Source: Nanobdellota archaeon (GTDB taxonomy: Archaea > Nanobdellota > Nanobdellia > UBA10117 > ARS21). Taken from it: DNA of 38,186 bases. The notes beneath the pieces were generated by a model. That model did not search any database and was not told the DNA's origin. It saw only the letters and a program-made list of their open reading frames with translations. This document shows positions 1-38,186 of this stretch, piece by piece. The DNA is taken from NCBI GenBank assembly GCA_014240455.1, contig JAAZWY010000002.1, forward strand, positions 1-38,186. The letters run 5' to 3'. Made by a program: the position numbers and the translations under genes. How positions within the stretch are numbered: the first letter of the stretch is position 1; every line of letters begins with the position of its first letter.

Positions 1-115
1 CGCCACGCTTTTTTATGTGTGTTATCTAATATAAAGATTTCCTCATCCTGGCTGAATTGTTTTTCAGCAGACTGATAGAATTCTCATTATTATATTAGTG
101 ATGCGTTGTAATCTC

Positions 116-262
116 ATGGACTTAGTGACTCCGACATGGGTAACTGCATTGAGAGGTATTGGTGTAGTTTGTAATATTTACAGTATGGCCAAAGTCAGCG
201 ATGATGTCATTGAAGGTCTGGAAGAAAAAATGGGATGGAGACAAAGAAGAAAATTGGAATAA
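116..262 (+). CDS. possible small protein (48 aa, one hydrophobic segment), unverified
   Basis: ORF below the track cutoff: MDLVTPTWVTALRGIGVVCNIYSMAKVSDDVIEGLEEKMGWRQRRKLE. A TATA-like attatatt (87-94) is centred ~25 nt upstream of this ATG, the spacing seen for most genes here. An alternative ATG is at 101. Confidence 0.3.
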   Translation: MDLVTPTWVTALRGIGVVCNIYSMAKVSDDVIEGLEEKMGWRQRRKLE

Positions 263-335
263 GATTTATGCGCAGATTCAAGCGTTTTTTAAGAATAAGA
301 AAATTGGCGAATTTTATTTTGAGGTTGAAGATTGA

Positions 336-596
336 TTATTTGTTATGCTTTCGCTTTGCGCTTGAAGCTCGTCCTCTAATGGACTTTTGAGCAAGTTTTG
401 AAAGATTTCGTCCTTTCATGAACCCGAATTTTCTTTTAGCTTGCCAAGAAAATCTTCGAATGCCTTTAGTTGCACCAAATCCACAAGATGCACATTCTTT
501 GTGTTGTGCGTGATAAGTGTGTTGACCACAACGTCTACAAATTACGTGTGTCTTTTTTCCTGAACGCTTACCTTTGGATGGTGTTCCTTTTGACAT
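336..596 (-). CDS. rpl37e: 50S ribosomal protein L37e (eL37)
   Basis: 86-aa basic ORF with GTPSKGKR N-terminus and a C4 zinc ribbon (CRRCG...CASCG) typical of eL37. It lies directly downstream of an Sm-like gene, the conserved archaeal LSm-L37e pair. Confidence 0.93.
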
Positions 597-616
597 GGTA
601 TGAGTTATTTGTTTTC

Positions 617-624
617 TTTAAAAA
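617..624 (-). promoter_or_regulatory. TATA box for rpl37e
   Basis: tttttaaa on the - strand, centred ~24 nt upstream of ATG 596. Confidence 0.5.
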
Positions 625-629
625 ATTAT

Positions 630-827
630 CTAATTGATGTAAGTTACCATATCTCCTCGTACGAAGATTTGGCCAATTTTATCAGATCCAGCAGTTGCTT
701 CACTTAATACAACATTTGTGTGGATATCAAAAGCTTCTAGCTTTCCAGTTAACTTTGTTCCATCTTTAAGGAGAACATTTACTTCTTTTCCTTTAAGTGC
801 GTTTAATGCGTCTAATGGTCGTTCCAT
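630..827 (-). CDS. Sm-like archaeal protein (LSm/SmAP)
   Basis: 65 aa with an Sm1/Sm2-like pattern (VNVLLKDGTKLTGKLEAFDIHTNVVL ... IFVRGDMVTYI). Adjacent to rpl37e. Confidence 0.88.
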   Translation of the reverse strand: MERPLDALNALKGKEVNVLLKDGTKLTGKLEAFDIHTNVVLSEATAGSDKIGQIFVRGDMVTYIN

Positions 828-848
828 GATTGAGTATTAATGGAAACA

Positions 849-856
849 TATTTAAA
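849..856. promoter_or_regulatory. single palindromic TATA box apparently shared by divergent LSm (-) and rps8e (+)
   Basis: tatttaaa is centred 25.5 nt from ATG 827 (-) and 25.5 nt from ATG 878 (+). The intergenic region is only 50 nt and holds no second TATA-like element at a usable distance. Confidence 0.55.
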
Positions 857-877
857 CCCTTTTTTGTAGTTAGTTTT

Positions 878-1258
878 ATGGCACAATCCAATGTTAGATC
901 ACGAAGAAAGGCAACAGGTGGACGATATAGTAAGATGTATCGTAAAAAGAAAGTTCGTGATATGATGGGCCAACCAATTCTTACAAAAATCACTGAGGAA
1001 CTTAAATCTAAACTTAGACGAGTTCGTGGTGGAAATAAAATTACCTCATTAGTTGGAGCAAATTATGCAAATGTTAGTGATGGAAAGAAGACTAAGAAGG
1101 TTAAAATAAAGACTGTTTTAGAGAATCCAGCAAGTCGACACTTTGTTCGGCAAAATGTTGTAACTATGGGTTCAATTATTGATACTGCTGCTGGAAAGGC
1201 CAGAGTAACTTCAAGACCTTCAAAAGACAACATTGTAAATGCTGTTTTGGTTAAATAA
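878..1258 (+). CDS. rps8e: 30S ribosomal protein S8e (eS8)
   Basis: MAQSNVRSRRKATGGRY... is the canonical eS8 N-terminus and the C-terminus is ...GKARVTSRPSKDNIVNAVLV. The track ORF starts at 830, but the TATA box at 849-856 sits ~25 nt upstream of ATG 878. Confidence 0.9.
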   Translation: MAQSNVRSRRKATGGRYSKMYRKKKVRDMMGQPILTKITEELKSKLRRVRGGNKITSLVGANYANVSDGKKTKKVKIKTVLENPASRHFVRQNVVTMGSIIDTAAGKARVTSRPSKDNIVNAVLVK

Positions 1259-1261
1259 ATT

Positions 1262-1269
1262 CTTTTATA
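1262..1269 (+). promoter_or_regulatory. TATA box for dcd
   Basis: cttttata, centred 25.5 nt upstream of ATG 1291. Confidence 0.55.
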
Positions 1270-1290
1270 GTTTTTACGAAATTCGTAACT

Positions 1291-1851
1291 ATGACTTTGT
1301 CTGATGGAACTATTAAGGAATATTTGGATTCTGGTAAAATAGTTATTGATCCGATTGAGCCTAATCAAATTCAACCTGCTTCTGTTGATTTGACTCTTGA
1401 CTCTAATTTCTTAATTGTTGATGATTTATCTGGAGAATTGATTTCAATGAAGGATAAAATTAAGTATCGTAAACTTGAAACAGGTTCTATTGTAATTCCA
1501 CCAAAATCTTTTATTCTTGCTACCTCTCGTGAGACAATTAAAATTCCAAATGATCTAGTTGCTTTTGTTGAGGGACGGAGTTCAGTTGGGCGAATGGGTT
1601 TGTTTATTCAGAATGCTGGGTGGGTTGATCCTGGCTTTGAGGGACAGATTACTCTTGAATTGTTTAACGCAAATCAAGTTCCAATTAGAGTTGATGCAGG
1701 TCGTCGTATTTGCCAGTTAGTATTTTCTAAGTTGGATAAACCTGCGGATAAACCTTATTCTGGAAAATACAAAGGACAGAAAGGAACAACGGGAAGTAGA
1801 GTTTATTTGGATGAAGAAGTTGAGGCTGAGTTGGATTCTGGTACTCCGTAA
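1291..1851 (+). CDS. dcd: dCTP deaminase (dUTPase superfamily)
   Basis: 186 aa. Contains IQPASVDLTL, GRSSVGRMGL and the GW.DPGFEG.ITLEL motifs typical of Dcd/dUTPase-fold enzymes. Confidence 0.9.
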   Translation: MTLSDGTIKEYLDSGKIVIDPIEPNQIQPASVDLTLDSNFLIVDDLSGELISMKDKIKYRKLETGSIVIPPKSFILATSRETIKIPNDLVAFVEGRSSVGRMGLFIQNAGWVDPGFEGQITLELFNANQVPIRVDAGRRICQLVFSKLDKPADKPYSGKYKGQKGTTGSRVYLDEEVEAELDSGTP

Positions 1852-1861
1852 TTTAGGTATT

Positions 1862-1869
1862 CTTATAAA
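1862..1869 (+). promoter_or_regulatory. TATA box for the 1891-3478 gene pair
   Basis: cttataaa, centred 25.5 nt upstream of ATG 1891. Confidence 0.55.
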
Positions 1870-1890
1870 TCCGGAAATTTCGAGAATTAT

Positions 1891-3066
1891 ATGACAAATC
1901 CGCAAGAGCCAATTGGTGCTGAAGAGTATCATTATGAAGTTAAGGTAATTGGGGACTCTAATATTTTTGGACAACATGATGGTGGAGGTAGTGAAGGTCT
2001 TGCAGGAGTAAGAAATCTTTTGTATTCTAAAGTCGGGAAAGATAATGTAAAATCTCATACTCATTCTAACCCCCCTCATTGGAAGATTAAGATTCGAGAC
2101 GAACATGTTGGAGCTCTTGAATCTTTTGTAAAGAAAGAAAGTGGACTTACTTTTGAGAAATGTACATTTCAATTTAAAGGAATTTCCATAAAAGATCCTT
2201 CGCTAATTGATTATCTATTGTCTTCAGATAAGCGAGTTGATGCTTTAGAAGACAGAAATTCTGAACTAATTCGTTATGTTGAATCTCTCGAAACAGATTA
2301 TGATCAGTTAAAGGATGAGCATGGTCACTTGGAGAAAGATCATACTCGTGTTGAACGTAAATTGTCTGAAGCTCGTCAGGCTGCAAACGTTCCAATATAC
2401 GTCGCTCCTCAAGATGATTCTACGAAGGAACGTACATCTAAACTCTATAATGAGGTAGTTAGTTTGGAAAAAAGATTGTCTGAAGCCAAGAAACTAAGTA
2501 GGAACGTATTGAGACTTGCTGAACTTGATCGAGATTATTGTGAAGGAATTGTTGAGACTCAGAAATTGTATTCTGCCGCAGGTGCTGATTTTGATCAGAA
2601 AGATCTTGAATATTATACTGCTAAGGAATTGTTGAAAAATGAGTTTGGTTATGAATCAATTACTAAATTAGTTAAGGAAAAGAATCATATTGATCGTAGA
2701 ATTTCTCCAATTTGTAATTTTACTCAAGCAGAGTTTGAAGGTACTTTAATTAATGATGAAATTCCCTTTGATGAGTTTTTAGTCAGAGGCATGAACTTAT
2801 TTGATGAAACTTCTGATGACTATCTGACTCGTCGAGAACGTACTGATTTCTTTGGAAAAGATTTGGGAAATAGACTGAGAGATCATTTTGCTGCAATTCG
2901 TTCTTTCAAAGAACGTGGAGATGACTATGACAAATTTCAAAAGAAATCTATCTTGCTTGAACGAATAAGATTGGCTTATGAGTCGCATTCTGATGCTCAA
3001 GAAACAAAGGATGATCGGGAGCGAGTTGGTAAAAGAGTACATAAGAGGTTGAATCAAGATGACTAA
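1891..3066 (+). CDS. hypothetical protein, central coiled coil
   Basis: 391-aa ORF with a TATA box (1862-1869) ~25 nt upstream. Charged heptad-like segments span roughly aa 110-200. I recognise no motif. Confidence 0.6.
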   Translation: MTNPQEPIGAEEYHYEVKVIGDSNIFGQHDGGGSEGLAGVRNLLYSKVGKDNVKSHTHSNPPHWKIKIRDEHVGALESFVKKESGLTFEKCTFQFKGISIKDPSLIDYLLSSDKRVDALEDRNSELIRYVESLETDYDQLKDEHGHLEKDHTRVERKLSEARQAANVPIYVAPQDDSTKERTSKLYNEVVSLEKRLSEAKKLSRNVLRLAELDRDYCEGIVETQKLYSAAGADFDQKDLEYYTAKELLKNEFGYESITKLVKEKNHIDRRISPICNFTQAEFEGTLINDEIPFDEFLVRGMNLFDETSDDYLTRRERTDFFGKDLGNRLRDHFAAIRSFKERGDDYDKFQKKSILLERIRLAYESHSDAQETKDDRERVGKRVHKRLNQDD

Positions 3067-3478
3067 ATTTGAAAAAGACTTGGAATATTTTGTATCTGGT
3101 GAAGGTAGAAATGATATTGATAATTTGGTTAATCTAAGAAATAGATTATTAGTAAATCCTGCAGATTTAAGAATAGGTTTATCTGAACTTGTTGTATTTG
3201 ATATGGAAAACATGACGATTCATTATTCTCCGGATAGTGATTTTGATGGTGGGAGTGATATTGCATATACTTTATGTTCCGATCATAATGGTAGGCTTTC
3301 GAGAGATCTTGATGTTTGGTTAATTTTAGATAATTGGATTAATTATTCTGAATCAAACTTGAAAGAAGTATATACTTTCTTGGAAGATCATGATGTTGAC
3401 CCTGACGTCGTTGGTGAGTTAATTGAGAAACGGATTGAAGATATTTATTCAAAGAACGTGGATGAGTCCGAAGTTTAA
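3059..3478 (+). CDS. hypothetical acidic protein
   Basis: 139-aa ORF. Its start overlaps the upstream stop by 8 nt (ATGACTAA), which implies translational coupling. No recognisable motif. Confidence 0.55.
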   Translation: MTKFEKDLEYFVSGEGRNDIDNLVNLRNRLLVNPADLRIGLSELVVFDMENMTIHYSPDSDFDGGSDIAYTLCSDHNGRLSRDLDVWLILDNWINYSESNLKEVYTFLEDHDVDPDVVGELIEKRIEDIYSKNVDESEV

Positions 3479-3486
3479 TCAATAAG

Positions 3487-3494
3487 TTTTTAAA
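3487..3494 (+). promoter_or_regulatory. TATA box for rpl35ae
   Basis: tttttaaa, centred 25.5 nt upstream of ATG 3516. Confidence 0.55.
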
Positions 3495-3515
3495 CCAATC
3501 AGATAAACTAATCGT

Positions 3516-3776
3516 ATGAAAGCAGTTATTTCAAATTACCGAGGATCACACAATACTCAAGTCAATAATCAGATGATTGTTCTGCCTGAAGGTGTTTCTA
3601 CTCGAGAGGATGCTGCAAAGATTGAAGGTAAGAAAGCAATTTGGACAACTTCATCCGGTAAAACAATTGAAGGAATTGTTACAAAACCACACGGAAACAA
3701 AGGTGCCGTTAGAGTACGATTTGATCAAGGTGGACTACCTGGACAAGCATTAGGAACTTCTTTAGAGATTAAATAA
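3516..3776 (+). CDS. rpl35ae: 50S ribosomal protein L35Ae (eL33)
   Basis: 86 aa. GKTIEGIVTKPHGNKGAVRVRFDQGGLPGQALG matches the eL33 C-terminal signature (HGN.G.VRA.F...LP..A.G). Confidence 0.88.
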   Translation: MKAVISNYRGSHNTQVNNQMIVLPEGVSTREDAAKIEGKKAIWTTSSGKTIEGIVTKPHGNKGAVRVRFDQGGLPGQALGTSLEIK

Positions 3777-3867
3777 ATCCATAACGCTTTTATGTGAGTA
3801 TCACGACTTGAAACTGTACCTATCAAAAATTATAGTATTACTTCTTAGGGATAACACATCGATAAAC

Positions 3868-3875
3868 TTTTAAAG
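3868..3875 (+). promoter_or_regulatory. TATA box for ORF 3896-4201
   Basis: ttttaaag, centred ~24.5 nt upstream of the ATG. Confidence 0.5.
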
Positions 3876-3895
3876 AAAATTAGAGTTTAATTAGT

Positions 3896-4201
3896 ATGGT
3901 CAAACGAGTTAAATTCGAAGACAAGTTAGCAGTAATTCGTGTAAAAAAGACCTATGCTGCACCGTTTTTGAAATATAAGTACGTTTATTTGAAGCGAAAT
4001 GATATTTCTACAAGGAATAAGTTCAAAGGCTTGATAGACAACGTATGCCATAGCTGGCCATCTGATGTTTACATGTTGAAACACCCGACTGGAAAGGTTT
4101 TTGCTAGATTTAGAGTTTCTGAAGGGAAAATGACTTTGTTATACAAGACGTCTCCTGCAACAGGAAATTTGTATCCAATTTGGGATTATTTTAAAGAGTA
4201 A
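3896..4201 (+). CDS. hypothetical protein
   Basis: 101-aa basic ORF with a TATA box (3868-3875) ~25 nt upstream of the ATG. No recognised motif. Confidence 0.5.
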   Translation: MVKRVKFEDKLAVIRVKKTYAAPFLKYKYVYLKRNDISTRNKFKGLIDNVCHSWPSDVYMLKHPTGKVFARFRVSEGKMTLLYKTSPATGNLYPIWDYFKE

Positions 4202-4204
4202 TTG

Positions 4205-4212
4205 ATTTAAAT
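4205..4212 (+). promoter_or_regulatory. TATA box for trm1
   Basis: atttaaat, centred ~24.5 nt upstream of ATG 4233. Confidence 0.5.
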
Positions 4213-4232
4213 TCTCTTAGTGAATTGTTCTC

Positions 4233-5309
4233 ATGGAGTTAATCAAAATTACTGAAGGTCAGACTAAATTATGGGTTCCTGATGCTGAGAAGTATAAGTT
4301 AGACTCCAAAATGCCCGTTTTCTTTAATCAAGTTATGCGCTTGAATCGAGATATTACGGTTGATATTGTTAAAACTCTCGACAAACCGAAGTCTTTGGAT
4401 TTATTGGCTGGAACTGGTGCAAAAGGTCTTCGCTTGGCTGTTGAGGCCAATTCCAAAGTTGATTTGAACGATGCAAATCCCTCTGCTGCAAAGTTAATTA
4501 AAAGGAATGCTAAACTGAATAAAGTTAGTGTTGAAGTGTTTAATGATAGCGCAAATAAATTGTTGAGAAAATCTCGACGAACTTATGATTTTATTGATGT
4601 TGATCCTTTTGGCACACCAGTTCCTTTCTTACAGGAAAGTATTGCTCATTTGAGAAAAGGCGGAATACTTGGGGTGACTGCAACTGATACTTCTGCTTTG
4701 TGTGGAACTTATCCAAAAGCTTGTATGAGAAAATATGAATCTTTGAATAGAAAAACTCAGATGATGTTCGAAATTGGAACTCGTATTTTGATAAAGAAAG
4801 TTGTGTCTGAAGGTTTGAATATGGGCGTTGCTCTTGAGCCAGTTTTTGTTCATAGCTCCAATCATTACATGCGAGTTTATTTGAGAAGAGTTGAGAACTT
4901 GAGAAAGATTCGAAAGAACTTGAAGTTTTTGTTTCTTTGTTCTGATTGCTTTACTTGGAAGTTTGAAGATAAGCTACCTGAAACAAAAGTTAGATGTGGT
5001 TGTGGAACTTATAGTGAAGTTTTGGGTCCTCTTTGGACTGGCAGTTTGTATGACAAGAAATTACTGAAACAAATGTCTGATTCAAACAAAACTGTTCAGA
5101 AAATCAAAGAAGAAGTTGATGTATTTGGATATTATGATTATCATATGATGTCGAAGAAACTTGAAGACGTTGGAGAACTACCTAAAATGGATGTTATTAT
5201 TGAAAAAATTCGTAAGAAAGGTTTCAAAGCAAGTAGAACTCATTTCTCTCCAACTGGAATTAAAACTAATTTACCTGCCAAGAGTTTTTTAAGATTGCTT
5301 TATTCTTGA
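4233..5309 (+). CDS. trm1: tRNA (guanine26-N2)-dimethyltransferase Trm1
   Basis: 358 aa. Contains FFNQVMRLNRD, the SAM-binding DLLAGTGAKGLR, DVDPFGTP and a C-terminal Cys cluster (CSDC...CGCG), matching archaeal Trm1. Confidence 0.88.
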   Translation: MELIKITEGQTKLWVPDAEKYKLDSKMPVFFNQVMRLNRDITVDIVKTLDKPKSLDLLAGTGAKGLRLAVEANSKVDLNDANPSAAKLIKRNAKLNKVSVEVFNDSANKLLRKSRRTYDFIDVDPFGTPVPFLQESIAHLRKGGILGVTATDTSALCGTYPKACMRKYESLNRKTQMMFEIGTRILIKKVVSEGLNMGVALEPVFVHSSNHYMRVYLRRVENLRKIRKNLKFLFLCSDCFTWKFEDKLPETKVRCGCGTYSEVLGPLWTGSLYDKKLLKQMSDSNKTVQKIKEEVDVFGYYDYHMMSKKLEDVGELPKMDVIIEKIRKKGFKASRTHFSPTGIKTNLPAKSFLRLLYS

Positions 5310-6277
5310 ATTCTTAATTCTTCTTCAGGTTCATCGACTTGACCCATGGCCAATCTTTCAGCTTCTCGCTTATTCTTTGCTTCTTCGATTAGCGGATCTA
5401 GATTTAGCTTTTCAATCATTTCCTTATACCTGTTTCGAATTGTAACTTCTGTTACTCCAACTACGTCTGCGATTTCTCTTTGAGTTCGCTTTTCTCCAGT
5501 AATTAGAGATGCTACGTAAAGTGCAGCTGCAGCAAGTCCTGTTGGACCTCTACCTGAAGTTAATTCAGATGTTTGTGCAATTTCTAAAATCTTTTGAGCT
5601 TGTGTTTGTGTTTCTGCTGAGAATCCAAGCTTGTTTGCAAATTTTGGAATGTATTCTCCAGCTCCGCTTGGAGCCATCTTAATACCTAATTCTCTTGCAA
5701 TAAATCTATATGTTTTACCAACATCTCTCTTGTTGTTGTTTGTTAGTTGGCAAACTTCGTTCAAAGATCTTGGAAGTTTGAATTGTCTTGAAGCGATGTA
5801 AATTGCTCCGACTACAACACATTCCATAGAACGTCCTCGAACTAATCCTTTTTCAACAGCCATTCTGTAAATTCTAGCTGCTTCTTCCTCAATAGTTGGA
5901 GGAATGTTTAGTAAAGATGAAATTCTCTTAAGATCTGCTAAAGCGTACTTTAGATTTCTTTCGAGAGATGTTGAAGATCTATTATGCCACTTTCTTAGTC
6001 GCAAATATTTTCTTCGATCTTTAACTGATAATTTATACACTTCAGAACTTGTACCTACTTCAGTACCTGTTCCCATGTCGTGCTTTGCATAACTTGATGG
6101 TGCTCCAGATCGTCTTTCATTTTGGCCTTCTCCGGAGAATTCTCTCCATTCTTGACCTTGATCGATCATGTTTTCGTCCATAACGAAACCACAGCTGTTA
6201 CAGACTATTTCTCCTCGTTTTTTGTCTACAGAAAGTTTTGTGCCTTGGCACTCTGGGCATGATTTTTTAGTTACCAT
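5300..6277 (-). CDS. tfb: transcription initiation factor TFB (TFIIB homologue)
   Basis: N-terminal zinc ribbon CPECQG...CNSCG, a B-reader/linker, two cyclin-fold repeats and an HTH region (QREIADVVGVTEVTIRNRYKE). There is a short acidic C-terminal extension. Confidence 0.95.
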   Translation of the reverse strand: MVTKKSCPECQGTKLSVDKKRGEIVCNSCGFVMDENMIDQGQEWREFSGEGQNERRSGAPSSYAKHDMGTGTEVGTSSEVYKLSVKDRRKYLRLRKWHNRSSTSLERNLKYALADLKRISSLLNIPPTIEEEAARIYRMAVEKGLVRGRSMECVVVGAIYIASRQFKLPRSLNEVCQLTNNNKRDVGKTYRFIARELGIKMAPSGAGEYIPKFANKLGFSAETQTQAQKILEIAQTSELTSGRGPTGLAAAALYVASLITGEKRTQREIADVVGVTEVTIRNRYKEMIEKLNLDPLIEEAKNKREAERLAMGQVDEPEEELRIQE

Positions 6278-6415
6278 TTTAAGTGTATTAACTCATCGAG
6301 GGTACGACAAGCTTTATAACACTATGCTCAACCGCGTTTATAAATGTTGTGAAATGTGGCGTTCTGAGCGTCCTACTGAGGTCTCTTTTAACGCCTCGTT
6401 TTGCCATTAGCAACT

Positions 6416-6423
6416 TTTATAAA
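6416..6423 (+). promoter_or_regulatory. TATA box for the rps12-rps7-rps6e operon
   Basis: tttataaa, centred ~28 nt upstream of ATG 6448. Confidence 0.55.
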
Positions 6424-6447
6424 CCCATGAGAAAAAGGGATACGTAC

Positions 6448-6891
6448 ATGGGAAATAAGTCTCGAGGACTAAATGCTGGAAAGAAATTATCCAAGCGTAG
6501 AAAGAAGTTCAGATGGGCAGACAAGTGGTATACACGAAGAGCTCTTGGACTAAAAGTTAAATCAGATCCTTTGAAAGGAAGTCCACAAGCACGAGCAATC
6601 GTTCTTGAAAAGAGACAAGTAGAAGCTAAGCAACCTAACTCTGCTTTGCGAAAAGCTGCTCGAGTTCAATTAATTAAAAATGGAAGACAAGTTACAGTTT
6701 TCCTTCCAGGAAATCTTGCAAGTAAGTTTATCGATGAACACGATGAAATTATGATTGAAGGAATGGGAGGTCACATGGGTAAATCTAAAGGTGATATTCC
6801 AAATATCCGATGGCAAGCATTCAAAGTTAATAGACAATCTCTACCTCAACTAGTAAAAGGTAAGGTAGAAAAGACAATTGGTAGAAAATAA
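6448..6891 (+). CDS. rps12: 30S ribosomal protein S12 (uS12)
   Basis: [45 protein letters not shown] is the uS12 core. The track ORF starts at 6349, but the TATA box tttataaa (6416-6423) sits ~28 nt upstream of ATG 6448. Confidence 0.94.
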
Positions 6892-6892
6892 A

Positions 6893-7651
6893 ATGGCTGA
6901 AAAAACAACTAATACAATAAAAGAAAAACCTGCTAAGGTTGAAAAGACTGAGAAAGTTGAAAAACCTGCTAAGGTTGAAAAGCCAAAGAAAGAATCTAAA
7001 CCAAAGAAAATTATTGCTAAATTGAATCCTTTCCAACAAAATATTAAAAATATGAAAATGTTTGGAAGATGGACTACTCAGGATGTTATTGTTTCAGATC
7101 CAGGTCTGAAAGCTTATATGAATCTTGATCCAATATTAGTTCCGACTTCTCTTGGAAGATTTACTGCAAAACAATTCTGGAAATCTAAAAGACCAATTAT
7201 TGAAAGACTTATGATCCGAATGTTTGTTGCAGGACACCGAGGTAAAAAACACGTTAGAACTTCTGGACACATGACTGGAAAGAAAATTAATGCTTACAAT
7301 GTTATAATTAGAACTTTTGAAATCCTTGAAGAAAAAACAAAAGGAAATCCGGTTCAAGCAGTTGTTGATGCTATTGAAGCAGCATCACCTCGAGAAGGAA
7401 TTACAACTATTGAATACGGTGGAGTTAGATATCCTCGTTCAGTAGATTTAAGTCCTCAAAAGAGAATTGACTTAGCTTTGAGATGGATTACTCAAGGTGC
7501 TTACGATAAGATGGTAAAATCAAAAGGTAAGAAAAGGATTGAACAAACTTTGGCAGAACAAATTCTAGCAACAATCAATTATGATCAGCAAGCTTCATTT
7601 GCATACTCAAAGAAGTATGATTTAGAAAGACAAGCTAAGGCAGCAAGATAA
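6893..7651 (+). CDS. rps7: 30S ribosomal protein S7 (uS7) with a probable ~53-aa Lys-rich N-terminal extension
   Basis: The canonical uS7 starts at MKMFGRWTTQDVIVSDPGLKAYMNL (ATG 7052). The frame stays open back to ATG 6893, one nt after the rps12 stop, and encodes KPAKVEK repeats. The true start is therefore either 6893 or 7052. Confidence 0.88.
   Translation: MAEKTTNTIKEKPAKVEKTEKVEKPAKVEKPKKESKPKKIIAKLNPFQQNIKNMKMFGRWTTQDVIVSDPGLKAYMNLDPILVPTSLGRFTAKQFWKSKRPIIERLMIRMFVAGHRGKKHVRTSGHMTGKKINAYNVIIRTFEILEEKTKGNPVQAVVDAIEAASPREGITTIEYGGVRYPRSVDLSPQKRIDLALRWITQGAYDKMVKSKGKKRIEQTLAEQILATINYDQQASFAYSKKYDLERQAKAAR
6923..6982 (+). repeat. 24-nt exact direct repeat (6923-6946 and 6959-6982), period 36 nt, inside the rps7 5' extension
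   Basis: gaaaaacctgctaaggttgaaaag occurs twice and encodes EKPAKVEK. Confidence 0.9.
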
Positions 7652-8178
7652 TGGCAAAAGACTTTAAGATGACGGTAGCGGTTGGAAATCCTGGAACTAA
7701 AAAGACCTATAAGGTTGAATTAGACCAAGCAGGAGCACAACCTTTGTTCGGTAAGAAAATTGGACAAGAATTCAACGGAGAATCTATAGGATTAGATGGT
7801 TACAAGTTGAAAGTTACTGGCGGATCAGATCTTTCAGGTTTCCCAATGCGAAGAGATATTGAAGGTATTGGAAAGCGACGTGTTCTTTTGAATGTTGGTT
7901 CACATGGATTCAGAAGCCGAAGATATCACAGTATTCCTGAAGGTGAAGGTGCTAAGAAGAAGCTTAAAGAAACTCGAAAGGGTGAACGAAGACGGAAATC
8001 AATTCGAGGTAATACTATTTCTGACGCAATTAGACAAGTTAATTGTGTTGTTACTAAGGCAGGAAAAGCAACTCCTGAAAAATTACTTGGTTTAGAAGTT
8101 GAAGAAGTTAAGCCTGAAGGTGAATCAACTGAAGAGGCTCCGAAAGAAGAAACTAAGGTTGAAGAAAAGACTGAGTGA
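7651..8178 (+). CDS. rps6e: 30S ribosomal protein S6e (eS6) with an acidic/lysine C-terminal tail
   Basis: GYKLKVTGGSDLSGFPMRRDIEG...RRVLL is the eS6 signature. The start overlaps the rps7 stop (TAATG). The tail reads EEVKPEGESTEEAPKEETKVEEKTE. Confidence 0.9.
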   Translation: MAKDFKMTVAVGNPGTKKTYKVELDQAGAQPLFGKKIGQEFNGESIGLDGYKLKVTGGSDLSGFPMRRDIEGIGKRRVLLNVGSHGFRSRRYHSIPEGEGAKKKLKETRKGERRRKSIRGNTISDAIRQVNCVVTKAGKATPEKLLGLEVEEVKPEGESTEEAPKEETKVEEKTE

Positions 8179-8238
8179 GCGCAAATATAATAAGGCGTTA
8201 ATTGGTTATAATAATTTTCGGTGTTTGAGTTGATAATT

Positions 8239-8246
8239 AATTTAAA
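8239..8246 (+). promoter_or_regulatory. TATA box for ORF 8268-8645
   Basis: aatttaaa, centred 25.5 nt upstream of the ATG. Confidence 0.5.
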
Positions 8247-8267
8247 CTCTCAATATAATTTTGTTTT

Positions 8268-8645
8268 ATGAAGACTCGGAGAATTCGTATTAAAATTAGA
8301 GATTACTTGAAAGATGGACCTAGAAATACAGTAGAAATTCAGGAACATATTAATTCCACTATGAGACATGGAACTACTTCCCAACAATTAGGAAATGTTT
8401 TGTCAAAAGACAGACATACTTTCAAACTTGGAGAGATTAGACGTTCAGGAATTTTGAGTGGAGCATATGAAATTTGTGAATGGGGTACAAGTGATTGGGT
8501 AATAAAAAATCAGAATCCTGAAAATCCTTCTGAGATCATTTATCATCCTCCGACTGGAAATCCAATAACTTATTTATTAAGCGATAGTAATGTTGAAAAA
8601 GTTAGAATTTTGGAAGAAAGTGGTTTGGAAGAGTTAGTTGGTTGA
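8268..8645 (+). CDS. hypothetical protein, possible winged-helix fold
   Basis: 125-aa ORF with a TATA box (8239-8246) ~25 nt upstream. The N-terminal region (IRDYLKDGPRNTVEIQEHI...TTSQQLGNVLSKD) looks HTH-like. This is a weak call. Confidence 0.45.
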   Translation: MKTRRIRIKIRDYLKDGPRNTVEIQEHINSTMRHGTTSQQLGNVLSKDRHTFKLGEIRRSGILSGAYEICEWGTSDWVIKNQNPENPSEIIYHPPTGNPITYLLSDSNVEKVRILEESGLEELVG

Positions 8646-8652
8646 ACCAATC

Positions 8653-8660
8653 TTTTTTAT
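8653..8660 (+). promoter_or_regulatory. TATA box for ORF 8683-9057
   Basis: ttttttat, centred ~26.5 nt upstream of the ATG. Confidence 0.5.
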
Positions 8661-8682
8661 CTCTTGAGTTCTAAGTTATTTT

Positions 8683-9057
8683 ATGGATAATTCTCGACTT
8701 CAGACTGCAGATTTGGAAGGTACTCTTGCAGAATTTCATGAGTTTTTTGAGAAGCGCAAATTATATCTGAATTCCACAGATCTTTATGGGACTCCGCTTT
8801 CTTCATGTGATATTATTCAAGATGAACCTCGTTCATTTATTCGTCTTAGTCATGCTTCTGTTTCCGGAATTAGATATGTTGGAACGGTGTTACGTGAGAG
8901 TAGACAGGGTGGTCGAGTTGAAATATATCGAGTCAGAGATATAGAAGGTTATAAAATTGCATTAGTAAAACCTGGGCAAGTAATTGATGAGTTGGGCGAA
9001 GTTATGTCTCTTATGGACTTGGCTAAAAGACCTGAGTATTTACCTAATAAAACTTAA
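8683..9057 (+). CDS. hypothetical protein
   Basis: 124-aa ORF with a TATA box (8653-8660) ~26 nt upstream. No recognised motif. Confidence 0.5.
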   Translation: MDNSRLQTADLEGTLAEFHEFFEKRKLYLNSTDLYGTPLSSCDIIQDEPRSFIRLSHASVSGIRYVGTVLRESRQGGRVEIYRVRDIEGYKIALVKPGQVIDELGEVMSLMDLAKRPEYLPNKT

Positions 9058-10829
9058 ATTCCCCAAAGATCGTTTTCTTTTCGTTTGATTTCAGCAAGCT
9101 CTTTCAGAACTTGTACTTCGCTGTTTGACAATAGTGACTTTTTATCCTTTAGTTTTCTGAAAGCTGATTCAGACATGTTTGTAATTAAGAAATCTCCGCC
9201 GTCCGCTCCGCGACCGATTGTTAGTTTTGTTACAGCAACTGCAGCCTCTTTTCCTTTTGTTAGTTCTTCGAGTTTTGTACCTTTGTCTTCAATTGTTTTA
9301 ACTCTTCCAACAGCTTTTCCTTCCATATTTATTAGTTCAACATTAGGAGTTAGTTTTCCGTTGATAACTTCTGCTCCAAAAATTGCTGGACCTGATTGTC
9401 TGAAAATATATTGCTTCATGATTTGAATCTTTGCTGGCCATTGTAAATCTGAAATTTCTTCAAGTTGAAGTCTTTGTTTTCTTTCAGTATGTAGTTCTTC
9501 AAACTCTTCCACTATTTTGTAGATTACTTTGTTGATTACTACAGGAATCTTTTTCTTTTTGGCCATTGATTCTAATTCTTGTTCAAGTGTTACATTGAAT
9601 CCTAAAACAAATGGATATTCACTTCCTTTGTCTAGTGTTCCTTCTGCTTCAACAATATCTCGTTTTGTAATGTTTCCAATGTCTGCTCGCTTTATTGGAA
9701 TTTCATGTTTCTGGAATAATTTTGATGCTGCTTCTAAACTTCCGAGAGTGTCTGCTTTCAATACTACTCCATCTTCACCGGTTTCAATAAGCACATCTTC
9801 AATTTCTTCTTTAATGTTAATTTGTACTTCTTCAAGTTTATCTTCATCCCTAACTGAAATAATTGGTGCTCCTGAAATTGCATTACTTAAATCATTAGCT
9901 AGAATCTTTACTCCTGAGGCAGCAACAACTTCTTTTACTTTTTCAAATGAAGATTTCTTATCTCGAATTTCGGAAAGAGGTTTTGTTTTCAATAATGCTT
10001 TTACTTTTGTAGTAACTGCTGAATCTAGACCTCCGACCACAATTGTATCGTCTTGTCTTAGAGTTCCTTCGTAAATAATTATGTCTGCAGTTGTTCCCAT
10101 TCCTTTTTCTTCTTTGATTTCTAGGATTGTTCCTTTTGCTGGAGCATCAGTTTCGATTTCTAATTTTCCAGTTAGGAATTTCTGAGATAGACCAGTTAGT
10201 ACTGCAAGTAATTCTGGAATTCCTTCACCAGTCTTTGCTGAAACTGGAACAATTGAAACTGTCTTTTGATGGTCTTCAACTTGAGGATATAAATTTGATT
10301 CGAAACCCATTTCTGAGAGATCTCCAAGAATTTTGTAAAAGTTATTATCAAAATATTTCTTAACATTCTCTGCTTGATTTTTTACATTTTTTATGAAAAT
10401 TTTATCTTCAGATTTCCACCCAGTAATTAAGTCAACCTTATTTGCTGCAATTACAAAAGGTACTTTGAAAGATTTTAGAATTTCAATAGATTCTTTTGTT
10501 TGAGGTTGGATTCCTTGATTAATATCAATTACTAGAACTGCAAGATCTGCAATTGATCCGCCTCGCTTTCTTAAATTGCTGAAAGCTTCGTGACCCGGAG
10601 TATCGACAAATAATAATCCCGGTATGTTGAATTCAAGTTTGAATAAATCTAAAAGTTCACCGCAAGATTCCTTAATTTTGTCTAATGGAACTTCGGTTGC
10701 GCCTATATGTTGAGTAATTTTTCCTGCTTCTCTATCAGCAAGAGTCGTTCCTCTTAGGTAATCTAGTACTGAAGTCTTCCCGTGGTCGACATGACCAAGG
10801 ACAGTTATTATCGGTTGTCGGATTGTCAT
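9054..10829 (-). CDS. infB: translation initiation factor aIF5B (IF-2)
   Basis: 591 aa. GTPase motifs G1 GHVDHGKTS, G3 DTPGHEAF and G4 NKVD, followed by beta-barrel domains. A GAGGT Shine-Dalgarno lies ~11 nt upstream. Confidence 0.95.
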   Translation of the reverse strand: MTIRQPIITVLGHVDHGKTSVLDYLRGTTLADREAGKITQHIGATEVPLDKIKESCGELLDLFKLEFNIPGLLFVDTPGHEAFSNLRKRGGSIADLAVLVIDINQGIQPQTKESIEILKSFKVPFVIAANKVDLITGWKSEDKIFIKNVKNQAENVKKYFDNNFYKILGDLSEMGFESNLYPQVEDHQKTVSIVPVSAKTGEGIPELLAVLTGLSQKFLTGKLEIETDAPAKGTILEIKEEKGMGTTADIIIYEGTLRQDDTIVVGGLDSAVTTKVKALLKTKPLSEIRDKKSSFEKVKEVVAASGVKILANDLSNAISGAPIISVRDEDKLEEVQINIKEEIEDVLIETGEDGVVLKADTLGSLEAASKLFQKHEIPIKRADIGNITKRDIVEAEGTLDKGSEYPFVLGFNVTLEQELESMAKKKKIPVVINKVIYKIVEEFEELHTERKQRLQLEEISDLQWPAKIQIMKQYIFRQSGPAIFGAEVINGKLTPNVELINMEGKAVGRVKTIEDKGTKLEELTKGKEAAVAVTKLTIGRGADGGDFLITNMSESAFRKLKDKKSLLSNSEVQVLKELAEIKRKENDLWGI

Positions 10830-10880
10830 TTTCCATCATTACCTCTATGGAAAAGCTTATTTTTTGGTTTAAAAGCCTTG

Positions 10881-12173
10881 TTATAACTTGATTCGCTTGA
10901 AACCTTTAGAAAATTCAGGGAAAGAATCGATTATTTGATCAATTGGCGTGTAGAGCCTTACTAAATGGTGTCTACGTAGGTGATTCCCGTACTTCCAGCT
11001 GATTTTGCGGTGAAAGGCTACCAAAATGAGTCCAATTCCTATGGAAAAGCTTGATAAGAACAGCATAACGGCCTTAATTGAGTACAATTCAGCGAACTCT
11101 CCAGCGTAAAACAAGGCTATTGCAGCTAATCCCCAAGTTAGCGTTTCAAATATTGCTATTGCTTGTCCGTGCTTACTATTTGGAGTCATTTCTGCGACTC
11201 GTACATACATTGGTCGATAAATTAGTAAAATTCCAACTGCGAACCCTCCCATTGCTAAAGCGTAGGCTAAGATATGATCAAACATGAAAAACAATCTCAT
11301 GAAAAATCCTATCATGAAAAATCCTGGAATTATTAGCCATTTTGAGTGAAAATTATCAGAAAATCTTCCGACCGGTAGTTGGAAAGGTAATAATACCATT
11401 GAAGAAAGCATTACAATTAATCCTGCTTGCCAGAATTCATATCCTGCAATATTTCGTAAATATATCAAAATGAAAGTGTACCAAATTATTGTGATTGAAG
11501 ATTGAATAAGTTTGATGAAAGATAATAAAGCAAAACCTCGAGTAATCAAAATACTTTGATAATTTTCTATTATCTTTGATACGCTCGGGATTTTGTTTTT
11601 GTGTTTTATATCTGTCAAAAAGAATAGTAATGAAAGTGTTCCTATTCCAATAAAGAACGAAGTGTAAAAGAGCGTTATGAATCCGAATAAGAATATGATT
11701 AATCCGCCGAGTAATGGTGCGAGAATTACTCCTAAAACTCTGTAAACTGAACGGACTGCATTGTATGTTGAGAGTTTGCTTTTTGCAGAAATCTCCCAGA
11801 CGTAACTGAGATATGCTGGATAAAATATTGAGGCACCGATTCCGAAAATTATTCCTCGAGTGATGAAGAATAATTCTGTAGTAAAAAAGACTAAACTTAG
11901 ATTTGCAAGTGCCATTATTAATCCTCCTGTGAACATTACTCGCCTACGATCATAGTAATCTACAAAGGATCCTGCAAACAGTTTGGCAATGTTTGTTGCA
12001 ACTACAGATACTGCGACAATTATTCCGATGTTTACCAAATTGATTCCGATGTGGAAAAAATAAAGCGGTAAGAATATTGTAACTAATGATCGTGAAAGAC
12101 TCATGAAAAAAGATATTGTATTTGCATATCGGTGATTTGCTTTTGTTCTGAGTGCCATTGAAGAAATAATCAA
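10881..12173 (-). CDS. MFS-type transporter
   Basis: 430 aa with about 12 hydrophobic helices and an MFS-like loop (FAGSFVDYYDRRRVMFTG) between TM2 and TM3. The track start is TTG; an alternative ATG is at 12158. Confidence 0.78.
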   Translation of the reverse strand: MIISSMALRTKANHRYANTISFFMSLSRSLVTIFLPLYFFHIGINLVNIGIIVAVSVVATNIAKLFAGSFVDYYDRRRVMFTGGLIMALANLSLVFFTTELFFITRGIIFGIGASIFYPAYLSYVWEISAKSKLSTYNAVRSVYRVLGVILAPLLGGLIIFLFGFITLFYTSFFIGIGTLSLLFFLTDIKHKNKIPSVSKIIENYQSILITRGFALLSFIKLIQSSITIIWYTFILIYLRNIAGYEFWQAGLIVMLSSMVLLPFQLPVGRFSDNFHSKWLIIPGFFMIGFFMRLFFMFDHILAYALAMGGFAVGILLIYRPMYVRVAEMTPNSKHGQAIAIFETLTWGLAAIALFYAGEFAELYSIKAVMLFLSSFSIGIGLILVAFHRKISWKYGNHLRRHHLVRLYTPIDQIIDSFPEFSKGFKRIKL

Positions 12174-12188
12174 AGGAGCTATTAAAAC

Positions 12189-12752
12189 TTAACCAAATAA
12201 TTTGTTCTTTAATCTTTTCATGTAAGTTGGACCGTTCATTATTGCGCTCTCTAATGAAATTGATGCGTAAGATTTTTTCTTTTTCATTGCGAAACCTAAT
12301 CTGATTAAATTAGCTGCAATTATGAATCCAGTTAATCCGTATGCAACTTCATCTACTGCTTCTGGAAATTCTTCTGTAACAAAGCGTCCTGCCCATCCTG
12401 TTCCTTGAACCATAACATAATATTGCGGAGAGAACGCAATGTCAATTAGTGCGTTCTGTTTTGTTAATGTGTGTGCTTCTTTTTCTGCAATTAATGCAAA
12501 AGCTTCTTGATCTCCTTGAGTCATTGCACCGCCAATATATGCTTGTAGAAATGTTCCAACAGGTCCAATATTTGCCTTTCCTTTCAATCGCTTTTTGTAA
12601 ATATTATTTATCCATCGGTTTACAAAACCAGTATCTTGTACATATTCAAAATATGCTTCTTCTGCCGCACACCTATTCGAGATGTGTCTGTTACCTTGCT
12701 CATCAAAACTGAATAAGCCACGTTCCTCTAAGATTGATTCTAATGTTGTCAT
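12189..12752 (-). CDS. hypothetical protein with a C-terminal hydrophobic helix
   Basis: 187-aa ORF, 10 nt downstream of ndk and 15 nt upstream of the MFS gene, so probably co-transcribed with them. No recognised motif. Confidence 0.55.
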   Translation of the reverse strand: MTTLESILEERGLFSFDEQGNRHISNRCAAEEAYFEYVQDTGFVNRWINNIYKKRLKGKANIGPVGTFLQAYIGGAMTQGDQEAFALIAEKEAHTLTKQNALIDIAFSPQYYVMVQGTGWAGRFVTEEFPEAVDEVAYGLTGFIIAANLIRLGFAMKKKKSYASISLESAIMNGPTYMKRLKNKLFG

Positions 12753-12762
12753 TTTTAATTAA

Positions 12763-13242
12763 TTAAAAAACAATATGTTCATCTGATCGTTTGTAAGAAT
12801 GTAATTCTTTCTTGTCAAACCAAAGTGCTATTTCTTTTTTTGCATCTTTAGCATCTCCTGAAGCATGGATAATATTTGCAATGGATTTTCCAACTCTATC
12901 TGCATATGCATAAGAGTGATGTGCGTAATCTCCTCTGATTGTTCCTGGAGTTGCTTCTGCCGGTGCAGTGGATCCAACAATTCTACGTACGTTCTTTATT
13001 GCTTCAACACCTTCAAGAACTATTGCTATAACTGGTCCAGATCGAATAAATTCATCAAGTCCTGAGAAAAATGGTTTTCCAATGTGATCGGAATAATGTT
13101 TTTTGGATAAAGCTTTGTTAACCCAAACCATTCTCATTCCAACAATCTTTAATCCTGCATTTTCAAATTTTGAAATAACTGTTCCGGTTAGAGATCTTTG
13201 AACACCGTCTGGTTTGACTAATACTAAGGTACGCTCTATCAT
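12763..13242 (-). CDS. ndk: nucleoside diphosphate kinase
   Basis: ERTLVLVKPDGVQR, GPV.A.VLEG, GTIRGDYA and the active-site NIIHASG motifs. Confidence 0.95.
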   Translation of the reverse strand: MIERTLVLVKPDGVQRSLTGTVISKFENAGLKIVGMRMVWVNKALSKKHYSDHIGKPFFSGLDEFIRSGPVIAIVLEGVEAIKNVRRIVGSTAPAEATPGTIRGDYAHHSYAYADRVGKSIANIIHASGDAKDAKKEIALWFDKKELHSYKRSDEHIVF

Positions 13243-13261
13243 GCTTTTTTGTGCTGAGCAA

Positions 13262-13269
13262 ATTTAAAA
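13262..13269 (-). promoter_or_regulatory. TATA box for ndk
   Basis: ttttaaat on the - strand, centred ~23.5 nt upstream of ATG 13242. Confidence 0.45.
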
Positions 13270-13271
13270 CC

Positions 13272-13556
13272 TTAACGCTTTTTCCTTATCTTTATCTGTC
13301 GGGACAATCTCCGAGTTAGTTCTTTCATTGCCAGTCCAAATTTCCAATCTACTCCTTCTGCCCTGATAATTTTTCCCTCTGGTGTTTCTGCTTCTCCAGT
13401 TATTGCATACTTTGTTCGTTTGCCTTCTTTTTCATAACGCTTCATTCTCAATCTAAGGCGTTTAAATTTACTAGAAAATAATTTCTTGCCTAGAATTTCT
13501 CTTAATCTTCGTCGCTCTTTTAGATCTAGTTTTTTCTCAGAAAATTCTACTTTCAT
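13272..13556 (-). CDS. small basic protein of unknown function (pattern reminiscent of the HPF/RaiA fold)
   Basis: 94-aa highly basic ORF. The predicted beta-alpha-beta-beta-beta-alpha order and the C-terminal helix GLAMKELTRRLSRQIKIRKKR resemble S30AE-family proteins. This is eye-alignment only. Confidence 0.5.
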   Translation of the reverse strand: MKVEFSEKKLDLKERRRLREILGKKLFSSKFKRLRLRMKRYEKEGKRTKYAITGEAETPEGKIIRAEGVDWKFGLAMKELTRRLSRQIKIRKKR

Positions 13557-13576
13557 ATTAAGTATTAGGATTCAGT

Positions 13577-15325
13577 TTATTTAACCGTTACGCTCTTTGC
13601 TAAATTTCTTGGCTTGTCGGGATCTAATCCTTTCATAACTGCCAAATAATAGGATAATGCTTGAATTGGAATTATTCTTAGTATTGGTGAGAATTTATCT
13701 GGACCTACAACTTTGATCCAGTAATCGAACACTTCGTGCTTCTTTTCTGATATTCCAATTATGAATGCTCCTCGAGTTTTGAGCTCTTGAGCATTTGATA
13801 AAATATCTTGATTTTCTTTATTTGGAACAAACACAATACATGGTGTTCCGTGTTCAATCATTGCAATTGGTCCGTGTTTAATCTCTCCACCTGCAAAACC
13901 TTCGGCGTGTATATATGAAACTTCTTTTATTTTTAGTGCTGCTTCCATTGCGGTTGCATAATCTCTTCCACGACCAATAGTAAAAATATGATTTGAATAT
14001 CTTAGAATTTGTGATAATTCTTTTGTGTATTTTCTTGCTGATTCGCTTGTTAAGTAGTAAATGTTTCTAATAATTTCTTCAATTTCTTGTTTTGCTTGAT
14101 TTGGTTTTATTACTAATGCAGACGCGATTAACATTAGAATTGCAACTTGGGCAGTGTAAGATTTTGTTGAAAGTACACAGATTTCTGGTCCCACGTTCAT
14201 GAAAATGTTTTGGTCTGAAAGTCTGGATAAAGATGAACCTTGGACATTTACAATTGAGATTATTTGTGTACCTCTTGACTTTGCAGTCTTTACTGCTTTA
14301 ATTAGATCAAGAGTTTCTCCAGATTGTGATATTGCTAGAACTGTTGAATTTTCACTCAGGAATTTTTCATACTGTTCAAATTCATGTGCATGTACTATTC
14401 TTGGCATAAGTCCATTTTTTAGAAATTCTGTTTCTGCAGCTTTTGCTGCATTGTAAGATGAACCGCAAGCAACGATGTAGACCTTTGAGGATTTTATTCT
14501 GTTTGCTACTGCAGTTATTAACTCTGAATCTTGCATTAGTGATTGCTTTACTGTGTCAACTTGCTCTGAAATCTCCTTTAGCATGAAGTGTTTGAAATCA
14601 CCTTTTTTTGCTTTATCTACGTCCCAATCAATTTTTGAAATTTCTCTATGTACTTCTTTATTTCTGTTTAGAATTTTGATTTCTGAATTTATGTATCCGT
14701 AATCTCCGTCTTCTAAGTAAATTACATTTTTTGTTCTGTCAATGAAGGAAGTTACATCTGATGAAACAATTAGTGCATCTTTGTCGACGCCAACAACCAG
14801 TGGTGAATCTCTTCTTGCAAAAAATATTTTGTTGCTTGAATTGTGTAAGAAAGTTATTGCGAAAGTTCCCTCGAGTTCATCAAGAGTTTTTTTGAATGCT
14901 TCTAAAATATCTTTGGAATTTCTTAGATGGAATTCAATTAAGTTTGGAATTATTTCAGTATCAGTTTCTCCATAAAATGTGAATCCTTCTTTTTTGAGTT
15001 TGTTTTTTAATTCTTCATAGTTTTCGATAATTCCATTATGAACTAGTGAAATATTTTTTGAGTTTGAGATATGAGGATGAGTGTTGTCTTCAGTAACTTT
15101 ACCGTGAGTTGCCCAACGCGTATGACCTATTACAAATGTTGCATTTCCTTTTTGAGTTGGAGTTGGAATCTTTCCTACTTGTTTTTCAGTTGTTAAGTGA
15201 TCTTTATCTTTGAAAGTAAATCCCCACGAATCATATCCTCGATAGTCTAGGCTTTTAATCATTGATACAAATTCGGATAAATCTATGGAATTTGAAGTAC
15301 TTGAATAGCCCACAATGCCGCACAT
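13577..15325 (-). CDS. glmS: glutamine--fructose-6-phosphate aminotransferase (isomerizing)
   Basis: 582 aa. MCGIVGY Ntn-amidotransferase start, two SIS domains (ACGSSYNA, SQSGET) and the C-terminal KPRNLAKSVTV(E/K). Confidence 0.95.
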   Translation of the reverse strand: MCGIVGYSSTSNSIDLSEFVSMIKSLDYRGYDSWGFTFKDKDHLTTEKQVGKIPTPTQKGNATFVIGHTRWATHGKVTEDNTHPHISNSKNISLVHNGIIENYEELKNKLKKEGFTFYGETDTEIIPNLIEFHLRNSKDILEAFKKTLDELEGTFAITFLHNSSNKIFFARRDSPLVVGVDKDALIVSSDVTSFIDRTKNVIYLEDGDYGYINSEIKILNRNKEVHREISKIDWDVDKAKKGDFKHFMLKEISEQVDTVKQSLMQDSELITAVANRIKSSKVYIVACGSSYNAAKAAETEFLKNGLMPRIVHAHEFEQYEKFLSENSTVLAISQSGETLDLIKAVKTAKSRGTQIISIVNVQGSSLSRLSDQNIFMNVGPEICVLSTKSYTAQVAILMLIASALVIKPNQAKQEIEEIIRNIYYLTSESARKYTKELSQILRYSNHIFTIGRGRDYATAMEAALKIKEVSYIHAEGFAGGEIKHGPIAMIEHGTPCIVFVPNKENQDILSNAQELKTRGAFIIGISEKKHEVFDYWIKVVGPDKFSPILRIIPIQALSYYLAVMKGLDPDKPRNLAKSVTVK

Positions 15326-15346
15326 ATAGCGAAAAGTGAAAATTCG

Positions 15347-15354
15347 TATTAAAA
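15347..15354 (-). promoter_or_regulatory. TATA box for glmS
   Basis: ttttaata on the - strand, centred 25.5 nt upstream of ATG 15325. Confidence 0.5.
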
Positions 15355-15375
15355 GTTTGTGAAACTTAGAGTTGA

Positions 15376-15975
15376 TTATTCTGAGGTTTCAGGAGTTAGA
15401 TTTGTCTGCTCTGCCGGTGTTTCTGGTTCAACCTTTGGTTCTTCAGCCGGAGCTTCTTCAACTTTGGTTTCCTCTGCTGGAGTTTCTTCAACTTTAGTTT
15501 CTTCTACAGGTGCTTCTTCAACCTTTGGTTCTTCTTTGACTTCGAGTTCAGCAACTTCTACAGAAGTTTCTTCAACTTTGGTTTCCTCAACAGCTGGCGC
15601 TTCAGAAACTGGTTCTTCAACTGGCGCTTCTTCTTTGACCTCTGTCTTCTTAGGTCTTATTTCAAAATTTGTTGGAGTTGGTTTTACTCCATTTAATTTG
15701 TCTAAATGAATATCAATTGTTGAAACTCTAATTGGTCTTCCTTCTTTATTCTTAAAATCTTCTGCTGCGATTACAACTTCACCAATTTTAATGCTGTCTG
15801 TTAAGAATTTGCTTCGAACCATTTCTGCTACATCAACAGCTCTACTAATGAATTTTCCTCTAGATCTAATAATTACACTTCCAGCGCCATTAGTTGTAAA
15901 TTGCATGACTACTGCAGTGACATAATTCATAAATGGCTTTCCGCCTACAAATACTATTCTTTCCTCTTGAATCAT
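15376..15975 (-). CDS. albA: Alba-family DNA/RNA-binding protein with a ~100-aa acidic repeat tail
   Basis: The N-terminal ~95 aa match the Alba fold pattern (VFVGGKPFMNYVTAVVMQF....VIIRSRGKFISRAVDVAEMVR). The remainder is E/V/K/P/T/A repeats (ETKVEE...). Confidence 0.85.
   Translation of the reverse strand: MIQEERIVFVGGKPFMNYVTAVVMQFTTNGAGSVIIRSRGKFISRAVDVAEMVRSKFLTDSIKIGEVVIAAEDFKNKEGRPIRVSTIDIHLDKLNGVKPTPTNFEIRPKKTEVKEEAPVEEPVSEAPAVEETKVEETSVEVAELEVKEEPKVEEAPVEETKVEETPAEETKVEEAPAEEPKVEPETPAEQTNLTPETSE
15379..15690 (-). repeat. imperfect ~27-nt tandem repeats encoding the Alba acidic tail
   Basis: Reiterated cttcttcaac(t/c)tt(g/a)gtt on the + strand. The protein repeats are (E/P)(T/P)KVEE(A/T)P(A/V)E. 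Confidence 0.8.
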
Positions 15976-15983
15976 TGTGATAT

Positions 15984-16175
15984 TTAGTCTGTCGATAGCT
16001 TGACTTTCTTTGTTGCATATCCTGCAAGCTGATTTCTAATTTTCTTTGTCTTAACATCGGACAATTCCTGAACTACTAGTTTGTTTTTGTTAAAATCATC
16101 AGTAAACCTTGCTCCATGCTTAGCTAAGAGTTCATCTACTAATCTCTTTGTAAATTTGGTTCGGATTCGTCCCAT
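15984..16175 (-). CDS. rps17e: 30S ribosomal protein S17e (eS17)
   Basis: MGRIRTKFTKRLVDELL...F..DF..NK is the typical eS17 N-terminus. 63 aa. Confidence 0.9.
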   Translation of the reverse strand: MGRIRTKFTKRLVDELLAKHGARFTDDFNKNKLVVQELSDVKTKKIRNQLAGYATKKVKLSTD

Positions 16176-16196
16176 ACTCTTTGCGTCAGATACGAC

Positions 16197-16204
16197 TTTA
16201 AAAA
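16197..16204 (-). promoter_or_regulatory. TATA box for rps17e-alba
   Basis: tttttaaa on the - strand, centred 25.5 nt upstream of ATG 16175. alba follows rps17e after 8 nt. Confidence 0.55.
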
Positions 16205-16229
16205 GCTTGTTGTTGGCTAGCGTGGATAA

Positions 16230-17414
16230 TTACTTTCCTGCTATGATTTCAATTATATCTAGGTGTTTTAGATTGTGCTCCTTTCCAACAGTTTGTTTTG
16301 TTCTTACGTCGACTGCTCGGATGAATTTGTCTCCAAAATCAGTATGAAGTCTGTATGCGAAGTCCAAAGCCGTACTCCCTTTTGGCATTAAGAAACAATC
16401 TGGTAAAACATTTCCTTTTGAATCCTCTAATTTGCTTACTCCTCCGGGATGGATTGCAATATATTCAAGAATATCAAATACAATTGTGTTTAGAATATCC
16501 TGAACTCCCGTTGATTTATTTGTTTCCAAGAATTTCTTAACTTGTGCCAGGGCTTCTTTTTGTTTGTCAGTTAAGTTTCCTTTGATTTCGAAATGATTTT
16601 CTCCAGGAATATAATCAATAAGTTTTGCTTTGTTTGCCTCTCTTAGTGCTAGTTCAAATTCTGCTGAACTTGGAATAATTCTACTATCAGTTTGAGATTT
16701 TATTCTTTCGAGATTTGCTTTTGAAGTTGATACGTCCATTTTATTTGCTGCGATGATTATTGGCTTTGCTTTCTTTCTTAATTCTGATGCAAATTTTTTC
16801 ATATCTTCTTCAGACCATTCTGTTAATTTGTTTGAAAGTTTAGAGTTATTGAACGCTTTTTTTACCATTCCCAGATTTATTTTTATTCCTGAAAAGTGTT
16901 CTGCGATTGCGCGATCTGATGGCGTTCCAGAAAGTTGTGCTTGTCTTGCAAACTTTGCCCAACCTCTTTCCATTATTTGGTAAATCCAAGTATCAAGTTC
17001 TTCTTCTAGGAAGTTTATATCATTGATTGGATCGTATGAACCTTTTTCTACAGATTCTCCTTTTTCATTTGTTGAACCTGAAATATCAATAACATGAATT
17101 AGCGCGTCAGCTGAACTTAAATCGTCAAGAAATTTATTTCCCATTCCTTTTCCTTCTGAAGCTCCTGGAACAAGACCTGCAACATCAATTAATTCCGTTG
17201 GAACAAATCTAGCTTTTCCGTGAACATATCCTTCTCGAGGATTTGATACTTTGTCAAAATCTCTTGCTGCATCTTTTATTTTTACAAAGGCAGTTCCGTG
17301 GTTTGGTTCAATTGTTGCGAAAGGATAATTTCCAATAAGTGCTTCTGCTAAAGTTGCAGCTCTAAAGAATGTTGATTTCCCAACGTTTGGTTTTCCTACA
17401 ACTCCAATTAACAT
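16230..17414 (-). CDS. ychF: OLA1/YchF-family P-loop GTPase/ATPase with a C-terminal TGS domain
   Basis: G1 GKPNVGKSTFF, DVAGLVPGASEGKG and NKMD motifs, plus a C-terminal TGS-like segment. Confidence 0.9.
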   Translation of the reverse strand: MLIGVVGKPNVGKSTFFRAATLAEALIGNYPFATIEPNHGTAFVKIKDAARDFDKVSNPREGYVHGKARFVPTELIDVAGLVPGASEGKGMGNKFLDDLSSADALIHVIDISGSTNEKGESVEKGSYDPINDINFLEEELDTWIYQIMERGWAKFARQAQLSGTPSDRAIAEHFSGIKINLGMVKKAFNNSKLSNKLTEWSEEDMKKFASELRKKAKPIIIAANKMDVSTSKANLERIKSQTDSRIIPSSAEFELALREANKAKLIDYIPGENHFEIKGNLTDKQKEALAQVKKFLETNKSTGVQDILNTIVFDILEYIAIHPGGVSKLEDSKGNVLPDCFLMPKGSTALDFAYRLHTDFGDKFIRAVDVRTKQTVGKEHNLKHLDIIEIIAGK

Positions 17415-17434
17415 AGTTTGATTTCGAGTTTGAG

Positions 17435-17442
17435 TTTTTAAG
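17435..17442 (-). promoter_or_regulatory. TATA box for ychF
   Basis: cttaaaaa on the - strand, centred ~24.5 nt upstream of ATG 17414. Confidence 0.5.
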
Positions 17443-17455
17443 AGTTCTTATTGAA

Positions 17456-18205
17456 TCAAAGAATTGCATACATTATTCCAATCCCTAGGATAAACCAAAG
17501 AATTTGTAATGTTGATTTTTCTAAATTCTCCTCCTTATGTAATTCAGGAATTAGATCTGCTGTTGCGATGTAAATAAAGTGTCCTGCTGCGAAAGGAATT
17601 AGAAAGTGAGTTAGTCCCGTAATTTGACCTGAAAGATATATTGCAAGAACTGCTCCAATTATTGCAGTTAGGGCAGTTAGGAAATTTAATCCCAGAGCTT
17701 TATGTCTTGAAAATCCACCGTGAGTTAATACTGCAAAATCTCCAATTTCTTGAGGAATTTCGTGGAGCGCAACTGCTATTGTTGTTGCGATTCCGACAGG
17801 AATACTTAGAAGGTAACTTGCTCCGATTAATAGTCCGTCAATAAAATTATGAACTCCGTCTCCAATTAAACTAGTTATTGCAAAAGGTTGTATTTTTGCA
17901 TGATTATGTCGATGTGGACTGTGGTGGCAATGTCGCCATCTAATTAATTTCTCAACTACAAACATTGAAAGTAATCCAAGAATTACATATAGTGCTGTAA
18001 TTGTTTCAAATCCAATTTCTTCAATAATTTCTGGAAGCAGGTGTAAGAATGCAGTTCCAACTAATGTTCCTGCTGAAAGTGCCACCAAATACAGAAGCAT
18101 TTTGTCAAGCTTTGATTTGTTAATTGATAGCGTGAATACTCCTATAAACGATATTAGGCTGATTCCAACTACGCTCACTAGAATGTATTCTTCAGGAGTC
18201 ATCAT
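17456..18205 (-). CDS. ZIP-family divalent metal transporter (ZupT-like)
   Basis: 249 aa, multi-TM. His-rich loop HCHHSPHRHNH and the signature HEIPQEIGDFAVL. Confidence 0.88.
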   Translation of the reverse strand: MMTPEEYILVSVVGISLISFIGVFTLSINKSKLDKMLLYLVALSAGTLVGTAFLHLLPEIIEEIGFETITALYVILGLLSMFVVEKLIRWRHCHHSPHRHNHAKIQPFAITSLIGDGVHNFIDGLLIGASYLLSIPVGIATTIAVALHEIPQEIGDFAVLTHGGFSRHKALGLNFLTALTAIIGAVLAIYLSGQITGLTHFLIPFAAGHFIYIATADLIPELHKEENLEKSTLQILWFILGIGIMYAIL

Positions 18206-18226
18206 GGAAATATTTGTGTTCCGAAG

Positions 18227-18234
18227 TATATAAT
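18227..18234 (-). promoter_or_regulatory. TATA box for the ZIP transporter gene
   Basis: attatata on the - strand, centred 25.5 nt upstream of ATG 18205. Confidence 0.5.
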
Positions 18235-18255
18235 TGTTTCTTGTAGAATAAATAG

Positions 18256-18263
18256 ATTTAAAA
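18256..18263 (+). promoter_or_regulatory. TATA box for the CBS-domain gene
   Basis: atttaaaa, centred ~26.5 nt upstream of ATG 18286. Confidence 0.5.
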
Positions 18264-18285
18264 TTGAGGGGTAAATAGAGATATT

Positions 18286-18819
18286 ATGAAATCTGGAATT
18301 AGAGCAATTGATTTTATGAATCACAAAGTGATTACTGTAACGCCCGATATGACGGTTAAAGAAGCTGCTAAACTTATGAACGTTCATAGAGTTGGTGGAG
18401 TTCCAGTTTGTGAAGGTAAGGAATTACTTGGGTTGTTAACTGAAAGAGATATTATGATGAGAGTTACTGCTCTTGACAAACTTCCTAGTTCTTTGAAAGT
18501 TGGACAAGTTATGCAAAGTCCTTTGAAAGCGATTGGTGAAAAATTCGAGGATTTATCAAGCCTTGCTAGAAAAATGAGTGAACATAAAATTTCTAAAATT
18601 CCGATTGTAGAAGATGGAAAATTGATTGGAATTGTTACAAATAAAGATGTTGTAGCTCACGCACCAGATTTATTAGATACATTTATTGAAAGATTGGCTG
18701 CAAGCGATAAAGGTCTGGCTGGTCATCCTGCTGCATTCGGACAATGTGAAGCTTGTGGTTCACATGGACATTTACATTTTCAAATGGATCAATTCATCTG
18801 TGATGATTGTATCAACTAA
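18286..18819 (+). CDS. CBS-pair domain protein with a C-terminal zinc ribbon
   Basis: Two CBS repeats (HRVGGVPV...GLLTERDI and HKISKIPIVEDGKLIGIVTNKDV) followed by CEACG...CDDC. Confidence 0.85.
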   Translation: MKSGIRAIDFMNHKVITVTPDMTVKEAAKLMNVHRVGGVPVCEGKELLGLLTERDIMMRVTALDKLPSSLKVGQVMQSPLKAIGEKFEDLSSLARKMSEHKISKIPIVEDGKLIGIVTNKDVVAHAPDLLDTFIERLAASDKGLAGHPAAFGQCEACGSHGHLHFQMDQFICDDCIN

Positions 18820-19571
18820 ATTAAAATTCCAATAAGATTTCTTAGACCTTGTGCAAATCCTAAAACAAATATTGCCAGTAGGATTAATCTTGAGAATTCT
18901 TTATCCTCACTTTTGTTTAACAAGTAAAGAATTGGAACAACAACCGCCAATTTTAGTGGAATAAATGAAAATGACGAACCTGTTTTTTCTATTACAAAAC
19001 GAGGTAGTACATGTTTTTCAAATCCTCCAAACAGAGATAAAATTAATGCTGTGTTTACTGCGTCAAAAAGTTGTCCAGTATATGCAAAGATTGTTAATTT
19101 ATTTTTGAACCAATCTTGTTTGAATTTATTTGCGAGAATTATGCTGATCCAAACTCCGGCAACTAGAATGAAAATTATACCTGTAAGATAGTTTAAGTTT
19201 TGAAAAGTTGGGATTCCGTATCTTATTGGGATAAATAGTATTGCTAAAGCTCCTAGTAATCTTGGTCTTCTTAGAAATAATCCTACTAAGAATATTACAG
19301 TCATTGTTAGATATATTCCTGGGCTTACGCTTAGGAAGGTTTTTGGAATTAAATTAATGTCAACATATGCACGAGTTAATGCTCCGAGAAAAATGTAAGG
19401 AATTAGATCAATAGCTAACGCAGAATTAATTTTTATGTTTCGCTTCTGAAATAATTTATGTATTAAGAATAATCCTCCGAATGCCAATAGTGCGTAAGTT
19501 AGTGTGTTTACAACATTGTATTCATAAGTTGCATTAAATGGCTCAATAAAATATTTTTCTAGAAGTGCCAT
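18816..19571 (-). CDS. polytopic membrane protein, possibly DUF63 family
   Basis: 251 aa with about 7 hydrophobic helices. From memory, the N-terminal YNVVNTLTYALLA resembles the archaeal DUF63 signature. The family assignment is tentative. Confidence 0.55.
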   Translation of the reverse strand: MALLEKYFIEPFNATYEYNVVNTLTYALLAFGGLFLIHKLFQKRNIKINSALAIDLIPYIFLGALTRAYVDINLIPKTFLSVSPGIYLTMTVIFLVGLFLRRPRLLGALAILFIPIRYGIPTFQNLNYLTGIIFILVAGVWISIILANKFKQDWFKNKLTIFAYTGQLFDAVNTALILSLFGGFEKHVLPRFVIEKTGSSFSFIPLKLAVVVPILYLLNKSEDKEFSRLILLAIFVLGFAQGLRNLIGILI

Positions 19572-20056
19572 CCGCTATCTTCTTCCTCTTCTTCAAGTGC
19601 TGGTTTCTTTTGTTGTTCAGGCTGTTGGAAAGGTTGTGGTTGAACTGGTTGTGGTGCAGGTTGAACTGGTTGTTGTGGTTGAGAAGGTTGTTGTGGATTG
19701 AATGGATTTATTTGAGGTCTTGCTGGTTGTGGTGCAGGTTGAACTGGTTGTGGTCTTGGTTGTGCATTAGATCTTCCTTCAATAGTGGACATTCGTTGAG
19801 ATATTGAATCCATGTTTCGTTTTAATTGTTCAAGCGTTGAGGTAAGTAATTGTACGCTTCTTTGTATTGAATCTAATTTTTCATTACTTGGCGCAGCAGA
19901 AGGTATTTGTGTAAATCCTGAACTTGGACTTGAGTGATCCATATCCGCAGAAGGTCCTGGAACAGCAGTTCCGCTAGGTTTTCCAAATTTTTCGTCAAAA
20001 TGAGGGAACTCTTCTTTCTTTTTCTTCAGGGGATTAATTTTATCCAGAAGCGCCAT
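19559..20056 (-). CDS. hypothetical coiled-coil protein with a P/Q-rich low-complexity region
   Basis: 165-aa ORF with a TATA box (20078-20085) ~25 nt upstream. It has a coiled-coil segment (LDSIQRSVQLLTSTLEQLKRNMDSISQRMSTIE), a PQPVQPAPQP repeat region and an EEEEEDSGWHF C-terminus. It overlaps the downstream membrane gene by 13 nt. Confidence 0.6.
   Translation of the reverse strand: MALLDKINPLKKKKEEFPHFDEKFGKPSGTAVPGPSADMDHSSPSSGFTQIPSAAPSNEKLDSIQRSVQLLTSTLEQLKRNMDSISQRMSTIEGRSNAQPRPQPVQPAPQPARPQINPFNPQQPSQPQQPVQPAPQPVQPQPFQQPEQQKKPALEEEEEDSGWHF
19645..19751 (-). repeat. 29-nt exact direct repeat (19645-19673 and 19723-19751) in the P/Q-rich coding region
   Basis: ctggttgtggtgcaggttgaactggttgt occurs twice, 78 nt apart, and encodes QPVQPAPQP. 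Confidence 0.88.
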
Positions 20057-20077
20057 GGTAGTTGGTGCCTTGAATGC

Positions 20078-20085
20078 TTAAATAA
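20078..20085 (-). promoter_or_regulatory. TATA box for the P/Q-rich protein / membrane protein pair
   Basis: ttatttaa on the - strand, centred 25.5 nt upstream of ATG 20056. Confidence 0.5.
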
Positions 20086-20113
20086 TTTGCGTAGCTGAAG
20101 CATTGGTAAAGTA

Positions 20114-20121
20114 TTAATATA
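20114..20121 (+). promoter_or_regulatory. TATA box for the orphan three-gene operon
   Basis: ttaatata, centred ~23.5 nt upstream of ATG 20141. Confidence 0.45.
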
Positions 20122-20140
20122 ATCAGAGCAATTTGCTAAT

Positions 20141-21526
20141 ATGCCTAGAAAAAAGTCTAAAGGTGCTTCAAAGATTGAAAAAGCACTCTGGAAAAAGGTG
20201 GATTCGAAGGAAATTCACTATGAAAACTTTGCTGAAGGCATTGAGAAATTCTATTTTTGGGTTACAGATTTTATGGAGAGCACGCTACACTACAAACTTA
20301 GTAAAATTGAAGACACTTCATTCGCTAGTGTTGGTTCCTCGCAGTGGGGATTGATTGAGCAGAGAAAATCAATTCAGCAAGATAAAGCTGCACAATATAT
20401 GGGAACTATAGGTGGAATGATTAAGAGTATGATGCAAATTTACAAGGAATTGAAAATTATTGATGAGCGACTTAATTATTACAGTGAAGCAGATACTGGA
20501 AGTGTTGCTGCTGAGATTGCTCTGAAATCTCTTTGGATTGATTTAGTTGAAGGTGGTGCAAAACAACCAACTTCAGTTCTTGGTCTTGCATCTCAAGTTG
20601 GATTTGTTACTTTGCCTGACTTGTTCTTTAATATAACTCCGAAGGATTCTAAATCTGTTGATAAGGCAGTGGATAATTCTAAAATTGAGACTAATGTTCA
20701 AGTTAAAAATATCTTGAAACGAAAGTTAAAACAGTATATGACTTGGCGAGACCGAACTAAATCTGAATTGGCAACTCGTCGTTATTTCAATATTAAATAT
20801 TTGGCTCAGCACTTTAACGTAATTAAAATGTATGGTGATTGGGCAAAGCCTTATTTACAAAATATTGGTAGATTGAATCAAAAGGTTCAGGAAGACTATT
20901 CATATCAGTTGCTTGAAGGAAGTGAGAGTACGGTTGCAGATATTGAGTTAATGGGTCAAAGGAAGATAAAGGAGCGTGACACTGAATTTGATAAAGTCTT
21001 TCCAATAATGGTTGTAAACTTTCATCACCGAACTCGTCCAGTTAGTGCATATCAGCAAGAACAGCATAGAGGAAGTCTACATATTGGTAGAGTTGAAATA
21101 AAATTTACAAGTTATCTTGCGAATAAAAAAGGACTTGATGATTATAAAAACAAAAAGAAAACTGAAACCTTGAAACTTCTTAAGACGGTTGATGCTTCAA
21201 TGAGCGCTCTGTTAGATAGTCCAGATTCTAAAGCTGAGTTTGAAGGTTATTTGAAAGAAGCTGAAGGGATTAAGGAGAAACAAGCCGAGGATGAAAAGAA
21301 AGTAAAGGGAAAATCTAGTTTTGGTGGTTTTGAGATTTTTATCCCTGAATATTTTAAGAAAACTCAGAGAGACGCTCGCTTGAAATCTAAATCAAGTAAG
21401 AAACCAAAAAGAGGTTCTGATGACTTGACTGATGAAAAATCACTTGCTAAAATTATTGCAAAGGAAGATGTTGGAACTATTTTTAAGACATTTAAGATTG
21501 TCCACGGAATGTTGGTAAGAAGTTAA
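20141..21526 (+). CDS. hypothetical protein (461 aa), first gene of an orphan operon
   Basis: Long ORF with a TATA box (20114-20121) ~24 nt upstream. It has no P-loop, TM segment or signal peptide and ends in a lysine-rich C-terminal third. I recognise no family. Confidence 0.65.
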   Translation: MPRKKSKGASKIEKALWKKVDSKEIHYENFAEGIEKFYFWVTDFMESTLHYKLSKIEDTSFASVGSSQWGLIEQRKSIQQDKAAQYMGTIGGMIKSMMQIYKELKIIDERLNYYSEADTGSVAAEIALKSLWIDLVEGGAKQPTSVLGLASQVGFVTLPDLFFNITPKDSKSVDKAVDNSKIETNVQVKNILKRKLKQYMTWRDRTKSELATRRYFNIKYLAQHFNVIKMYGDWAKPYLQNIGRLNQKVQEDYSYQLLEGSESTVADIELMGQRKIKERDTEFDKVFPIMVVNFHHRTRPVSAYQQEQHRGSLHIGRVEIKFTSYLANKKGLDDYKNKKKTETLKLLKTVDASMSALLDSPDSKAEFEGYLKEAEGIKEKQAEDEKKVKGKSSFGGFEIFIPEYFKKTQRDARLKSKSSKKPKRGSDDLTDEKSLAKIIAKEDVGTIFKTFKIVHGMLVRS

Positions 21527-21527
21527 A

Positions 21528-22022
21528 ATGATTGGTCCAAAAGAATGGGAAGAATTGAAAAATGAAATTTCTAAGCTTAATCCTATTTTAAGAATGAAAC
21601 GATTGAAGGAAGCTCTTATTCGTGCATCGGATTCAAAACTTAAGAGTGAAATTAATGAATTGATTTTGAAATCTGAATCTGATTCAATTGAATTCTTTGA
21701 TTCTCGCGCTGCTAAACCTACTGTGTCTTCTTCTCTTGAAAAGTTAGTTAGTGGTAAGAAATTTGAGGAAGGGCGAAATGATAGAAAAATTGAAGATATT
21801 GCTATGGAAGAAAGTAGTCTGACTGATTCTGAAGTTAAGAAAAAGGCAGTGAATTATGATCCTAACAAAAAGACTGAGTTTTATGATTCTGATAATGATT
21901 CATTGAGTGATGCCTATAAACCAACTGAACATAATGCTCATGAAATTGAGTTTGAAGAAAACAGCTTAAATAAAAGAAAGGATTATGTAAATAGAGAGGA
22001 AATGGATTTTAATGGCGCATGA
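21528..22022 (+). CDS. hypothetical acidic protein (164 aa)
   Basis: Starts 1 nt after the upstream stop and overlaps the downstream start by 11 nt. It is acidic and probably helical or disordered. Confidence 0.55.
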   Translation: MIGPKEWEELKNEISKLNPILRMKRLKEALIRASDSKLKSEINELILKSESDSIEFFDSRAAKPTVSSSLEKLVSGKKFEEGRNDRKIEDIAMEESSLTDSEVKKKAVNYDPNKKTEFYDSDNDSLSDAYKPTEHNAHEIEFEENSLNKRKDYVNREEMDFNGA

Positions 22023-23958
22023 TCATAGTCACGGACACAAGCATAGTCCTGAGACTCCTGAAGTTCCTAAATATTGGCATTCTATGGACTCAACTCAATG
22101 GAGTTCTGAATCAGATAGAATTAAATTAGGAATAAGTACTCCTCCAATGCAGGATCAGCTTCAAAGTATTCAGGCGCGTATTCGTCAAGGTGCTCAAGCA
22201 GTAGAATTAGGATTTATAGGAACTGGAAAGGGTTCAGCAGGTCAAGGTAATTTTACTCCCGGAACAGTTGGCATCCCTGAGCGAGAAGCTATTAGAGATA
22301 TTGCAAAAGTTAATGACGTTAAAATTTCTTCAGTACATGCATCTATGAAAATTCAAGGTTTGGCTGGTTTTGATGGACGACAGGGATTCAGTGAAGCTAA
22401 ACGAGCCATGGATATGGAAGAAGTTAAAAGAACTATTGATTTTGCTGGAGACGTTACTGATGGAGGTGCAATTGTTGTTCATACTGGTGAGTTTCCGTAT
22501 AGCGTTCAGGGAAAGCATGGTGAAACGCCATTTAAAACTAAAGGAGGTAAACCGATTCAGTTAAGTGAAGGACAGGCTATAGCTCAGAGATCGGCTCAAT
22601 ATTTGGTTAATACAAAAACTGGAAGAGTTGCTTCTGAAATAACTCCCGATTTTGAAGTTGATTTCTTGGAGAAGAAAAAAGATTCTAGAGAACTAGAGTT
22701 TGAAAAGAAAACAAGAAAATATGGTTGGTTTGTTGATAAGGCTAAAGCAAATCTGGCTAGCAAAGAACTAATTGATGAGAACAAGACTGAATATAGCGAA
22801 CATAATCAAGGAATGAAATTGAGTAACGAGGAATACAAAAATACTTACGGTGATCCTGGATGGGTTGCGTTGCATTTTCAAATTAAAGAAGGTATTACAC
22901 AAAGCAAATCTGATGAACTTTGGCACAGGGCAAGATATCGAGAATATAAAAATGATTTTGATCAGTCTAAGATTCAGTTAAAATTGGCAGAAGCGTTGCA
23001 TTCACGTTCAGGTATTGCTGTTCCTGATGCGGAAGGGAAAAATCGTATCGATGCTTTGCGTCATAAAGTTGACATTTCTGAGCATCATGTTAAGGCTGAA
23101 GAAGAATACATAAAGAAATATGATCTCCAGCGGAAAAATGCTTATGATCAATTGTATAATATACGTCCAATTGAATCGTATGGTGTAAATAAAACTTCTG
23201 AATCTATTGCAGAGCTTGCACTTGATGCTGCACGAGTTACTCGTGATAAGAACTTAAAGAATCCATTGTTCGTTGCTCCCGAAAACTTATGGGGTGATCA
23301 ATATGGTGCACATCCTAAAGATTTACGAAAAATCATTGTTGATTCTCGATCCAAGGCTGTTGAATATATGACTGCTGATAAAATTAAGATACATGGTGAG
23401 GAAGTTAAAAATCCATTCAAAGGTAGAGTCAAGAAAGCACTCGGACATATGCCTTCTAAATCTGAGGCAAAAAAAATTGCCGAGAATCATATCAAAGCAA
23501 CTTTTGATATTGGACATGCGAACATTTGGAAAAAATATTTTTCTGGAGATGAAAAAGAATTCAATTCTTGGTTAGGTCATGAAGTTGATAAATTAACCAA
23601 AGACGGAATTATTGGACATGTTCACGTATCCGATAATTTTGGATATAATGATGAACATTTACCGCCTGGCTACGGAAATGCTCCAATTAAAGAATTCTTA
23701 ACTCATATGCAGAAATCTGGATTTGATAAAGAATATATTGTTGAACCTGCACACCATGATGTTGGTGCGCTTCATGCAGGAATGGAATTCTTACAAACTC
23801 CAATTTATAGAATTGATACTCAAACTCATCGATGGACTTCTCCTGAAAGGTCTTACTTTGGACAGACACACGTTCCGGGATTTGTTACTCCCGGATATTT
23901 GCCACACTCAGGCGGAGAACAAAAACCCATGGTTTGGTCTGAATTACCATTAGAATAA
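22012..23958 (+). CDS. xylose-isomerase/endonuclease-IV-like TIM-barrel metalloprotein with a large insertion and a His-rich N-terminus
   Basis: AP_endonuc_2-type strand-end motifs appear in order: AVELGF, SSVHAS, IVVHTGE, LFVAPEN, TFDIGHAN, GHVHVSDN...DEHLPPG, YIVEP. About 230 aa of charged helical sequence lie between HTGE (aa 157-160) and APEN (aa 422-425). The N-terminus is MAHDHSHGHKHS. Confidence 0.7.
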   Translation: MAHDHSHGHKHSPETPEVPKYWHSMDSTQWSSESDRIKLGISTPPMQDQLQSIQARIRQGAQAVELGFIGTGKGSAGQGNFTPGTVGIPEREAIRDIAKVNDVKISSVHASMKIQGLAGFDGRQGFSEAKRAMDMEEVKRTIDFAGDVTDGGAIVVHTGEFPYSVQGKHGETPFKTKGGKPIQLSEGQAIAQRSAQYLVNTKTGRVASEITPDFEVDFLEKKKDSRELEFEKKTRKYGWFVDKAKANLASKELIDENKTEYSEHNQGMKLSNEEYKNTYGDPGWVALHFQIKEGITQSKSDELWHRARYREYKNDFDQSKIQLKLAEALHSRSGIAVPDAEGKNRIDALRHKVDISEHHVKAEEEYIKKYDLQRKNAYDQLYNIRPIESYGVNKTSESIAELALDAARVTRDKNLKNPLFVAPENLWGDQYGAHPKDLRKIIVDSRSKAVEYMTADKIKIHGEEVKNPFKGRVKKALGHMPSKSEAKKIAENHIKATFDIGHANIWKKYFSGDEKEFNSWLGHEVDKLTKDGIIGHVHVSDNFGYNDEHLPPGYGNAPIKEFLTHMQKSGFDKEYIVEPAHHDVGALHAGMEFLQTPIYRIDTQTHRWTSPERSYFGQTHVPGFVTPGYLPHSGGEQKPMVWSELPLE

Positions 23959-23970
23959 ACTCTACCAAAA

Positions 23971-23978
23971 TTATTTAT
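23971..23978 (+). promoter_or_regulatory. TATA box for the 270-aa NTase-HEPN gene
   Basis: ttatttat(ag), centred ~26 nt upstream of ATG 24002. Confidence 0.5.
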
Positions 23979-24001
23979 AGTCTGAAGCATACTATTTGAT
24001 T

Positions 24002-24808
24002 ATGAAGTTTAAGTATCAACGACGAGCCAATAATCTTGAATCAAAATATCCTAAACTTGATAGAGATCTTGCACGGAAGTTTGCTAAAATTGTCAATGCT
24101 GAGTTGGGCGATTTAGTTTCAGCACTTGTTTTGTTTGGTTCTGCTGCACGAGGAAGTTCTAATAAAAGTAGCGATATTGATATTTTGATTGTTACTGATG
24201 ATGTTCATATTAATATGAATAAAGAGTTGGTTGAAACTTATCGTATTATTATACAAAAGGCAGTTGCAAAAGTTAACCCAGATAGACTTCATATTCAAAC
24301 TTTACCACTTACTACTTTCTGGGAATATGTTCGAGCAGGTGATCCGGTTGCAGTTAATATTTTGCGAGATGGAATTGCTTTGATTGACAAAGGTTTCTTT
24401 GACCCTCTTCAACTTCTATTATTGAATGGTAGAATAAGACCTTCTGGAGAATCAGTTCATACCTATATGAATATGGCATATTCTAGTTTAAATCGTTCAA
24501 AATCTGGTCTTGATAATGCTATTGTGGACCTTTATTGGGCGACGATTGATGCTGCTCATGCTGCCCTTATGAGTGTTGGAGAAGTACCAACCTCTCCTAG
24601 CGCGGTTGCAGATATGATTGATGAAAAACTTGTCAAACAGAAATATGTTACTAAGAAATACTCTGACATAATGCGGCATATGTATGAAGTCTCTAAAAGA
24701 ATTATGAAGCGTGAGCTTAGTAGTCTTGATGGTAAAACCTATGATCGATATCTAAAACACACTGAAGATTTTGTTGAAGCTATGAAAAGGGTTGTAAATC
24801 GTAAATAA
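24002..24808 (+). CDS. Pol-beta-superfamily nucleotidyltransferase fused to a HEPN-like helical domain
   Basis: LFGSAARGSSNKSSDIDILIVTDD is the minimal NTase G[SG]...D.D motif. The C-terminal ~130 aa are helical, in a HEPN/KNTase_C-like arrangement. The track start is TTG 23996, but the TATA box at 23971-23978 favours ATG 24002. Confidence 0.75.
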   Translation: MKFKYQRRANNLESKYPKLDRDLARKFAKIVNAELGDLVSALVLFGSAARGSSNKSSDIDILIVTDDVHINMNKELVETYRIIIQKAVAKVNPDRLHIQTLPLTTFWEYVRAGDPVAVNILRDGIALIDKGFFDPLQLLLLNGRIRPSGESVHTYMNMAYSSLNRSKSGLDNAIVDLYWATIDAAHAALMSVGEVPTSPSAVADMIDEKLVKQKYVTKKYSDIMRHMYEVSKRIMKRELSSLDGKTYDRYLKHTEDFVEAMKRVVNRK

Positions 24809-25534
24809 TTAATCTAAGTATTCCATTAATTCTTCTAGATTTTCAATGCCAATTCTTGCTCCCATTTCTGGAAGATTTCCGTTTATCAGACCAATAAGTC
24901 CTGCTGTTTCTAACTTATCAGAAACTTGATTAATTATTTCTGAGTTTTCAGCCAAATAAGCAAGATGATCTGGTCTAGTTATTAAACTATTCATTAAGTT
25001 AACAATTATGTTTTCAACTAATTCTTTAGTTTCTCCTTCAACTTCAGCGTGATAATCAATAGAGTTTGTTAGATAGTTTACAATGTTCTCAGATCCTTCA
25101 TTTATTACAAATCTTGCTGGAGATAATCCGTCACCCAGATTGTTTAATAATCCGTTTAAGTTAGCTAGATTTGTTGGATCTGCCTGATAATTATTCATTG
25201 CTTCAGTTGGAATTATTTCAGAAGAATGTGCCATTAATCCCGCCCTCAGGGGAATATCCTCATTTATTTCTTCAATAGTTCTTTCATGACCGTATGCTTT
25301 AGAAGTAAGTTCTAATAGGAACTCATTGATTTCATTATATGCAACTGCATCGTTTTTATCTCGAGCATCAATAATTTTTTGCATTAATTTATAATGTGCT
25401 TCAGTTTTGAAGTCTCCTATCTCTTCACCAACTTCTATTAATTTTTGTGCATATAGCCATTCTGTCATATATTTTGCCCCAATTTTTGGTTTAAAAGCGT
25501 TTCGTTCAAGAAATTGGAGAATGTTAGAAAACAT
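24809..25534 (-). CDS. hypothetical acidic helical protein (241 aa)
   Basis: Long ORF wedged, on the opposite strand, between the two NTase-HEPN genes. Its stop abuts the stop of the 24002-24808 gene. No recognised motif. Confidence 0.55.
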   Translation of the reverse strand: MFSNILQFLERNAFKPKIGAKYMTEWLYAQKLIEVGEEIGDFKTEAHYKLMQKIIDARDKNDAVAYNEINEFLLELTSKAYGHERTIEEINEDIPLRAGLMAHSSEIIPTEAMNNYQADPTNLANLNGLLNNLGDGLSPARFVINEGSENIVNYLTNSIDYHAEVEGETKELVENIIVNLMNSLITRPDHLAYLAENSEIINQVSDKLETAGLIGLINGNLPEMGARIGIENLEELMEYLD

Positions 25535-25540
25535 TTAAAA
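25533..25540 (+). promoter_or_regulatory. TATA box for the 615-aa NTase gene, overlapping the start codon of the divergent gene
   Basis: atttaaaa, centred ~26.5 nt upstream of ATG 25563. It overlaps the - strand ATG at 25532-25534. Confidence 0.5.
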
Positions 25541-25562
25541 CCATGTGTCTCGTTTGTAGTTT

Positions 25563-27410
25563 ATGGTTAATAGTTCAAATTCTTCTCAAGATTTAGCAAG
25601 TAATGATAAATTGAAAGAGATGTTTGGTAAATTTAAAGAGTCTCAACAAGGTTCCAAGCAAAAAGCATTGGAGGATTTGAATAAAACTCTTGATAAAGTT
25701 CAACCAACTGCTGAAAAGATAAGAGATTCTTTACTAAAACGGCATAAGAAGGAAATACTTGGTGCAGTTTTGACCATGCGACCTTCTGCTCCAAAACCTG
25801 GTGAAAAGCCTACAATGAACCCTAATTTAATTATTGTTTCTGAGTTGAGGAATAAATCTCCAAAGGAAAAGATGACTCATATTGCAGAGATTGAGAAAGA
25901 TGGAAACAGTATGACTAAAACAAGTGGTCTCAAAGTTACTTCAATTTTACTTGAAGAAATCTGGGATTTTGCAACTCGAGGTCAATATGATATTATGCGT
26001 AGTATTGTTTCAGGTAGATTGATTCATGATGAAGGTGATTGGATAAAATCTTTGAAGGCTGTTGAGATTCATAAGATTAAGATGCTTAAGAAGTTTGAGA
26101 AGTATGTCGTTTCTTATGTTATGGCAGGATCTCTTATTCGAGGAGAAGCAAATTCTGATTCAGATATTGATGTTTCTATTGTAATTGATGATACTGACGT
26201 AACTAGAACTACTTCTAATGAATTGGTTTTGCGACTAAGAGATATTTCTGCTAAGTTTGCAAGAGAGTCTGAAAGAGAAGTTGGAATTCGAGGTAAACTC
26301 AATATTCAAGTTTGGATTCTGACAAGGTTATGGGAAGGATTACGTAGAGCCGAACCAGTATTTTATACTACTATTAGAGATGGAGTTCCACTTTATGATC
26401 GAGGAATGTTTGCACCTTGGAAGTTAATGCTTAAGCGCGGTCTTCTTACTCCGACTCCTGAATCTATTCAAAAATATATCAAAGATGGTAAGAATTATTT
26501 GAACAGAATTAAGCTGAAGTTTAGAGATATTGCTATTGAGGATTTATTTTGGTCAACAATTTTTCCAGCTCAAGGAGTATTAATGTTGTTAGGAGTTCCT
26601 CCAGGAAGTCCAAATCATATCTCTGGACAATTGCGAGAACACATGGTAAAAAAGGGTCATCTTGAAGAAAAGTATGTCAAGATCTGGGAACGATTGCATA
26701 AACTGAGAAAAGATGTTGAGTATGGAAAAGTCAAGGAAGTTAAACTTGAAGTTATGACTAAGAATTATAATGATGCGGTTGGATTTGTTGAACGAATTGA
26801 AAAAGCATACAAAGATATTGAGAAGAAGTTGATTAATTCAAAGATTAAAGCTGTTAAATCAAAGTCGGTAGAAGATGCTCAACTGGTTCTCAAAGTTGCA
26901 GGAGTTAAAGCAAGTAAGAGTGGTGTAAAAAATGCATTGAAATCTGAATTAATTGCCAAAGGTCTTGCTAGTTCAAAATATTTAGAGTTAATTAATTCTG
27001 CAGGAAATCTGGATAGTAATCGATCAAGTTTGACTGAAGTTGAGAGTTTAGAATTCGGTTTGGATAAAGTTCGAGATGAAACTATTGATATTATTAATGC
27101 TGAAAAAGGTTTGAATAAAGATCGATTTAGGCTTCTATTGAGATATGGTTCTGGCGAAAATCAAAGAACTGCGCATTTGTGGTTGTTTAACACTGAAGTG
27201 TTTATTGTTAAAATGGGTTCAGGTCAGGCAGAGATTGTTAAGTATGAAGTCGGTAAGAAGGGTGTATTGCAAAACGGTAAATCAAGTACTTTGAAAGTTC
27301 TTGAGAAAAAATTAGCAACTTTTGATGGTGCTCCAACTCAAGTTTCGACAAAAATGATTTCTTCTCTGAAAGAATTATTGGATAATAATTTGAGAATGTT
27401 TGTAGGTTAA
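25563..27410 (+). CDS. large nucleotidyltransferase-HEPN protein with an extra degenerate NTase-like module and a C-terminal extension
   Basis: MAGSLIRGEANSDSDIDVSIVIDD is an intact NTase motif. It is followed by a HEPN-like domain (LHKLRKDVEYG) that can be aligned by eye to the 270-aa neighbour. The N-terminal aa ~60-165 repeat the post-NTase motif (ILLEEIWDFATRGQYDIMRSIVSGRLIHDEGDW) but lack GS/DxD. Confidence 0.72.
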   Translation: MVNSSNSSQDLASNDKLKEMFGKFKESQQGSKQKALEDLNKTLDKVQPTAEKIRDSLLKRHKKEILGAVLTMRPSAPKPGEKPTMNPNLIIVSELRNKSPKEKMTHIAEIEKDGNSMTKTSGLKVTSILLEEIWDFATRGQYDIMRSIVSGRLIHDEGDWIKSLKAVEIHKIKMLKKFEKYVVSYVMAGSLIRGEANSDSDIDVSIVIDDTDVTRTTSNELVLRLRDISAKFARESEREVGIRGKLNIQVWILTRLWEGLRRAEPVFYTTIRDGVPLYDRGMFAPWKLMLKRGLLTPTPESIQKYIKDGKNYLNRIKLKFRDIAIEDLFWSTIFPAQGVLMLLGVPPGSPNHISGQLREHMVKKGHLEEKYVKIWERLHKLRKDVEYGKVKEVKLEVMTKNYNDAVGFVERIEKAYKDIEKKLINSKIKAVKSKSVEDAQLVLKVAGVKASKSGVKNALKSELIAKGLASSKYLELINSAGNLDSNRSSLTEVESLEFGLDKVRDETIDIINAEKGLNKDRFRLLLRYGSGENQRTAHLWLFNTEVFIVKMGSGQAEIVKYEVGKKGVLQNGKSSTLKVLEKKLATFDGAPTQVSTKMISSLKELLDNNLRMFVG

Positions 27411-27826
27411 ATTAATTGAACATTTCTTACGTTTTGATGATACATTTTTACTATTTCTTTAAGTTGTCTCAAAGTCTTTTTGCCATTACCGTTTAGTTTT
27501 TTTCTGTCTGCAGGATTCTTTAACAATATTGCCAAAGTTCCTCGAACAACTTTTGAGGAATTGAATGGAATTGGATAAATGAACTTTTCAATTGTATCCT
27601 CCATTGTTTTACCTCGTTCAACAATTTTGATATCTTTCTTTAACGCGTGACTTATTGCTTTGACTTTTTCTCCGTTTTGTCCAACTGCTTTTTTTGCAGA
27701 GCCACTTTCTACAACAAAAATTATTGATCCGTCAACACCCATACAATTTATTGGTGAAACTCCGGTCTTATCTTTGAAAAAGGCCATCGTTCGGATGGTG
27801 TGGTTATCTAAACTAATAGTTGGCAT
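27407..27826 (-). CDS. nusA: archaeal NusA-like protein (two KH domains)
   Basis: 139 aa. A KH GxxG-like VGQNGEKVK motif, and the conserved position after rpoA''-rpl30e. Confidence 0.85.
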   Translation of the reverse strand: MPTISLDNHTIRTMAFFKDKTGVSPINCMGVDGSIIFVVESGSAKKAVGQNGEKVKAISHALKKDIKIVERGKTMEDTIEKFIYPIPFNSSKVVRGTLAILLKNPADRKKLNGNGKKTLRQLKEIVKMYHQNVRNVQLI

Positions 27827-27831
27827 GATAA

Positions 27832-31781
<3,950 letters not shown>

Positions 31782-31785
<4 letters not shown>

Positions 31786-33596
31786 TGTTTTGACCTCTTT
31801 TGCTTGAATTTATCTTTTAATTTTAATTGTGGTCTGATTCCCATAGCTTTTAGTTGTTCAATTAGTAACTTGAATCCGTAAGCCATTTCGACCTTTGAAA
31901 CTGTTTCCTTTGGATCCACTACGCTAGTGAATCTATCAGTAAATGAATCATATTCTGCAATATCTCCCGATCGGTCTCCAATATTTACTATGTCTTTGTC
32001 TGAACTGAACCTTTCTTTCAATAGTAATGAAGATCCGTGAGCGATTAGTGTGTCTTTTTCCATGTCTCCGAATCGAAGTCCACCTTCCATTGCTTTACCT
32101 GCAGTAGGTTGTCTTGTTAGTAATGCAACTCTACCTCTTGCTCTGGATTGAACTTTGTCTGCGACTTGATGCTTTAGTCTTAAATAATAAATGTTTCCTA
32201 CGAAAATCTTTGCTTCATAAGCTCTACCTGTTCTTCCGTCGTATAAAGTTTCAGTTCCGTTTTCTCTGAAACCTAATTCTTCTAATTCTTTTCTTAGATC
32301 TTCTGAAGGTTCTCCACTAAATGGAGTTCCGTCAACATATCGTCCGCTTAGAGCTCCAACTTTTGCTCCAAGAGATTCGATTAGGTGAGATACGGTCATA
32401 CGACGCATACCGAATGGGTTGAATAATATATCTGGTACTGTTCCAGATGAACTGAATGGCATATCTTCTGGATTTGCAATGTGTCCAATAACTCCTTTTT
32501 GTCCGTGTCGAGAAGATACTTTATCTCCAACACCGATTGGTCTTGTGTCTCGAACTTCAATGTTTACTAGTGGATTACCGTCTTTGGATTCAGTTAACAG
32601 AACTTTGGAAACAGTTCCGTTTTCTCCGAATTTAACTTTTACAGATGTGTCCTTTCTGATGTTTGCCGCTGTGCTGAAAGTTTCAAGTCTTGATAAGAAT
32701 CTTGGAGGTGATGTTTTACCAACAAGCACTTCTCCACCACGTACGTGCGTTTCAGGACTAACTAATCCATCTGTGTCTAAATTTTTATAGTGTGCTTCAG
32801 TTGAATATCCTTGTACGTCTTTATCTGGTACTTTAATATCATCAATTTGACCGCCCGGATATCTTCGTCTTTCTGCTGCATAAGGTCTGTAGTGAGATAC
32901 TCTTGAAAGTCCTCGATCAATAGATGCTCGATTTACTACAACTCCGTCAGACATGTTGTAACCTTCGTAATTTAGGATTGCAATTACCAGGTTTTGTCCA
33001 CCAGTGATGTGTTCACCGTACATATCTTGAGTGAATGATTTTACAAGTGGTTTTTGAGTATAATGTAGAACGTTAACATTTGTGTCTAATCGATTTAAGT
33101 AATTTAGTGCGTACAGAGAAGTTCCTTGTTGTTGATTTTTTTGTCCTCTTAGAAGACGTGTTGAGGGATTGAAGTTTGCAAATGGAATCATAGAAGTATT
33201 CATACCAAAAATTACAATTGGATCAATTTCCAAGTGTGTGTGTTTCTTTGTTAAATCTTTTTCATTCATCGCAACCAATGCTGATTCTTCTTCAAGTGCA
33301 TCGATTTCTTCAACAATTCCGTTTTCGATTAATTCTGTCCAACTCATCTTTCCTGCATTTAATTCTTCAAGATGTTTGCTTGTTAAAAGTGATTTACCTT
33401 CTTGAACAATAATTAGCGGTCGTCGAAGTCGGTTTTTGTCAAGTTGGATTTTGATAATGTCTTCTTCTTCGTTGTATAGAATATTAAGGTTCTTTGAGAA
33501 TTTTCCTGCACGTCGTTCTTTGATAGTATTCTTTACAAACTTTTCAGCGTCCTTTACTGTTCCCTGTAATACTCCATCAATGAATACGTAGCTCAT
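31782..33596 (-). CDS. rpoB1: DNA-directed RNA polymerase subunit B' (C-terminal half of Rpo2)
   Basis: GDKVSSRHGQKGVIG, NPFGMRRMTVSHLIE and GGLRFGDMEKD motifs. 4-nt overlaps with both neighbours. Confidence 0.97.
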
Positions 33597-35086
33597 CCTT
33601 TAATTTCCTCCAAACCAATTTTTTGTAAGCTCTTTAAGTTTTTGCTGTATTCTGAAGCTTGTAATTCTGTTGTGATTGTTCCAGTTAAAGCTAGAGTTTT
33701 TCTTAGACCGATATTCTTACCTTCTGGAGATTCAATAGCACAAAGTCTTCCCCAGTGTGTTGGGTGTAAAGCTCTTGCTTCAAAAGATTCTCTGTTTGAA
33801 TCTAGTAAAGATGTTACTCTTCTAAGTTGAGAAATTGCTGCAATTGGATTATCTCTTTCAAGTCGTTGAGAAACTCCTTGTCTGTTTCCTGTCCAATTTC
33901 CAGTTCCCATTGCTGAACGAATCTTTTCAGTCATGAACTTTGATCTTACAAGAGATGCGATTGGAATTATTTTTCCTCGTCTTACTCCTCTAGTGAAAAT
34001 GTAAATTATATCATTCTTCAAACCTTTGAAGTTTGTTCTGAATAAATCTTCAAGAAGGTCTCCTGCCATTCTGATCCTTTTATTCATATAGTGATCTTTG
34101 TCATCTGCTTGAATTTTGTCTTCTCTTAGAAGAATTGTTTTTCTAATCATTTGAGCAAGGAAATATGCTTTATTCATTCTTGCTTTCTTGTCTGTTCCCA
34201 AGTGAGGTAAAAAGATTGTGTCAAGAATAGATTCAACTTTCTGAAGTTTTCTGTCTTTTGGAAGTGCAATTTGCAAACTCTTTGAAATGAATTCTTTTGC
34301 TTCTTCTTGATTTGTTACACTCATGAATTCAACTAGATTGATATATAGATCTTCAGGGATTTCTTTGAATCCAACTGCATCTGCAATATCTTTATCTTTA
34401 GTCATTCCTAATGCTTTCAGGATTACTGTGAATGGAACTTTCTTTACGTTGCTGAAACTTACTTGGAATATTCCTTCCTTTGTTCGTTCAACTGTGTGTG
34501 AGATTTTATAAGTATCAATTGCTGAGAAAACTTTTGCGAAGTGTGTAATTGGTCCTGTCTTTTCTTTGTTTACAGTTATTTGATTTGGAGCTAAGTCTTC
34601 AAGTAAAACTAATGCTCTTTCAGTTCCGTTTACAATGAAATATCCACCAGGATCCATTGGATCTTCTCCAGATTCAATCATTTGATCTTGAGTTAAAGTT
34701 GATAAGTAGCAAAGTTTTGATTGAACCATTACTGGGATTTCTGCGATTTGAACTTCTGCTCTATCTCGTTCTTTTCCGTCGACAATTAATGCGATTTCTA
34801 AGAATACTGGTGCAGAATAAGTAAGATTTCTCATTCGTGCTTCAGCAGGATAAAGTGGTCTTTCTGAACCGTCTGCTTCAATAATAATTGGCTTTCTTAG
34901 AGATAACTCTGCGAATTCAAATTTAACTTCTTCTGCGTCAACTGGAATAACTGCTGGCATCAATTCTCGTTCAGCATCAACAACTTTTTGCATTCTCCAG
35001 TCAATAAATGAATTATAAGAATCAATGTTGCTTTTTACAAATCTATGTTCTTCGAAGAATTTCTTGATAAGAATTTGTTTGTTCAT
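33593..35086 (-). CDS. rpoB2: DNA-directed RNA polymerase subunit B'' (N-terminal half of Rpo2)
   Basis: 497 aa. YFIVNGTERALV, THWGRLCAIESPEGKNIGL and other Rpo2 N-terminal half motifs. A GGAGG Shine-Dalgarno lies 5 nt upstream. Confidence 0.96.
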   Translation of the reverse strand: MNKQILIKKFFEEHRFVKSNIDSYNSFIDWRMQKVVDAERELMPAVIPVDAEEVKFEFAELSLRKPIIIEADGSERPLYPAEARMRNLTYSAPVFLEIALIVDGKERDRAEVQIAEIPVMVQSKLCYLSTLTQDQMIESGEDPMDPGGYFIVNGTERALVLLEDLAPNQITVNKEKTGPITHFAKVFSAIDTYKISHTVERTKEGIFQVSFSNVKKVPFTVILKALGMTKDKDIADAVGFKEIPEDLYINLVEFMSVTNQEEAKEFISKSLQIALPKDRKLQKVESILDTIFLPHLGTDKKARMNKAYFLAQMIRKTILLREDKIQADDKDHYMNKRIRMAGDLLEDLFRTNFKGLKNDIIYIFTRGVRRGKIIPIASLVRSKFMTEKIRSAMGTGNWTGNRQGVSQRLERDNPIAAISQLRRVTSLLDSNRESFEARALHPTHWGRLCAIESPEGKNIGLRKTLALTGTITTELQASEYSKNLKSLQKIGLEEIKG

Positions 35087-35328
35087 ACAATCCTCCGATA
35101 GTATTTGTATTTTCCTGCAACTTCAGAAGATCTTTGAATTTCGATAATTGCACCAATTTCTGCATTCAGATGTTTGGCCATTGGGTCCTTGACGGACATA
35201 GAAGGTAATTGGTAAGGAGAAATTTTATATTGTTCCATGAGTGCCTTAACGGCTTTTTCGTCCAGAAGTTTGTGCTTTGGAATTAGCACATGTTTAGAAA
35301 TATCTAGTTGAATCGGATTTTTAGCCAA
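35083..35328 (-). CDS. rpoH: DNA-directed RNA polymerase subunit H (Rpo5)
   Basis: ISKHVLIPKHKLLDEKAVKALMEQYKISPYQLPSMSVKDPMAK...G..I.I.R.S...G....YR.V is the Rpo5 pattern. The start is TTG, preceded by GAGGT with 6 nt spacing. Confidence 0.9.
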   Translation of the reverse strand: MAKNPIQLDISKHVLIPKHKLLDEKAVKALMEQYKISPYQLPSMSVKDPMAKHLNAEIGAIIEIQRSSEVAGKYKYYRRIV

Positions 35329-35389
35329 ATTATTACCTCACGTGGACTTTAATTCTTGAAAAGTTATTCTTATTAACTTTTCTATCGCG

Positions 35390-35397
35390 TATAAATT
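35390..35397 (-). promoter_or_regulatory. candidate TATA box for the rpoH-led RNA polymerase operon (leadered transcript)
   Basis: aatttata on the - strand, ~62 nt upstream of the TTG start. A GAGGT Shine-Dalgarno (35335-35339) lies in the predicted leader. Confidence 0.4.
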
Positions 35398-35493
35398 AAG
35401 CCCTCGTAATTTACTTTTGAACAGTTTCGTTTATAAAAGTATCGATTGGAACAGAGAATATGTTAAATATTAGTGCCACGAACTTTCTAGTAG

Positions 35494-35628
35494 CTATCCA
35501 AACACTTTTACAAGTATTACGGCTACGATAAAGTACTTTATTGGTTTTGTGAGTAGTACTATGGTCCAGAATTTCTTGCTCTTTAGAAGTCGTCTGTTGA
35601 ATTGGTCTATTTTTTCTAAAGTCTTCAT
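35494..35628 (-). CDS. possible small membrane protein (44 aa), unverified
   Basis: ORF below the track cutoff: MKTLEKIDQFNRRLLKSKKFWTIVLLTKPIKYFIVAVILVKVFG. A TATA-like element (35651-35657 on the + strand) is centred ~26 nt upstream of the ATG. It lies in the largest otherwise non-coding gap. Confidence 0.35.
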   Translation of the reverse strand: MKTLEKIDQFNRRLLKSKKFWTIVLLTKPIKYFIVAVILVKVFG

Positions 35629-35662
35629 GATTTTTGTTGTGTTTTAACTGTTAAAAGCTTGT

Positions 35663-36631
35663 CTAAATAAGTCCAACTGAGTATGACTTGTAGAGTGCGT
35701 ATACGACGTATGATCCAATCATTGTTGCTGCGCCAAATTTGCTAAGTTTTTTGTCCTTTTGGAAAAGAAGGATAAGTCCTGCTGAAACTATAAACCAAAA
35801 TGGTATGTCAAAATTTACTATACTTTTTGAAATTGGATTATCTGTAATCATTGCTCCAATTCCTAACGCCATCATTGGATTTGTAATGTTTGAACCAATA
35901 AGAACTCCGAGTGAAAGATCTCTGGATTTTTTCAATATTCCCATTACTGCTGTTGTAAATTCTGGAAGTGCTGTTGCGAATCCGATAATTAATAATCCAA
36001 AAAATGATTGCTCAATTCCAAGAGTGTTTGAAAATTTTAACGTTGTGTCAACTACTGCGTTTGCAGATAATTGAAGTATTGCTAATCCAACTAAAATTAT
36101 TACAAAGTGTAAAGTGAAATTTTTGAAATGTTTATGAGTCCAGTTTGTTTTTCTTGAAATAATTTCACTTAACTTTTCTTCTTTTGTGTATAGATAGAAA
36201 AGATATCCCAGATATACGAAGAATAATATCGCTCCTTCAATTTGAGAAATTACTCCATCGAGTCCCATCAAAAATAATGCTACTATTGCTCCCAACATAA
36301 CTAATCCGTCTCTGTGTTGTACTGATTTTGAGGATTTTATTCTTGTTAGAAATCCCAATATTCCTAGAATTAAAGTTATCTGAACTATGTTTGAGCCTAT
36401 ATTTGTTCCAATTGCGATGTTTGATGCTGCACTTCCTGCAAGTTCTTTTAGGCTTGCATTTATGTGAGTGAATATTTCCGGAAGTGATGTTCCGATTGAG
36501 AGAATTGTGAGTCCTATAAAGAGTTTTGAGATCTTTAATTGCTTGGCTATGATTAATGCATGGTCTACGACTGTGTGCGCACCATACCAAATTCCAAGTA
36601 ATCCTGCAAGAAAGATTAGTAACTCTGCCAC
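35663..36631 (-). CDS. Ca2+/cation antiporter (CaCA family, YrbG/NCX-like)
   Basis: 322 aa with about 10 TM helices. Two alpha-repeat signatures (GTSLPEIFT and ATALPEFTT). The start is GTG. Confidence 0.88.
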   Translation of the reverse strand: MAELLIFLAGLLGIWYGAHTVVDHALIIAKQLKISKLFIGLTILSIGTSLPEIFTHINASLKELAGSAASNIAIGTNIGSNIVQITLILGILGFLTRIKSSKSVQHRDGLVMLGAIVALFLMGLDGVISQIEGAILFFVYLGYLFYLYTKEEKLSEIISRKTNWTHKHFKNFTLHFVIILVGLAILQLSANAVVDTTLKFSNTLGIEQSFFGLLIIGFATALPEFTTAVMGILKKSRDLSLGVLIGSNITNPMMALGIGAMITDNPISKSIVNFDIPFWFIVSAGLILLFQKDKKLSKFGAATMIGSYVVYALYKSYSVGLI

Positions 36632-36683
36632 AATTAATTACTTCCTTGGTAGAATAAAAAGCTTGGCTCGGATATCGTAAGGC

Positions 36684-36691
36684 TTATAAAT
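36684..36691 (+). promoter_or_regulatory. TATA box for tRNA-Asp
   Basis: ttataaat, centred ~27 nt upstream of tRNA position 1 (36715). This is the canonical archaeal TATA-to-TSS distance. Confidence 0.6.
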
Positions 36692-36714
36692 GAAATAATT
36701 TACCATGAACTCAT

Positions 36715-36789
36715 GCCCGTTTGGTGTAGTTTGGTCTATCATACTAGCTTGTCAAGCTAGTGACTCGTGTTCAAATCACGGAACGGGCG
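36715..36789 (+). tRNA. tRNA-Asp (anticodon GTC), no encoded CCA, no intron
   Basis: Acceptor stem GCCCGTT/AACGGGC with discriminator G. Anticodon arm CTAGC-TTGTCAA-GCTAG (GTC at 36751-36753). T arm TCGTG-TTCAAAT-CACGG. A TATA box is centred ~27 nt upstream. Confidence 0.93.
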
Positions 36790-36908
36790 TTTATTCTTAA
36801 ACGCAACTCTTATAAACTAAGTATTGGCGTAGATAGTAGGACGAAGTAGAAGTTCAGAAAGTTACGACAACAACGCAACATAAAGTTCATTTTATTTCAA
36901 TATTAAAA

Positions 36909-38186
36909 ATGCAAAAAAACACATTTAACGAATTGGGAGTAAATTCAAATATAGTAAGAGCGCTTTCTGAATTTGGAATTACTGAACCAACTGATATTCA
37001 AGAAAAAGCGATTCCGATAATTAATTCTGGAAAAGATATTATTGGAAAATCTAAAACCGGTTCTGGGAAGACTGCAGCTTTTGGAATTCCGTTGATTAAC
37101 AAAGTTGTTCCAAAGAAAGGTGTTCAAGCTTTAATTCTTGCACCAACAAGAGAACTTGCAGTTCAAATTTCAAGAGAATTAGGAAAATTTGGAAAGTATA
37201 GTAAGCTTGGAATTGCAACCGTTTATGGTGGAGTATCATTACGTCCTCAAATAAAGGATATTGCTCGATCAGAGATTGTAGTTAGTACTCCTGGAAGACT
37301 TCTTGATCACTTACAACAAAGAAATATTGATTTATCAAAAATAACACATTTTGTTTTAGATGAAGCAGATCGATTAGTTGATATGGGTTTCATTAGAGAT
37401 ATTGAACGCATTTTATCTTACACTCCAAAAAGAAAGCAAATGGTTTTATTTGGTGCAACTATTTCTCAAGAAATTTCGAGAATAAAACAAAGACATATGC
37501 ATAATCCTGTAGTTGCTGAATCTGAAGTCCACGTTGCTGAAGAATATCTTGAGCAATATTATTATAATGTTCAAAAACAAGAAAAGTTTTCATTGCTAGT
37601 TCACTTACTGGCTAACGAAGATACCGATCAAGCAATTGTATTTTGTTCAAATAGACACACTGTTGAAAAAGTTTCTAAGAATCTAAGAAAACAAGGTGTA
37701 AAGATTGGAATGATTCATGGAAGACTTACTCAAAATAAACGTCTGAGAATTATTGGTCAATTTAACAACGGAAGAACTGAACTATTGGTAGCTTCTCCAG
37801 TTGTTGCAAGAGGAATTGATATCAAAGCAGTTTCACATATTTTTAATTATGATCTTTCAGATGATCCACAGGAATATATTCACCGAGTAGGTAGAACTGC
37901 TCGCGGAGGTTCAACTGGAAAAGCAATTACTTTGTTGAGTAATCAAGACCATGATATCTTTAGACAAATTCTGAATAATTATGATATTAATATTAAAGAA
38001 CTTACTAGTGACAAATTCCCTAAATTGAAATTTGATGTTGGTGGTGATTCAAGAAAACGAAGTCCTCGACCTGGTCGAAGATGGAATAATCGAAGTCCGC
38101 GCAATAGATCAAACTCTCGAAGTCGAAGAAGTAATGATTCTAAGCCTAGTGAAGGAAGATCACGAAACTTTGGTAACGGACGGCCA
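36909..38186 (+). CDS. DEAD-box ATP-dependent RNA helicase, 3' end beyond the window
   Basis: Hand translation is open to the window edge (426 codons). Q motif (TDIQEKAIP), motif I SKTGSGKTAAF, Ia PTRELA, II DEAD, III GAT and VI HRVGRTARGG. It ends in an Arg/Ser-rich tail. Confidence 0.93.
   Translation, partial: MQKNTFNELGVNSNIVRALSEFGITEPTDIQEKAIPIINSGKDIIGKSKTGSGKTAAFGIPLINKVVPKKGVQALILAPTRELAVQISRELGKFGKYSKLGIATVYGGVSLRPQIKDIARSEIVVSTPGRLLDHLQQRNIDLSKITHFVLDEADRLVDMGFIRDIERILSYTPKRKQMVLFGATISQEISRIKQRHMHNPVVAESEVHVAEEYLEQYYYNVQKQEKFSLLVHLLANEDTDQAIVFCSNRHTVEKVSKNLRKQGVKIGMIHGRLTQNKRLRIIGQFNNGRTELLVASPVVARGIDIKAVSHIFNYDLSDDPQEYIHRVGRTARGGSTGKAITLLSNQDHDIFRQILNNYDINIKELTSDKFPKLKFDVGGDSRKRSPRPGRRWNNRSPRNRSNSRSRRSNDSKPSEGRSRNFGNGRP

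Follow-up and report, generated by a model that had tools for sequence, protein, structure and literature searches.

A Nanobdellota-specific four-gene module built around a predicted endonuclease-IV-like TIM barrel

MJ1311 from Methanocaldococcus jannaschii (PDB 3WQO) is a bare TIM barrel of 277–293 aa, which is labeled "D-tagatose 3-epimerase-like protein" and is of unknown function. It has also been given as the predicted endonuclease IV homolog of this organism (PMC2770678). Its gene neighbors, Mrp antiporter subunits, a radical SAM enzyme, and IMPDH, are unrelated to the genes described below. Reportedly, the MJ1311 structure shows no DNA-binding groove. Endonuclease IV (Nfo/Apn1 family; E. 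coli 1QTW) belongs to the same TIM-barrel superfamily and is a monomeric single-domain enzyme. The sugar branch of PF01261 comprises enzymes of about 290 aa with a four-residue E-D-H-E metal site—examples include D-tagatose/D-psicose 3-epimerases, UlaE, and 3-keto-D-glucoside 4-epimerase. Bacterial and archaeal PolX with a C-terminal PHP domain joins a Pol-β-superfamily nucleotidyltransferase to a trinuclear-metal phosphoesterase for 3′-end cleaning or AP-site cleavage.

The genes described here, named A to D, lie in a 38,186-nt stretch of archaeal DNA (the window; contig JAAZWY010000002.1), and their coordinates are collected in Table 1. The sequence-only reading of this window had recognized A, B, and C as three tightly packed plus-strand ORFs. 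The ORF listing bears out both their positions and their packing, with a 1-nt gap between A and B and an 11-nt overlap between B and C. Called module genes in distant genomes likewise show 3-nt gaps and overlaps of 4–7 nt. A single TATA box at leaderless distance had been proposed for the unit. The spacing of the box of A indeed fits a leaderless start, judged from the sequence, but there are two boxes, one for each of the divergent genes. GC content is uniform across the locus, and the flanking genes are housekeeping genes (RNAP, aIF5B, TFB, and ribosomal proteins). GlmS is encoded in the same window.

Table 1. Features of the module and its surroundings (positions in the window).
Feature	Position	Strand	Sequence	Remarks
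Gene A	20141–21526	+		461 aa; ORF listing
Gene B	21528–22022	+		164 aa; ORF listing
Gene C	22012–23958	+		648 aa; ORF listing
Gene D	24002–24808	+		268 aa; PF01909 nucleotidyltransferase
Divergent intergenic region	20057–20140	.		84 nt, two TATA-like boxes; read from sequence
TATA-like box of A	20114–20122		TTAATATAA	Center ~23 nt 5′ of ATG at 20141
TATA-like box of minus-strand gene 19559–20056	around 20080–20089		TTAAATAATTT	
TATA-like box of D	43-nt spacer between C and D		AATTATTTATA	Read from spacer sequence
His-rich N terminus of C	22012–22116	+	MAHDHSHGHKHS...	Residues 1–35; pLDDT <50, predicted disordered
Insertion in C	22492–23265	+		Residues 161–418, between β3 (HTGE) and β4 (APEN); AF2
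C-terminal tail of C	23806–23958	+		Residues 599–648; pLDDT <50, predicted disordered

The trio is not the orphan operon that it had been taken for. Within a pool of 1,288 genomes (bioRxiv 10.64898/2026.05.13.725050), the A family occurs in 449 and the C family in 447 species-level genomes, all of them Nanobdellota, and the two families are syntenic. C comes after A in 56 of the 63 informative loci, and, seen from C, A precedes it in 56 of 72, which amounts to adjacency in about 80–90% of informative loci. In 10–20% of informative loci the module is absent or non-adjacent, and A does not lie beside C in some lineages. A B-like ORF is found between A and C in most loci; it is lacking in some lineages. 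The close packing of A, B, and C stands, but the unit extends to a fourth conserved gene downstream. Of 70 C-anchored loci, 44 have D immediately after C, and a further 12 have it at a distance of up to 4 kb (56 of 70 in total, about 80%); with A as anchor, D follows C in 31 of 45 loci (69%). A, B, C, and D thus make up a conserved module of four genes, A-(B)-C-D, which is confined to the phylum Nanobdellota (Woesearchaeales/Pacearchaeales, DPANN). As had been supposed, the host is a reduced DPANN archaeon and the arrangement is lineage-specific (~450 genomes, all Nanobdellota); such strong lineage-specific conservation argues for a function.

C is a xylose-isomerase-like TIM barrel, which by sequence is of the MJ1311 type. 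PF01261 matches it in two stretches (57.5 bits versus a cut-off of 31.1; Pfam), and its AF2 model (pLDDT 83, pTM 0.81) is matched in Foldseek by 3WQO as the best fold match (TM 0.75), UlaE, DTE, and endonuclease IV of S. aureus (TM 0.63). Among proteins of solved structure, MJ1311 alone is significantly similar to C in sequence (E = 4e-7 with the single sequence, 2e-10 with a barrel-only profile). The Endo IV/xylose-isomerase-type barrel proposed earlier is borne out by these matches and by the ligand alignment. All strand-end motifs that had been quoted for it are present in the 648-aa protein, namely SSVHAS (106–111), IVVHTGE (154–160), FVAPEN (420–425), FDIGHAN (498–504), GHVHVSDN (535–542), DEHLPPG (547–553), and IVEP (576–579). 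The putative metal ligands of C are H109, H157, E424, D499, H502, H538, D547, H549, and E578, and all nine align with the trinuclear zinc ligands of E. coli Nfo (H69, H109, E145, D179, H182, H216, D229, H231, and E261). These columns are identical in an alignment of 15 C sequences, an MJ1311 ortholog, and E. coli Nfo, and the nine ligands are invariant among 51 C homologs with identities down to about 33%. A family-specific loop after β1 contributes the invariant K73 and R91, which would suit an anionic substrate. Retention of the full nine-residue Endo IV ligand set makes metal-dependent phosphoester hydrolysis, and not sugar epimerization, the most likely activity of C, which is probably a three-metal, endonuclease-IV-like hydrolase.

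The database labels of the C family are generic ("sugar phosphate isomerase/epimerase" or "TIM barrel protein"). Taken at its word, the first of them would make C a single-metal (E-D-H-E) sugar or phosphosugar isomerase/epimerase and the module a small carbohydrate or nucleotide-sugar pathway. The PF01261 assignment, the presence of UlaE and DTE among the Foldseek matches, and GlmS in the same window are in line with this, as are the best sequence matches after MJ1311, which are 3-keto-D-glucoside 4-epimerase (E = 0.0024) and D-tagatose 3-epimerases. Nevertheless, a sugar enzyme is unlikely: C has five additional invariant His/Asp ligands that make up the full Endo IV set, the epimerases show a 5-residue alignment gap in place of the D-E-H segment, and the NCBIfam epimerase model gives C 20 bits versus a cut-off of 305. 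To our knowledge, no known sugar pathway features a coiled-coil arm, a disordered acidic partner, or a Pol-β-type NTase, and the sugar-1-P nucleotidylyltransferases have a fold different from that of a Pol-β-type NTase. In addition, Pacearchaeales are reported to lack upstream glycolysis (bioRxiv 10.64898/2026.05.13.725050).

The barrel of the putative hydrolase C carries a long insertion. A helical insertion after HTGE had been noted before and is confirmed, but it measures about 258 aa instead of about 230 aa and includes a β subdomain. It consists of this subdomain (about 180–236), an antiparallel hairpin (282–332/340–382), and a return helix (387–412), with pLDDT values mostly >85 in its secondary structure elements (AF2). 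The helical arm is roughly 75 Å long, as estimated from helix length. All 51 aligned C homologs have the insertion, which varies in sequence and length, and the alignment shows that it is absent from MJ1311 and Nfo. Taken literally, it is thus common to a family that bears a generic isomerase/epimerase label, a circumstance that the sequence-only reading had counted against itself; however, this family has no characterized member. The His-rich N terminus is present as described and is restricted to this sub-lineage, being carried by close relatives only. The C-terminal extension, given before as ~60 aa, is likewise there as a tail that is predicted to be disordered and yet holds the conserved aromatic motifs W..SYFG and W.WS..PLE. 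In the 51-sequence alignment, this tail shows near-invariance at W608, Y615, F616, G617, and W642 and full invariance at E648; all 51 homologs end in [LMIF]E.

A and B are two novel partner families around this barrel of a known superfamily. That A stands outside any described family, as proposed earlier, agrees with the lack of a match in Pfam, NCBIfam, or PADLOC and of a Foldseek match of its model at E ≤ 0.001 versus PDB or BFVD. A search of 1.84 billion representatives assigns 311 clusters to the family at E ≤ 1e-30, and the family alignment has 30 invariant columns. According to the AF2 model (pLDDT 77, pTM 0.60), A would adopt a novel fold with a long helical hairpin of its own. A β-sheet is formed by N-terminal (19–62) and C-terminal (264–327) strands, and the hairpin (67–118/186–245) extends over roughly 80 Å, a length estimated from residue count. 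The hairpin tip (122–179) is highly conserved and contains WIDLVEGGAKNP..GFVTLPDLFF. The model ends in a disordered Lys-rich linker (389–425), within which some orthologs have a zinc ribbon, and a terminal helix. A is basic (pI 9.45). Its C-terminal third is rich in Lys, as had been stated, but also in Glu (net +9), and the basic tail is not kept family-wide, with a median net charge of −1 over the last 140 residues.

B is acidic, though only moderately (pI 5.0, net charge −8) and not strongly, as had been claimed. Its place outside any described family holds, since it has no Pfam or NCBIfam family and only two sub-threshold PADLOC matches with E about 0.01. It evolves fast, and a word-based search retrieves close homologs only. 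Low complexity and low hydrophobicity suggest that B is largely disordered; the short conserved motifs are an N-terminal helix L.P..R...L+.LL, "LE..V", and a Tyr. Most loci have an ORF of 150–210 aa at the B position; of 44 such ORFs, 33 are acidic and 38 are linked by jackhmmer. B is absent in about 10 loci. The absence of transmembrane segments, which had been noted before, is upheld by KD19 hydropathy, where no segment reaches the transmembrane level (highest value 1.38).

This last result bears on a further reading, namely that scavenged host lipids are the substrate of C, which would then be a phospholipase-C-like head-group phosphodiesterase, and that A binds lipids or membranes as its partner. 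DPANN archaea rely on the lipids of their hosts, and B. cereus PLC hydrolyzes phospholipid with a trinuclear zinc site, albeit in a fold other than the TIM barrel. Weak Foldseek matches of A include START domains, Cyt toxins, and BAR-PH proteins, at probabilities of 0.04–0.44 and TM <0.25. As there is no transmembrane or strongly hydrophobic segment and lipid-metabolism genes are not linked at the examined loci, a lipid substrate is extremely improbable.

D is a Pol-β-superfamily nucleotidyltransferase with a conserved helical C-terminal domain. It matches PF01909 at E = 3e-10 (Pfam) with the motif LFGSAARG...SDIDILIV and is the best-conserved member of the module, with 45–60% identity over the phylum and 38 invariant alignment columns. 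The best NCBIfam match is Hailong HalB (E = 5e-9, 36 bits versus a cut-off of 190), and the best PADLOC matches are the candidate families PDC-S09 and PDC-M05A, but matches to curated families span only the 30–100-residue NTase motif. KNTase/ANT, MntA, and HalB resemble D in size (230–270 aa) and in the order of an N-terminal hG[GS]...DxD NTase domain and a helical C-terminal domain; this similarity is at the motif level only, well below every curated cut-off. The C-terminal domain of D (FWEYVRAGDP..., VDLYWA.IDAAHAALM) is family-specific.

These relatives of D transfer nucleotides to hydroxyl groups, and the module could accordingly be a reversible nucleotidylylation switch. D would attach an NMP such as AMP to a hydroxyl group, for instance that of a conserved Tyr in B or in the C tail, C would remove it as a phosphodiesterase, and A would be the regulated target or a scaffold. 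The C–D linkage is as strong as the A–C linkage, and both B and the C tail have conserved Tyr residues within otherwise variable sequence. Such a switch is nonetheless doubtful, with all matches of D far below the family cut-offs, and we know of no Endo IV-like barrel that acts as a de-AMPylase. Antiviral defense or signaling, with D as a HalB-like or CD-NTase-like signal maker, C as a nuclease/phosphodiesterase effector or signal degrader, and A and B as sensors, would fit the best NCBIfam and PADLOC matches of D as well as the novel accessory proteins that are typical of defense loci. However, those matches are confined to the NTase motif, and PADLOC offers no credible family for A, B, or C. 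With its fixed order throughout some 450 species genomes from a single phylum, identities of 33–60%, housekeeping neighbors, and no GC anomaly, the module looks vertical and core-like, which makes a defense role very unlikely.

Tentatively, and at somewhat less than an even chance, we read the module as a lineage-specific multi-subunit metallo-phosphoesterase with a nucleotidyltransferase that probably acts on nucleic-acid ends or lesions. C would be the catalytic core, an MJ1311-type barrel with the Endo IV-type trinuclear zinc ligand set, and the insertion beside the active site would provide it with a β platform and a helical arm. A and B may have no catalytic role and instead bind to C as subunits or regulators, perhaps by way of the arms or the conserved C tail. 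D would act in the same pathway as a KNTase/HalB-like nucleotidyltransferase. The most likely job would be the processing of phosphodiester or phosphomonoester ends or lesions of nucleic acid, wherein C cleans or incises and D adds a nucleotide. Against this reading speak that no ligase or other repair gene is linked to the module, that the nearest relatives of D modify small molecules or proteins or make oligo-dA instead of filling gaps, and that the basic tail of A is not conserved.

Compared with the described systems, C is closest to MJ1311, which likewise has FDIGHAN, HVH.HDN.GY.DEH, and the full set of nine Endo IV-type ligands. MJ1311 lacks the 258-aa insertion, the GKGS loop after β1, the conserved C-terminal tail, and the partners A, B, and D. 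Endonuclease IV has all nine zinc ligands as well but is not retrieved with C by sequence: the barrel-only profile gives E = 600 versus E. coli Nfo, hhalign reaches E = 0.16 at best, and endonuclease IV is absent from the PDB matches of C at E ≤ 10. By inspection, C does not conserve the DNA-inserting residues (e.g., Tyr72) that come after the first His of endonuclease IV, and the latter has neither insertion nor partner proteins. The sugar branch of PF01261 has in common with C the fold, the E-D-H-E site, and a VELGF-type β1 motif, with marginal sequence and clear Foldseek matches; it lacks the D-x-H segment and two extra His ligands of C as well as arms and partners. PolX-PHP differs from C and D in its hydrolase fold (PHP versus AP_endonuc_2), in uniting on one gene what C and D hold on two, and in having no equivalents of A or B, whereas D has no recognizable polymerase fingers, thumb, or 8-kDa domains. 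As a functional analogy only, PolX-PHP and the pair of C and D would follow a like enzymatic logic.

The genes A, B and C of the window, together with the nucleotidyltransferase gene D that follows them, constitute a syntenic module, A-(B)-C-D, which occurs phylum-wide in a housekeeping context and in which B is missing in some loci. The sequence-only reading had described A, B and C as an orphan operon. However, relatives of A were found in 449 species-level genomes and those of C in 447, and the module is neither orphan nor artefact. Evident mislabels aside, all of these genomes are labelled Woese-, Pace- or Nanoarchaeota. Set against the 1,288 genomes of the Nanobdellota pool in GTDB R232 (bioRxiv 10.64898/2026.05.13.725050), these counts, which come from pattern-based detection, put the module in at least ~35% of Nanobdellota; one in three or more species-level genomes of this phylum has thus kept the module, with its gene order fixed. 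Many MAGs with the module are titled 'uncultured Methanosarcinales' (among the homologous loci, numbered L, these include L018, L043 and L044), and L131 is titled 'Marinoscillum sp.', a Bacteroidota genus; these titles seem to stem from wrong taxonomic labels or contaminated bins. No description of the module was found in the literature on MJ1311 (a Methanocaldococcus jannaschii protein), DPANN TIM barrels and Woesearchaeota endonuclease IV.

Gene order was counted from both A and C. Around A, C lies downstream on the same strand in 56 of the 63 informative loci (55 of them within ~2 kb), is divergent in one and is absent within 4-7 kb in six. Around C, A is upstream on the same strand in 56 of 72 loci, near in another arrangement in four and absent in 12; B-C-D herein persists in some lineages where A is not beside C. 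D directly follows C in 44 of 70 informative C-anchored loci, with 12 more within 4 kb, and in 21 of 45 A-anchored ones, with 10 more within 4 kb. Three distant genomes show the orders A-B-C-x-D (a 3-nt gap, then a 4-nt overlap), A-C-D (a 7-nt overlap) and A-x-B-C-x-D, where intervening genes separate the members. Loci in which D does not directly follow C have an extra small gene in between—in L001:12028-12567 with a weak DOT1-like methyltransferase match, in L003:12241-12924 encoding a 227-aa protein without family—and such genes may be lineage-specific additions to the module. At L143:3103-5082 and L147:1433-3394, B-C-D stands without a nearby A, and the upstream gene encodes a 650-aa membrane-anchored, Cys-rich protein with a lipase-like GHAV...FSMGG α/β-hydrolase C terminus.

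In the window, the ORF coordinates first read for A, B and C agree exactly with the ORF listing. A and B are separated by a 1-nt gap, and B and C overlap by 11 nt. The 84 nt between A and its divergent neighbor contain two TATA-like boxes and not the single one described before; the proposed leaderless distance agrees with the box of A, TTAATATAA, which is centered ~23 nt 5' of the ATG and thus compatible with a leaderless start. The starts of B and C are each preceded by purine-rich stretches. D has a TATA-like box of its own and may, therefore, be transcribed with the operon as well as alone.

Features of the window that are discussed in the text
Feature	Coordinates	Strand	Length	Remark
ORF	1891-3066	+	391 aa	
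ORF	12189-12752	-	187 aa	
ZIP zinc transporter	17456-18205	-		PF02535
Upstream block	18286-20056			Three genes
Gene divergent from A	19559-20056			
TATA-like box of A	20114-20122			
A	20141-21526	+	461 aa	
B	21528-22022	+	164 aa	
C	22012-23958	+	648 aa	
D	24002-24808		268 aa	Pol-beta-superfamily nucleotidyltransferase; starts 43 nt past C
Acidic protein	24809-25534	-	241 aa	Without family
D paralogue	25563-27410	+	615 aa	

The window, part of an archaeal chromosome, has a GC content of ~35% and carries split RNA polymerase genes, TFB, aIF5B, Trm1, GlmS and ribosomal proteins. A mobile or viral island is ruled out by the uniform GC content, the housekeeping neighbors and the lack of viral fold matches. 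The upstream block, kept in closer relatives, encodes a CBS-domain protein with a Cys/His-rich C terminus (CEACGSHGHLH...CDDC), a DUF63 membrane protein and, divergent from A, a coiled-coil protein of 165 aa whose tail is a Gln/Pro-rich repeat (PQPVQPAPQP...). In the window and its close relatives, ~2 kb separate A from the ZIP transporter gene upstream. Three distant loci in which C does not adjoin A (L058:1721-2500, L078:8374-9081 and L079:1686-2465) have, directly after A and on its strand, a ZIP gene ~50% identical to that of the window. C, a putative multi-zinc enzyme, has a His-rich N terminus in the window lineage, and the proximity of ZIP to A may reflect a tie to metal supply or coincidence. 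Pfam, searched at E ≤ 1e-5 and E ≤ 1e-4, gave no match for two other sizeable ORFs of the window (391 and 187 aa).

C belongs to the xylose isomerase-like TIM barrel family PF01261 (AP_endonuc_2): it scores 57.5 bits, the gathering cut-off being 31.1, and the match falls into two stretches on either side of an insertion. All C homologues listed contain PF01261 except the truncated P0159. Every strand-end motif previously quoted for C was found. The AlphaFold2 model, built with 51 homologues, is confident (pLDDT 83, pTM 0.81) and shows a (β/α)8 barrel with an inserted arm, which is firmly established. Within a known enzyme superfamily, C represents a variant with a new architecture. The insertion does separate the HTGE strand from the APEN strand as proposed; it is, however, not a ~230-aa helical segment but comprises 258 aa (residues 161-418), in which a small β subdomain (~180-236) is accompanied by a hairpin of antiparallel helices (282-332/340-382) and by a return helix. 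It is present in all C homologues and varies in sequence and length. The N terminus (1-35), whose His-rich character is limited in the alignment to the sub-lineage of the window, and the tail (599-648) are disordered in the model. Aromatic motifs are conserved in the tail, whose last two residues are always a hydrophobic one and Glu. A loop after β1 with invariant G67, F68, K73, G74, T82, P83 and R91 is found in neither MJ1311 nor Nfo, the endonuclease IV (Endo IV) of Escherichia coli. In Foldseek, the C barrel matches MJ1311 (PDB 3WQO, TM 0.75) and Staphylococcus aureus endonuclease IV (TM 0.63) and, further, UlaE, D-tagatose 3-epimerases (DTE) and xylose isomerases, all with probability 1.0. 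The multinuclear iron TIM-barrel enzymes (DUF692, MbnB-like) were considered as well, but Pfam did not report DUF692 for C at E ≤ 1.

The metal site was compared in an alignment of Nfo (sequence checked against 1QTW: E=3e-195, 285/285 residues), 15 barrel-only C sequences and the MJ1311 orthologue from a Methanocaldococcus genome. The trinuclear zinc ligands of Nfo, reportedly from the structure of Hosfield et al. in 1999, are H69, H109, E145, D179, H182, H216, D229, H231 and E261; these correspond, in this order, to H109, H157, E424, D499, H502, H538, D547, H549 and E578 of C. All nine columns hold the same residue in every sequence compared, and in C the nine are invariant across a 51-sequence alignment that reaches down to ~33% identity. 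Hence, the complete Endo IV-type ligand set, whose alignment had been proposed as a check, is firmly shown to be conserved in C. By inspection of the alignment, the position equivalent to Tyr72 of Nfo is not conserved. Direct sequence matching failed to place C within Endo IV: the barrel-only HMM gives E=600 against Nfo, hhalign gives E=0.16, and the PDB profile search with the C barrel contains no Endo IV chain at E ≤ 10. What supports a link of C to Endo IV is the ligand pattern together with the predicted fold.

MJ1311, named a predicted Endo IV homologue of M. jannaschii (PMC2770678), is the only significant solved relative of C (4e-7 with a single sequence, 7.7e-10 with the full profile, 2e-10 with the insertion removed from the profile), the significant match spanning only the C-terminal half of the barrel. 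Compared with MJ1311-type barrels, which are single domains of ~280 aa, C with its 648 aa contains the 258-aa insertion, the loop after β1 and a 50-aa tail in addition. The genome neighborhood of MJ1311 was uninformative as a clue to function. A sugar pathway would agree with the matches of C to sugar epimerases, which are marginal in sequence (E from 0.0024 to about 1; for DTE in the PDB E ≥ 0.09); among curated ketose 3-epimerase/UlaE models, the best NCBIfam match, fructoselysine 3-epimerase, stays at 20.3 bits where the cut-off demands 305. The mononuclear epimerase site is E-D-H-E, whereas C has E-D-H-E plus H109, H157, H502, D547 and H549, and the alignment of the epimerases has a 5-residue gap in place of the D-E-H segment, which provides the D-x-H ligands in C, MJ1311 and Nfo. 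Since C is nearer to sugar epimerases by sequence yet has the full trinuclear ligand set, it is, as judged from the alignments, an MJ1311-type 'hybrid'. We infer that C acts as a trinuclear-metal phosphoester hydrolase and not as a sugar epimerase; a sugar pathway is accordingly improbable.

A and B are new families. The sequence-only reading could not place them in any family and saw no TM segment; accordingly, neither belongs to a described family (Pfam, NCBIfam and PADLOC searches), and A, B and C all lack stretches of TM-level hydrophobicity. A is basic (pI 9.45) and firmly without any family or fold relative: Pfam, NCBIfam and PADLOC assign it to no family, a Pfam scan of all 56 aligned members gives no consistent match, the PDB profile search returns nothing below E=0.36, and Foldseek against PDB and BFVD has no match at E ≤ 0.001. 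Its top Foldseek matches (generic coiled coils, EmrA, STAT3, Cyt toxins) were discarded at TM <0.25, and homology to the insertion of C was rejected by hhalign. The AlphaFold2 model (pLDDT 77, pTM 0.60) combines N- and C-terminal strands into one β-sheet; the other elements are a long helical hairpin (67-118/186-245) with a tip (122-179), two more helices and, past a disordered linker, a last helix. No motif of the family is better conserved than WIDLVEGGAKNP.SV.GLASQVGFVTLPDLFF in this tip, and many polar positions of the helices are invariant, so that these are not a bland coiled coil. Searched against 1.84 billion cluster representatives, the A profile reaches 311 proteins with E ≤ 1e-30, a number that rises to 705 with E ≤ 1e-3; the 150 listed are all of the same length and architecture, with no fusions among them. 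The Lys-rich C terminus seen in the window protein is not kept across the family (the last 140 residues have a median net charge of -1) and was, hence, rejected as a conserved nucleic-acid-binding feature. In a few A orthologues, P0078 and P0110 among them, a CxxC...CxxC zinc ribbon is inserted into the linker that precedes the last helix and is disordered elsewhere (alignment A1, columns ~720-760); Pfam gives DZR/Zn_ribbon matches in two A members. B is acidic (pI 5.0), and word-based searches find only close homologues. Most loci carry a 150-210-aa, usually acidic ORF at its position, and iterative searching connects 38 of 44 such ORFs as members of a single family that evolves fast and shares a few short conserved motifs.

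D is the best-conserved member of the module (45-60% identity, 38 invariant columns). Its catalytic motif hG[GS]x9-13Dh[DE]h reads LFGSAARG...SDIDILIV, PF01909 matches at E=3e-10 and in 25 of 25 orthologues, and G46, D58 and D60 are invariant. D resembles enzymes of the KNTase/ANT, HalB and MntA types in size and two-domain layout; the sequence matches, however, are confined to the catalytic motif and stay far below the curated NCBIfam cut-offs (HalB 36 bits vs 190, MntA 30 vs 60, ANT(9) 26 vs 340). A nucleotidylylation switch that involves D is given a low probability. A defence or signalling system is very unlikely: PADLOC-DB yields only candidate minimal-NTase models for D and only two weak matches for B (RT_UG23, E=0.006; Cas7, E=0.012), and nothing at E ≤ 0.1 for A and C. 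Downstream of the module, the window and closer relatives (L007-L009, L014, L047) share the acidic protein and, after it, the D paralogue, in which a central NTP_transf_2 region related to D is flanked by long N- and C-terminal extensions.

A and B are probably subunits or regulators of C, and D is probably part of their pathway. Most economically, a hydrolase and nucleotidyltransferase pair would process nucleic-acid ends or lesions, a tentative reading to which we give somewhat less than an even chance. A more specific version is doubtful as a whole: the four proteins would form an unrecognised, one-phylum multi-subunit machine—an Endo IV-like trinuclear-metal barrel on coiled-coil arms held by a novel-fold partner, with an acidic disordered regulator and a dedicated nucleotidyltransferase—for the non-orthologous healing of nucleic-acid ends or lesions, or other essential phosphodiester processing, in genome-reduced Nanobdellota. 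A phosphoester hydrolase could also act on lipid head groups, which is exceedingly unlikely here; the remaining probability falls to functions outside all of these readings.

Nanobdellota (DPANN) archaea have tiny genomes, in which a large part of the conserved genes is without an assigned role. The module joins a DNA-repair-type catalytic site to an architecture seen in no characterised enzyme and includes two protein families without detectable relatives. Once its substrate is established, several hundred 'hypothetical' genes would have a function and the MJ1311-type barrels, which are known by structure, a first functional handle; this might also reveal a non-standard toolkit by which these symbionts maintain nucleic acids or another polymer. 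The proposed pairing of hydrolase C with nucleotidyltransferase D would, herein, follow the same logic as PolX-PHP.

Follow-up and report, generated by a model that had tools for sequence, protein, structure and literature searches.

Genes at the locus

The window, i.e., the whole stretch of DNA that was analysed (38,186 nt; positions 1 to 38,186 of the forward strand of contig JAAZWY010000002.1 in assembly GCA_014240455.1, from a Nanobdellota archaeon), contains two forward-strand genes for nucleotidyltransferase (NTase) proteins with a HEPN-like domain, separated by a gene on the opposite strand, an arrangement already given correctly in a preliminary description of this DNA made from the sequence alone. 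The short NTase-A (24002..24808, +; 268 aa) has 1427 homologs of about 268-275 aa, and the long NTase-B (25563..27410, +; 615 aa) has 1029, mostly of about 570-670 aa. The longest open reading frame (ORF) of A starts with a TTG at 23996; the ATG at 24002 is most likely its start. BLASTP aligned A and B over 204 aa with 35% identity (E 3e-35), and the two are paralogs, as had been proposed; a third NTase paralog was not found in the window.

The antisense gene between them encodes an acidic protein (net charge -23). Its longest ORF (24809-25534, -) comprises 241 aa, the length reported in the preliminary description, but two of its homolog clusters begin at the equivalent of Met23 and, as judged from the sequence, the gene most likely starts there, at 25468, and encodes 219 aa (24809..25468, -). 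With this start the divergent spacer to B would be about 94 nt and not 28 nt. TATA-like boxes, which may represent promoters, can be read about 25 nt 5' of the ATG of A (ATTATTTATAG; 23972..23982, +), about 25 nt 5' of Met23 of the acidic gene (25489-25495, -) and for B (25533-25541, +).

Domain architecture of the two NTases

In A, a Pol-beta-type NTase domain was delineated by alignment, secondary structure and Foldseek at residues 18-141 (24053..24424, +), with a Pfam NTP_transf_2/Polbeta match on residues 27-101 (3e-10). Its catalytic residues, G46-S47, D58-x-D60 and D66-D67, form invariant columns in an alignment of 38 sequences, while the position tentatively assigned to the third catalytic carboxylate reads H-x-Q. 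The Foldseek matches are MntA, HalB and aminoglycoside nucleotidyltransferases (ANT). The active-looking module of B (residues 170-290; 26070..26432, +) matches the same Pfam families (residues 175-228, 5e-5) and carries G189-S190, D201-x-D203 and D209-D210-T-D212, all invariant in 46 B sequences. The minimal Pol-beta NTase motif noted earlier in both proteins is thus confirmed by Pfam and by the invariant GS...DxD signature, and A and B would most likely each be active nucleotidyltransferases. The “linker” motif common to the two is also real; in the predicted models it corresponds to the last two helices and the strand of the NTase domain followed by the interdomain segment.

The N-terminal part of B holds a second, degenerate NTase module (residues 62-166; 25746..26060, +), which has P-x in place of GS and no longer shows DxD but retains the WD...G...D linker motif. 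It aligns with the active module of B with an hhalign probability of 95.6% (E 1.2e-8) and with the module of A at 90%, and the order of strands and helices is identical at residues 65-156 and 182-279 of the AlphaFold model, which agrees with the earlier suggestion of an inactivated duplicate.

The NTase modules are followed by a HEPN-like domain at residues 149-266 of A (24446..24799, +; model, Foldseek and motif alignment) and 299-445 of B (26457..26897, +; Foldseek, profile match and hhalign), consisting of four long helices in both models; the two domains match each other with an hhalign probability of 99.5%. Neither protein gave a Pfam HEPN match. However, Foldseek relates the helical domain of B to AF0298 (UPF0332/COG2250 HEPN; PDB 2hsb) with probability 1.0 and a TM score of 0.71, so that the four-helix HEPN-like domain predicted in the preliminary description holds; the profile match of B to AF0298 remains below threshold (E 0.24), and relatives of both A and B carry the JGI name “UPF0332 family.” AF0298-type proteins are stand-alone and about 125 aa long, whereas A and B have it joined to an NTase in one polypeptide. 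Together with the linker it carries invariant Arg, Lys and aromatic residues.

The canonical Rx4-6H RNase motif, for which a check had been proposed, is absent from A in the ortholog alignment: the equivalent site reads S-K-R-I-M-K, and the family pattern S-K-x-I-x-(H/K) lacks the Arg. In B of the window the motif is incomplete, with R382-K-D-V-E-Y387 (26706..26723, +) having Tyr for His. Among the 46 B orthologs aligned, the R, K and E of R-K-D-x-E are invariant, while position 387 holds His in 31, Tyr in 13, and Ala and Thr in one each. Since His is found in 31 of these sequences, and one Aenigmarchaeota member has RKKVEH, an RNase function is possible for part of the family.

The C-terminal extension of B (26904..27407, +), as established from the ortholog alignment, the model and hhalign, is indeed present and is kept in orthologs, but it is not as featureless as first described. 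Residues 448-514 form helices resembling HEPN helices 2-3 (hhalign probability 75-88%), and residues 519-615 form a beta-rich domain in the model; Foldseek gave no informative match for the extension. B is a duplicated derivative with the order dead NTase, NTase, HEPN, partial HEPN and beta domain. The inactive copy probably takes the place of a second protomer, so that B would form an intramolecular pseudo-dimer. The models have a pLDDT of 82 (A) and 85 (B) but a pTM of only 0.53-0.56, so that both the domain packing and the pseudo-dimer of B are tentative.

Distribution, selection and gene neighborhood

A was matched in at least 539 stretches of the GTDB contigs (one genome per species). The 80 loci that were kept for examination, on 80 different contigs, all belong to Woesearchaeota, Pacearchaeota or Nanoarchaeia, bar some probably mislabelled records. 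At 50% identity the A family comprises 922 clusters with named members from Woesearchaeota, Parvarchaeota and Aenigmarchaeota; a few records labelled Methanosarcinales and Acidobacteriota are probably mis-assignments. A and B are near-universal in Woesearchaeota and Pacearchaeota, with relatives in other DPANN phyla, and the single locus per contig among the 80 kept indicates that they are probably single copy. In most loci B lies away from A. For at least 12 A/B pairs the longest contig is listed with an identical length, which suggests that the two share a contig. Both genes are under very strong purifying selection: their dN/dS of 0.04-0.08 equals that of RpoA'' (RNA polymerase subunit A'') and is lower than that of NusA and of the TIM-barrel gene upstream of A (see below). 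Their neighbors are housekeeping genes (the RNA polymerase operon, ribosomal proteins, Trm1, TFB and aIF5B), and no mobile-element genes were seen around them in the loci examined.

These observations bear directly on the earlier proposal that the genes form a toxin-antitoxin or defence module. A distribution that is neither patchy nor mobile, the housekeeping context, the purifying selection and the lack of a canonical RNase motif leave that proposal unsupported, and a mobile module of this kind is rejected in view of the at least 539 stretches, the conserved synteny and a dN/dS of about 0.05. As a discovery in defence or toxin-antitoxin biology the finding does not hold. The further statement that the system had not been described is correct only in part, since MNT-HEPN fusions have been reported (PMC6393860; PMC13000451). 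Makarova, Wolf and Koonin (2019) list a DPANN-specific cluster, cls.004259 (NEQ050), as “MNT fused to HEPN” that is “typically in house-keeping context” (PMC6393860). It resembles A and B, by description, in having MNT and HEPN in one polypeptide, in its restriction to DPANN, in its context and in its wide conservation; named members of A and B come from Woesearchaeota, Pacearchaeota, Nanoarchaeia, Parvarchaeota and Aenigmarchaeota. A and B would belong to this lineage-specific type, which has already been flagged in the literature. The published account, one table line and a few sentences, says nothing of the short/long paralog pair, the dead NTase module, a linked TIM-barrel gene or how far the Rx4H site is preserved (PMC6393860).

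A domesticated toxin-antitoxin system is one alternative. B, and ancestrally A, could be a protein like FhepTA, a fused MNT-HEPN toxin-antitoxin protein described in 2026 (PMC13000451). Its HEPN RNase would be restrained through self-AMPylation by the fused NTase and released under stress or infection, and the module would have become established in DPANN to switch growth or defence. FhepTA (276 aa) mirrors A (268 aa) in size and architecture, both having a GS...DxD MNT-type core and a C-terminal HEPN fold; most B sequences (31/46) and the Aenigmarchaeota member retain the His at the R-K-D-x-E-H site; the PADLOC NTase models PDC-S09 and PDC-M05A match the NTase core; and cls.004259 was at first termed “most probably a toxin-antitoxin module,” although its unusual conservation was remarked upon (PMC6393860). 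However, PADLOC matches nothing but that core, with no model for a HEPN partner. In FhepTA the R-phi-x-x-x-H motif is active and lies next to a Tyr (PMC13000451), whereas A lacks the Arg altogether and 13 of the 46 B proteins, including that of the window (R-x4-Y), have Tyr for His. Furthermore, FhepTA is patchily distributed on prophages and genomic islands (PMC13000451), while A and B are core, syntenic, probably single-copy genes that evolve slowly and show no mobile-element context, unlike toxin-antitoxin and defence genes. We therefore consider a domesticated toxin-antitoxin system distinctly unlikely.

The acidic protein had been seen as a partner of the two NTases, in a three-gene module in which it would act as their inhibitor or substrate mimic. 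The order A, antisense ORF, B does recur in the clade of the window and in a few other lineages (loci L001, L003, L006, L012-L014, L016 and L051), phmmer relates the ORFs found in L012 and L014 to the acidic family (E 1e-5), and the acidic ORF is maintained with a dN/dS below 1. This value (0.24-0.6) is high when compared to 0.05-0.08 in the flanking genes, though, and genomes that share 89-93% identity in the A protein share only 25-54% in this ORF. Its sequence family comprises just six clusters (98-40% identity, among 5.8 billion proteins) confined to the closest clade, and no homology was detectable to the ORFs that occupy this place in L001, L003, L005 and L006. In L015, B follows A directly with no ORF between, while in most loci, where B is elsewhere, A is nevertheless followed by a small convergent ORF. 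Most small ORFs located there are unrelated or hyper-diverged, and some are not acidic. The three-gene module thus seems very unlikely, although the acidic ORF is a real gene, fast-evolving and lineage-specific, without matches in Pfam, PADLOC or PHROG. It may well be an independently transcribed, rapidly diverging gene that fills a variable slot 3' of A by chance.

Possible roles of the NTases and the TIM-barrel neighbor

We favor the explanation, with a probability of roughly one in two for the whole of it, that A and B are vertically inherited core NTases of DPANN archaea with a HEPN-like domain that is not a nuclease. Foldseek relates both proteins to the two-domain NTases HalB, AadA, ANT(9) and ANT(4')/KNTase, and the helical domain may be a platform to which NTP or substrate binds, the role that its counterparts have in ANT/KNTase, AadA, GlnE and HalB, and not a toxin RNase. 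HalB, the oligodeoxyadenylate synthase of the Hailong system, is the top match of A (PDB 9dbh/9dbj; E 8e-6 by sequence, 3e-6 by Foldseek) and likewise combines an NTase with a helical domain. However, only 32 residues align by sequence, the NCBIfam HalB model covers just residues 43-75 and scores 36 bits, under its cut-off of 190, and there is no HalA-like channel gene near A, nor any PADLOC match in the neighboring genes. The substrate of A and B would be a conserved cellular molecule; our preferred guess is that a nucleic-acid 3' end or a protein side chain becomes nucleotidylated.

A would also cooperate with a metalloenzyme encoded just upstream (22012..23958, +), a TIM-barrel protein of the AP_endonuc_2 family (Pfam 2e-15) that resembles MJ1311 (PDB match 1.5e-10) and has an insertion of ~250 aa. 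This gene is the most consistently linked neighbor of A, lying directly upstream in most of 88 loci. The co-directional order TIM-barrel gene, NTase gene is found in three DPANN phyla, including Parvarchaeota and Aenigmarchaeota, and in many loci the two genes are 0-70 nt apart.

By score the TIM-barrel protein is nearer to the sugar epimerases than to endonuclease IV, its best matches being MJ1311, FrlC, YcjR and tagatose epimerases, and this would suit a small-molecule rather than a macromolecular substrate. An ANT-like A might then nucleotidylate a hydroxyl of a sugar-like metabolite that this enzyme makes or rearranges, for example in the envelope, glycan or salvage chemistry of DPANN, and the retention of the gene pair across phyla would fit such a pathway. 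The best full-length structural matches of A and B are in fact aminoglycoside nucleotidyltransferases (1kny, 6un8, 5lpa and 6xz0), and, like them, ANT(4')/KNTase, AadA/ANT(3'')(9) and ANT(9) join an NTase to a C-terminal helical domain that is related to HEPN but has no RNase motif. The likeness in sequence is restricted to the NTase core, though, the high rmsd values point to a different domain orientation in the models, and the best NCBIfam ANT score of A and B is 25.6 bits, far under the cut-off of 340; for resistance enzymes, the organisms, the context and the conservation pattern do not suit either. Moreover, conservation at the level of RNA polymerase is unusual in peripheral metabolism, the invariant Arg, Lys and aromatic residues of the linker and HEPN-like domain also suit nucleic-acid binding, and the TIM-barrel protein has residues mirroring all nine metal ligands of endonuclease IV. 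A small-molecule pathway appears, therefore, decidedly improbable.

A more far-reaching proposal, which we regard as speculative and rather unlikely, is an essential DPANN-wide system of two enzymes, a TIM-barrel metallo-phosphoesterase or isomerase and an NTase-HEPN protein, in which B would be a further NTase, of pseudo-dimeric form, whose HEPN site has been repurposed. Its reaction would be one that other archaea perform differently or do without; candidates are RNA 3' end healing with nucleotidyl tailing and the transfer of a nucleotide to a metabolite that these symbionts need from their host. The R-K-D-x-E-[H/Y] site of B could, in such a system, be a phosphate-binding or self-nucleotidylation site derived from an ancestral HEPN RNase center.

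Lineage-specific conserved genes are very few in DPANN archaea. Evolution as slow as that of RNA polymerase, the short/long duplication and the cross-phylum link to the TIM-barrel gene together make the NTases candidates for a core function that only these ultra-small symbionts possess. If our favored explanation of A and B as core NTases is true, they would clearly exemplify how a fold from conflict systems is taken over for housekeeping. Knowing what they act on would fill one of the more conserved gaps in the understanding of DPANN biology. Further upstream, two conserved genes recognized by comparison of the loci (20141..22022, +), encoding proteins of 461 and 164 aa for which Pfam and PDB searches gave no match, form a syntenic block with the TIM-barrel gene in the Woesearchaeota/Pacearchaeota loci examined.

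Paralogy, domain structure and the eroded RNase motif

NTase-A (268 aa; ORF 23996/24002-24808, + strand) and NTase-B (615 aa; 25563-27410, +) flank an acidic, antisense ORF (24809-25534, -), and the preliminary description of these ORFs, of the paralogy of the two proteins and of their domains was accurate. The proteins are clear paralogs, with 35% identity over 204 residues (E 3e-35, pairwise alignment), and no third copy was found in the window. The Pol-beta nucleotidyltransferase (NTase) core is found by Pfam in both, and G-S, D-x-D and the subsequent acidic pair are invariant in the 38 A-type and 46 B-type sequences aligned. The shared “linker” motif, FWEYVRAGDPVAxNILRDGxxLxDxGFFxP, is indeed among the best-conserved stretches of both alignments. 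Matches in NCBIfam, PADLOC and the PDB sequences (MntA, HalB, ANT, PDC-S09, PDC-M05A) concern the NTase core only, all far under the family cut-offs; beyond this core no part of either protein was recognised by Pfam, NCBIfam, PADLOC or PHROGs. PDB single-sequence and profile searches also returned NTase cores, plus a sub-threshold match to AF0298, a HEPN protein of the UPF0332 family.

In the AlphaFold models (pLDDT 82 for NTase-A and 85 for NTase-B) four long helices come after an alpha/beta NTase domain. Foldseek matches both proteins across both domains to HalB, AadA, ANT(9) and ANT(4')/KNTase, and the helical domain of NTase-B to AF0298 (probability 1.0, TM 0.71); among viral structure models NTase-B matched generic NTases only. 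These Foldseek matches, together with the sub-threshold AF0298 profile match (E 0.24) and the JGI label “nucleotidyltransferase / UPF0332 family” on relatives of either protein, support a predicted HEPN-like fold in both, mostly on structural grounds. The reading of the two proteins as NTase plus HEPN-like fusions was, therefore, right (Pfam, AlphaFold, Foldseek).

The degenerate N-terminal module previously proposed for NTase-B was also recovered: residues ~50-166 align with the active module of the same protein (hhalign probability 95.6%, E 1.2e-8) and with the NTase of NTase-A (probability 90%), the model repeats the strand/helix order of the active NTase, and both GS and DxD are replaced, in agreement with the proposed loss of catalytic residues. 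The C-terminal extension of NTase-B is kept among orthologs and has no match in Pfam, NCBIfam, PADLOC or PHROGs. The helices at its start are similar to HEPN helices 2-3 (probability 75-88%), and its beta-rich remainder gave no informative match with Foldseek, viral models included. From the matches of the degenerate module and the extension, NTase-B therefore reads as NTase', NTase, HEPN, partial HEPN' and a beta domain, the primes marking degenerate or partial duplicates.

A conserved Rx4-6H motif is absent from the family alignment of NTase-A, where the equivalent site is S-K-x-I-x-H (S-K-R-I-M-K in the window). In 46 NTase-B sequences R382-K383-D-x-E386 is invariant, and position 387 is His in 31, Tyr in 13, and Ala and Thr in one each; the window protein, with RKDVEY, is of the Tyr type. 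An aenigmarchaeotal member has RKKVEH and a parvarchaeotal one YKSLEH. Judged from this residue pattern, the HEPN RNase motif looks ancestral and partly eroded. An RNase role resembling that of toxin-antitoxin systems is a minority possibility, limited to the NTase-B orthologs that carry the His; in the window genome the motif is incomplete in both proteins.

Distribution and selection

The family is large: NTase-A has 1427 homologs of near-constant length and 53-99% identity, and NTase-B has 1029. Relatives of NTase-A occur on at least 539 stretches in a collection with one genome per species, and an exhaustive profile search gave 922 clusters at 50% identity. Eighty listed NTase-A loci are from Woesearchaeota, Pacearchaeota or Nanoarchaeia; among the cluster members that carry a name are a 247-aa protein of Parvarchaeota (Ca. 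Rehaiarchaeum) and a 441-aa one of Aenigmarchaeota. One B-type protein (P0240) is labelled Acidobacteriota and several NTase-A loci “uncultured Methanosarcinales” or “Euryarchaeota SM23-78”; these labels are probably binning or naming errors and not real presence outside DPANN.

The window itself is an archaeal segment (35% G+C) whose nearest database proteins, from marine metagenomes, carry the names Candidatus Nanoarchaeia, Woesearchaeota or DHVE6. It holds housekeeping genes for Trm1, TFB, aIF5B, GlmS, ribosomal protein S7, split RpoB, RpoA', RpoA'', L30e, a NusA-like KH protein and tRNA-Asp. RNA polymerase subunit B is encoded in two genes (497 aa + 604 aa) with a 4-nt overlap (31782-35086, -). 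The NusA-like KH-domain gene, the end of the RNA polymerase operon, is convergent with NTase-B, and the stops of the two overlap by 4 nt (27407-27410).

The dN/dS of NTase-A and NTase-B is 0.04-0.08 (Nei-Gojobori), the same as that of RpoA'' in close comparisons (0.05-0.08), and NTase-A is 89-93% identical between genomes with saturated synonymous sites; the upstream TIM-barrel gene gave 0.08-0.26. No mobile-element genes were found near either gene in any locus examined. The preliminary description placed the pair with toxin-antitoxin or defence modules, a reading that is not supported: the broad distribution, low dN/dS, housekeeping context and lack of mobile-element genes are the opposite of that pattern. 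The fused MNT-HEPN toxin-antitoxin proteins FhepTA have an active RNase motif and a prophage location (PMC13000451), neither of which was found for NTase-A and NTase-B. Motif-less HEPN domains fused to NTases are known from aminoglycoside NTases and GlnE/GlnD, which serve as our working analogy. In a comparison of the window with locus L010, dS was 0.20 for RpoA'', 0.16 for L30e and 0.43 for NusA, and 0.77, 0.74 and 1.03 for NTase-A, NTase-B and the acidic gene; this jump over 24002-29219 suggests that recombination has made a mosaic here, with a breakpoint close to the NTase-B/NusA junction.

The TIM-barrel neighbour and the predicted role

Over the 90 loci compared for synteny, the steadiest neighbour of NTase-A is an upstream, co-directional TIM-barrel gene of the AP_endonuc_2 family (530-680 aa; window 22012-23958), with an intergenic gap of 0-200 nt at roughly half of them. 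Such a gene also directly precedes the NTase-HEPN gene in Parvarchaeota (L089 5394-6977, gap 24 nt) and Aenigmarchaeota (L090 5279-6931, gap 70 nt). NTase-B is next to NTase-A only in the clade of the window and a few other lineages; in five loci it lies 3.6-7 kb away on the opposite strand, and in most it is not within 9 kb. In one woesearchaeotal locus (L015 589-3100) a B-type gene (570 aa) lies 5 nt downstream of NTase-A, and no ORF separates the two. Matching contig sizes in both homolog lists suggest that the two share a contig in at least 12 cases. The deeply conserved unit is the TIM-barrel gene plus the NTase-HEPN gene and not NTase-A, the acidic gene and NTase-B.

In the woesearchaeotal and pacearchaeotal loci examined, two more uncharacterised genes (window 20141-22022), one for a 461-aa protein that has a basic tail and one for a 164-aa protein, are usually found 5' of the TIM-barrel gene. 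Neither protein has a Pfam or PDB match, and the 461-aa protein has none in NCBIfam, PADLOC or PHROGs. Upstream of the 461-aa gene and divergent from it, a protein of 165 aa that combines a coiled coil with a P/Q-rich tail (19559-20056, -) adjoins a DUF63 membrane protein (18816-19571, -), a pair kept in related loci.

The barrel of the TIM-barrel protein is split by a K/E-rich insertion of ~250 aa, and its N-terminus is His-rich. Nine residues are invariant (H109, H157, E424, D499, H502, H538, D547, H549, E578) and mirror, in local motif, the full set of nine metal-binding residues in E. coli endonuclease IV (Nfo). The protein nevertheless scores nearest to the sugar epimerases MJ1311, FrlC and YcjR: its core HMM gives 29 bits for FrlC vs 1.6 bits for Nfo, hhalign to Nfo was not significant (E 0.46), and all NCBIfam matches are epimerases or isomerases.

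The best-supported view is that NTase-A and NTase-B are predicted active nucleotidyltransferases in which the HEPN-like domain would aid the binding of NTP or substrate, that NTase-B would be an internally duplicated pseudo-dimer and that NTase-A may cooperate with the TIM-barrel enzyme. A nucleic-acid end and a sugar-like molecule are both candidate substrates. The idea of a CCA-adding enzyme was rejected, since in a related genome a class I CCA enzyme is encoded separately, close to the NTase-A gene. Both proteins fit the description “MNT fused to HEPN” given by Makarova, Wolf and Koonin (2019, PMC6393860) for a cluster specific to DPANN (cls.004259, NEQ050) and found in 36 of the 67 DPANN genomes, so that the family had already been noted, though not characterised. 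Three details seem undescribed in the literature searched: that the paralogs come in a short and a long form, that one NTase module is dead, and that the TIM-barrel gene is linked to the NTase-HEPN gene in several phyla.

The acidic gene and the slot downstream of NTase-A

The acidic ORF is a real gene, as its six clusters of homologs (98-40% identity), its maintained reading frame and its dN/dS < 1 indicate; as synonymous sites are saturated or nearly so (dS about 0.8-2.1), positive selection is not claimed. Its start is likely Met23 (25468), giving 219 aa: two clusters of homologs begin at the equivalent Met, and a TATA-like box lies ~25 nt upstream, with similar boxes at NTase-A and NTase-B. 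The protein has no match in Pfam, NCBIfam, PADLOC or PHROGs. It evolves far faster than all its surroundings, being 45% identical in a genome with a 98% identical RpoA''.

In about 50 of the loci L001-L088 (e.g., L012 9801-10370; L013 6352-6933) the NTase-A stop is abutted by a small convergent ORF of 80-310 aa, whether NTase-B is adjacent or not. Such counterparts are 25-54% identical between genomes with NTase-A proteins 89-93% identical, and nearly all are singletons by BLASTP; comparing profiles gave no match either. The acidic ORF matched no antisense ORF of distant loci (BLASTP, hhalign); phmmer links its family only to the L012 and L014 ORFs (E 1e-5) and few of the small ORFs to one another. 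Not all are acidic, and several start with MAE/MAD-K-x-P-x-Y/F. We read the slot as hypervariable, holding lineage-specific or hyper-diverged genes and not a conserved third component; the partnership previously suggested for the acidic protein, as a possible inhibitor, is not supported, given the six clusters, the few phmmer links and an NTase-B that is often apart. In eight loci (L035, L036, L037, L055, L063, L067, L082, L088) a conserved co-directional ORF of 183-214 aa replaces the small convergent one, and seven others have large convergent ORFs (432-1760 aa) of one family.
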